NCBI RefSeq assembly: GCF_009914755.1
Contig: NC_060936.1
Length of the DNA: 64,000 nucleotides
Source of the DNA: the human T2T-CHM13v2.0 reference genome, Homo sapiens
Strand: one strand, 5' to 3'
Under the pieces are notes generated by a model, which was not told the DNA's origin, made no database searches, and saw only the letters and a program-made list of their open reading frames with translations. How positions within the stretch are numbered: position 1 is the first letter of the stretch; every line of letters starts with the position of its first letter. Positions 1 to 64,000 of the stretch are shown here, piece by piece. Made by a program: the position numbers and the translations under genes.

Positions 1-606
1 TTCACTTAATCCATGTAAAGTATGTTACCCTTCACTGATAACAGAAAACATTTTTACTGAAAAATGATCTATACCAAGATAAGTGACATAATTAGTAGTA
101 ATAGGGCATCTCAAATGCATCATAGAAGAGAAATTTTGAATCAGCTGAGACATAAGTAGCTATCTAACAACTTTACCTAAATGAGCCCAGAAAAAAGGAA
201 ATAGACTCCAAAAGTTTTGTTAAGAGATTAAACAAGATTATTAAACAAAGTATAGTAGACAATTGTTTTTGCTACCTGATTCCTATCTACTCTTCTGTGG
301 AAACTTTGTTTTGTGCAACCAACCTTGCCCCATTCTCACATTGTGCACCCAAAGTGTAGTGAATACCTTCCCTGGGCTGCAAGGATAGAGTATATATTTA
401 GCCTAAGCTAAATCAGACAGCCTAGGCCACACTCAACCCATGTGTTCACATGCCATGTTTCGGAGACAGGAAATGGGACTTAATTAGAGGACCAGTTTTA
501 AGCTCTCAGGCAAGAGATTACTCTCCTGCTTAATGAAAATGCTGAAACTCTAAGCGTAAAGGTACAAGTGGCCTCCGTGTAAGAGCCTTGGAAAGAAACC
601 ATTCCA

Positions 607-1433
<827 letters not shown>

Positions 1434-2960
1434 GTTGGTGCCTAAGCAGCCCTAGGAATCAGACCCTCAAGGTGAAATTCTAGAATCAGATCACTTACTA
1501 GTCAACTGACCACAAGGACTCCACTGCTGATTTGTGCAGTAAAATTCTTCTCATAAGTTGAAGATTATTAAGAACCTTACCTGTGGCAGATTGGGATGAA
1601 ATAAAATGGATGGCAATGGGCACAATTATGTAATATTCTAGCCTTTGAAAGACATGAGAGTATTAGTACTTACAATAACTTTGGAGTTGGTAGGCTGGTC
1701 TTATTAGCCAAAAGTTCCCTGAAAAAAGGAAGAAAGCAAGCCAACTCTCAAAAAAGATCTTCTTTTCTGCAGTCAGATGGAAGACTGCTGAAAATCAGAC
1801 TCAAAATTTGATTGTAAAGATTGCGCTACAGAAAAAGCTGAATTCATAGCCTTGGCAAGCCTCCTATGCTACAGTCAGAAACTTGACAGAGAAGAAAAGG
1901 GACTTGAGCTAGTTCTTAAACACAAAAACATTCAATTGAAGAGCAGGCCCATTTTCTTGAAGGGCCCTGCAATTTCATAGAAAGTATATACAATAGTGAT
2001 TCCTCCAATTTTTTTCCCAAAGTGACCAAAAACCACTTAGAATACCTGCCACAGAGGACAGATGAATACCTAAATCTTTTGAAAGCTGTCATATAATTGG
2101 TAGTAGCTGTTATAAATGCCAAAATACCATCATGGGCTTCATTTAAAGTGGGAATGTATGAAGTCCAGATGATTGATGAAGTTCTGGCCCAAGTCTGCCT
2201 CACAGTAGGTGGAGCTCACTGTGCATCCACTTACTATGTGATCTTGAGAAAAGACAGATACTAAGCACCCAGGAGAACCATCACCAGGTTCTGGACCTAT
2301 GGAATCAGAGCAATTATGGCAGTAAAGTCCAAATGGAAGCCCCAGCAAGGTATGATACAGAAGCAATACCAAATCCCAGTTCAATCCCAAAAACTTAAAT
2401 GTGATGAAACTTAAATGTGATTCAGAAGCAATAAATCTCAGTTCAATCTCAAAAACTTAAATGATGAAAGTGTGGTTGATGGTCCCCATCATATCCCATA
2501 ATTCACTACAATCCTGCAAAAACTATATCTGGCATTTGAAGTCTTTTCAAACCCCAAAAGATCTCATTCACTTGGAACATATACATTCATAGTCTTACTT
2601 CGGGGCTATATTAACTTCCCACTCTCTGCCACGATATAGTTCAAAAAGAGTTTGATCATCTTAGACATAGATGATATGATATTCCAGAAGTCAACACACT
2701 GGTTGTTTAGTAATCACATCAAGTTAATAAGCCTCCTGAATAGAAAACAGCAAATACTCTGGATGCTCTTGTAAGACACAGGAAAAACAGAGTAGGTAAC
2801 AAACCCTACAAAGATTAAGAGAAGATTAAGAGAGACCTGCTGCGTCAGTGAAGTTTTTAGAGTACAGAGTTGTAGAGCATACTAGCACCTCCCCTACTTG
2901 AGTTAAAAAACAAGTTGTTGAACCCTGTACCTCCTACTTTCTACCACTAAGAAAGAGGCT

Positions 2961-3128
2961 TAGCCCAATGTGATGGAGCACCCCTGTGGTTCTAGCTATT
3001 CAGGAGGCTAAGCAGGAGAATGGCTTAAAGCCCAGGAGTTCAAGGCTGCAGTGAGCTATGATCACACCACTGCACTCTAGCATGGACAACAGAGAGAGAT
3101 CCAGTATCTAACTAAAAAGTAAAAAATA
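2961..3128 (+). mobile_element. FRAM / AluJ right-arm monomer
   Basis: GCCCAGGAGTTCAAGGCTGCAGTGAGCTATGATCACACCACTGCACTCTAGC; diverged. Confidence 0.8.
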
Positions 3129-3445
<317 letters not shown>

Positions 3446-3633
3446 TCATATCTTCATGTTTGGTAGGCCTTTTGAATTTGGAGACAGTCTATTCATACCT
3501 GGGGATATTGCTTTGACTGGATGACTGCTGCTAGCCTTACTTACTTTCTGATATCCTATATATACATATATATAAAATATGTTTACATATGATAATGTGG
3601 GGAAAAGTAAGTCTAAGTAGCACAAGAGTGGAC

Positions 3634-4113
3634 TGTAGGTGAGGGTGTCAATGCTCCCCCATGCCCATATGTCTTTTGCAATCAATATCTCCATGGATGC
3701 TTACAGCTGCCAACTGCAAACAACAGTGATTTTGTATGCAGGTTTTCTCTGTCCATAAAAGTATGTTAAGCCTATACTTGCGGCAGGCAAAGTGCTAGAG
3801 AGTCAGTATGCCTATGAGCAGCCCTTTAACCAATGATAGAATAGATTGGACATCAATAACCTAACTTCTTTACCTCTTAGAACAACTCTTAGGCATGGTT
3901 GAAACTGTGTTCCAGAGGACCCAGACAGAATCTAGGTTGTTCACAATGATAACATGCTCATATATGCATCCTAGATTGGTCTTTTCCTCTTGCCTACCTT
4001 ATTTCCATTTTCAATAATGGTGCTTCAGAGGTCAGGAAAGAAATTGCACTCAAATCTTTGTCTATTTGTAGGTATGCTTCTAGGTCTTACTCTAGGAAAA
4101 GTTAACCTAAAAT
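3634..4113 (+). mobile_element. LTR16-like (ERVL) 3' LTR
   Basis: Colinear, diverged similarity to 981-1433; contains TTGCACTCAAATCTTTGTCT near the 3' end, typical of LTR16. Confidence 0.6.
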
Positions 4114-4514
4114 AGTACCTTTACTTTGGACTAATTCTGAACATTTTTGCTAATGTGAGCTAGTAAATCTTCTTATTTCCATAGACCAATTTGAGCCAGG
4201 TTTTCTTCCACTTATATCTAAAGAGGCTTTTACAGAGACTATAATAAACGAAGTAGGTATATGCTTATTTTTAAAGAATATGCTCTATTTGCACAATTCT
4301 GGAGACTATTACTTTTCTTGACCATTGCCAGGCTTTCTAAAATATACATTTCTCAAAGTCAGAAATCATGAGTTACTTTATTTGTAATCTTCCTGACTCT
4401 CTAAACAAGGTCCATATCTCTTTTTCTGTCCCATTATTTAACTACAACTTCCTATTTTTCTACTTTACCTTTTAAAGGTAGCATTCTCCAGGTTTTTATA
4501 TTTGATTGTCTCAT

Positions 4515-5466
4515 TGTATTAGTCTGTTCTTATGCTGCTAATAAAGATATACCCAAAACTGGGTAATTTATAAGGGAAAGAGGTTTAAATGACTTACAGT
4601 TCCACATGGGTGGGGAGGCCTCACAATCATGGTGGAAGGCAAATGAGGAGCAAAGTCACATCCTACACAGCAACAGGCAAAAGAGCTTGTGTAGGGGAAC
4701 TCCCCTTTATAAAACCGTCAGATCTCGTGAGACTTATTCACTACCATGAGAACAGTATGGGGAAAACAACCCCTATGATTCTATTATCTCCACCTGAACC
4801 CTCCCTTGAACTGTGGGGATTATTACAATTCAAGATGAGATTTGGGTGGAGACACAGCCAAACTATATCAGTCCACCCCAGCCCCTCCCAAATTTCAGGT
4901 CCTCACATTTCAAAACCAATCATGCCTTCTTAACAGTCCCCCACAGTCTTAACTCATTTCAGCATTAACTCAGAATCCACAGTCCAAAGTCTCAACTGAG
5001 GCAAGGCAAGACCCATCTGCCTATGATCCTGTAAAATCAAAAGCAAGTTAGTTACTTCTTAGATACAATGGGGGTATAGGCATTGGGTAAAGACACCCAT
5101 TCTAAAAGGGAGAAATAGATCAAAACAAAGGGGAAACAGGCATACACCAAACTCGGTAATGTATATTTAAAAAAAAGAGGTTTAATTGACTCACAGTTCC
5201 ACATGGCTGGGGAAGCCTCACAATCAGAAGGCGAATGAGGAGCAAAGTCACATCTTATATGGCAGCAGGAAAGAGAGCTTGTGCAGGGGAATTCTCATTT
5301 ATGAAACCTTCAGATCTCATGAGACTTATTCACTACCATGAGAACAGTATAGGGGAAATGGCACCCATGATTAAATTATCTCCACCTGGCCCTGCCCTTG
5401 ACATGTGGGGGTTATTACAATTCAAGGTGGGAGAGCTTTGGGTGGGGACACAGCTAAATCATATCA
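4515..5466 (-). mobile_element. THE1 (THE1C/D-like MaLR) provirus, internally deleted: LTR 4515-4870, internal ~4871-5140, partial LTR ~5141-5466
   Basis: TGTATTAGTC...AACTATATCA LTR; THE1-int terminal sequence (CCCCTCCCAAAT..CATTTCAAAACCAATCATGCCTTC); second LTR ending AAATCATATCA; perfect 5-bp TSD CTCAT (4510-4514 / 5467-5471). Confidence 0.92.
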
Positions 5467-5963
5467 CTCATCTTCCTCATAATAAAACAATACTGCATTT
5501 CTCTCTCCTACATCCTGTGGTTTCATCTTTCACCTTCTTACTGGTGACACATCTGTTTGTCTTCTGAGCTTTCAAATAACTGGCCAAAAGACAGACAGTG
5601 GGCTGAGTCTCAGTAACTTAAATTAACCTCACTCCAAATCTAATTATTCATCATTCCCATCTTCCCTATATTTTTAACTTGTTATTTCCCAGTAAATGAC
5701 TTTACCAACCATAGAAGCTTCAGCACTAGAAAAATCCCTTTGTTCCCTTCTCTCTCCTTCTCCTCTCCCTCTCTTTCCCCATCTCTTCACCTCCCTGCTC
5801 TCCCTTTTCTTTCCATCTCTCTCCACTCAACAACTAAACATGACTTTTCTCTACTGCCAAAGTTACATCCCTAAACAGGTGAGGGGAGACAGAGGAGCCA
5901 AGCAAAAACATTTCATTATAATGTACCGATTAAGAATGGGTACATGAATTCAGTCTGACCATT

Positions 5964-6580
5964 CAAGCAAAGACATGGAATAAACCTAGGCACCCATTAA
6001 CAGTGGATGGTATAAAGAAAATGTGGCACATATACACTATGGAATACTACCTTTTAAAAGTTAGCATTCCCCAGGTTTTTACTTTTGATTGTCTCATCTT
6101 CCTCATTGTAAAACACCACCTCATTTATCTCTGTTACATCCTATGGTTTCATTTTTCACCTTCTTACTGGTTTACACAACTGTTTATCTTCAGAGCTTTC
6201 AAATAACTGACCAAAAGACAGACCGACTTAAAGAAAGAATTAAATTACGTTCTTTGCAGCAATGTGGATGCAGCTGGAAGCCATTATCCTAAGTAAATTA
6301 ATGCAGGAACAGAAAACCAAATACCTCATGTTTTCACTTATAAGTGGGAGCTCAACACTGGGTACACGTGGATATAAACATGAGAACAGTAGACACTGAG
6401 GACTCCTAGAGGGGGAAGGAAAGGAGGCGGGGGCAAGGGCTGAAAAACTACCTATTGGGTACAATATTCATTACCTGAGTAATGGGACTTGTACCCCAAA
6501 CCTCAGCATCACACAATATTTCTAGGTAGCAAACCTGCAGATGTACCCCCTCAATCTAAAATAAGAGTTGGGAAAAAAAA
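5964..6580 (+). mobile_element. L1PB-like 3' fragment carrying a non-L1 insert at ~6051-6227
   Basis: AAAGAAAATGTGGCACATATACACTATGGAATACTAC ... GCAGCTGGAAGCCATTATCCTAAG ... GGGCAAGGGCTGAAAAACTACCTATTGGGTAC ... TCTAAAATAAGAGTTG followed by an A run. Confidence 0.85.
6048..6223 (+). repeat. Dispersed duplicate of 4466-4514 + 5472-5596 (empty THE1 site)
   Basis: Direct alignment by eye, roughly 85-88% identical by hand count; a single CTCAT where the source has CTCAT-THE1-CTCAT. Confidence 0.92.
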
Positions 6581-6689
6581 GCCTCAATATTTATGGCCAA
6601 TGGGAATCAGTTCAATGTTACATAAGTATCTAAAAACTTTTTCCCCTTTGTTGTTCTTCATTCCTAATTCGTCAAGTCATGTTAATTTT

Positions 6690-7290
6690 AACACTTAAAT
6701 ATGTTTCACTTCTATTGGTTTACCCCTTTCCCTTTTCCTGACCACTTGTACTGGCATTTTTAGGGCTCTGTCAGTCCTGCCTAGATTACTGCAGTCTGTA
6801 TGCTCCAATCTATCTATCCCAGCCTCTATGCTTTATAGAATGCTTTTTCCAATATTCCAAATAGACTCTATTTATTCCCTATTTAAATCCTTCTAGGTTA
6901 TGGTTGTCTTAAATATAAAATTTAATCTCTGGACCATATAAGGCCCTTCATGATCTGATACCTGCAATTCCTCCCAGTCCCAATCCCAGCCCCAGTTCCC
7001 CAAACTCATCTGACTGTTCCATCAACTCAAGTATCACTTCTTCGTGGAAATCTTCCCTGATTCTCCAAGGTCAACTTAGTTAAGTGCTCCCACTTCTATC
7101 ATAGTGCAGAGAAGGATTCCTGGGACCATGAGCCTTTGTGCAGCTCCATTATGGCAAATATCTCACTATATTATGTATTTTCCCATTTGACAGCAAGGCC
7201 CTGAGGGCAGGCATTGTGGCCTATTTGACTTTGGTTTCCTAATACTGAGCAAAGTACCTGGCACAGTGGACTTCTGATAAATGCTTATTT
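6690..7290 (+). mobile_element. L2 3' fragment
   Basis: AAGGCCCTTCATGATCTG, TCACTTCTTCGTGGAAATCTTCCCTGA, CCCTGAGGGCAGG, GTACCTGGCACAGTGG..ATAAATGCTT. Confidence 0.65.
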
Positions 7291-7940
7291 AAAAAAATTA
7301 ACAAGTGAACGAACAGGTCAGTGTTACATGTGGCAAACCTTTGAGTTTCTACATAGCACTGATGGTCTACAGCAGAAATTTTGCATATTTATTTGCTTTC
7401 TCCAAAGGCCCAAAAAGGTGCTCCATATGTTCTAAGAACCACTTCCCCTCTGGGTACGGGGGAAGAACAGGGCAGCTCAAGTCTTCTAATGGAGTCTGAG
7501 CAATGAAAAGTCATCTATAGAGCAATGTAATACACTTCTTTGGAATGAAGCCTTGTGGCAGATTTTCAATGACTTAGCAATGCATTATGTATTGTCAATA
7601 ATATCCAGACTGCAGCGAAGTAGGTTTGCATGCGACTACAGCACAATGTCACAGGAGAGTTTATGGTGCTTGTAACTGAAAAGCATAAAGTCGATCTTAA
7701 GTTCAATGGAGGAAATAACATGACTGACAGTATCACTTTTCAATATGAGACAAATAAATTGCTTTTATGATTGGAGACATGTAACAGAAGTATCCAATCT
7801 CCAATTCACTTCCAACAATGAGCTCAGCTCTCACCTAACCCTATCCTTCAGGGTCAAGTGTGTTATCATATGACAGCACAGGCCTCTCTCTCTACAACCA
7901 CTCCTCTGCAGTTAAGCCAACAAAAATGTTTGTAACACAC

Positions 7941-7942
<2 letters not shown>

Positions 7943-7971
<29 letters not shown>
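7943..7971. repeat. (CA)n microsatellite
   Basis: About 14 AC units visible. Confidence 0.95.
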
Positions 7972-7975
<4 letters not shown>

Positions 7976-8469
7976 GAGACAGGAGCTATGCACAATTTTG
8001 CACCCCTGCCCCATCCAGGCTCAATAGTGTACTCCTAACAACGAACAGTCTTTCTGCCTTACACACATTCTTTTGCACTCTATTCTCTCTCTGGGCAACA
8101 ATTTTTGTCAAGATCAAATATCAACTAATTTTTGAAGACATTCTAGTCTATCCTGTTCAAAATAAGTCTCTTCTCCCTCCATACTCCCAAGATCCCTTAC
8201 ACAAAATCCATAATACATGTGTCAAAGTTATTCCAATTATTTACTTATTTTTTACTGATTGTAAACTCTTTGAAGACAGGCAAAACAGTTTGCTTTGTTT
8301 TGTGTCTCAAGAGCATAGAAGGATTCTTGGGACATATGAGACGCTCAATATATGTCTGAATGAATCGATCATTAGATTGTAGCTCTGGTTTTCCCTTTTA
8401 TTTAAGAATACAACATTAATTTTTCTTCATAAGCAATAAAAAATAAAATAATGAAGTTAAAAATTAAGC

Positions 8470-8758
8470 TTTTTTTTGACACAGTCTCGCTGTATTGCCC
8501 AGGCTGGTGTGCAGTGGCGTGATCTCAACTCACTGAACGCTCCACTACATGAGTTCAAGAGATTCTCATGCCTTAGCCTCCTGAGTAGCTGGGATTACAG
8601 GTGTGTGCCACCATGCCCAGCTAATTTTTTGTATTTTTAGTAGAGACAGGGTTTCACTGTGTTGGCCAGGCTGGTCTTGAACTACTGGCCTCAAGTGATC
8701 TGTCCGCCTCAGCCTCCCAAAGTGCTGGGATTACAGGTGTGAGCCACTGTGCCCGGCC
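8470..8758 (-). mobile_element. Alu (AluSz/Jb-like)
   Basis: Reverse-complement Alu with GGCCTCAAGTGATC; TSD AAGAATACAAC(A/T)TTAA at 8404-8419 / 8759-8774. Confidence 0.92.
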
Positions 8759-10329
8759 AAGAATACAACTTTAAGAACCAATAAATAATTCTGCTAAGAC
8801 AGTATGTGATTATAATTCCAGTAAAATTCATATCTGGGAAAAGAAAACATAGCTTGCCTGGTATGTCCAAGTGGTAGAGCCTTATGTATCCTTCACCCAG
8901 TAAGAGTCCTTTCCAGCCAGACAGACTTACCATTGACCTCCATACATTAAAGGCCAATACTTAACATGGTACCTTGGTTTTTGCAATCTAGAGAGCCCTT
9001 CCTCCTCTTCTCTGCACATCTAGCCCTTCCCTACCCATCTTCAAGATCCAGTTGAAATCTCACTTCCTCCTTACAGTCTTCCCAATAAATCTAGTCCTGA
9101 CACATCTTTTCACTCAAGGACTGGCGCCATGGCAATGCCTACTGCCTGACCTGAAGTCAGCCCTGTCTTATCTCTACAACTCTTTGATTTATATTCTCTA
9201 CCACACTCAGCATTTGTAAATCGTCTCCTGTATTGCTTTTCAATTATTTTGCCTGTCTTATCTTCTAAGCCCCCTGAAAACTCTTGAACATCCTAATGTT
9301 TTCATTTCATGGCATTCAGTAAATATTGATATTTACATTGTATCCATAACATCTCCTGAAGGAACTGATTAATTCCCTAAAAATGGGTAAATCTGGGAAA
9401 CTTGATTATAAATATATTAAAATAAAATTCCTCATATCTTATTTAGTATAAAATTAAAGAATTAAAAAGAAAGAAAATTAGGCCTTTGGGCTTCTGGACA
9501 AATTAGGGAAAGAATTTTTTCTTTCCTAAGGCCCAAAATAATTTTGGTGAGTTCTAAAACAATGCCAACACTATAAATTTATAGCAATTTTTGTATGGCC
9601 AAGATAAAAGAAGTTTATATTCAGGGACATTGGAAAATTAAAAATCTATTGAAATGTGACAGAAAAGCTTAACAGTAAATGTTTGCAATACTTATGCACA
9701 CGTAAATGAAACTGTACTTCTCAGAATTTCTAAAACAATTGAATACGTTTTCTAATCTTAATGTCTAACACATAACTGCCTTAATAACAGCATAAAAATA
9801 TATTAAGTCTTATAATACCTGATACCATATGGCATACTATACTAATTTATGTAGTGAAGTAACTTACATAATTTACTTTTGGGGACATGGTAGCATGTTT
9901 TGAAAAGTAAGTGGACAGCTCAGGAAAAAATTAAGAGTGTGGAGTTGGGTCTTTCAAATCATTTATACATTTATAGGAAAATATTTTATTTAAATAAGAA
10001 TTAAATTCAATTTTCTTATTGTTTTCCAATACCTGAATGTTTGCTAATGTGTAAAGTTGAATAATTTGCCTCATTTTCATTTCTTATTAAGATATATCAA
10101 GTCTGTGAAGGTGTTATGTGACAAGTCTGTGCAATATCTTTAGCCTTCAGTAGGAGACAGGAAAGATTATTTTACAGTAATAATCCACTATGATCCAGGA
10201 ATTATGTGTGTTACTTAGCCCTTATTATTTCTTCTACTATCTTGTTGATAAACCAGTGTACAGGCTGATTCAATTAAAAATAGTAACTTCAAGGCCATTC
10301 CTTTTTTTAGCTATATAGTACACACGTTG

Positions 10330-10530
10330 GCATACTGCAAAGTGAGAGTACCTGATTCAATTGCCACCAGTACTACTTACTATTTGTATGACCTTTTCTG
10401 TACTTGAATTTCCTCATCATTAAAATGATTATAACATTAAAACATCTACCTCATAGGTCTGTTGTGAAAATTACAAGTTTGATCTTTGTAAATCTCAGAA
10501 TAATACCTTGGCAAGTAGAAGTGCTGAGTA
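10330..10530 (+). mobile_element. MIR
   Basis: Core ACTTACTATTTGTATGACC..TTTCCTCATCATTAAAATG..ACCTCATAGGTCTGTTGTGAAAATTA. Confidence 0.7.
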
Positions 10531-10822
10531 TTAGCTAATATCATTCAAAACTAATTACGGGATGAATTATTCTGTCTTCTGGATACAGTTTTTGTTATAG
10601 TTGCTTCTAGAACTTCAGTCATGGAGTCATCATCATAGGCCCACCAAAGGAAATGAAATGATAATCTGAGCTCACCTAAACATCAAGTCCTGAATAGATT
10701 TATTACATTGGTACTTTAGAGACAGATGGATCACTAGGGGTTAACCAAATGATATTATAAACAAATTTTAAATGGCTTTACTTAATAAACAATCAAACAT
10801 TTTTATAAGTTACAGCTACAGG

Positions 10823-11007
10823 CAGTGATGTGCTGACATTCTGGGGAAGAAAAGCTCTAATTTTTGGTATTTGCAGATTTCCGTGGTATAGATTCTTCCA
10901 CCATCACTGATTTCAAGCTACCAATGGTCTAAAAATGGCTGACAAAATTCTTCAGTATTTAACATTTGGCTCTTGTGAGCTATCGTGAGCTAGCTCCACA
11001 CACCAGC
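10823..11007 (-). mobile_element. MER63-like hAT-Blackjack MITE
   Basis: CAGTGATGTGCTG terminus; GATTTCCGTGGT..GATTTCAAGCTACCAA..GGCTCTTGTGAGC..GCTCCACACACCA. Confidence 0.7.
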
Positions 11008-11254
11008 AGCGTAGATGGGCTTTCTGCATTCATCCAGTCCTAACTAAAATCCCTCAAGTGATGGGAGCAGAGTACTGTTTGTCTTGTTCTTGCTCTTCCA
11101 TTTATTACCTGTTTTGTGTGACTACAGTCTTCTGACTACCTATGTATTTACAAAATCTCCAGCCACTGTGTCGCAGGTTTTAATGTGCCAACTGCCAAGT
11201 GAGCCCCAAGCAGCAGGTGTAACACAGAGATCAAGAGATCACCACCCAGTAGTC

Positions 11255-11589
11255 ACCAGGCTGGATTCAGCCCGCAAAGCAGTTTTTTTTTTTAAATCAG
11301 TCAAAAGCTTTCTGAAATACTGAATTAATTAGCAGCATCTACAAATTAAGAGATTTCACATAAAAACACAAATTCTCAGTTTGTCTTATGAAGTTGGAAG
11401 ATCTGACAACACTGAGCCCACATCCCCATGCGGCAGTATCTTCCTGGAGCTAAAGACACTTCCCCCTTTAAATGAAGTATACGCTCTCTGGTTACAAAGT
11501 GCCCTCCACCTCCAGTGCCTCACACTCCAGCCAGTTTTGCTCATTTATATAACCTTCCTGGCCCCAGAAGGATTTTGAGTTGAGAACTG
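11255..11589 (-). mobile_element. MER102-like hAT-Charlie element
   Basis: GAGATTTCACATAAAAA..GAAGATCTGACAACACTGAGCCCACATCCCCATG..CCTGGCCCCAGAAGGATTTTGAGTT. Confidence 0.7.
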
Positions 11590-11830
11590 TGGCATAATGT
11601 TTAAAATTTTAAAAAGCCTTGGAATTAGACAAACCTGGGAACTAGTCCAGCCACTGGCACTGACTAATGTGTGAACATAAGCAAGTGATGAAACTAGCCC
11701 AAGTGTGTTTCTTTCTCTGGGAAATGGAAATAGAAATGAAGCTCAGCTAATAGGGTTATAACAAGAACCAAACATGACAGCATACGTAAACACCTAGCCC
11801 ACCACCTGTCACAGAATAGGAGCTTCATAA
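11590..11830 (+). mobile_element. MIR (MIRb-like)
   Basis: TTGGAATTAGACAAACCTGGG..ACTGACTAATGTGTGAAC..GTAAACACCTAGC..CCTGTCACAGAATAGGAGCT. Confidence 0.65.
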
Positions 11831-12334
11831 CCGTCCTCTCCCATCTTCTCCTACACTGAACTCAAATTGCATTGCTCTTGGATTTCTTCGTATCTTGTTC
11901 ATATCATTTTACTAAGACCACTTGCCCAATGAATTGGGCTCACTCTCATACAAGACTTGGCTACTTCTTTTCTTTACCCTTTCCTTTTTTTCCCAGTTAT
12001 ATTTCCTTTGTACACGTGCTGTTTGTCTCTGGAATGTCAGTGACCTCATATTTTCTCACTCTGGGCATGTCAGTCATTTTGCCTGTACGAGGCCCTGATC
12101 TGTCCTCAGTCTCAATTACCCATAAAAAATGAAGGAAACAGAGAGACATGCCAGTCATTTGGATTGGAAACAACTATTTACTGACCAATTCCACAATCCT
12201 TTCCCTGCTCCACAGACAACAAAGTGTTAACTTTGCTCTTAACATATGTCCTGTTCTCTCAGTTTTAAGTTTTTTCCTACTCACCCATATTAGATGAGAT
12301 AATAATTGCCAAAAATCTAGAAAATTGCCACAAT

Positions 12335-12690
12335 CTGGGGAAAGAGGGGAATGGAGCATTGTTGCTCAATGGGTAGAAAGTTTCAGTTGTGCAAGATAAG
12401 TTCTAGAGATCTCCTGTGCAAGATAGTGTGCTTATGTTGCTAATAATATGGTATTGCACACCTCAAAATCTGTTAAGAGGTAGACTGCATGTTGAGTGGT
12501 TTACTACATAAAAGCAAAAAACAAAAAAGACACAAGAAAATTTTAGAGGGGATGGAATGCTTAATACCTGGATTGTGGTTATCATGTCATGGGCGTATGC
12601 ATACATCCAAAGTCATCAAATTGAACACATTAAGCATGTGCAGTTTTTTGTATGTATATCATTCATACTTCGATAAGGTTGTTTCAAAAA
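12335..12690 (+). mobile_element. L1M (L1MA/L1MB-type) 3' UTR fragment
   Basis: AATGGGTAGAAAGTTTCAGTTGTGCAAGATAAGTTCTAGAGATCT..CATCAAATTGAACACATTAA. Confidence 0.8.
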
Positions 12691-12859
12691 TTGCCTACAT
12701 TCTAACCTGCAAGCCATCTGCTGATTCTATTCACATTTCTGATATCTCTAGAGAGAAATATTTTATCATTTTACCTTGATAACCCCTTTTTATGCTATCA
12801 ATAATCTAAATAAATATAAATACTAATAATTTTTAATAATAATAATAATAGATTTATCT

Positions 12860-13310
12860 CCCTCTTTTACCCACCATCACCTAATCAGTCACCAAATTCT
12901 GTTGATTCTACCTCCATAATATTCCCTGAATTCATCTATGTGTGTGGATGTCTGTTTCCATCTACCCTAGTCTGAGTCATCTTGATTTCCTTCATGGAAA
13001 ACTATGATAGCCTTTGCAGCTGCTCTGTCCACATACACTCTGGTCCCACATTAATCTAGCCTCCATCCAGCAGCTAGAATGATTTTCTAAGTTATCAAAT
13101 CTGATACTGCCACTGCCCTGCTTGAAAAACTTTGTGAATTTCATTTTCCTTAGGATAAATCACAAATGTCATAATATGGCACTGTAAGATGAACTGGGAG
13201 TACAGCAAGAAACAAGATACACATAGCCCCTGTCTTCAAAGAGTTTACAGTCCAGTGGCAAAGAGAGGCAGGAAAATTAAGTAGATCTATGTTGTAGTTT
13301 TGGTAAGTTC
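12860..13310. mobile_element. L2 fragments (both orientations)
   Basis: AATCAGTCACCAAATTCTGTTGATTCTACCTCC..CAGCTAGAATGATTTT (+); CCCTGTCTTCAAAGAGTTTACAGTCCAGTGG (-). Confidence 0.55.
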
Positions 13311-13879
13311 TATGAAAGAATTTTCCTAGATATCTATTGAAATTAATTTCTAGCTGTTACTATTTATATTTTGAAGGTTGCTATGATAAGATTCTGGTGA
13401 GTGAAGGAGAGAAAGGAATAAAGCTTCTGTTAATAGTGATTTCTTACAATATCGAAACTGTTTTCTAAGTGTTTGGGGCCCATTAGCTCACTGAATTTTT
13501 ATCAAAAGCCCTTTATTTATTCTTTTGCAAATATTTATTGAGCACTTGTTCCAGGCATGATGTGAGAAAATAACATTTTGAAAAGGTTTAAGATAGACAA
13601 GGAAAAGAGAAATTAAAATCATGAAAACATAAGAAAAAACAAAATTACAATTAAAATAATTACTGGAAAGGAGCAACTGAAGAGATGGTATGATAAAATA
13701 TGACAGGGATCAAGATGTATTATTCGGGGTCAGGAAATCTTTAGGTTAATCCTTAAAAAAAATGAGTAGGACTTTTAAAGGAAACAACAGATAAGAGAAA
13801 AAAATAAAGCATAAAACTAAGATACCTAAAGTGTTCATATGAATTGAGATTAAAAACTGGATTATAGATAGATGTAGTG

Positions 13880-14040
13880 AGCATATTATCCCTATTTTAC
13901 AGATGAAGAAACTGATGCTGAAGAAAATTAATAACCTGTCCAAGGTCACTTACCTATAAAGCAATTCTTCAAAGACTAGAACCCAAGGCTCTCTCACTCA
14001 CAAGCCTATTCTCTGAATCGCAATGTCATACTGCCTCCTG
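13880..14040 (-). mobile_element. MIR
   Basis: TATTATCCCTATTTTACAGATGAAGAAACTGA..AACCTGTCCAAGGTCAC. Confidence 0.75.
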
Positions 14041-14426
14041 GTGTTCTCTCCACAAAGGATAAGTATGTGTTTAAGTCAAATATTATACACCTAAAAGAGC
14101 ATGTCCTTATTACTTTTAATAACTAAGAATAGAATTTTAATTATAAAATACTTTCACGCATATAAAAACTTCACAGCAATTAAAAAACAATGATCCACAT
14201 GATGAAGTATGAGGATTTGCTAATTACATAATTAATTGTATTGATTTAAAAATCCAAATCACTTAACTATTTAGATCTCACAGTTTGGCAGTTTCTATTG
14301 ACCAAAATAGTTGGAAGACTGCCAAATTCTCACTCCCTTTTGAAACCCAGCAAGAGATTTTGAGGGTTGCTTTTCAGTTTGTTTGACTGAAAAACAAATT
14401 CAGTAAAAATACTGGTCATTTCAATA

Positions 14427-16781
<2,355 letters not shown>

Positions 16782-19700
16782 AAAATGTTATTATGATAAT
16801 ATCTCTTAGAGGACTATGTTAGCATATTTTAATAGTGATTAATAGAGATACAAAATATACTTAGTTAGATGTCTCTTTCCTGGAAGAATGAAGTCTTTAA
16901 ATGACCTAGGTAGAATAACTGCCAAAGCAGGCTGGGTTACCATGTCTATTGAACCTTCACATTTCAGGATTGCACAGGATAGGAAAGACATTCATGCCCA
17001 GCCTACCTTTATGTACTTACGTTGCCTGTCGACATTCACGCCTGTTGGTTATCTGGCATATAAGTGAAAAGCTCCGGTGATGAGACACCCACTTCTCAAA
17101 ACAGTCCATTTACTCTTCAGAAAACTTGTTTAAAAATTCTTCCTCATCTGGAGCTGAAGTCTCTTTTCTGTGGCTAAAACTCATTGATCCCAATGGTCCT
17201 ATTTGAGGCATATAGAACAAGTCTGGTTCCTCTTCAGTGGAACTAGCCCACTGGACATTATTATGCATCTGTTAAGATGTCTCTTTATTAACAATTAAAA
17301 GCAGAATAACAGTTATGTTTCATTCAAGTTTTGCCTCCTGATGGTCAATGTAAGTGAGGCTCTCTTTCTGATTCTATACCTCTGCAGAAATGAGGAATTG
17401 CAATCATAATGTTCTCTAGGCATTCCAAGGCTATATACTCCAGCTATTTCCTCATCAGCTCCCTCTCCATCTTCTTGATCCACTCGGTTCTTACAAGCTG
17501 TCAAAATAAGAACTAGTTGTAACTTCACTGAGCATCTTCCCAATTTGTTTTCCTCCAGAGATGATGACTCACAATAAATTCAATGGTCGCTATGTGTATT
17601 TTTCTAGGCAGTTATGATTTAAAATTATTTTTTTAAACTGGATTAAATTTAAAACAGATTAAATTGGCTCAAATAAGTGAAGTTCAGGGAAAATATTTCT
17701 TCAAGCCTGATTCCAAACACAGCTGCTAGCAATAAAGTTGGGGGAACTGTAAGGTATTCAAGGTATTCTTGCCTCTGTGCTGGCCACCTTCTTGGCAGGA
17801 ACTCCCCCTTACGTTTTACCAGCATAGCAAGAGAGCACTCATTTTCCATTTCAGTTCTTCTAGCAAACTTCACAGATTGACATTGACTCCCTGGCTTGCT
17901 CACGTCTGCTTTAAACCTCAAAACTGAGTCTTTGCGTTATTCCATTCCTTTTGGCCAGGCCTAAATCATGTGCCCATTCTAGGAGGCAGCATCAGTCTCA
18001 ACCAAACTACATGGACTAAAAGTAATAATACTGAGTTATATTATATCAGTAAACGGAAGGCTGGGCAGGTGAAAATACTGATAACCACTACATTACAGAA
18101 AAGCCATAGCAATAGGTCTTGTATCTCCCTATCATGTTCAGTGATTAGGCAGAAGCAAAACAAATTATACTTGGAACACATGAAAAATTCCATGGAAGTT
18201 ATACATAGTATGGAAGTGCTGATTTGTGACTTTAAGTTAAAAGAATACTAGTTTGAATTTGTTGGTAATTTGAATCTCTTTAATACACCAACATGTACCC
18301 TGTACCCAGCATGGTGTTCTGGCCGTAACAGATGCTCAGAAAATATTTGCAAAATTGTTGCTGAAATTTTAAGCAAACATAATATATATGACACTATGAA
18401 AATTGATAATTTGTTTTCAATTGTGACCATTAGAATCAGGGCCAAACATAAATTCTAAAGGAATCCAAATATACATGAATGAAGTATAAGATATTGAAAA
18501 ATGCAGTTCATTGTGCAAAAAAATTTTACTTCGTTTTATTTATTTAAAAAAGATGAGAGAGATATAAGGAAGTTTGGGAAAAGAAAAAAGAACTGTTTGT
18601 GAAATAATAAAAAAAATGAGAGAAAGTAAAACTCCCTAACAGTGAATAATACATTTACTTATTAAAACTGAAAGCAAAGTAAACATTCTGTTTACTTTGA
18701 TTTAACACCTTCCCCCCTTTTATCTCAAACTAGAAGATGAAAATAGGCAGATTCATTGTAACTCTCGAAGCAGTTGGTTTCGCTTCTTGATCACAGCATA
18801 GATTTTTAATGGGTTCATAAGCCAGGGAATTTGTTGATCCAATAAAAACAATTTCCACAGGTTTTAAAAATTAGTTTAATGATAGCTTTCCCACCAACAT
18901 TAAGGTTTATGCAGTTCATTTGCAAGAGGAAACTAAAACATTGTGGTTAAGAAAATAGTAAGACATAAAATGAGAAAATCATCAATAATCATTTGCAAAT
19001 GTGTAATTTTAACCATGCAAATTATATTCTATTGATGGATAACAAGAAAAACAATTAAACTAATAAAAAGAATTTTAAATTGTAGGTCTTATATAAGAAC
19101 CAAAGGAGGGACTGATGAAGAGATGATGGAGGGTGGTTAGGGTCTGTCTCTTGGAGGAGGTAATATTTTAATGAAAACAAAAATGATAAGATGGAGACTT
19201 CCATACAAAGAATAGGAGAAAAAGTATTCTAGGCAGAGGGAACAGCTCATGCAAAGGCTCTAAGGCCAAGAGACATTTGCAAATTTAATGAATTACAAAA
19301 AAAGTCCCAGCATGACAGGTGTTTAATGGGAAGGGTTTAACGTGCCAAATCGATAAAACTCATATACTACGGAACATTATAGACTATAGAAAAGAGTTTA
19401 ATTTTAAATACAATAAGATACAGCAGAGTGTTTAAAGTATTAGAATGATATGTAATTTACATATATAAATAGTAAAATGAAATTATCAAATATATGTACT
19501 ATGAGAACCCAATATACCCACTATTAAAAAGCTATCTTAGTTCTCCCCAATCCTTTGCTAAAGATAAAATACTTTAACCACTGTAAAAATGTGTTAGATG
19601 CCCCCAAGTACAGGAGAAATAAGAGCTATTTCTGGAATAGCAAATAGAATAATCTCAGACTTGTTAAAGAAAATATAGAGATGTTTCTTAAAAGGGGTTT

Positions 19701-19914
19701 AGAGAAGGCCAAATAGATTCTTAAAAGATGTCTAGGGAAAAAAACAACATTACAAACTCAAAAACAAAACACTTTTTGAACAATTATTATGGGCAAGATT
19801 ATATTAAAAGCACTTGTATATGTAAACATATCATTGTCATGATAATTTACTATGGCCATAGATGCTTTACATAGTTAAACTCATTTAACCCTCATAATAA
19901 TGTGGTACTTACCA

Positions 19915-20915
19915 TGGCATTGCAGTAAAGAAAGAGTTTAATTGATGCAAGGCTGGCTATACCACACAAAGTTTGTATTAGTCCACTCTCACACTGCTGT
20001 AAAGAACTACCTGAGACTGAGTAATTTATAAAGAAAAGAGACTTAATTGACTCACAGTTCCACAAGTTCTACAGGAAGCATGTCTGGGGAGACCTCAGGA
20101 AACTTACAATCGTGGCAGAAGGTGATGAGGAAGGTGGCATGTCCTACGTGGCTGGAGCAGGAGGCCGAGAGAGAAGGGGGAGGTTCTATACACTTTTAAA
20201 CAACCAGATCCAGTGAGAACTCACTCACATCATGAGAACAGCCAGGGGGAAATCTGCCCTCATGATCCAATCACCTCCCACCAGGCCCCTCCTCCAACAC
20301 TGGGGATAACAATTCGACCTGAGATTTGGGTGGGGACACAGATCGAAACCATATCAGAGTTATTACTCAAATCAATCTTCCCTCAGACTGGTAGGTTAGG
20401 AGTTTTTCAAAGGCAGTTTGGGAGAAGGGATGGCCATGTAGTGGGTATTTGCTGCTGACTGGTTGGGGAAGAGATGAAATCATAGGGAGCTGGAGCTCTC
20501 CTCTTGCACTGTCAGTTCCCAAGTGAGGACCACAAGACCAGATGACCCAGTTTATTGATCTGGGTTGTGTCAGCTGGTGCATTGGAACACAGGATCTGCA
20601 AAATATCTCAAGCACTAATCTCATGTTTTATAAGAGTAAGTCCTAAGCCATAATTTCTAATTTTGTGGCTAATTTATTAGTAGGGAAAAACAGTCTAGTA
20701 CCCAGGCAAGATGGGGGTCTGTTTTGGAAAGGGGCTGTTATCATCTTTGTTGGAAGGTTAAACTATAAACTAAGTTCCTCCCAAAGTTAGATTGGCCTAT
20801 GTCAAATAATGAGCAGGGACAGTTTGGAGGTTAGAAGCAAGAAGGAGTCAATTAGATCAGCTCTCTTTCACTGTCACAATTTCTTCAGTTATAATTTTTT
20901 GCGAAGGCAGTTTCA
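19915..20915 (-). mobile_element. LTR8/LTR8A (ERV1) solo LTR, split by MSTA
   Basis: Reverse complement begins TGAAACTGCCTTCGCAAAAAATTATAACTGA..GACAGTGAAAGAGAGCTGATCTAATTGACTCC..CTTGCTTCTAACCTCCAAACTGTCC. Confidence 0.85.
19974..20356 (-). mobile_element. MSTA solo LTR (MaLR)
   Basis: TGTATTAGTCC..GAACTACCTGAGACTG..GGAAACTTACAATCGTGGCAGAAGG..AAACCATATCA; TSD AAGTT/GAGTT. Confidence 0.9.
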
Positions 20916-21302
20916 GTCATAGAAACCTAGAAAGAGTAAGAACCTTGCCCAAGGTCACAGAGCAAGAAGGATTTAGAGCTGAGATATTTAGAGGTCCAGG
21001 CAATTAGACTGCAGAGTCAAAACCCCAAAGCATGTTCTAATGCACATAAGTAATGATGACCTTGCTTAGGGCACTTCAATACGTCAATGTTTTGCCCTTT
21101 GCTTGTGTGTCAAGCAACCTCATATGTCATTTTACTCCCATAAGCATGTACAGTGATATAGAAAGATACTATGCAGGGAACTCGAGAAATCTTTAGGAAA
21201 CATTGGATCTCCTCCGCTTACCTCGGTGCACCTCTTACTAAGGAAACCTGTTTGTAGATCACTCGTAATAGATCATGTCCTGATATGTATCATTCTGAGA
21301 CC

Positions 21303-21642
21303 TGACAAGACTTCCTCCATGACCAAACTTCAGTCAGGCTCTTTTGAGCCCTCTTCTGGACATGGCCTCAATGTTCAACTACCTAGCCCAGCATTAGCAC
21401 GAATCCTGTTAAGCCAGTTTAGCAAGAATCTCCCTAACCTTAACATCTAATCAAGTTCATGTTTGAAATTTCATCTACTGATCCCCTTACTCTGCTTACC
21501 GGTTATAAATTACCAGCTGTCCTTGCTATGTTTGGAGTTGAGTTCATTTCTATACTGAAGACTCTCTCTGTAACTGCAGGATTCAAATAATATCTGTCTT
21601 GTCATTTTTAATAAGTGTCCAGTGCAAACATTTTCTTTTACA
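21303..21642 (+). mobile_element. MER31-like (ERV1) solo LTR
   Basis: TGACAAGACT..TGACCAAACTTCAGTCAGGCTC..GAGCCCTCTTCT; ends TTTTCTTTTACA; flanks GACC/GGCC. Confidence 0.7.
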
Positions 21643-24600
21643 GGCCCTAACTTGCAGAAAGTTTTCACTCACACCTATCCTAAAGAAAAGATAAAGTGAT
21701 CATGTCAAAGCAACAATGCTACGTTGTGGCACTACATCAAATATATCACGAACCATCAGAGAAGAGAAGACTATTTTATGCAACTTTCTACGTTGTATAT
21801 TTAGCCATTATATTAACTCATATATTTCACTATCACTATTGCTATTTTATATGTAGATAAATTATTTAATGTTGGAGGAGACTTAAAAATCCACATTTTA
21901 ATATGTCCAATTAAGCTTAAATACTTTTAATTGCATAAACATCTTCAGAATGATTATTTTATATAATAGAAAGATGAGGGGGCTTATAATAGGTAAACTT
22001 AATTTAAAAATTAAATGTAAGTATTAAGAAGCTCTAATAAGAAATGTCAACATGACCTTTATTCTTCTCCACAGCATCACTCGAAAAAGCATTCTCTTTG
22101 AATAGTATACATCTGCTCGAACTTTCTCATTTCTTTTGTTATTCTTGATGTTTAAAACTCATTTTATTCTAATTTTTAAAAGTTATTAAAATACTAAGTT
22201 ATAGCAAATATTCAAACTATTATGAAATATGTAAAACAGAAATGGAATATTGTTCTTAATTGTATCTCATGAAACTATTTTAATCTATATTTATACACAT
22301 CCATATATATTTCAAATATGCATTTATGCCAAGAATGTTCTTCTACAGTTTCTTTTTTATTTAACAATATATCAAGATATGCTGGACATCTTTCCAAGGC
22401 ATACAGATCCACCATGTTCAGATTCAAAGCATCAAAATCTACTTTTAAAGTAGCAGGCATTCTTAAAGTAATATGACTATGATGTACACTGAGTCTTACG
22501 ATTTCACTGCATTTCTATTAATCTTTCTGTTAATGACAAAGTTATCATGGATCAGGGAGTGGGGGGATACAAATATAATACCTGACAATTGAGGAACAAA
22601 AGAAAATCTCCAGCTTGTGTCACTCACCACTGCACAAGTCTAAGGGTGAAATGACAGCCTGAATTTAAAGGAACTCCTTAAGGAAATACTCCACCATCAC
22701 CTATCCGCATTTTATAGCTAGCAAAAAATACATTGCTAATAACGAAGTAGTCATATTGAAAGCTAGTTTGGGGGAAGACAATTGTTAAAGAAAAAGCCTG
22801 TCATCCCAGTGATGTCAGGGTTCTGAGGGTTATGGAAATAGACTCTATCAGGACAAAGGCTCAGGAAATGAAGTGTAACAGGTCAAGTACTGTATCAATT
22901 TGGGGCGGCCACTGGGCAGAAGAGCTCCTGGCATGGGTCAGTGCCCTAGCAGAAATAAAGGAGAATATAAATAGATCCAATTAAAGGCAATCCCCTTTTG
23001 TAGGTCACTTTGGCCTTAAAATAAGACAGGCAGGCAGATCTGCCTATCTTATGGCTAAGGTCGGGGGAAGAAAAATAATAGTAACAACACCACAAAAAAA
23101 CAACTCTTAGCCTTCTCTGGCTGGCAGTGGAATGAGTAACTAGGGTGAAAAGAATACTGTAAAGTTCCATAATCACAAGTAAGAGATTATGTAGGGAAAC
23201 TGTGTCAAAACTTGGCAGCTGCAATTCAATTTTTGTTATGGAAATGTGAAGAAAGTTAACTATCCTAATCCATCATGGCTAAGCTTCCAGAAGCCTCAAG
23301 AACCACAGAGTTAAAAGGATGTTTAGACAATTTAAGGAAAAGATCATCTGAGGCAAACTTTGTTTTGTAATCTAAATTAGCTAGGTTGTCAGGATACATT
23401 AAATTAATTCACAAAATGGATCCAAATTTCAAATATTTATTTACTGAACACTCTATGTTTAAAACACAGTGCTAAGTTTATTCACTAATTTTTTTCTAAT
23501 CTAATTGAAGCAACAGTTATCCAAAGGGGGTGTTATGGAGACCATTGTTCAGAGGATAGAGGTGACTTGCCAGAAATCATTGTTAGCAAACAGAGGAGCC
23601 CTATTTGAACCCAATTCTCCATACACCACAGCTATATAATTACTAAATGTTCTACTTCTCTTAACAGAAGTTGGTTCTGTGACATGTGATATTTGGTCAT
23701 ACACAGTGACCCATGTCACTTTTCTTGCAGTAGAGTCAACTGGTGAAAAGCCCACAGGGTTGCCTATGGGTTAGCCACAGAACTGCCATTAGCTGTGTAA
23801 TTCTAGGCAGGTCAACTCACCTGGTTTTTATTTCCTGAGAAATAAGTGGATGGTAAAAATCATTTAAGGTGTTTTCTAACCCCAAATTTTAATGGTTATT
23901 ACTATCAATTATGTGAGTTTCAATCCAGATTTAAATGCATTTTGAAAACCCACTGAATACAAAAGGTACTGTGCTAAACATTTTTCCAAAAATTAGACAT
24001 TTTATCCTCCCAACAATCCAATGGAGTACATAGTATTCTTTCTATTTTACATATTTTTAAAATCCAGAATCTCAGAGAATGTAGAAAAATATGCTCTCGT
24101 TGATTATAAATGACAAAGCCATAATATATCTAGGTATTCTGGCAACAAGTTCAGTGCTTCTATCACTACCAGCCAGCTGTCTCTTAGTCATGGTGGATGA
24201 ATTTAATTTATATCTGCTCCATTACCTCACAATTCTATCTCAGGACCATTGTAGAGGTAGGGATTTTAGGGAAAACGATGTAGAAAAATTCAAAATCAAG
24301 CTTTTTAAAAAAAGTTGCAGTAAACTAAAATACTTGACAGTAATTGTAAGTTACTCACAACTTTAATCAGCCCAAGACATTCACAGTGAGAAAGTCTGTT
24401 ACAGCATTTGTATTCCTAAAACCAAAACAATAAATATAATCTGGCTAAGGGAACAGAGATGTGATGACAGCTTTGTGACCCTAAAATTTGATAGACTTTT
24501 TAAATGCAGCTTTTATATTTTACCCTTTATTCCATTTTAAAGATCTGTTCTTGCACTACTAAAAAGACACCACAGTTTTTGTGCCTGGGTTTCAAGACTA

Positions 24601-24884
24601 GAAAAAAATATACACAAAAGCATCCTGTATTAATGCCTTCTTTCTTTGAAGAAGCATCTGGATTTCTGCATTTTGGAGTTCTCTTTTTTTTGCTCTCCTG
24701 CAAGAGATTTAAGCTCTTTAAGCCACTGAAAATAACATTTCTTAAGAGATAAGTAAAAAATGAGATTCACAGATGTCATTCTAGTAAGCAGCATGGTACA
24801 TGTTCATAAAATAGTCAAAGACACCACACATACACACACACACTCTCACACACAAACTTTCCCTTTTAAAAACTACTCACTGTA

Positions 24885-25204
<320 letters not shown>

Positions 25205-25919
25205 CTACTCACTGTATAAAATTAACCATTACAACTACGGTAATTTTTTTAAAAATTGCAACAAAAGTGTTAAGAATATGTATTTGTAAGTATGCTCAAT
25301 TTTCTGGGGAATAGGTTTGGAGAACTGTGACCTCCAAATGTTGAAAATTGCTACTTAGATATAGTGCTAAAAAGTTAAACTCTACCGAAACTAGTTGAAT
25401 AATGATCTAGGATATGTATAAACTCTTGTTTTTGTTGGGTTTGATACTAATAGTGACTATTAAGTTATTTATGTGGAAATTCGTACTCAATGCTGTAAGA
25501 TAACATGTCGAATAACGTGTCATTCACCAATCACATTGAAAAATACAATATCTGGCACATGCAAAAATAGGCGTACCATCATCTAATCAATTCATCTTTT
25601 TTATTGTTGAAATTTGTGTACCATAGATGGAAAATTGTTCGCTGAATGAGATACTATGTAATTTATGCCACTTGTATAAAAAAGTAATAGTCTATGCAAA
25701 AACGATAATTTCTTGCCCTTTTATTGAGAATATAGCATAGTGATGAGGCTTTAAATAAATATTTATGCCTAAAGACTTAAAGTCATTTTTCTGAGCATCT
25801 TAGTTATATCTTGCTCTCTATATATTTCCTTCACATTTTATTGGTTTATTTAAAATGATCCTTCTTGTAACAGAATTTGTATTTATAACATTTCCTCAAA
25901 TGGTTCTATATCTCTTAGA

Positions 25920-27540
25920 TACTTTAAAAGATTGGTCTAGCTGCTGAATAAAAAATGAATTGGGATATGAGGCTGAGAGCAGTAAAAGCAGTCCAAAGAC
26001 CATAACATTTCAAGGTTTGGGCAGAAATAGAGCAAGTGGAGTAGATTTTAAATTTATTTGAATTGAATAGATCATGAACGCTTAATCATCTGGAGGTGTA
26101 GGTTGATAGAAACTTGTCAAGAGTAAGTCTAATATTCCAAAAGTCAAAAATTGGGTCATTAGTGATAGAATTCTGTTAAACAGAAGGATAAAAATAACAA
26201 TCTTGGAGATGGAAAGCAAGGGATGTCATTAGTTTTTTGGTTCATATTAAGTTGGAGATGCCTATAGGAAATGCTGGCAAAAATGGCAAATATCTGGCTA
26301 TAGGAGTGAGAAGTCAGAACATTTGTCTGACTTGAAGAAATCTGGGAGTCCTCACCACAGCAATTGCACTATAAGCTGTAGTGAACTGACCAAGCAAAAG
26401 ATTACAGAATAGGAATTTAAAAGGATCTTAGGCCAATTCTTCACAACTCTGTTACTGGGAAATTGGGAAGAGGAGCAGAAGTCACCAAGGGAGACAAAGA
26501 GAAAGAGCCAGAGGAATAGGAAGAACATTTGAAGGCAAGAAAGAGGCTATTCTGAAGAGGTGTGGCCAACAATATTATATTCTACTAAGTCTTGTAACAT
26601 AAATTTTAACAAATTCAATTTCTTTTAGTATTATGGCAGTCATTGTTAACCTTAGCAAGAGACCAGTGAAATGGAGGGAGCATGCAAAGAAGATGAAAAC
26701 GTCTGTGCAAAAACTCTACAAATCTTGGTTGTGGAAAAGGGCAGAGGAGGAAAGTGGTAACTCTATTAATCAGGATGATTTAAGCAAGCTGCCTCTACAG
26801 ACAAACCCAAGGGCTTTACACAGTTAATGTTTGTTTTGTTCATGCAGTGTTTAATGATGACCCTCCCCAACCCCATCCTGTGGTTCTGCCATCTGGAACA
26901 GGTGCCCTCTATGTTCACCAGGACAGGGAAAGGATTTATTGAAGACTGATGCACACTGTTAGTGTTACACATGACTTTCACCCACAGTCCAGTCCATGGA
27001 CCACAACCAGACTCGTGGTCCAGGGAAGTTAGGAATCTTAGGAGCACACTTGGAATATCTGATGCATATGTACTGCTTTTATCAGAAAAACTCAAGCAGG
27101 ATGTGGGGTCAAAAAATGTTTTTATTCGTTGGTTGTTGTATTTTATTTGTCTGTTTGTTTTTAAGATGGGAAAAACTAGAGCACATTTGCTATCTGATGG
27201 AAACATCAGACACAGAGTTGTAGAAGCATCAAAGAAAGAAATCTCAGAAGAGAAATTTCTTGAGAAGGCAAAGGGAATGGGATCCAAAACAGAGGAGGAA
27301 TGGCCACGGGTGTTTTCTCTGCTGAATTGCTGTCCTAAAAGGAAATAACGGATATGGGTTGAGGCATATTTATTAATTTGGTGATGGAAGATGAAGAAGT
27401 ACCCTTTTGATGATGTCTATTCCCTCATTGTAACGTGAATCAAGGTTATGAGCTGAAAGTTGAGAGGTGGTGCAGCGTGGTGTGAAAGCCCAGGAGATTG
27501 AAGAGCATGGTAAAGGCAGAAAATCATTTCCAGGAAGAAT
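25920..27540 (-). mobile_element. L2 fragments
   Basis: Purine-rich antisense L2 pattern: AAGTTGGAGATGCCTAT, AAGGGAGACAAAGAGAAAGAGCCAGAGG, GTTTTTAAGATGGGAAAAACTAGAGCACATTTG, AGGGAATGGGATCCA. Confidence 0.6.
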
Positions 27541-29494
27541 GGAAGTCTTTCACTTGGCAACCTATCTGTCTTATTTTCTAACACAATATTCAGTCCTCAA
27601 ATCATCCTAAAATATTTAACATAACTTAATATGCCATGTGTCTGCTCAAGTTCCATGAGTTTAATCTTGCTTTTTCCTCTGCCTAGTGTGCTAACCCCAG
27701 TCCCACCTTATTTACCCTGCAAACTTTTACTCATCCTTGAGCTCTTGCCTCAGGTAGGGGCTCTTGTATAAAGGCTTTTCTATTCCATCAGAAAGAGTTA
27801 GCTCCTTACCCTTTCTCCTGCAGTAATCCACATCTTCCTTATGGGGCTCCCATAAGGGATCTTCCTGAGGTCATGAAACCTGTCTCTTCACCTTTATTCT
27901 CAGACATAGCACAGAATATTGTACAAAATGAAGAGATGCTTATAATTGCTTTTGGACCAGCTATAGACATTTAGTAGAATATAAACTATACTAACCATTG
28001 TGAATAAAGCATACCACTCCAAAAATATGATAGAAATCTAAAATTTAATTAAATGTTTAAAATAGCATTCAAAATAGCAAAACAGGATAGAAATCAGCCC
28101 ATATTTACTAAGGAAGGAGGGGTGTCTTCTGGCACACAAACAGTTCCAAGCCTGAAACACTGTAAATAACTAATTAAATTTTTTTCTGTTGTAATAAAAA
28201 TAAAATGCCTTAAGCAGTCTAACCTGCTTTTCCCAACTCATTTAGCTCCTTCCTCACTGTGCAAATGCCCTTTACAAAACAGACATCAGCTTTGCAGAAG
28301 ATATTTTTGAACAATTGAAATATGAAGAAAAAACTTTGTTAAGGCATGCCATCTGTTTTGGTTTTTTTGGAGCCCAGTGATTTTATCTTTCCTGAGATTC
28401 AAACCACCTCACCCTTTGTAGCAATTCATTAAAACTTCACTGCTGAAGGAAGGTGAACAGGGGAATCACAACCATAGGATATGAAAAATAGCTGCTTCTG
28501 CTCTATTTTCTATACTCAAACCTCCCAAGTAATAGAGAGTGTTTCTACCACTTTGAAAAATTCTCCTTGGCTCTATAGTGTCTATGGGCAGGAAAATTTG
28601 GAACTAAGTTCCAGTTTAGCAACTACTCAATTCCTAACCAATCTACATTGATACAATTATGTCTTCTGTACCATTGCACAACTACAACTAAAATTACTAC
28701 TAGTTGGATAGTAAAGTATTTCAATATTTCTCAAAATCAAATTGAAATCCAGCGTTCCAAAGTTGCCACCACTGCATGCACATTTGCACATTATTAGGAA
28801 GCAATATATAATTTCTGGAGCAGTTGTGTGAAGCTCTCAAATGTTTTTGGCTAAAGGCAAAATTTTAGAACACAGTCTTTTATCCCTAATTAAATTACAA
28901 AATTAAATGTCACCTCAAAATCTGATGAAGCCCCCTTTCCATGGAAACTCTGAAATAAAACTAGGGTACAACACAAAAAGCACTGGTCACAAATGTGAGA
29001 GCCTCCGACTTCAGTTCACCATTCTGCCACTAACTAGCTGTGCAACATAGAGTGTCTTTGAGTCTCAGTTTCCTCACAGGTGAAATTAAGGTATGGGACC
29101 TCTTGATTTCTAAGATCAATTTCAGCCCTATATTTTGAAGAAATCAAAAGGCTACCTGAATAGCATTTATGTCTCATTGTGAAACCTGCATACCTTACTA
29201 TTACCCAGTGCTGTGAAACCCAGTAGATCTTCAAGAAATGTTGAATAAGAAAATGAATGCCTAAAGGTAAACAGGTATATGACTTTTGTATGAGTCAATG
29301 AATCAGAAGAAAATAGAAGGGAGATGCCAGTATAATGAGTGGCTAGGAAGATGAAAAATAAGTAAGACAAATTAAATATTATTTGCTTCCATTTGGTACG
29401 CTTACCCACTGCTGACTCATTCACCTACTACTTATACCTCTTTCAAGTACTGTTTGGTCCTAAATCAGCAGTGAAAGGAATTATTAGCCATTAA

Positions 29495-29945
29495 GATTTC
29501 TGTTCTAGTTAGCATTCAGCTCAGCTAATGGCATCAGAAAATTCAAAACAATCGTGGCTTAACTGAGTAAAAAGATTCGCTCTCATTCCATGGAAATGAG
29601 GCAGTTCAGAGCTAGTGGTGTAGATCCATGACAATCAGAAACACAGGCTCCCTCTGTCCTTTGCCTTCTCGTTCTTAAAAGGAAGAATCTACCCTGGAGC
29701 CAAAATGACTGATCCAGCTCTAGCATTTCTGCATGCGAAGACTTGTCTGTTTTTGAGGACACGTTGCAGAATTTGCACATATCATGTTCTCTTGCATCAA
29801 AGAGCATAGTCACAAGGCCAGATAAAGATAGAAAGGAGGCTGAAAAGTTTATTCTTTCTAAGAGAAACTGTTATTACCAGCAAATATTTAGGAAATGGCC
29901 ATTACTTTGGCAAAGCGTAGAATGGATATTGAGAGATGCTACCTT
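29495..29945 (-). mobile_element. Old MLT1 (MLT1J/K-like) LTR
   Basis: CAAAACAATCGTGGCTTAAC, GGCAGTTCAGAGCTAGTG, CCAAAATGACTGATCCAGCTCTAGCAT, TAGTCACAAGGCCA, GAATGGATATTGAG. Confidence 0.55.
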
Positions 29946-31344
29946 CCATTGGACTTCTAGCCTGTGTACATAATCTTGTTCTGGGCTATGAAGTGGGTTT
30001 TAGGAATACCTACCTACCCTTTTCTGTATCCCTCTCATTCTTGTAATAATTATGTGTTTCCTCCCAGGCTTTCCTAACCTGGAGGAAATTAGCTAAATAA
30101 ATTATTCAATTTTAATATCAGTGTGATACCTCACCAAAGAATGTCTGCATTTTCAGAGGAAATCTCATTGAGAGGTCAAAATTTAAGCCTAGAAATGAAA
30201 TAAATGTTTCATTAAATAAAGTATCATTAAATACATACCTCAATGAAAAGAAGAGTTTTAGGAGACACTCCTCCTGAGCAGCTCAAATGATGTTACTAAG
30301 CATCACCTATTTCATCCAAAAATAGGAGCAGCCTTGGTGAGTGATTCTTGTATTTGCTCCAATAGTTATTTGCTCTATTATTCCACTGTGCCATGGTTTT
30401 CTTCTTTTTATCTTATTAAATATTACTAAACTATATAGTGTGTAGCAGGGTTCTATTTTTATTTTAATACTACAATTAAATTTGATCTTCTAAGTCTAAA
30501 AGGAGATTATAAGTTTAACATCATTGAAAACTTCAGGTTACAAGTTCACCAAAAATACAACTATCTTTCAAACTTTTAGTAGACACTAATTTAGAAACAC
30601 TAATATGTTCACATGTCATTAATAATATTAAGCTTTAAATTAATAATAACTACACTAATTAAAAGTGACAATAATGACCTAAATGGCACCTATTACTATA
30701 AGACATTCCAATTTACTGAAGAAATTCAGTCCTTAATATGCCACGCTCTGTCCAGCCATTAAAGCACAGGGATTACTTTTCATTCCATATTGTGTGTTAC
30801 TTACCATTTTGTCAATTCACTTTATAGCTACTACGGTCTACTGGGTGAATTCCAGACTTTAAATTAAATAGCCAAAGAGTATGACAGTGCTCAATGTCTA
30901 TAAAATTCTGCATTTAAAACAATGTAGACTGCTTGAAAATTGTGCTAAAGCATCTGGTAGATGTTATTTCATTTAAACATGGTACATTTTTATCCTAAAC
31001 TGAAAAGCTGGAAAAATTGTAGAATTCATTTAAAGATATCACAGTTATGCTCAGGAGCTGGAAATAACTGAGACACGGTTCCATGACCACCTAGCCCACC
31101 AGTATGCAGGTTCCTCAGAAACCATTTGTTCAAGGTTCCCAAAGCTACTCAATTTAGATTTGGTCAGAGAGAAAGAATAGTACATAAAATGAGGAAAAGG
31201 ATCAGAGAGGGGTATATTGAGTTTTTCAAATTTATTTCTTATGATGAAGTGAAGGAATGAGAGTAAAGGGAAGAATATGTGTAGGTGTGATGTTGATTAG
31301 GGTGGTTCAAATTTTCGTCTGCATAAAAAATATCTGAGAAGTTC

Positions 31345-31775
31345 TTTTTTAAACTTTTATGTTCAGGGGTACGTGTGACAGCTTTTACATAGGTAAACTC
31401 ATGTCACGAAGTTTTATTGCACAAATTATTCATCACCCAGTTATTAAACCCAGTACCCAAAAGTTATGTTTTATGCTCATCTTCTTCCTCCCACCCTCCA
31501 CCCTCAATTAGTGTCTGTTGTTCCCTTCCTTGTGTTCAGGAGTTCTCATCATTTAGCTCCTACTTATAAGTGAAAACATGTAGTGTTTGGTTTTCTGTTC
31601 CTACATTAGTTTGCTAAGGATAATAGACTCCAGCTCCATTCATGTTTCCACAAAAGATATGATCTCATTCTTTTTTATGACTACATAGTATTCCATGGTA
31701 TATATGTACCACATTTTCTTTATCCAATCTGTCATTGTTGGGAATTTAGGTCGATTCCACATCTTTGCTATTGTT
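31345..31775 (-). mobile_element. L1PA15/16-like 3' end
   Basis: TTCAGGGGTACGTGTG..TACATAGGTAAACTCATGTCAC..TTCTCATCATTTAGCTCCTACTTATAAGTGA; degenerate TSD GAGAAGTTCTT / GAGAAACTCTT. Confidence 0.85.
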
Positions 31776-31897
31776 AGAGAAACTCTTAAAAGTACAAATT
31801 CACACAAATTCCTAGAGTTCCATCTTGTAAATCTAGCAAAAAAAATGTAGAAATCTTTTTTTTAATTACAAGAAACCCATATAACTATTATAGAGGT

Positions 31898-32416
31898 TGT
31901 GGCAGGCAGAACAATGACTCCTCCACTTCCCTAAAAAGCCCATGTCCTAATTTCTGGAACCTGTGAACATGGGAACTTACATAGAAAAAGTAATTTTCCA
32001 GATGTAATTATGATAAAGGATCTTGAGATACAGAAGAGTATCCTGGATTATACAGATGAGTCCAATCGAATCACATGAATCCTTAAAAGTAGGAAACTTT
32101 TTCCGGGGCTGCTCAGAGGGAGGCGTTGACTACAGAAGAATGGTCAGAGATATACAACCTTGCTGGCTTTGGAGATGGATGAAGGGGCCTTTAAAATAAG
32201 GAATTTCAGTGGCCTGTAGAAGCTGGAAAAAGCAAGAAACAGATTTTTCTCTAGAGCCCCAAGAAAGGAACACAGCCTTGCTGACACATTGATTTCAGCC
32301 CGGTGAGACCTGTGTTGTACTTCTACCCCACAGAATTATTTAGGTAATAAGTTTGTGTTGTTTTATGCCACTAAGATTTGTGGTAATTTTTACAGCCACA
32401 GCAGAAAACCAATACA
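31898..32416 (+). mobile_element. MLT1D solo LTR
   Basis: TGTGGCAGGCAGAACAATG..GGAACCTGTGAA..GCTGGCTTTGGAGATGGA..CAGCCTTGCTGACACATTGATTTCAGCCCGGTGAGAC..AGAAAACCAATACA. Confidence 0.85.
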
Positions 32417-34499
32417 CAAGTGGTCGAAGACCCATATTCTGAATTCCTGTTCAGCATTCAAAAACACTAAAATACAAAATCCAAAGACATTTTAATAGAA
32501 TAAGTGCAGTCTGTTTCTCAAAAGGGAAATGGTTTCTTTACTACACAACAATTGTTTAAATTCACTGATGGAGGTATTGTTTCTCCTTATGATGTGGTTC
32601 TAAAGCATATATAAAATTTTTATGTTTTTCATTTTCATCAAAAACTAAAGAAAAAAGAATAAAGTGATATGAGGATGAGGAATAAAAGAAACATTACAGA
32701 AGGAAGGAGGGAAATGATAAAAAAAACAAAAGGGGGAAACCGGGAGTTTTTTTGAACTTTACTGGGGTAAGCAGCCTGATAACATATTTTAATCCTTTCA
32801 TATTACAAACAAATACAAAGGCCTGACAAGCTAAGAAAAGCATATCATGAAGTGGCCTAAATGCCACAGCTGTTCTACAATGTAGTGTTATTTTTTTCTG
32901 AATATGCTATTATGTCCTGTGAAGCACATGTGCATCAGTAATTTTTCTTCTGTTCTAAATTTGTCTCGCTCTCACTATTCCATATTCAATCAAAACTGTT
33001 TGCATCTCTCCTCCCCAAACATTTTAATTTTTCTTACTTCAGTGATAAAATCTCTGAGCTTCCTAAACACTCTATGTTGCCCAAATCCTGGATTCTGAAT
33101 CAATACATTTTTAAACCCAATAACCCAAACACATTTTCTAAACCTCTTTTCTAGGGCCAACCACAAGTAAAACAAAGTGAAGCATGTCTTTGGGAAATTA
33201 TTTTATCCTGAAAAAGACCACAGTCACTCCCATGGGTTGGAAAAGCCAAGGCTATATGGAAAGTCCCTAAATTGTTTGTAAGCATTGGGGTAGGATAATT
33301 TGGGGGCTATAAATGAGGTTTAGGTATCCATTATATTTCAAAGCTTAAGATTAGGTTCAGAGGAAGCGGCAGTTTGAACATATAGTAGTTAATATGTAAA
33401 TGATATAACCCTCCAGCTTGGTAAGAGAAAGTGATCTTGGTGATTCTTTGACCTAACTGAACCTCAGCCTGGATCTAGCTAAATATGCCACCAACTTGGT
33501 GTGCTCTCTCTTAGGAAAGCCGTTTTTCTCCTACCACATTTGTTTGAGTTGAAGGCCGTCATTACCAGAAATGGTCAATGCTTACTAACATACGCATTGT
33601 TACATAGAAGTAACTAATTTCTGCTGACACAATAATCCACAGGGATCTTGGTCTATCATAAACCATCTCTCTCTCTCTTTGTTAATGTCTTAGTGCACCT
33701 TTAGCACTTTACTTCTCCTCCAGACCACTCATCCAATACTCCAGCCATCCCAATGATCATTAAGTCAAAGCATTATGGATAATTCACGGATGCAATTAGC
33801 TCTGTTATAATGTTTGCTCTGAAAATGTTGACTTTGTTTCAATACAATTGATATGTTAGGGAACAATTTGAGCATAACAGAATTTTGAATTTGCTTATGT
33901 ATGCTTTTGTCAGTGAGCTCTAAATCTTTGGAGACTTTTTTAAAAAATTGGAACTACATCTAATGAAAGATTACAGTTTTGATCATTATGTCTCTTAAAT
34001 CATCTTTTAATCTAAAACACTTCATACTTGTTTTTTAATGATGCTAATTTTATTTTGAAGGGGGAATAAGGTCAAGTTGTCTTCTAGAATTTCTTAGATT
34101 GTTTTCTAGGCTTGTCCGATTATATGCTCATGGTCTAATAACACTTGTTCCTCTCTCCATTATATTTTCTGTAAATTGTCAGTTATGTCTAAAGTCTCCA
34201 TTAGAATCAGGTTAGATATTTTGGGAAGAACACTTGATAGGTGATAAATGTGAACTTTTTTCTTCCTTTTTTCCTTTCTTCTTTCTTTTCTTTCTTCTTT
34301 ATTTCTTCTTTCATTTTCCTTCCTTCCTTCCCTCCTGCCTTCTATCAACTGGGTCTATTTGTTATTCTGCCAAAGTTTCTACTGACAAGTCAAGAAAAGT
34401 GCTTAATTCTTCCCCTCTAATTACCAATTTTCAAAATAAGATAAAATGTTTTAAAAGTATGCATTGCAAAATTATGATGAAGTTAAAAAATTAGAAAGA

Positions 34500-35160
34500 A
34501 ATCCTTATTACACATATTATAGATAATGGCTAATTGCCCTAAAGAAAAAAAAAAAAAACTCCTATAATCAGTAAGAAAAAAACTAAAACTCCAGTAGAAA
34601 ATGGGAAAAACAAACAGCTCTCATTACAGAGAAATGAAAATCACTCAAATGTAGTATGCTCAACATCACTTATTTCACCTATCCAATGGACACATATCAA
34701 AGACATATCAGTGTACAAATTTTATCAATATACGAATTTTATCAATATATAATAATCATATAATAATGAAATCATATAATAATGAAATAAAAGTATTTTA
34801 AAATGATGTAAAGATACAGGTGTTCCCATGTGTTGCTACTAGGAGTCTAAATTGTCACAACCCATATGGAGAGCCCATTTGTTAATTACCAACATGAAAA
34901 ATCCACAGACACTTTGACCCAGCAATTCTCCTTCAAGAATTTAGTCTATGGTTATTCCCATACAAACTCCAACTATATTTTTAATAAGAAAAGTTGAAAA
35001 CAATTAAAGTGTCTATTAGTTAGAGTTGATTAAGAAAATGCAAATTTGAAAAGTTTATGAAATAGAATACTAGGCAACAACAGAAAAGATTAGGGCATAA
35101 TAATGTGAAATAATTTCATATATATTTTAAGTGAAAAGGTAACATGCTGAAAAGTATGTC
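34500..35160 (+). mobile_element. L1ME-like fragment
   Basis: ATCAGTAAGAAAAAAAC..CCAGTAGAAAATGGG..ATGCTCAACATCACT..CTTTGACCCAGCAATTCTCCTTC. Confidence 0.6.
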
Positions 35161-35448
35161 TAGATCACCTAATGAATGAGTGTAGTTAGAGAGGAGAAAT
35201 TCAAGAACTGAGGTCTAAGGCTCTTCAACATTTACAGTTTGAGAAAGGAAACAAAAACCAACAGAGAAGACTGAAAATGAGAAGCCAGTGAGGTGAAAAC
35301 AAAATCAAGCTAGTATAGTGACGGAAAAAGCTTATTCCCTCCAGATAAGTTTAGCCTTCTTTCCCAGAAAAATAAAACCCTCAATTTTCCCTAAGTCCCT
35401 GGATGCCCAGAATAAATGCTGTATTTTTAATCTTCCCTAACAAGGGTG

Positions 35449-35876
35449 TGTAGTGAGTTGGATAGTGTGCCCTCAAATTTATGCAGACTTGAATGTGACC
35501 TTAGTTGAAATACCATCTTGGCAAATATAATTAAGCATCTCAAGATGAAGTCATTCTGAATTGAGGGGATAAGGCCTAAGTCCAATGACTGCTCTCCTTA
35601 TAAGAGCAGAGAGCCCAGAGAAACACAAAAATATGCATAGAAAAGAATGCCATGTAAAGATGGAGGCAGAGATTGGGGTTATTCTAGCATGAGCAATGGA
35701 AGGCCTGGAGCCACATAAATTGGAAGAAGAATTCTTCCCTAGAGCCTACAGGGGGATCATGGCCCTGCTGACCTTGACTTCTGACTTCTAGCCCCAAGAA
35801 CTGTGAGAGAATAAAATTCTGTTGTTTGAAGCCACCCAGTTTGTGATGACTGTGGCAGCCCTAGAAAACTTATACA
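35449..35876 (+). mobile_element. MLT1B/C solo LTR
   Basis: TGTAGTGAGTTGGATAGTG..GAATGTGACCTTA..GGAGGCAGAGATTGG..CCAAGAACTGTGAGAGAATAAA..GCAGCCCTAGAAAACTTATACA. Confidence 0.85.
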
Positions 35877-36549
35877 GAGGATATAGCCATCTATTTAGAT
35901 TTTGACCTATCAGATACTGTAGACTATGTGGATATTCTGGGTTATACCTTTAAAAGGAAAGAGTTTCTCTTTGACTAGAATGTGGACTTAAGGTGAGTAC
36001 ATTGGACGTGCAGATAAGTTAAGGGTAACGACCTAGGAAGCAAGAAAATTGAAGGTGTCTATTCTAGGTGATTTTGCAGCGATCATGCCAGTTTTAATTT
36101 GTATGTAACCAAAGAAAATTAGATTATGTTTTCTTTAAGTCATAGTTATGCTGGGGCTTTGTCATAGCAGATAAACCAACATCCAAAATAATACAAGAAA
36201 AGAGTTTTAAGAAAGAAGGAGTGATCAGCTGAACCCAATGCTCCCGAGAGGTCCAACAGGGTGAAGACTAAAGCCTGAGCATGTAATTGGACAGATTAAA
36301 GTTAGTAATGACTCAATAGTGCTGTTTGAACCAGAATATTATGAACAAGAGCCTATTTGGAGTAAGCCCTAGTGAGAATGAAAGGTAAGAAGGTAGAGAC
36401 AGTAAATATAGATAGTGCTTTCGGGGAGTTTTACTATACACAAGGAGAAAGAAATGAAACAGTAGCTGGAAGAAAGCCAAAGGAATCCTTTTCTTTGTTT
36501 CAAAATTACCTCCTGAGTATTTCTCAATCTTACCTACTTTATGTGTCTT

Positions 36550-37145
36550 CATTTCTCTCTTCCTAAGCCAACTTATAATTATAGCCCACCTGGACCACTG
36601 CAGTAGGCTGCTAATTCATCTATTTTACCAATCCTTGCCCATCTCTAAACAATTCTCCACACATCAGCTAGTATAATTTTTTAAAACATAAATACATCAC
36701 TACAGTGTTTCACACTTCTCTGTGATTTCCCTGTGTGATGAGATTTAAATGTAAAATCCATAAAACACTAGCCCACATCATACCTTTATCATGCTTTGTG
36801 CTCAAGCCAGGGTCACAGAGTGTCTCCTATCCTGCACTAAGGAAATGGTGTACTGAAGCTATACATTTCACATTCTATGCAGCCTATTGGGCAGCCCTTG
36901 AACTGGTCATACACACGTCTTTTCATGCCCAGCACTTTCATTCTCATGGCTTTTAATGACATTTTTCTCTCTATCTGAAAAAAGAATTCCTTTTCCAATT
37001 CTTTACCTACCTTGTTCCAAATCATTCTTCAACTGTTAGCTAAACATAGCTTCTGAGAGAAGCTTTCCTGAATTTACCACAAATTAGAGCCCTATCATAT
37101 ACTCTCATGGCTTTTTGCACATTTCTGTCATAGCACTTATTTATT
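36550..37145 (+). mobile_element. L2 fragment
   Basis: CACCTGGACCACTGCAGTAGG, ATTCTCCACACATCAGCTAG, TTCTGAGAGAAGCTTTCCTGA, TCATAGCACTTAT. Confidence 0.55.
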
Positions 37146-37154
37146 TCCATTAAA

Positions 37155-37534
37155 TTTCTTTCCTTCCTTCCTCCCTTCCTTCCTCCCTCCCTCCCTCTCT
37201 CTCTCTTTCTTTCTTTTCTTCCTTCTGTCCTTCCTTCCTTCTTTCATTTTGAGACAAGGTCTCACTCTGTTGTCCAGGCTAAAGAGTACAGTGGTACAAT
37301 ATTATGGCTCACTGCAGCCTCAAACTTCCCAGCTCAAGCAATCCTCCCACCTCAGCCTCCTGAGTAGCTGGAACCACAGAAGCATCACCATGCCCAGCTA
37401 ATTTTTTTATTTATGGTAGAGATGGTGTTTCTCCATGTTGTCCAGGCTGGTCTCAAACTCCTGGGCTCAAGTGATCTGCCCACCTCGGCCTCCCAAAGTG
37501 TTGGGATTACAGGTGTGAGCCACTATGCCTGACC
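37155..37534 (-). mobile_element. AluJ with long (CCTT)/(CT) tail
   Basis: GCTCAAGCAATCCTCCCACC and CTCCTGGGCTCAAGTGATC (J-type); tail expanded into a TC-rich simple repeat 37155-37245. Confidence 0.9.
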
Positions 37535-37577
37535 AAATTGAATTTCTCATTTATGCAATTGTATATTTAATGAAAGG

Positions 37578-37820
37578 GCTCATAGCAGGTGATTAAGAGC
37601 ACAAGCTCTGGAACCTGACCAGCTGGGTTTAAATTCAGACTCAGCTACTTCCCATTGTGTCTTGCGATAAAATGCATAACTATCCCCAAGTCCCTCATCT
37701 GTAAAATGGGATAATTATAGTTAATATCTGATGGAGTCATTTTGGGAATATGGATTAAATATACAAATGTCTAAATGTAGAACATGTGTATTACTTGATA
37801 TGTGTCACGGCACATAATTC
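37578..37820 (+). mobile_element. MIR
   Basis: GATTAAGAGCACAAGCTCTGGAACCTGAC..CTGGGTTTAAATTCAGACTC..CCTCATCTGTAAAATGGGATAAT. Confidence 0.8.
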
Positions 37821-38089
37821 GGACATGAAACAATTATATGTGAATGGAAAGACACTTGTCAGTTCTATGAGTAACATGGCTATAATTTTAGTTATTATGA
37901 AGGCTGGGTCATAACAGACTTATTTCATTTTATAATTGCAGACTATTTGCTGCACTCTTGCATATTTAGTTAAAGTATATGTTTCTTTTAAAAGGATCTA
38001 TATACATGTGTGGAAAATACCACAGATGGCACAAATACACAAATCGTATTTTTCTTTCTTACCTTGACCAAAGTACATCCTAGGTGCAG

Positions 38090-38430
38090 AATACTAAAAT
38101 TCCAAGCTTTCTAGTAGCCAGAAACGGTAACAGGTGACCAAGTTCTGGCTAATGAGAAGGGTGCAGAAATCCCTGGGAGGGTTTTCCTCCCCAAATCAAA
38201 AGATAAATCCTTGGGACGGGAGGGCTTAATTTGGTATGTTTACTTCACCCTTGGCTGAATTTCACTATTCAGAATTCAGTTGTGATGCCTAGAAGTGCAG
38301 CAGCCATTTTCTGCCCCCATGAGATCCAAAGCCACATGCTTAAGAATGGTAGACCAAGGGAATGGAAAGGCTCTCCTTGTATGGCTATAGCATCCCTGAA
38401 CGTCCACACTGGGTTTCTTGTTATATGAGC
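38090..38430 (+). mobile_element. Old MLT1 (MLT1J-like) fragment
   Basis: GTGACCAAGTTCTGGCTAATGAGA, GTGATGCCTAGAAGTGCAGCAGCCATTTT, CACATGCTTAAGAATGGTAGA. Confidence 0.55.
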
Positions 38431-38435
38431 AACAT

Positions 38436-38866
38436 TGACCCTGAAAGACTGAATATACAGATCTATGGAAAAAGAACTCTGATCTACATTCAAAGTCCTG
38501 ATAGCCAAACCACGATCTGCAGCAATTGGCCTGGAATGATCAGGGCTTTGTCAAGGGTGATGGACAACTTCCCTCTTCTATTTCTAATTTAGAACCAAAC
38601 AGAGAAAGCAATTTTCCCCCCAAACCAATCACATAAAATGCCCTAAATCTAATTGTGCCACCTCCATCTTTCCCATGCCAACAACCTACAATCAGAGCAA
38701 TAAGGAAAAAACCTTATCTTTTTCCACTGCCTTGCTTTCCAACTTTTCTAATTGCCTTTGAATCTCTGCCAAATGCAAATGATAGTGTCTGACTCCCTTA
38801 CTTAGAAAGTTCACAATAGATAGCTTCTTCTTGTTCTCCTTTGAGTGGTCTTCACTGATTTTCACA
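38436..38866 (+). mobile_element. ERV1 LTR (MER110/MER90-like)
   Basis: AAAGAACTCTGA, CCCCAAACCAATCACATAAAATGCC, CTTTGAATCTCTGCCAAA; ends ATTTTCACA. Confidence 0.45.
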
Positions 38867-39011
38867 ATCCCACATTTGTTTAAACATCTGTTTGCCAGTT
38901 TTGTGTTGCTCAAAGCTAAGGGAAATCCTAATGCACTATTATTTTGTTGTTATTTTAAGTAATCTACTACATTTTATATTACTAATAAGCAAAGAAATTT
39001 GTTCCATAGTG

Positions 39012-39165
39012 CAGTGCTTCCCAAATTTTAACGCAGCATAAATGTCTGGGAGTTCTGATTTCGTAGGCCTGGGGTGAGGCCCAAGACTTAACATTTCTAA
39101 TAAACAAACTCCCAAGTAACATCAGTGTTACAGATACAAAGACAACACTTTGCATAGCAAGGCTA
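39012..39165. mobile_element. MER5A (hAT-Charlie)
   Basis: CAGTGCTTCCCAAATTTTAA..TTCTGATTTCGTAGGCCTGGGGTGAGGCCCAAGA..CATTTCTAATAAAC..CACTTTGCATAGCA. Confidence 0.75.
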
Positions 39166-40369
39166 TAGTGGATATCTTCCAGCTGGCATTTAGGCATTTC
39201 TCCCTTCAATGACAACTTTATTAACATTAAAAAAAATACCACTTTCCTCTCTTTATTAGGGGAAGATGAATACTGAAAAGCACACACGTCTAGCCAAAGA
39301 AGTGCAAGTGTTTTTTTTTTTTTTTTTTTTTTAATTTTCTCCTTGCCCCGATCTTTGAATCTTTGGTTTTGGGGGGCTCTCTGGTTTCTCTTCTAGACCA
39401 TCTGTGTAGTCAAATCAGAAAGAGTTTTTCAAAATTCACTAGAAGACCAAGGATCTAATCTGAATCTGTCATTCAAACACACTCTTTCTTGTGAAATGAG
39501 ATGAGAGATGGTGCCTGACAGTCTGGGTGCTGCAGTCCTTGACTACCCAACGGTCACACAATCTGGCCCTCCAACATCAAAATGATGAGACAGAAATGTT
39601 TTGTTAATGAGATGAAAATGTTTTTAGAATGAGTGCTGAGTCTCCAACAGATAAATATGAGAATGAGACATAAGGGAATTCATCATCAAATATTCTTTCA
39701 TATGCCACATTTTTTTACACTTGCAACAAACATACAGCATTTTCCAAACCACTCTGTTATGCAAACTTGGTAAAAATAAAAAGGAGGGGTACCCCACCAT
39801 AATAGATAATAAATCTATTTCTTAACATCACGGAAGTTGTGCTCTAAATTTCTGGAGATCTCACTTGTTGAAAATTTAGTGAGACTGAGCCTGAAACCTT
39901 GTTTAAACAAAATCTTCACCACAGGCCTTATCAACAGAAGAAATAAAATCTTTGAACCCAGTGGTTATCTTTTTTCTGGTCATCTTGAAATGAATAAAAT
40001 TCAAATAGAATTTGGCACTGTTCCCAGTGGTCACAAAGGCTATCTTGTCTCAATTAATTTATTACCACCTTGGTTTTAAAAACACTGTAAACAAAGCTAC
40101 CAAGAACACACAGTTTTGAGAATTGTAAGTCAGACTAGCTGCTCATTTCATAGTGAAGCCATCATCAAACCACTTTTCCTGGCACCTGGAAATCTGTAAC
40201 ACCCACTGAAAGAGTGAAGGACCACTGTATCTCCTGATATCTGATATATAGATATAAAGCCTGTGTAACTAGCAATTACATCTTAATAAAGTGGTAATCT
40301 GGCAATCTTTGTGTTCTGATAGCATAACAAAGTAAATGCAGTCTTCAACTGGATAGATGACTGGTATGG

Positions 40370-40912
40370 CCTGAATATTTCTCCTGACTAAACTTGTTTG
40401 ACTAAAACTTCAGGCAGACTTCTTGACTCTAGCCCCTGACCTCCCTTTTCTTAAAGCATCTACCTTAGAAAACTTTCAATTATAGATTCTTTCTCTCCCA
40501 CTTTGAGTAGATATTTTTTAAGCCTCTTACAAGTTTTAAACCTTAGGAATGTCTTTCTCATGGATCTTGGTGCCATTTCTTTGAAAAATAATCATCAAAG
40601 AAGATAGTGCCCTCATTTTCCAATCTCTGTAGGAGGATAAGTGCCTAATTTCTGTGGGTACCTTGCTTCAAGTTGTAAAACTACCTCCTGCCATGAAGAC
40701 AGGAGAAAGACTACTTTTCTTTTGAGTAAGGCCAACTAGCAAAAACAGTGGCCTAAGAATCTTTCTACCTCAGCAATTAAGAACTCTCCTACCATTTGTT
40801 TCGGTGGAGTTGAGTTCAGCGTGAATTTCGGCCTCTCTGCCCTTTCATCATAATCTTGAATAAAGCCTTCCTTGTCTGTTTAACTTTATCTACTGCAATT
40901 TTTGCTTTGACA
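40370..40912 (+). mobile_element. MER67-like (ERV1) solo LTR
   Basis: CCCTGACCTCCCTTTTCTTAAAGCAT..ATCATCAAAGAAGATAGTGCCC..AAAACTACCTCCTG..AATAAAG..TTTGACA. Confidence 0.7.
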
Positions 40913-41781
40913 TAGGCAAACATTCAACTATGTAATTTATTATTAAACAAATGTAGCCATGTTCACTAACACATACACAACTAAAAAGATTAGTAAGAGG
41001 GGACAATTTTCTAACTAGGACTACCATTGCAACCACAAACACAACAGAAACATGAGCCTTCTGGACTAGAGGAAAGCAACAAGAAATTAGTTTATTACAT
41101 CTCACAACAAACATGTCTTAATTTTATACCATATTCCAGGTAAAATGTAAGAAAATGGTGGTACAGAGATGAAAGGCACACTCTGCTCACTGTGGCACAC
41201 TAGGCTCTTAGGGGAATCTGCAATGTAAATCAACAATTGTAATTCAGTATGGTAATTGCGTTCAGAGGAGTACAAGCACAGAGTCTTTAGAAGGTCAAAG
41301 AGAAGTATGGAATTTAGATTGGGGAGGTTTTAGAGAGTAAGTGACATTAGAATTACAACTTGAAGGATCAGTAGGTATTAACCAGGCACAGAGTTAGAGA
41401 GCAGTGAATCCTGGGAACGGGAGGCATATGCACAAGCCTAGAAACAAGAAAAGGCATAGCATAAAATGAGATGATCAATAGTTCAGGGTGTGACTGGTTC
41501 ATAAAGTGTGTGTGGAGCCATTGACGCTCTTCATCCCTCACCACGCAACACATCGGTTAGTAAATGCTTTCAGTTCATCTTCCAAAACAAAAACACAAGT
41601 CTGTCCACTTCTCTCCATTTCTACCCTACTGCAGACAACTTTGAAAAAAACAGAATATATTTTAAGGTTTCCATTTCAGGTGCTCACAATTGAGTCTTTT
41701 CTGTTTGAGAAAGTTTATAACACTAGTAAAATGGTTAGCATTTATTTTGTCTTTTTATTCATTTATTTTGGCTTACCATAG

Positions 41782-42393
41782 TGTAAACCCAAATTAAATT
41801 TTAGGGCCCCCTAACTATCTGAATAGACCTCCCCTCTCAGCCAAGGGGACTCCAAAGTTAAACTGAAAAACCTAGCTCAGGTCATGATGGAAGGAGGGGT
41901 CCAACATTCCTCATTAAAACCTCCTCTCTTTTGAAATTCAGGAAAATCCAATCAGCATTAACATCAATGCAGACCCTAAGTATGATAAGAAGCATTTACA
42001 ATCTACTCTCTCAGAAGCCTGCTACTTGGAGGCTTCATCTGCATGATAAACCCTTTGCCTCTGTAATAACTTACTGTAACACATACATTCCTTTCTATTG
42101 ATCATAACTCTTTCAACCAATTGCCAATCAGAACAATTTTAAATTTATGTATGACCTGGAAGCCCCCCACCTTTGAGTTGTCCTGCCTTTCCAGATCAAA
42201 CCACTGTAAATCTTACATGTATTGATAGATGTATTCTGTGTCCCTAAAATATATGAAAGCAAGCTGTACCCCAACCTCCTTGGGTACATCTCATTAGAAC
42301 TTCCTAAGGCTGTGCCACAAGCTCATCCTTAACTTTGACAAAATAAAGTTTCCGAATTGACTGAGACCTGACTCAGACACTTTTGGGATCATA
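41782..42393 (+). mobile_element. MER4 (MER4B/D-like) solo LTR inside L2
   Basis: TGTAAACCCAAATTAAATTTTAGGGCCCCCTAACTATCTGAATAGACC..AATTGACTGAGACCTGACTCAGACACTTTTGGGATCATA; perfect 4-bp TSD ATAG. Confidence 0.88.
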
Positions 42394-45300
42394 ATAGCAT
42401 TCAGCCACTTCTCACTATCCCCATCATGACCACCCTGGCCTGACCACCACATCTTTCATCTGGCTCATTCTAACAGCATCCTACCTAGTCTTCCTGCTAC
42501 CACTTTTCATCCTTCTTCGATGGCAGCCCAAATGATCCTTCAAAATGCAAATTATGTTACTCTCTTGGCTACATTTTTGTGATTACTTTCCATTGCCCTC
42601 ACAATAAAATCCACACTAATTGTTTGAGGGGAGGAGAACATTTCTGTCTGACTTCTCTGGTTCCATAAAGGATTTTTTGCTAAATAATCCTAGGTTTTTG
42701 TTCCATTTTTAAATCCTCCCCAGGGAGGTATTTAATTGCTGGATCAGTGAGTTGGGAGAGGAACTGACCACACATATGGATTAGCCCCTTGCTCTCATGC
42801 CTCACTTTGTGATCTGTGCACACACAGAGAACTTGGCCTGCAGCTCTGCTCTTTGCCAGCAAGAGAAAGGGTCCTCTCTTCAGTGGGGACTTTTGTATGC
42901 TTGGCTCCTTCTTACATAGAGATTCATCTCAAATGGCACCTGATCATCCTGTCTAAAGTAAGCCCTTCCCCCATCACTCTTATAGGAACCACTGTTATTT
43001 TCTTTAAAACTCCACTCAGTGCCTGATATTTTATTGATCATTTCTGTTGTCTTTTTATTTTTCCTGTCATACCATACTGAAATGTAAATCCATAACCAGG
43101 GGAATCTTTATCTTCTTATGCACTCTTATATCTCCAAAGCCTATAACCACCCCTGGCACGGGTAGATGATAAATAATTATCAAACAGCTGAATCTGGAGA
43201 AGTAAAGGAAGGCTTGGTACTGAAAGACAGCTAAGGTCCCAAAATGTCATAGCAAAAAACATTCACCCTCTTCAAAGAGAGAAATTTTGAAAAATTTAAA
43301 CTTAAAAAAATTATTCAATATTTCTGTAACTGAATAAAGGACAAAAGGAATTTAAGTAGTTAAACTTTCAAATAATGACTTTTACAAGGCACCTTAAGAA
43401 ATAATTAAAATAGCTATAGCTATGCAGAATACACAGTGTTTTCCATTGGCTAGCTAAAAGAAATACATCAGTAGAGAAATCAGCACTTGATTATATCACA
43501 AATGGTCACATTTGGTTAATTGCTTAATAACTTAATAATGTAAATGGACATTTTACCTATAAGTAAAAGCCTGAAAAATGTAATTGAGTTTGCTCCCCTA
43601 TATGAATAATATCTAACTTTCAGATTCTATTAATCAGTTTTAATCACACACACACATACAAAATGCTGCTGTCCCCAGTTGTCTAAATAGAAACATTCAT
43701 TTTGGATACAAAAGCAGCTGTAACATAACATTAATCTCTGTAACACCACAGGTGAGTTAAAGGACATGATTTTAAAACAATTGTCTTCCTTTTACTATAT
43801 AAAGACAGTTTTTAATTTACTGTCAATATCTCTTGTTCACTTTCTAGTGGTTTTATGATAAGTCTAGGCTTAAAAAAATCTAAGGCATCATATATCTGAG
43901 ACACAGATAATGATCATCTTGACTGACAGTGTTTAAATTCCCACAGCCCCTATTCTCCAAAATGAATGTATTAATGAAATTGAAGATTCTCAGGAATTAA
44001 AAAGAAAAGAGGTAAATTCCCCTTTTCACACTTCATTTCATTGATGCTCTCTATCTTTTCCTCTTACAGATGAAGCTTGGTAAGACATCTGGGCAACCGG
44101 ATTATCACTGCTGTTGTCAAAGTGACATTTGATTAAGCCAAACTTCTAGGGTTTATCTTTAAAAGTACTGGATTCTTATGCTAAGAAGTTAATCCTTGTG
44201 TTTCTTATTCCATACATTTGCAGGTTCAGCCAAAGTTTTTAATTCTGCCTCTTCTTCCATGATAGTCTAAGTGACACTTGCTGTTTCTTTTGGAGATCTT
44301 CAAGTAATGTAGGTAGCCTTAGCAAATTCGCATCACTGCAAATGCCTCCCTCCTATTTTTATAAAGTAAGGAGGTTATTATATTCTCTTAGCTATTGATT
44401 TTTATTGATTCTTGCCAATGTTTCTAAAATGTAAAGTAATACACAAACTGCTTTCAAAGAACAAAATATCTTAACTATTGGTGTTAAATTAATTTTTTGT
44501 AAAGTTACTTAAAATTGATACAGACATAAATTCAGCTGTAAATTCCTTTTGTTTATAGATCTCAACTACTCTAAAACAGAAATAAACTGAAATATCACTA
44601 AAAATTCCTATAAAACCAATAAAGTTATAATTTTATTTACTGCAAAGGAGGAAGTTGTGTTGCTAGAATTAAATTGCCAAAGTTAGAGATTTATGGTAAA
44701 AAGATGAAGCCTCAGGTCTAGTTTTATATGTGACATACTTTTCAGTTTTAACTTAATAATAGTATTAATTCATAAAGTAGATATTTACACAAATATGATT
44801 GTTAAGAACACATCAATAACTCAAATTTTTGTCCACTCATACGGAAAACTCAGACAAGCACCTTTTATGAATCAAGTTCATCAGACATACTCTCAAATGC
44901 CAATTTTAATAGTCACTTGATAACTCTGAAAACTCTTACTCAAATTAACATTAAACTGAGTTTAATTCAATAATTACTGGAATTGGGAAAATAAGAATTA
45001 TTCATTTCATATTTACTACCATAGTTCTTGCTAATGAAATATTACAAATTGACATACACAAACAGAATTAGTATGATACCATTGATTATAACATTTATAT
45101 GTAGTACAATTTCAGCACAGGTACTTTGTGGTTGGTGAGCCTATACTACCTTGTGTCTCATAATCACACGATTCTGTCATTGATATTCTCTGGGCTACAT
45201 TAATAACTTCTTTGACAATGTAATTGGCTTTTATCTGGGGCAAATACCATCTTAAATACAAATGTAAATGTAGGCAGTGTAATTATATGATAATACTCAA

Positions 45301-46135
45301 TAGAACTCTTGAATGCTCAAAACTTTGTCTGCAGATCCATGGAAATTTTGACTTTAAATAGCCATTAACTGCATAAAAAATGCAGATAATATTGATAAGT
45401 ATAGTGTGTGTTTCCAAGGAGAGCCACATGTTTTTCCTTTCCTTTCCTTTCCTTTCCTTATCTTTTCTAAACCTCTTCCTCCATCCTCTCTCCCAACTAG
45501 ACCTAGGAAGGGGTGGAAAGGAGGGGCTCAGCAAGGCTAAAATTGTTACTCATCTTCTATATGCCTAGTGATTTACAAACTTAACCTCATTTAATTTTCA
45601 CACCATTCTAGAAAGTTAATCAGTCAGGACACAGGAGTTCAGAAAGTTTACATAGCACTTAATCCCACAAACTGCAACCAGTTTCCAAATCTAGCTTTTT
45701 CTCTCTCCAAATCCAGAACTCTTTCCCTTGGAAGCTCAATCCAAAGAAAGTATATTATAAAATTTAAGCTATAATCATCTCTTTATTATGATTTTTTTTC
45801 TCAAAAGACAGAAAACATTTTAAGCAGAGATGTATCATATTCACTTTGGTGACAAGAGCCTAGCCTAGTGTGCATATTTAATAGGGCCTCACTAGCCTTC
45901 TGTTGAATGAAAAAATGAATTAAGTAAATGAAGGGAAGAATAAGCAAATCTGTTCCTGGACATAAATTATACATTTTCAAATCAATCAAAGTTTAGCTCA
46001 TTCTTTCCCTGCAACTGGAATGAGACATTATTCCACTGACTCTCTTTTTTAAGCTTTCATTGGCAAACCCAGAAAACAAGAACAGAGACCTAGAATATTT
46101 GCCCTATGGAGTTAACCCTAGAAAATTTATATCTG

Positions 46136-46430
46136 GGCCGGGTGTGGTGGCTCACACCTGTAATCCCAGCACTTTGGGAGGCCAAGGAGGGTGGATCACA
46201 AGGTCAGGCGTTCAAGACCAGCCTGGCCAACATGGTGAAACCCATCTCTACTAAAAATACAAAAATTAGTCGGGTGTGGTGGCGGGTACCTGTAATCCCA
46301 GCTACTCTGGAGGCTGAGGTAGGAGAATCACTTGAACTCAGGAGGCGGAGGTTGCAGCACGCCACTGCACTCCAGCCTGGAAAACAAGAGCAAGACTCCA
46401 TCTTGGGGAGAAAAAAAAGAAAAAGAAAAA
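46136..46430 (+). mobile_element. AluS (Sg-like) with small right-arm deletion
   Basis: Dimer; GGTTGCAG joined to CACGCCACTG, lacking TGAGCCGAGAT. Confidence 0.92.
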
Positions 46431-46451
46431 ATAATTTTATCAGGTGACAGA

Positions 46452-46610
46452 ATTTTTTTTATTTATTACCAAATACTTTTTTTTTCAGATTCAGTGTTTA
46501 CATGTGCAGGTTTATTACATGGATATATTGTGTGATGCTGAGGTTTGGGCTTCAATTGAACCCATCAGCCACATAGTGAACATAATACCCAACAGGTAGC
46601 TTTTAATCTT
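46452..46610 (-). mobile_element. L1PB 3' terminal fragment
   Basis: TACATGTGCAGGTTTATTACATGGATATATTGTGTGATGCTGAGGTTTGGGCTTC..CCCAACAGGTAG. Confidence 0.8.
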
Positions 46611-48009
46611 AAGCCTCATGAGCTACAAGTGTGAGGTCAGGCCTTGAATGATACCCTATACAAATAAAACAATTCTGAAAGTTGTATTAGTATATTTACT
46701 TTATTTGCCAGAGGAAAAAAAAAAGACTGATAGAAAAAAAAAATCACTAATCAAAGTCCTAAAACAGTGATCTTTCTCATGGGCTATGAAATATGACAGA
46801 CTTTGTCTTATACTTCCCACTCATTTATTCATTCATTTATTCATTTAGCTAATTATTATTTTTATCATTATCACCTACTATTTTTAATATTGTGCTGGAT
46901 TCTAAAAATTGTACCAGAAACTATTTTTTTAATGTGTCCTTTTCTGCGAAAACAATGTCAGAGTAGAGGCAAGAAAATGGTAAATCATGCAACACAAGCA
47001 AAAATGCAAGCAGTATAAAGACAAATGCTAAATTAATTGGCCTTGACCTTAAATATAATAAGAAGGCATAATAGCTGTCACACTGAGACCTATGCAAGTG
47101 TTCTCAGGTTGCAACTGAAAGTATCTGTACCTTGAAGCTTTGAGAGGATAGTGACCATAATGGGTTTCCCAAAGATCATCCCCCAACTGTGTTATTTCTT
47201 TTTTGTTTACTTCTATAATTTGTTTTGAGAGGTACTCATAAGCCATGGTCTAGTTCAGTGGTAAATATTGTAATATGGGACTGGTACAGGACACAGTTAT
47301 GAGCACTGCTCACAGTTAAGGACAGTTATTCATACATATAACAAAATAAGAGGATTTAAGTTTCTGCTAAAAGGAGTAGATACATGCAACAGCTGGGTGA
47401 TTTCAATATGTTATCAACAAGCAAAATTCAGCAAAAAAAGCTAACATAAAGGTGATTTGTTTCACAGTAATAGGCAAGTTACAGTAAATACATTAAATTG
47501 CAAATAACAGATGAGTTTGCAAAAATTTGATTACATCTTAATGAATTCTTAAATACTTTCTTTAGTGCCATTATAATTTTTTCTACTGTGGGGTCTTTAA
47601 CAGCAATAACATGCTCTTTCTCATTCTCCGTGTGTAATAACTGGCCTGTTTGGAAGGATAGTAAATAATGTGTTTAATATTAATTAGACTAATATAGGAG
47701 TATTGAGATCTATTTGTATTTGCAAATAATCCCCTTGCAAATAATTTCTTTTCAAATATAAATAGGGACAGAGGAGGTAGGGGACCTTTGAATTTTAGCA
47801 GTGTCAGAACATCTCTATCTTCATCGTATTTACAAAATATACAGAAAAATCCTCCTCTACTTTATTCACTGAGATTGGAAGCTGAAGCTGCTCAGAATAG
47901 GACCTCATACATTATTTTTTTGAAGTGCCCTCTGGCCTGGTCTCTTATGTGTTATAGTTAACACCATTTTATTGTAGTTGTTGTTGTTGTTATACACTTC
48001 CTCTGGAGC

Positions 48010-48465
48010 TGGGTATTTTTGGAACCCAACAAAGCTTAAGCTTCAGGGCTCCTCATCTGAAGAGGCTGGTTTCAAGCCCCTAAGAGAGACTCTGGCAATA
48101 TTCTTCTGGTCTTCTGCTTTGGTATAATTCGCAAAAAATGTTTTAACTGCAATTAAATTTAAAGCACTTTTTTGAGGACATTTTCTCTTTCACAATGCTT
48201 CCCCTGTCAGGTATCATTGAAGTAGCCATGGGTATATTTGGATTGGGCACAAAGAAAAATGAGATGGTGATACACTTAGATTTTGCTTGGATTTAGTGGC
48301 ATTTATGAATGCAGTTTGTAGTCATGTCTGTATATAGTTATTGTTAACTGCCTTGGTGAAGAAATGGCATCTAGCAATATTCTTGCTATCTGTGCTAAAT
48401 CTCTGGGCCTGAAATCTTGATATAAATGTGTCCCATGGTATCCTGCACCTGAAGTATGTGGGTAG
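48010..48465 (+). mobile_element. MER115/Zaphod-like hAT-Tip100 fragment
   Basis: AAGCTTAAGCTTCAGGGCTCCTCA..GATACACTTAG..GGATTTAGTGG..GAAGTATGTGGGTAG. Confidence 0.6.
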
Positions 48466-48637
48466 TTTCTGGCTCCGTTTCTCCTTATTTATTCTTTATC
48501 TAGACTGCTGAAATAAAATGGTTTTACCCAAAACCTGTTATGTCTTAGGAGAAGAAAGCTAAAGTTCAAACTTCATCACCTCAAATTTATTCCTCATTCC
48601 CACAAGAATAGGTACAACAAATTTTAAAGATAGCTAC

Positions 48638-49019
48638 GGCTATAGTTTGAATGTTTGTGCTCCCTCCAAAATTCATGTTGAAACTTAATCCCCAATGCAA
48701 CGGTATTAAGATGTGGATGTTTTGGGGAGATGGTTAGGTCATGAGGAATCTTCCCTCATGAATGGGATTAATGACCTTATAAAAGAAGTGTGAGAGAGCT
48801 TTTTGTGCCTTTTGCCCTTCCACCTCCTCCATGTGAGTATACAGCAACAAGGCACCATCCTGAAGCAGAGAGAGAGAGACGCCCTCCCCAGACAGTGAAC
48901 CTGCTGGTGCCTTGACCTTGGACTTCCTAGCCTCCAAAACTGTGAGAAATAAGTTTCCATTAATCATAACTTACCCAGTCTTAGGTATTTTGCCATAGGA
49001 GCACAAACAGATGAAGACA
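48638..49019 (+). mobile_element. MSTD-like solo LTR
   Basis: GCTATAGTTTGAATGTTTGTG..CCCTCCAAAATTCATGTTGAAACTTAATCCCCAATGCAAC..GGACTTCCTAGCCTCCAAAACTGTGAGAAATAA..GAAGACA. Confidence 0.85.
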
Positions 49020-49164
49020 ACTGCAACATTTTTTTCTAAAATAGTTTAAAATTTTTCTTTTCTAAGGAGTCCTCAAACAAATGAATAAAAACAGACAGCA
49101 AAACAAAAGTGGGATTTTTAAAATACTGAGTCTCTTCATTCTATATTCACATCGTACCCCTGGC

Positions 49165-49874
49165 TGACAGATGAGGTGAACTCTTTGTGGCTAAGATGAG
49201 ACCCTTGAAAGAAAATTAAGTGGTCATAATAGGGAAAAGTGATTGGTCACATCCTCCTATATTGTTAATTACTAGAAGACTTGTTCATTGCCATAAGGTT
49301 TTCTTCCTGCAGTTAGGCAGAAACTGTTCCAGGAAAACACTGCCCAGCTGGCTCCAATGGACGGCCTGATGCCAGCTAAGTGGTAGATTCCCATCTTGGG
49401 GTCCTGCCAGCCACGCCCACCAGATAGATGACCAACCTTACAAACATTCCTCCTGATAAGCAGCTACAGACCCTGAGCCAATTCCAGCCAGCCTACAAAG
49501 ACTACACACAAAATGTATTTGTGCCCTACAGCTCACCTTATGACATAAAAAGCCGAAGTCCATCTAATTTTAATGTTAAAACCCTGTCCCAAAGTGAACA
49601 TGGGATGTATGTTAGATATATGTTAACTCACTGCACATGTGCTTGACTTTTTTTAATAAATATTCACAGACATTCCCAAACGTGATGAATATTCATGGCT
49701 ATGCATGGAGACAGACCACTGAAGGCTTAAATGACAATGTATTCTTCCTTTCTACAAAGTATGTGTTTTCAATTTCCTCAGAAGCTTCATTTCCCCAATT
49801 TACAGATTGTCACTCAGAAAATAAAGTTTTCTCCCTTTTCCTTACTCCACAGATCTCATGGGCATTTGTTAACA
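49165..49874 (+). mobile_element. MER39-like (ERV1) solo LTR
   Basis: TTTTAATGTTAAAACCCTGTCCCAAAGTGAACATGGGATGTATGTTA..AATAAAG..TTTGTTAACA. Confidence 0.7.
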
Positions 49875-50846
49875 CCTGATTACATCTGACAGAAATGTGC
49901 TAAAACGGATCAATTTGTATCTATTTGAAAAAGTTCTCACTAATTAAGATTGTTGTATTTTCATGAAATATTAGATAAACACTACAACTCACACTCTTAT
50001 TCTCTCTGGTAATAATATGATATTTTGAAAATATAATTAAATTTAGTTATCTTGAAAATGTATTTTTTTTTTGTTTTTAAACGATTGGTAAAAGAGAGTT
50101 TATCAATTTTGTTTTCAACAGAATGAGTTTCATAGGTTCCTACATTTTTTTGGTACTTATTTTTACCCTGTTAGGAAATGTCAGTAAATGAATAAAAGCT
50201 GTGTCCTCTTGATAAGAGAAAAAAAATCGAATTGGTCCCTTCTCAGGATTTTCAATTTATTTTGAAATTGTCTATTAGCATTACTACTTACAAGATTTGT
50301 GTCAGTTGTAACTAAGCTATCTCATCATTATTGGAATGGCACAGGAGATTAACACTGCATTTGTTTTGAAGGCCACTTTCTCGTACAAGAGATATATGGA
50401 TCGTTTTCTTGTGCAGCTTCTTATAGCTTCTTCTATGTAGCTTCAGAAAGAATGATACCTTAAATATTTACCGTAGAGAGGTGACAGACAGAGGAAAGAT
50501 ACAATCCACAACAGAGAAATATATTAGTAAAAGCCATTGTGCTAACTCCTTCAGTGAGCACCTCCTCTGTGTTGAGACAACTGTAGTCACTGGGAATACA
50601 GTGGTAACCAAGACTGATACTGTATTGGCCACTATCATACTTCAAACTATTTGGATATAGAGGAGAGAACATTGAATTCCGAATTCAAAATGGAGTGCAA
50701 TCAAAAGCTCAAATTAGCAAGCCCCCAAGAGAAATGGCAAACAAAAGGACTTGACTTCAGTGGAAAATATCATTTAGAGGCTGTGAAGTAAGATTCTGGA
50801 GTGGTGAAGAGGAAGGGAAAAGGAGTGGCTAAAATACTGAAATTAA

Positions 50847-51161
<315 letters not shown>

Positions 51162-51499
51162 TGAAACTAATATTTTTAAATTAAATGAAAAATTGAATTT
51201 TAGATACAACCTAGTGTGTATCTGAGTGAAACTATAAACATATGTAGCTGCTCAATGACTTTATCCAAACCATAAATGCATGCATGAAACTTCATTTAAC
51301 CTAATTGGGTTGTGTTAGACTTTAAAATCATTTTTAAATATTTTTTGGACGTTTTGAATGTAGCATTTCAAACAAGCAGGTATCATGCTTTTTCCTTTGG
51401 TAAATTTGATTTTGGAGGAGGAATTTTGGAAGACGTAATTTATCAGTTAATCAAGAAAGATCAATTCTAAAAACATAAAAGAATTATAGAGAAAGTAAT

Positions 51500-52350
51500 A
51501 TTTATTCATTTGTTTAATACTTTTTCTTTGAATATCTATATGCCAGGCACTACTTCTATGTCTCAGGAGTAAGATGGGAACCAAAAAGAAAATTTCTCTA
51601 CTTTGCATTAAAGTGAGAGAGACAAATAAGAAGGGAACAAAAAAATTATTATATAATACAATGACAGGTGGAGATGAGTACCATGAGAAAAAGTGGAACA
51701 GGTATAGGAAGGGGTGGAGGGGGTGGGAGGTGGCATGGATATTTTAGATACCAAGGTAGGGATGTCTGAGGAGGTGACATTTGAACAAGGACCTGAAGGA
51801 AACTGGGAATGAGCCATGTGAGAATCTTGTTGTGGGAGGGAAAGAGAGAGCTTCCAGGCAGAGGGAACAGTGAATGTAAATGCCCCGAGGTAGGATCCAT
51901 TGGGTCTGTGAGCAAACAGAAGTGGAATGAGAAGACAGAGTAGTAATCATGTAGGACAAATTAGTAAAGCCTTTGAATTTTATTCTAAATACACTGAAAA
52001 CCAGCTGGAGGTTTTGAGCAGAAGAATAACAAGATCTGACATATGTTTTAAAAAGATCTCCCTTTTGTGTTGGGAAAAACTGAAGGGCATGATGATAGAA
52101 ACTGGAAAAGTTGTTAAAGTGCCATTAGGAATAATCTAAGTAAGAGATTTGGCTTGGATAAATGGGAGTAAGGAAGGTAGTCAAAAGTGGCTAAATTTTG
52201 AATCTATTTTGGAAAAGCACTGACAGAATCTGCTAATAGTATAGTGCATAAAGTCAGAAAACTAGCAGAGTTTATGATGATGCCAAAGTCTGGCATCTAG
52301 GCAGCTGGGTAAGTGGTCATGCCATTTACTAAACTGGGGACAATTCAGAG
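51500..52350 (-). mobile_element. L2 (L2a-like) 3' part
   Basis: TATATGCCAGGCACT, CTGAGGAGGTGACATTTGAACAAGGACCTGAAGG, TTCCAGGCAGAGGGAACAG, GAGGTTTTGAGCAGAAGAATAACAAGATCTGA. Confidence 0.85.
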
Positions 52351-52357
52351 AGGAATA

Positions 52358-52548
52358 GTCAGGTGCATACAGTGGTAGTTGGCATTCTTTTGCATGCACC
52401 TGTAGTTTCAGCTACTTAGGAGTCTGAAGCAGGAGGATGGCTTGAGCCCAGTAGTTCCACTCCAGTTGGGACAACGTAGCAAGACTCTGTCTCAAACAAA
52501 AACGAATAAAAAGACAAAAAAAAAAAAAAAAGAGAGAGAGAGAGAAAT
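52358..52548 (+). mobile_element. FLAM-like Alu monomer
   Basis: CACCTGTAGTTTCAGCTACTTAGGAG..GGAGGATGGCTTGAGCCCAG..GCAAGACTCTGTCTC plus A/(GA) tail; TSD AGAGAGG(A/G)ATA. Confidence 0.75.
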
Positions 52549-55494
52549 AGAGAGGGATAGATTTGGTGGGGAATGGCGAAAATGAGAGAGAATCTAAGAA
52601 AATGTTGGAGAGATGCTCTTATTCAGTACAAAAATAGAACGTAAAAGCAAGAAAGCAAGAGGTTAAGTGAAACGTAAAGACGAAAGTCTCAAATGATACT
52701 TTAAATGTAGCAATTGTGTTTGATTGAAATTAAAGCTTTTTTAAAGTGCAATTACCTGACTTTATAATTGAATAGTTCTGTTGGCACAGACTAGGAAATA
52801 TCCTCACATTACTGGCAGACTTTACATTGAATAGTCATTATATTATCATGATATTACGCTTCCCTGGAGAATTGCTTTAATGGTATACTAATATGTCAGT
52901 CACTTGAAGCCCGCAGACAAGTAAAGCACAGTAGGTCTGCCTATTCATGTCTTACTGTCGAGCCTGAAAAAGAAGGTGCCACAATCTAACATCTTGCTCA
53001 CATGGAAAGTGATGGCAGCCCTAGAAGATAATAATCTTCCATGGGGTGGACAAAGGGCCAGCATGCTGTTAGATGCTGCTAATGTGTCTTTCCAGAGCAA
53101 CTCATTACTCAGAAGTTTTAAATTTTTTAAAGAAAAAAAGACTTTCAGGGCACAATTTTCTTTAGCGAATACTTATGACAGAGCATTTCATCTTCTTTCT
53201 GGGTCACAAAGCTGCCTATCTATTAGGGATGGTTAAAGTCAGCTTTGATAAATTGGAAGCCTATTTAAAATTCTCCAGCTCAGAGCCATTATCTCTCCAT
53301 GGCTTTTAGTATTTCTAATTTTCTATTTTCAGTCTAATGGGAAAACGGGGAGAAAGGGTATCTCCCTTCTCATGTAATATATGACTTTGATTGCTGGGGT
53401 TTGGTTGCATAACAGTTTGTACGTCACAGGTATTGATTATATTAACATCAAACAGCAGTTTTTATAGCTATAAAACAGCATCAGAGTTGGTCCTAAAAGA
53501 AAACATGGTAAAATCATTCTTTGCACGTCAGCCCCTGATCCAATTCAAAATATTACAGCTTATCAGATTTTTGCTTTCCAGCATCTCTCCCACCATTTTA
53601 ATAGAAATAACTTCATTAAGTATAGGCTTTGATCTTTTGTCAATATACTATAGGAAAAAACAACAGCTGTAAGAATAAGAGATCTTACCCTTACACCTGA
53701 CAAGAAAACAAAAAAGGAGTGTCCAAAATTCTGGGGAGCAGGAGGGCTAAAACCAACCCTACTTGCCTTCCATTAATGTCTAGGATTAGCTCAAAATATC
53801 ATAAGATGCATGGCAGTACAATTGGACAAACTCTACAGAACTATCAGGTAAACCACTATGCCACTGAAGAACACAAAATCAAATTCTGAAGCATTGCAAG
53901 CTTAGGCAATTCCTTTGCTTTGTGAGGTATACTCATTCTACAAAGTTGTTGTCTAAGCTTTTACTATTAATATTTATTCTAAATCATTCCCCTTATCAGC
54001 AAGCTGAGTTTCATCCTCAAGTGCATTTAAACCTAGCTGACCTTACTGGGATATTTCACATTTGCCACACAATAAAACAGTTTGAAATGCAAGTTATCTC
54101 TGATACCACTAAGTAATTCCACCCTGCAGTGCAGACAGTACATCTTCAAATCATTATTTTATCCCCTTTCCTCAGACTAATCCCCTGACCATTTCTAGCT
54201 GGCCCCTCTGCCATACAGGCCTCCTTTTATAAGTGAATGGTTTGTGTTTCTTTTAGTACTGATGATATTTTATTGTCTTAGTCCTCTTCACATTGAGTGT
54301 GACACCTAAAATTGCCTAGAACTAAGTAGGAGTTAAATAAATGTTAGTTACATTTACAAATTAATTCTAATGATACCATATCTAGCAAGACATTATTTCT
54401 GCCTTTGAAAAGTTTTGGTTTAACTAGCAAGGTATTGGAAGGATTCCTAAGGAGATGATGGTTAAATATCTGAGCAGAATTTAAGAAAAGGGGGCATAGG
54501 CCCTGCTGGCCATAAACTCCTGCCTCCTGGAAATCCCTACAAATCCTTGCAATAGAAAGAGCCATTGATTAAAGCTTTAAGATCTGAATCTACATGTTAT
54601 CTAATATTTGAGAAAACCTGCTTTATTAGCTCCAAATATAGCCAAAAAATGCAAAGCAGCTATTATTATTATTATTATTGCTACTGGATCATTATATATA
54701 TATATATGGACTATGTCCTTTGTGGTGCTCATGGAACTATAATTCATAAATACTTTGAAATCTTCAGGTAAAAGACATTATTTTAAATAAAGCAATTTCA
54801 GCATAATATATTGAGTTTTCTCCTTCCTTACTCTAGAGCAGACCTTTGCTTTGTATTCACAATGTTGCTCTATTTGGAGAAAACTTGTCTTAAACAACCT
54901 AGAGGAAAGCAGAGACTCATTAAAAAAAAAAAAGGCAGCCAAAGGAGTTATTATTTTCTCTTTTTAAAATAAGATGATGAGAAATCAGAACAAAGAGGTT
55001 AAATAATGAAAAGAAAAGGGATTCTGGAAGTCAGTAGTATGGCTCAGTTAGAGTGAGGTAATTTTCGGTTACATAATAAAGTGGTTTAAAAAAAATAAGA
55101 AAGACTGCAGAAGAGGCGTGGGCACTGAGACAGTCCTAGGAGGACGCTGCCTCTTTCAGGAAGCTCACTAACACCTTCTTCTCTGGCCTGCTGTCCCACA
55201 GTGCTTGACACTCAAACATATACAGCCTTGCTTTCTTAAAGGAAAAGTCCTTGGCAGGCTTATTTGTCTTCATGGAAACTTCAATGCATACTTCTTAGAA
55301 TCCTTCAAACAGTTTAGAACAATGCCAAGAAGATATTTGGTGAGTGCATTGGATCTGGTGAATTAGGTCATATATGGTGAAATATTTAAAGATATCAGGA
55401 CTTTGAGGGAGAAAAGAGGTGATTGAGCCTTAGTTAAAACTTTTCAGTTCGGAAATAAAGGGATCTCATCAAGTACAGCAACCTTTGAGCGAGA

Positions 55495-56014
55495 GGTCTT
55501 TAACATTCTCTCAGTTTGATGAAACCGAAGACAGGCTTCTTTCTGATTCTAGGACCCTGACCTCCCTTTTCTTAGAGCATTTACCTCAGAAATCTTACCA
55601 ATTCTTTCTCTGCCCCTTTGAGATGTAAATACGTTTAAAAGTTTCTAAACCAATTTTACAACCCAAGAATGTTTCTCTCAAAAACCTGGGCACCATCTTT
55701 TTGAAATGTATTCATCAAAGAAGATAGCGCTCCCATCTCCCATTCTGTCTAGGAGAGTATGTTGCTAACTCTTGTAGATGTCTTGCTCCAAGATGCAAAA
55801 CTACCTCCTGTGGGTAAGGCCAACTAGAAAATACAGGTAGCCTAAGATCACCGCCACCACCATCATGGTTCTTAAAATCTCTCTGGCCCTTCATTTCAGC
55901 ATAGCTGCATACTCAGTCTTGGTGTGCTCTCTCCCCTGTTGCTGGCAATAGTTGACATAATAAACTCAACTTCTTTTTGCCCTTTCTGTCTAATGTGATT
56001 TATTTCTTTAACAC
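55495..56014 (+). mobile_element. MER67-like (ERV1) solo LTR
   Basis: Colinear with 40370-40912: CCCTGACCTCCCTTTTCTTAGAGCAT..CATCAAAGAAGATAGC..AAAACTACCTCCTG..AATAAA..TTTAACA. Confidence 0.7.
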
Positions 56015-56679
56015 ATTGCTGCTCCTACGCAAAGAAAAGAAAAAGGGATTTACACTTAGAATGCTGCTGTGTCTGATCCTTCCTTGACAGGTGCCTTTGT
56101 AGGTTCTGCCACTTGCTTCAGCTCTGTCAGGGAATGGGGCACAACACCCCTTCATTTGGGCAGTCATCAAACTCTACCCTCTCCCAGTCTGAGATGCCAT
56201 GTTGCTCTTCCTTTTCTTCTTCCTTCTTCTCCTCCTTTCTTCCTTTTCCTCCTCCTTCTTTTTCTTCCCCTATCTCTCTCTTACCAGCCCCCTTTCTTAA
56301 GTGAAAATTTTTCTCTTCACTCCCTAAAAGACGTTTAGGACCTAAATATTTTGAATGAGCTGAGGCTTTCAGAGGTGATAGAATAAAGTCTCTTTCATTC
56401 TAATATGAACAACATTGTTCTTCCTCCTTTCCCAAAACAGCCCCCGAGGCATGGAAAGTAAAGGATGAGGCTACATTCTTCAAAGGGAGAAAGGTGGAGA
56501 CACAATAGGAGGCACAGAAAATACAACTTCAAAAACCTGACATCTCAACAAAATATACTGCTAAAATAGCATGGCCAAATTATTCACCCCAGGGAGAAAC
56601 AAGATTTTGGCCTCCATTATTTTTCTATGAATGATTCCAACGGAACTCTCCTTGAACATGAGACAAAGTGGTAGGCAGC

Positions 56680-56820
56680 CTGTAGACCAGCAGCACTGGC
56701 ATCACCTGGGAGCTTTTGGGATGCAGAATCTCAAGTCCCATCTAGACCTACCAGAACTGACCTGTGGTGTAATAAGGATCCCAGGTGATTCCAACGCTCA
56801 CTAAGGTTTGAGACACTCTG
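56680..56820. mobile_element. MER5A
   Basis: GACCAGCAGCACTGGCATCACCTGGGAGCTT..ATGCAGAATCTC..CCCAGGTGATTC..AAGGTTTGAGACACTCTG. Confidence 0.8.
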
Positions 56821-56877
56821 GCAAAGACAGCAAGCTCTGGAGCCAGACTACTAATAATGGCATTTCAGCACTGTGTT

Positions 56878-58433
56878 TGTTCCAGGAAAGGGGTCCCAAT
56901 CCAGACCCCAAGAGAGGGTTCTTGGATCTTGCACAAGAAAGAATTCAGGGTGAGTCCGCAGTGCAAAGTGAAAGCAAGTTTATTAAGAAAGTAAAGGAAT
57001 AAAAGAATTGCTACGCCATAGACAGAGCAGCCCCAAGGGCTGCTGGTTGCCCATTTTTGTAGGGACAAGCCCCACAGGGTCGGTGGGTCTCTCCCCGTGT
57101 TCAGAGATGAGAGAGTGTAGAAATAAAGACACAACACAAAGAGATAAAAGAAAAGACAGCTGGGCCCGGGGGACCACTACCACAAATGCACGGAGACCGG
57201 TAGTGGCCCCGAATGTCTGGCTGTGCTGTTATTTATGGGATACAAAGGAAAAGGGGCAGGGTAAAGAGTGTGAGTCATCTCCAATGATAGGTAAGGTCAC
57301 GTGGGTCACGTGTCCACTGGACAGGGGGCCCTTTCCTGCCTGGCAGCTGAGGCAGAGAGAGAGAGGAGACAGAAAGACAGCTTATGCCATTATTTCTGCA
57401 TATCAGAGACTTTTAGTACTTTCACTAATTTACTACTGCTATCTAGAAGGCAGAGCCAGGTGTACAGGATGGAACATGAAGGCAGACTAGGAGCGTGACC
57501 ACTGAAGCACAGCATCACAGGGAGATGGTTAGCCCTCCGGATAACCGCAGGCGAGCCTGACTGATGTCAGGCCCTCCACAAGAGGTGAAGGAGCAGGGTC
57601 TTCTCTAAACTCCCCCGGGGAAAGGGAGACTCCCTTTCCTGGTCTGCTAAGTAGCGGGTGTTGTTCCTTGACACTTTTCGCTACCGCTAGACCACGGTCC
57701 GCCTGGCAACCGGCATCTTCCCAGATGCTGGTGTCACCGCTAGACCAAGGAGCCCTTCTGGTGGCCCTGTCTGGGCATAACAGAAGGCTCGCACTCTCGT
57801 CTTCTGGTCACTTCTCACTGTGTCCCCTCAGCTCCTATCTCTGTATGGCCTGGCTTTTCCTAGGTTATGATTATAGAGCGAGGATTATTATAATATTGGA
57901 ATAAAGAGTAATTGCTACAAACTAACGATTAATGATATTCATATATCTAAGATCTATATCTGGTATAACTATTCTTGTTTTATATTTTATTATACTGGAA
58001 CAGCTTGTGTCCTCGGTCTCTTGCCTCGGCGCCTGGGTGGCTTGCCGCCCACACATTTTTATGGTTATTTCTTGATAATATGCTAAATAAGAGGTGAATA
58101 ATGCATTCTTCCTCTTTTTAGACCTGATAGGGTAACTTCCTGACATTGCCATGGCATTTGTAAATTGTTGTGGTGTTGGTGGGAGTGTAGCAGAGAGGAC
58201 GACCAGAGGTCAGTCTCTTCACCATTTTGGTTTTGGTGGATTTTGGCTGGCTCCTTTATTGCAAACTGTTTTATCAGCAAGGTCTTTATGACCTGTATTT
58301 TGTGATGACCTTCTATCTTATCCTGTGACTTAGAATGCTTTAACCATCTGTGAATGCAGCCCAGTTGGTTTCAGCCTCATTTTACCCAGCTCCTACGTAA
58401 GGTGGAGTTGCTCTTGTTCACACACCTCTGACA
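56878..58433 (-). mobile_element. MER41A solo LTR, interrupted by LTR13
   Basis: Reverse complement TGTCAGAGGTGTGTGAACAAGAGCAACTCC ... CCAAGAACCCTCTCTTGGGGTCTGGATTGGGACCCCTTTCCTGGAACA; A-type GTCCTCTCTGCTACACTCCC; 4-bp TSD TGTT (56874-56877 / 58434-58437). Confidence 0.9.
57058..58053 (-). mobile_element. LTR13/LTR13A solo LTR (HERV-K13, HML-4)
   Basis: Reverse complement starts TGTGGGCGGCAAGCCACCCAGGCGCCGAGGCAAGAGACCGAGG and ends GGGGCTTGTCCCTACA; 996 bp; perfect 6-bp TSD CATTTT (57052-57057 / 58054-58059). Confidence 0.92.
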
Positions 58434-58454
58434 TGTTCACTACAGCTAAGAAAT

Positions 58455-58720
58455 TTATGTTATCACCAATTTTATGTGTGTGTGTGTGTGTATGAGGAAA
58501 CAAGGCAATGAGCAGTAAAGTAACTTCTCCAAAATCACAACGCTAATAAATTGAATCAGGAAGTTAAATAAAACAAGTTGAAACCCTAACTCTGTTGCTT
58601 ACTGCTAGCTGAACTTAGCAAGTTACCTACGCTTTCTTAGTCTGTTTTCTCATTTGAAAAATCGGTGTCATAGATACATCCTATAGTTGTTATATTGATT
58701 AAATTATATACAGAAGCATA
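58455..58720. mobile_element. MIR fragments (opposite orientations) with (TG)n
   Basis: ATGAGGAAAC..AAGTAACTTCTCCAAAATCACA (-); GCAAGTTACCT..CTGTTTTCTCATTTGAAAAAT (+). Confidence 0.6.
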
Positions 58721-60214
58721 TGCACAAATATTATTTATATTTACAACGTTTCCAATTGTCTCTGAAAAAAAATAGTCATCCTATTCAGAAATATATTTAA
58801 TCATCACTATGGTAGATAAGAGTTGTGAGATGTGAGTGACGGTAACTCCAACAGGAGGTTTATGAAACAGTACTAAGGAGAGTGTCCTTAATCTTCAGAT
58901 CTTTGGTTGTGGTAATACATGATATATTCCAGGGACACAGACTAGAGAAAAAAATTGACAGATCAGAGACATCAGAGAGGAAAGGAAAGAAGTCAGGGAA
59001 GAAAGTGCTTAAAGGAGCATTTTTAATTGCCAGTTATCAAATGTTTTTGATTTAATATTTGTATTTATCAAACCCTCAAGTGCTTTAGGTTAGTATAATT
59101 TATCATTTTATCATGATTTTTCACTTTAGGGTTTCCTTTTATTTTGTTTTGTCTTCCTTTCTTTCCTTTCTTCTTTTTTAGCCAGAGCTTTACTCCGCAG
59201 GGTAGAAGAAGATGAGAGAAATAAAAAGGTAGAACCTGTTGAGAAGCTGTGAGGTTAAAATCATGTTCCTAGAATTCTGATACTATACTAGGCTTGCCAA
59301 GCCATGAAGCAAACTGAGAAGTCTCCTGCAGTGTTTTCAAAGGAACCAGATACAAAAACAATCTAAAAACAAGCAGTATGAGATGTGACAGACAACATGC
59401 TGCTGCAAAGACGTTCCTTCCCTTTAACCCCGACACACATACCCTATATGAGGGCCCACATTCAGCCCTCCACATAAACACACACACACGCACACACACG
59501 TGCGTGCAAACATGCGTGCACTGTCTTATATACCCTCCTTATCTGTCTGTTCCTAATATATTGCTTTGCTGGCCACCGGACTAGAGGTTCTGAAATTATA
59601 CTATATGGAATACATATGAAAAAGAAAACAAAGTTGATTTAAATTTCCTCTGAAATACATTTTTGTTTTGAAATCTATCACCAAGCACATGTAACACAGG
59701 CATCCTACAGAGCAGGCTGGGAAGATTGTTGGGGTTCTCAATACCGTTTGAACCACCAATTTCCTAATTATCACCTACTTACTACTTCTTAGAATGAACC
59801 TATTAGTGTATTTTACAATATTAATAGATATTTTATTAGCTATTATGTTTTAGAATTGCTTTTTATATAAAAGCCGTGCACTAACTATGTCATCCCATTG
59901 ATCTTACCTCAATGTGCTCCTTACAGTCATCTCAAATGGCTAATAACTTGCTAATATAACTTTACAGGTACATTTTGTACCTTTCTCTTCACCAATTGTG
60001 GACATACCAGCTCATTAAACACTGTGAAAGAACACAGGCTAAAGCCCTTTCTTTTAACAAGCCAGTGGTGTGAAACCAAAGTCTAAGCCCTTGTTCTGTA
60101 ATGATCTTGATGCACCCCCTCCACAATACCAGGAGGTAGGATGTAGGGAGAAAACATCTCAGAGAGCTGCTTCCACAAAGGATGATTAATTTTTGGTGGT
60201 ATTTCTAAAGTTTT

Positions 60215-60257
60215 CTTTTAGATGTTGCTTTAATCTTTTAGATGTTGCTTTAATCTT
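60215..60257. repeat. Perfect 20-bp tandem duplication
   Basis: CTTTTAGATGTTGCTTTAAT x2 plus CTT. Confidence 0.95.
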
Positions 60258-61496
60258 CCCATTCATATCTTGGGTCATTTCAAAGCCTTGTCGGTACTGT
60301 TGGCTGGCTAAATGAAAAGCATAACAAGGTCAACTGTTGAACAATGAAACTTGTGTCAAGGCCCAGTTACACATTAATATAACTTGTTCTAGCCCATATC
60401 TACTCCTAACAACACATAAAAGAACAACAATTTGCTGTCATTTGGCAAAATAGCATCAAGGATGGTGTGACTGCAGAAATCCTCATGGAACAATGATCGC
60501 TAACACAGTTACTAACTATAAAACAGGATTTTTCTATTTTCAGTGGTCCTTGTGAGTGCATATCATTATTTGGGGGTTAAGTTGGAATGAAAGGTGTTTG
60601 CATTAGTCCCAACCATTTAATAAACTGCTTACAGGTAGGAAAGAAATATGCCTGAAATTGTTTATATACTCAATAAGAAAATAGAGCCAGTGAACAGTAG
60701 AACCAAAAAGAATTCAGTAGATTCTCTTACTGAATTTACCATATATTTATGTAAAGCAGATATTGCATACCTGCCAGAACACAGAGCTTAATTTGAATGC
60801 CATTATTCCAGCCAAATAAACACAAGATGACAAAATTGTTCAATAATTGAATTATTTTATTATACCCACTGCTTATGCTTTCAAATAAAATCAGTCAGAT
60901 TTTACAAACAGTGGTTTTCATAGAAGACTTTTTAGTAAATGCCTGCTTCAGAGAAAACCCCCACTGACTTAATTCACTTACAGATATTTTCATAACCTCT
61001 CTCACATGAACATAAATGTTCATGGGCTACATTCAAGAAGTTAACAAGCCTAAGATAACAGCTCAGCCAAGCTATGGAACTCAATTCCTGCTCCACTTTG
61101 AGAGAGAATATGCGATGTTAGCAAATAATGAAATGCAATACATCAAACTGTCTGCCTAGAGAACTCAACTTGTTTAGAATAAATTAACTTAAGCTGCCCA
61201 TAAAGAGAGTTGAAATGCAGATGAACCAATATGGCTGCATTACCAATTCCATCTAGTTTTCACCATAGAGTTAGTTTTAAGTGATTGGAACATAGAGATA
61301 GTGTCTGTCACCACAGTGCTCCTATAATGCTTTGTCCACACCACTTTTCCAGTCTTTTCTTCAATGTATTGTAGTTATTTCTTTGGATGAATTTTTTCAC
61401 CTACTGATTCTGAGTTCCTTGTAGGTAAGGATCATATTTACTGTTTTAATAAATGCTATTTTAATAAATAAGTGAAAGAATAAGTGAATTAATTCG

Positions 61497-61678
61497 AGTC
61501 ATGAGTGGCTTAATGACAGGAAGACATTTTGAGAAATGCACGGTTAGGTGATTTAATCATTGTGTAAATATTACACAGTTCATTTACACAAACCTAGATG
61601 ACATAACCTACTATACACCTAGGCTATATGGTATAGCCTATTTCTCTTAGGCTGCAAAACTGTACAGAATGATATTGT
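61497..61678 (-). mobile_element. Tigger3 (Golem) terminal fragment
   Basis: AGTCATGAGTGGCTTAATGACAGG..TGAGAAATGC..TACACAAACCTAGATG..CTACTATACACCTAGGCTATATGGTATAGCCTATT. Confidence 0.8.
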
Positions 61679-61978
61679 GCAACTGAGCCTTTATTATAAA
61701 GATCATAAGATGTTTGTTTAACTTATTTTCCTTTTATCTTGTCCTTTCCTGCCTCCATACATGTTTACTTGTAATTTTGGTAGAGAGTAGTCCCTAGTAA
61801 TTGATTAATTTGATATCCTCACCCCAGGGGCTGGCCACAAGATTAATGAACTTGTTTTCTTTTAAAGAACAAGGATTCTTAGGTCATACAGAAATTCTTG
61901 ATGGCCCCTAAAGTTTGATTGGGCTGAGGGACTCAAATAGCTTTGATCATTGGGGGAACCCACCTCCCACATACCTAC

Positions 61979-62355
61979 TGTCAGGCCTCTGGTCCCAAGC
62001 CTGCACATATACATCCAGATGGCCTGAAGTAACTGAAGAATGACAAAAGAAGTGAAAATGGTCGGTTCCTGCCTTAACTGATGACATTACCTTGTGAAAT
62101 TCCTTCTCCTGGCTCATCCTGGTTCAAAAGCTCCCCCACTGAGCACCTTGTGACCCCCACACCTGCCAGCCAGAGAATAACTCCCTTTTACTATACTTTT
62201 CCACTACCTACCCAAATCCTATAAAACGGTCTCACCCCTATCTCCCTTTGCTGACTCTCTTTTCAGACTCAGCCCGCCTGCACCCAGGTGATTAAAAAGG
62301 TTTATTGCTCACACAAAGCCTGTTTGGTGATCTCTTCACACGGATGCAGGTGAAA
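61979..62355 (+). mobile_element. LTR7 (HERV-H 5' LTR), short 377-bp variant
   Basis: TGTCAGGCCTCTG..CATCCAGATGGCCTGAAGTAACTGAAGA..CCTATAAAA (TATA ~62220)..ATTAAA (62291-62296)..TTGCTCACACAAAGCCTGTTTGGTG..TGAAA. Confidence 0.95.
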
Positions 62356-62357
62356 TT

Positions 62358-62375
62358 TGGTGCCATGACTCGGAT
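62358..62375 (+). promoter_or_regulatory. tRNA-His primer binding site of HERV-H
   Basis: TGGTGCCATGACTCGGAT directly after the LTR; one CpG-type change from TGGTGCCGTGACTCGGAT. Confidence 0.92.
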
Positions 62376-62986
62376 CAGGGGACCTCCCTTGGGAGATCAA
62401 TACCCTGTCCTCCTGCTCTTTGCTCCATGAGAAAGGTGCACCTACAACATCGGGTCCTCAGACCAACCAGCCCAAGGAACATCTCACCAATTTTAAATCA
62501 TGTAAGCGGCCTCTTTTTACTCTCTTCTCCAACCTCTCTCACTATCCCTCAACCCCTTTCTCCTTTCAATCTTGGTGCCATCCTTCAATCTCTCCCTTCT
62601 CTTAATTTCAATTCTTTTCCTTTTCTGGTAGAGACAGAGGAGATGTGTTTTATCCACGACCCCAAAACTCCGGTGCTGGTCATGAACTCAGGAAAACAGT
62701 CTTCCCTTGGTGTTTAATCACTGCAAGGATGGCTGCTTGATTATTCACCCACGTTTCAGAGGTGTCTGATCACCGCGGGGATGCCTGCCTTGATCCTTCA
62801 CCCTTAGCGGCAAGCACTGCTTTTCTGGGGGCAAGCAGCCCCCACCCTTTCTCTCCGTGTCTCTACCCCTTTTCCACTTCCCTGGGAGGCAAGCACCTCC
62901 CACCCTTCTCCACTTTCCTTGGGGGCAAGCACCCCCCACCCCTTCTCTCCATGTCCTCTCTTTTCTCTGGGCTTGCCTCCTTCACT

Positions 62987-64000
62987 ATGGGCAAACTTCC
63001 ACCCTCCATTCCTCCCTCTTCTCCCTTAGCCTGTGTTCTCAAAAACTTAAAACCTCTTCAACTCACACCTGACCTAAAACCTAAATGCCTTATTTTCTTC
63101 TGCAACACCGCTTGGCCCCAATACAAACTTGATAATGGCTCTAAATGGCCAGAAAACTGCATTTTCAGTTTCTCCATCCTACAAGACCTAGATAATTTTT
63201 GTCAAAAAATGGGCAAATGGTCTGAGGTGCCTTACATCCAGACATTTTTCACACTTCGTTCCCTCCCTAGTCTCTGTTCCCAATGCAATTCCTCCCAAAT
63301 CATCCTTGTTTCCCTCCCGCCTGTCCCCTCAGTCCCAACCTCAAGCATCGCTGAGTCTTTCCAATCTTCCTTTTCTACAGACCCATCTGACCTCTCTCCT
63401 CCTCCCCAGGCTGCTCCTCACCAGGCCAAGCCAGGTCCCAGTTCTTCCTCAGCCTCTGCTCCTCCACCCTATAATCTTTCTATCACCTCCCCTCCTTACA
63501 CCTGGTCTGGCTTACGGTTTAGTTCTGTGACTAGCTCTCCCCAACCTGCCCAACAATTTCCTCTTAGAGAGGTGGCTGGAGCTGAAGGCATAGTCAGGGT
63601 ACATGTGCCTTTTTCTCTATCGGACCTCTCTCAGATCAGTCAGCGTTTAGGATCTTTCTCATCAGGCCCTACTAAATATATACATGAATTCCAATATCTA
63701 ACTCTGTCCTACAATTTAACCTGGAGTGACTTAAATGTCATCCTAACTTTTATCCTCCCACTAGATGAATGGGAAAGAGTTTTTTCTCTGGCCCAATCTC
63801 ACACTGACAACTGTCGGCTCCACAAGCCAGACCTCCAGGAAGGCATTAGAGAAGTTCCCCAAGAGGATCCCCAATGGAACTATCAGGAAAATTCCCCAGG
63901 TATAGCTAGGCGAGATTACATGATTTCCTGCCTAGTTGAAGGGCTTAAAAAGGCAGCTTACAAAGCTATTAATTATGACAAGCTTAAAGAAACTACCCAA
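62987..64000 (+). CDS. gag: HERV-H Gag polyprotein, open frame, 3'-partial (MA - proline-rich/late domain - CA)
   Basis: Hand translation, 338 codons without stop or frameshift: MGKLPPSIPPSSPLACVLKNLKPLQLTPDLKPKCLIFFCNTAWPQYKLDNGSKWPEN...APPPYN...QQFPLREVAGAEGIVRVHVPFSLSDL...VPQEDPQWNYQ...CLVEGLKKAAYKAINYDKLKETTQ; strong Kozak context actATGg. Expression cannot be shown from sequence. Confidence 0.8.
   Translation, partial: MGKLPPSIPPSSPLACVLKNLKPLQLTPDLKPKCLIFFCNTAWPQYKLDNGSKWPENCIFSFSILQDLDNFCQKMGKWSEVPYIQTFFTLRSLPSLCSQCNSSQIILVSLPPVPSVPTSSIAESFQSSFSTDPSDLSPPPQAAPHQAKPGPSSSSASAPPPYNLSITSPPYTWSGLRFSSVTSSPQPAQQFPLREVAGAEGIVRVHVPFSLSDLSQISQRLGSFSSGPTKYIHEFQYLTLSYNLTWSDLNVILTFILPLDEWERVFSLAQSHTDNCRLHKPDLQEGIREVPQEDPQWNYQENSPGIARRDYMISCLVEGLKKAAYKAINYDKLKETTQ

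What the first reader, a model, noticed from the sequence alone, without database searches (positions are those of the whole stretch)
62987..64000. Uninterrupted HERV-H gag ORF (at least 338 codons) missed by the ORF track
Seen: ATG 62987 (actATGg) opens a frame with no stop or frameshift to base 64000. It encodes a gammaretroviral matrix (IFFCNTAWPQY..KWP), a proline-rich region with a PPPY late-domain motif (63461-63472) plus a nearby SPPY, a QF/PLR-type p12/CA boundary, and most of CA up to just before the expected MHR. Established knowledge: most HERV-H copies are deletion derivatives lacking parts of gag, and full-structure copies are usually broken by stops and indels. Inference: the LTR and PBS show CpG decay, so 1 kb of intact frame is noteworthy. 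It could be chance or retention of a co-opted Gag/CA, by analogy with Fv1, PEG10 or Arc. N-terminal MGK (consensus recalled as MGN) may impair myristoylation.
Basis: partly seen in the sequence, partly recalled or inferred. Interest (0 to 1): 0.8.

Follow-up and report, generated by a model that had tools for sequence, protein, structure and literature searches.

The report
Chance-surviving HERV-H gag reading frame
An old, decaying HERV-H provirus on chromosome 12 still has an open gag frame of 399 codons, but it looks like the lucky tail of about a thousand decaying copies, not a gene the host has kept.

Summary
ATG 62987 opens a frame with no stop to base 64000. Outside the window it runs 62 more codons to a TAG at 64184-64186, giving 399 codons. 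It encodes an MA-like domain, a proline-rich linker with PPPY, and nearly all of CA (Pfam Gag_p30 65 bits; MLV CA E 5.8e-15). NC with two zinc knuckles follows in the same frame behind that single stop.

The provirus is a 5.8-kb deleted HERV-H. Its LTRs differ by K2P 0.091, so it is old.

Neutral decay explains the frame:
- All 29 other copies surveyed carry 1-10 disruptions in these codons, a smooth tail; the fitted chance of zero is 0.03 per copy.
- An analytic estimate gives 1-11%.
- A chr19 copy has a 408-codon gag frame.
- Rare substitutions give N:S of 12:4 to 29:8, omega 0.9-1.2.
- This copy has 16 unique residues, against a range of 1-25.
- Three canonical major-homology-region residues are replaced.

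Orthologues, expression and peptides could not be tested. Interest is low.

The parts
61979..62355 (+). 5' LTR of the HERV-H provirus (377 nt; TATAAAA at 62220). The matching 3' LTR lies outside the window at window-equivalent 67432-67808 (L009 5932-6308). The provirus spans 5,830 bp, with truncated pro/pol and no env ORF
   Evidence: Direct repeat with the 3' LTR. The pair has 32 substitutions, no indels and K2P 0.091. TATA position. The flanking 5-mers CCTAC (61974-61978) and CCTGC (after the 3' LTR) match at 4 of 5 positions, read by eye, consistent with a target-site duplication. The pol remnants score RNase_H 62.7 bits and rve 54.4 bits.
62358..62375 (+). Primer-binding site (tggtgccatgactcggat), directly after the LTR
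   Evidence: Read. Its assignment to tRNA-His is recalled, not tested. It contains one of the leader's upstream ATGs.
62356..62986 (+). Leader with 8 upstream ATGs before the in-frame ATG at 62951, including a 96-codon uORF at 62427-62717
62987..64000 (+). gag open frame inside the window (codons 1-338). Outside the window it continues to a premature TAG at window-equivalent 64184-64186 (codon 400; 399 codons in all). The same frame then runs through the end of CA and NC with two CCHC zinc knuckles to the normal gag stop at 64601-64603
   Evidence: Pfam Gag_p30 9e-18, 65 bits, residues 212-393; zf-CCHC 30.1 bits and zf-CCHC_5 30 bits on the part behind the stop. MLV CA 6hwx E 5.8e-15. One of the 29 other copies (L011) also has a stop at codon 400, and L011 is not this copy's sister in the tree.
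62987..63316 (+). MA-like domain (residues 1-110; Gly2; four to five helices)
   Evidence: AlphaFold2 model, pLDDT 74.6. The five best PDB matches are MLV MA 1mn8 chains and the MA-like 1uhu, TM 0.54-0.66, E 0.1-0.5. There is no Pfam MA hit. By sequence, 1mn8 scores only E 0.33.
63317..63559 (+). Proline/serine-rich linker (p12-like, residues 111-191), with PPPY at 63461-63472 and SPPY at 63488-63499
   Evidence: Sequence. Predicted disordered, pLDDT below 50 for residues 108-190. Y171 is unique to this copy.
63560..64000 (+). CA, the part inside the window (residues 192-338, starting PLREV). CA continues outside the window to residue 399 (window-equivalent 64183). The MHR starts at Q338 (63998-64000)
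   Evidence: MHR residues K342, S347 and C350 (outside the window) stand where MLV CA has E, F and R. E and F are at least 90% conserved in 28 gamma-type Gags.

Best explanation
This is the gag gene of an old, deleted (5.8 kb) HERV-H provirus. It has decayed neutrally since integration and has kept its first 399 codons open by chance. The frame would encode MA, a PPPY linker and nearly all of CA. One premature stop cuts it off from NC. It is the zero-hit tail of a population of HERV-H gag copies that carry 1-10 hits each. The sequence shows no protein-level constraint. If a transcript from the old LTR were translated, past eight upstream ATGs, it would give a truncated Gag with a degenerate major homology region and no RNA-binding domain. 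That would be a by-product, not a maintained host function. Shown here: the anatomy, the age proxy, the comparison of copies and the N:S counts. Inferred: neutrality since integration, because orthologues were not available.
For: 1. The frame ends soon. A TAG follows 62 codons past the window. NC is in the same frame but separated from it, and pro breaks right after the gag stop.

2. The copy is old. The LTR pair has 32 substitutions in 377 nt (K2P 0.091) and no indels. The terminal branch of this gag in a tree of 30 copies is 0.042, which equals half the LTR distance. The ORF has 10 CpG against 57 expected.

3. It sits on a smooth tail. In the 29 other copies fetched (the best-scoring hits), stops plus frameshifts within these 399 codons are distributed as follows:
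- 1 disruption: 3 copies
- 2: 6 copies
- 3: 3 copies
- 4: 3 copies
- 5: 5 copies
- 6: 2 copies
- 7: 1 copy
- 8: 2 copies
- 9: 3 copies
- 10: 1 copy
The mean is 4.59 and the variance 7.47. A negative-binomial fit gives P(0) = 0.029; Poisson gives 0.010. About 0.9 zero-hit copies are therefore expected among 30.

4. An analytic estimate agrees. The present ORF has 42 transition and 108 transversion changes that would create a stop. With per-lineage divergence of 0.032-0.0455 and 0.019-0.05 frameshifting indels per substitution, P(open) is 0.008-0.11. The indel ratio of 0.019 was measured.

5. It is not unique in length. L021 (chr19) has a 408-codon ATG-initiated gag frame. The next longest are 355, 355, 323, 321, 307 and 300 codons.

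6. There is no purifying selection on the protein.
- Substitutions rare among the 30 copies give N:S of 12:4, 23:6 and 29:8 at three thresholds, omega 0.91-1.16.
- Omega of 0.3 or less is rejected at p = 0.037, 0.001 and 0.0003. Omega of 0.5 is rejected only at the two looser thresholds (p = 0.04 and 0.03) and not at the strict one (p = 0.22).
- The pooled broken copies give lower N/S: 2.29, 1.92 and 1.54.
- This copy has 16 unique residues at positions where at least 80% of the other copies agree. The range over copies is 1-25.

7. The MHR is degraded. K342, S347 and C350 stand where MLV CA has E, F and R and where most HERV-H copies keep them. E342 and F347 are at least 90% conserved among 28 gamma-type Gag proteins. 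S347 is unique to this copy.

8. At CGA hot spots (codons 66, 73, 236, 292, 309) other copies show both the stop and the non-stop decay product in similar numbers. This copy carries the non-stop product at four of them and keeps CGA at one. That is what luck looks like.

9. No gene is annotated here (hub annotation supplied with the finding).
Against: - A per-copy probability of 1-11% is not large. Copies with similar private divergence carry 2-7 hits, so this copy is a real outlier within its age class.
- The whole 538-codon gag has only one disruption, where about 3.9 are expected (P of one or fewer is about 0.10).
- The 29 comparison copies are those most similar to this protein, 104 scored of 7,996 first-look candidates. 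They are not a random sample, so the number of 'trials' is uncertain.
- The N:S test rests on 16-37 substitutions called from paralogues in one genome. It cannot see weak constraint (omega 0.6-0.8), and some rare variants may predate integration.
- Related gamma-type gag ORFs have been co-opted in primates: gagV1/ERVFRD-2, PLAC4 and LOC107986768 (passages of PMC12679747). LOC107986768 is 47% identical to this ORF over 82% of it.
- Orthologous frames, human polymorphism, RNA, Ribo-seq and peptides were not examined.
Confidence: 0.85

Rival explanations
1. Co-opted truncated Gag. The host keeps an MA-p12-CA protein without NC, for example as a capsid-binding restriction factor in the manner of Fv1, or as a placental gag protein like gagV1, PLAC4 or LOC107986768.
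For: - The frame has 399 open codons in a copy whose age class carries 2-7 hits.
- The start ATG has a strong Kozak context, and Gly2 and PPPY are kept.
- The MA and CA domains are confidently predicted to fold.
- Precedents for co-opted primate gag ORFs exist (PMC12679747 passages). One of them, LOC107986768, is 47% identical.
- A review reports the speculation that HERV-H gag sequences were co-opted (PMC12228294 and PMC6629862 passages). That idea concerns the zinc-finger region, which this ORF lacks.
Against: - Omega is about 0.9-1.2 on rare substitutions, with omega of 0.3 or less rejected.
- This copy has as many unique residues as the broken copies.
- Three canonical MHR residues are lost, one of them privately.
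- Eight upstream ATGs lie in the leader.
- The LTR is old (K2P 0.091), and older HERV-H loci are reported to be less transcribed (PMC6629862 passages).
- No gene is annotated at the locus.
- Neutral survival is plausible.
Confidence: 0.04
2. The frame is open because the gag segment is younger than the LTRs suggest, for example through gene conversion from a better-preserved copy. Neither luck nor selection would then be needed.
For: HERV-H copies are numerous and 90-94% identical, so conversion is possible in principle. Private changes are uneven along gag: 16 in nt 1-1197 but only 1 in nt 1198-1617.
Against: - The terminal branch of this gag (0.042) matches half the LTR distance (0.0455).
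- The nearest copies are 7.7-8.9% diverged with no closer donor.
- CpG depletion in the ORF is advanced, 10 against 57 expected.
- The unevenness goes the wrong way, because the ORF part carries more private changes.
Confidence: 0.03
3. An unselected but expressed product. The ORF is translated opportunistically where HERV-H is derepressed, such as pluripotent cells or tumours. It would yield an antigenic Gag fragment with no maintained function.
For: The HERVH/F superfamily dominates ribosome-associated HERV RNA in embryonic stem cells (PMC10759522 passages). The ORF is long and starts at an ATG in strong context. This reading is compatible with neutral decay.
Against: - No locus-specific data were found. 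A search for 'HERVH_12q14.1' gave 0 papers.
- The LTR is old and the leader has eight upstream ATGs.
- PeptideAtlas-supported gag ORFs named in PMC12679747 lie on chromosomes 19 and 7, not here.
Confidence: 0.08

Closest known systems
Other HERV-H (RTVL-H) proviruses with gag remnants in the human genome
   Same: DNA identity is 89-94% to 40 listed copies. The layout is the same: LTR, PBS, gag, truncated pol, LTR. Gag is colinear, with no indel against L011 and L012 over 1,617 nt. This copy falls in a clade with L012, L033 and L038, support 1.0.
   Different: It is the only one of the 30 copies surveyed with no stop or frameshift in codons 1-399. It keeps residues 228-341, which many copies lack. 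L021 has an equally long frame (408 codons) that starts further in.
Murine leukaemia virus Gag (MA p15, p12, CA p30, NC p10)
   Same: - The domain order is the same.
- CA matches by sequence (6hwx E 5.8e-15; Pfam Gag_p30 65 bits) and by fold (6hww, 6hwx, 3bp9).
- The MA-like fold matches 1mn8 with TM about 0.6.
- PPPY lies in the linker, and a PLR motif stands at the inferred CA N-terminus.
- NC zinc knuckles follow downstream.
   Different: - Identity is only 26-27% in CA.
- The MHR residues E, F and R are replaced.
- NC is separated by a stop, and HERV-H NC has two knuckles.
- There is no Pfam hit for MA or p12.
Co-opted primate gamma-type gag ORFs: gagV1/ERVFRD-2, PLAC4, LOC107986768
   Same: All are Gag-derived ORFs with an MA or MA+CA-NTD architecture and no NC (PMC12679747 passages). 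LOC107986768 (P0039) is 47% identical over 82% of this ORF.
   Different: Those three have reported dN/dS of 0.27-0.61 across primates and placental peptides. This ORF shows omega of about 1 by the paralogue proxy, has no annotation, and no expression data were found.
HERV-Fc1 gag (Xq21.33; name and locus recalled)
   Same: It is a gag frame of the HERV-H/F group that is open over its whole length. The match at G000:C23:96281611-96282795 covers residues 2-398 with no stop.
   Different: Identity is only 46%, so it belongs to a different, younger family. Its assignment to HERV-Fc1 is recalled and was not tested here.
Fv1 (mouse, ERV-L gag-derived restriction factor; recalled)
   Different: Fv1 is conserved across Mus with an intact MHR (recalled). 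Here the MHR is degraded and no constraint is seen. It derives from an unrelated ERV class.

Membership tests
HERV-H provirus | High DNA identity to the multicopy HERV-H internal sequence | tested here: met
   A 301-nt gag probe gives 40 listed matches at 89-94% identity on many chromosomes. The protein probe gives 117 matches from 104 scored candidates.
HERV-H provirus | Two LTRs flanking gag-pol, with a target-site duplication | tested here: met
   The 377-nt LTR pair is 91.5% identical. The flanking 5-mers match at 4 of 5 positions. The pol remnants score RNase_H and rve.
HERV-H provirus | Primer-binding site for tRNA-His | not tested
   An 18-nt site directly follows the LTR. Its match to tRNA-His is recalled, and I did not compare it with a tRNA gene.
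Gammaretrovirus-type Gag | CA (p30) domain | tested here: met
   Pfam PF02093 scores 65 bits against a cut-off of 27.4, profile positions 1-182 of 201. PDB 6hwx scores E 5.8e-15. Foldseek gives 6hww at 4.6e-07.
Gammaretrovirus-type Gag | Canonical major homology region (Q, E, F, R) | tested here: not met
   Q338 is kept. K342, S347 and C350 replace E, F and R. E and F are at least 90% conserved in alignment A1.
Gammaretrovirus-type Gag | MA domain with N-terminal Gly2 | tested here: inconclusive
   Gly2 is present. There is no Pfam MA hit and phmmer gives 1mn8 at E 0.33. The folded model's five best matches are MLV MA or MA-like, TM 0.54-0.66, E 0.1-0.5.
Gammaretrovirus-type Gag | PPPY late domain in the MA-CA linker | tested here: met
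   PPPY lies at residues 159-162, window 63461-63472. Its function as a late domain is inferred.
Gammaretrovirus-type Gag | NC zinc knuckle(s) in the same polyprotein | tested here: not met
   Two CCHC knuckles are present in frame but lie behind the premature stop at codon 400.
Co-opted (domesticated) gag gene | Purifying selection on the protein (dN/dS below 1) | tested here: not met
   The paralogue proxy gives N:S of 12:4, 23:6 and 29:8, omega 0.91-1.16. Omega of 0.3 or less is rejected. Orthologue-based dN/dS was not possible.
Co-opted (domesticated) gag gene | Open frame conserved in orthologous loci of other species | not testable with these tools
   No primate genomes are held. The protein search returned no hit above 86% identity other than the window's own protein.
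Co-opted (domesticated) gag gene | Locus-specific transcription, translation or peptides | not tested
   No expression data can be reached. 'HERVH_12q14.1' gave 0 papers. The locus is not among the gag ORFs with peptide support in the passages of PMC12679747.

The most novel reading that the evidence does not exclude
The truncated MA-p12-CA protein, without NC, is a young, weakly constrained host factor. It could be a dominant-negative or capsid-binding Gag acting against HERV-H/F-type particles, or a tissue-restricted gag protein like its 47%-identical relative LOC107986768. Its constraint would be too weak or too recent to show in 16-37 paralogue-called substitutions.
Probability: 0.04. Interest if true: 0.6.

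Novelty: new member of a known kind. Interest (0 to 1): 0.2.

Why it matters
If the neutral reading holds, as I think it does, the finding matters as a calibration point. A 1.2-kb open retroviral frame in a provirus roughly 20-40 million years old (rate recalled) is not evidence of co-option when the family has hundreds of gag-bearing copies.

It also shows a blind spot in HMM-based surveys. One preprint reports no conserved Gag domain at all in HERVH using GyDB profiles (10.1101/2025.07.25.666750, passages). Yet Pfam Gag_p30 scores this frame at 65 bits once it is read past the window end, against 18.5 bits for the window part alone.

In practice, the ORF's 16 unique residues would allow locus-specific peptide searches in stem-cell, placental and tumour proteomes. 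HERV-H-derived antigens are of interest there.

Tried and rejected
- Two papers likely to list HERV-H gag ORFs or human gag ORFs are not held: Jern et al. 2005 (PMC1091717) and Boso et al. 2021 (PMC8662612). Whether they name this locus is therefore unknown.
- Gemmell 2019 supplement 1 has per-locus features but no coordinates ('chr12' gave 0 hits). I read part 1 of 19 only and could not identify this locus in it. Supplement 2 was not opened.
- Villesen 2004 gives only length bins: 33 Gag frames of 400-500 codons over all HERV families. I did not look for its locus list.
- The literature searches found no paper that names this locus. Supplements are not covered by the full-text search.
- The window part of the ORF alone scored below Pfam's cut-off (18.5 bits). 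That is a truncation artefact, not evidence against CA.
- My first survey script did not reverse-complement minus-strand loci and gave meaningless short alignments for 10 of 29 loci. It was redone, and only one search is used.
- I considered that the stop shared with L011 at codon 400 might be inherited. L011 lies outside this copy's clade and shares only 2 rare variants with it, so independent origin is as likely. This is left open.
- The column 'open_frame_aa' does not equal a stop-free frame: L012 shows 603 with 4 stops inside. I did not use it and recomputed frames.
Those features are now described inside the parts that lie in the window.

Full report
**1. What is there**

The window is T2T-CHM13 chr12:61,504,001-61,568,000. 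ATG 62987 (ttcactATGg) opens a frame with no stop to base 64000, which is 338 codons. An in-frame ATG in weak context lies 12 codons upstream at 62951. The frame runs off the window. The ORF listing omits such frames unless open_ends is set, which explains why an ORF track missed it.

I fetched 10 kb around the site as L009, where a window position equals the L009 position plus 61500.
- The frame continues for 62 more codons and ends at a TAG at 64184-64186. That makes 399 codons from MGK and 481 stop to stop.
- The same frame then continues through two CCHC zinc knuckles to the normal gag stop at 64601-64603. The 538-codon gag therefore has one premature stop and no frameshift.
- Protease breaks up immediately after the gag stop.

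**2. Anatomy of the provirus**

- The LTRs of 377 nt lie at 61979-62355 and 67432-67808. The provirus is 5,830 bp.
- The flanking 5-mers match at 4 of 5 positions.
- An 18-nt primer-binding site follows the 5' LTR. Its assignment to tRNA-His is recalled.
- pol survives as an RNase H-bearing 417-codon frame and an integrase-core fragment. No env frame of 80 codons or more is present.
- The leader holds eight ATGs before 62951, including a 96-codon uORF.

**3. What the ORF encodes**

- Read whole, it scores Pfam Gag_p30 at 65 bits (cut-off 27.4), residues 212-393. The window part alone scored 18.5 bits.
- MLV CA chains match at E 5.8e-15.
- I folded the ORF with AlphaFold2, using an alignment with 28 gamma-type Gag proteins. 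The model has confident MA-like (residues 11-100) and CA (residues 205-390) parts and a disordered linker at 108-190. The CA part matches MLV CA best, 6hww at 4.6e-07.
- A separate MA model has MLV MA 1mn8 and the MA-like 1uhu as its five best matches. TM is 0.54-0.66 but E is only 0.1-0.5.
- By sequence the MA assignment is not significant.
- PPPY is at 63461-63472. PLREV at residue 192 marks the inferred start of CA.

**4. Age**

- The LTRs differ at 32 of 377 sites (23 transitions, 9 transversions, 9 at CpG sites) with no indel. K2P is 0.091.
- With recalled neutral rates this gives roughly 20-40 million years.
- In a FastTree tree of 30 gag copies, the terminal branch of this copy is 0.042, about half the LTR distance. 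It sits in a clade with L012, L033 and L038, support 1.0.
- The ORF has 10 CpG where 57 are expected.

**5. Is the open frame unusual among copies?**

A search of the genome with the 399-residue protein scored 104 of 7,996 candidates. Among HERV-H matches that cover residues 1-399 in one frame, only this locus had no stop.

I aligned the 29 best other loci (L011-L039) to this gag.
- Every one has at least one stop or frameshift in codons 1-399. The counts of copies with 1, 2, 3... 10 disruptions are 3, 6, 3, 3, 5, 2, 1, 2, 3 and 1.
- The mean is 4.59 and the variance 7.47. A negative-binomial fit gives P(0) = 0.029, so about 0.9 zero-hit copies are expected among 30.
- The longest open gag frames in the other copies are 408 (L021, chr19), 355, 355, 323, 321, 307 and 300 codons. 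The distribution is continuous, and this frame is not even the longest.
- These 29 are the copies most like the query, not a random sample.

**6. Neutral expectation for this copy**

The present ORF has 150 single-base changes that would make a stop. I took per-lineage divergence of 0.032-0.0455, a transition share of 0.60-0.72, and 0.019-0.05 frameshifting indels per substitution. The lower indel ratio comes from 109 such events per 5,793 substitutions. The chance of staying open is then 0.008-0.11.

At the CGA hot spots (codons 66, 73, 236, 292, 309) other copies show the stop and the non-stop decay products in similar numbers. This copy has the non-stop product at four of them and an intact CGA at one.

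**7. Is there constraint on the protein?**

- Substitutions in this copy that are absent or rare in the other 29 split N:S as 12:4, 23:6 and 29:8 at three thresholds, giving omega of 0.91, 1.16 and 1.09.
- Omega of 0.3 or less is rejected at p = 0.037, 0.001 and 0.0003. Omega of 0.5 is rejected only at the two looser thresholds (p = 0.04 and 0.03) and not at the strict one (p = 0.22).
- The pooled broken copies give lower N/S: 2.29, 1.92 and 1.54.
- This copy has 16 unique residues in 399 codons, against a range of 1-25 across copies.
- In the major homology region it has K342, S347 and C350 where MLV CA has E, F and R and where most HERV-H copies keep them. E342 and F347 are at least 90% conserved among 28 gamma-type Gags. 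S347 is private to this copy.
- Residue Y171, which creates 'SPPY', is also private.
- K at residue 3 is shared by 7 of 30 copies.

**8. Literature**

- Villesen 2004 (passages) counts 33 Gag frames of 400-500 codons over all HERVs, and one non-betaretroviral Gag frame above 500.
- Gemmell 2019 (passages; supplement 1, part 1 of 19) calls HERV-H gag relatively complete. It speculates on a role for the zinc-finger region, which this ORF lacks.
- A 2025 preprint found no conserved Gag domain in HERVH with GyDB profiles (passages).
- PMC12679747 (passages) reports three co-opted gag ORFs with dN/dS of 0.27-0.61 and placental peptides. None is this locus. One of them, LOC107986768, is 47% identical to this ORF.
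- No paper naming this locus was found. Jern 2005 and Boso 2021 are not held.

**9. Verdict**

The frame is best explained as the chance tail of neutral decay in a large family (confidence 0.85).

Co-option remains possible only in a weak or recent form (about 0.04). It needs orthologue, population and expression data that these tools do not hold.

Noticed in passing
L021 = G000:C19:20230128-20234216, minus strand: Another HERV-H copy has a 408-codon ATG-initiated open gag frame. It has one frameshift near the N-terminus and its first stop at codon 442 in this copy's numbering. Its frame is as long as the one studied.
   Followed up: partly
G000:C23:96281611-96282795: A gag-like frame is 46% identical and has no stop over residues 2-398. 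It is probably the HERV-Fc1 gag on Xq21.33 (name recalled, not tested).
   Followed up: no
L009 3564-4817 (window-equivalent 65064-66317, outside the window): The pol remnant of the same provirus is open for 417 codons and holds a full RNase H domain (62.7 bits) plus RT-RNaseH connection domains.
   Followed up: partly
L029 and L032 (G000:C11 about 4.29 Mb and 4.38 Mb): Two HERV-H copies about 97 kb apart are nearly identical (terminal branches 0.009) and share the same stops. This suggests a segmental duplication and not two integrations.
   Followed up: no
P0051, P0072, P0089: Proteins named 'natural cytotoxicity triggering receptor 3 ligand 1(-like)' from lemur, macaque and titi monkey match this Gag at 45-51% identity over 63-70% of it. 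A host gene therefore carries a related Gag-derived segment.
   Followed up: no
window 62427-62717: A 96-codon ATG-initiated frame lies in the proviral leader, upstream of gag and in another frame. It is one of eight upstream ATGs.
   Followed up: partly
L009 1487-3103: Private substitutions of this copy are uneven along gag: 16 in nt 1-1197 but only 1 in nt 1198-1617. This is unexplained. It may be noise or an effect of alignment coverage.
   Followed up: no
codons 73, 78, 292, 321, 479, 501 of gag across L011-L039: The same codons are hit by stops in 5-7 different copies (CGA and TGG codons, and one AAA). These are recurrent mutational hot spots or shared ancestry within subgroups.
   Followed up: partly
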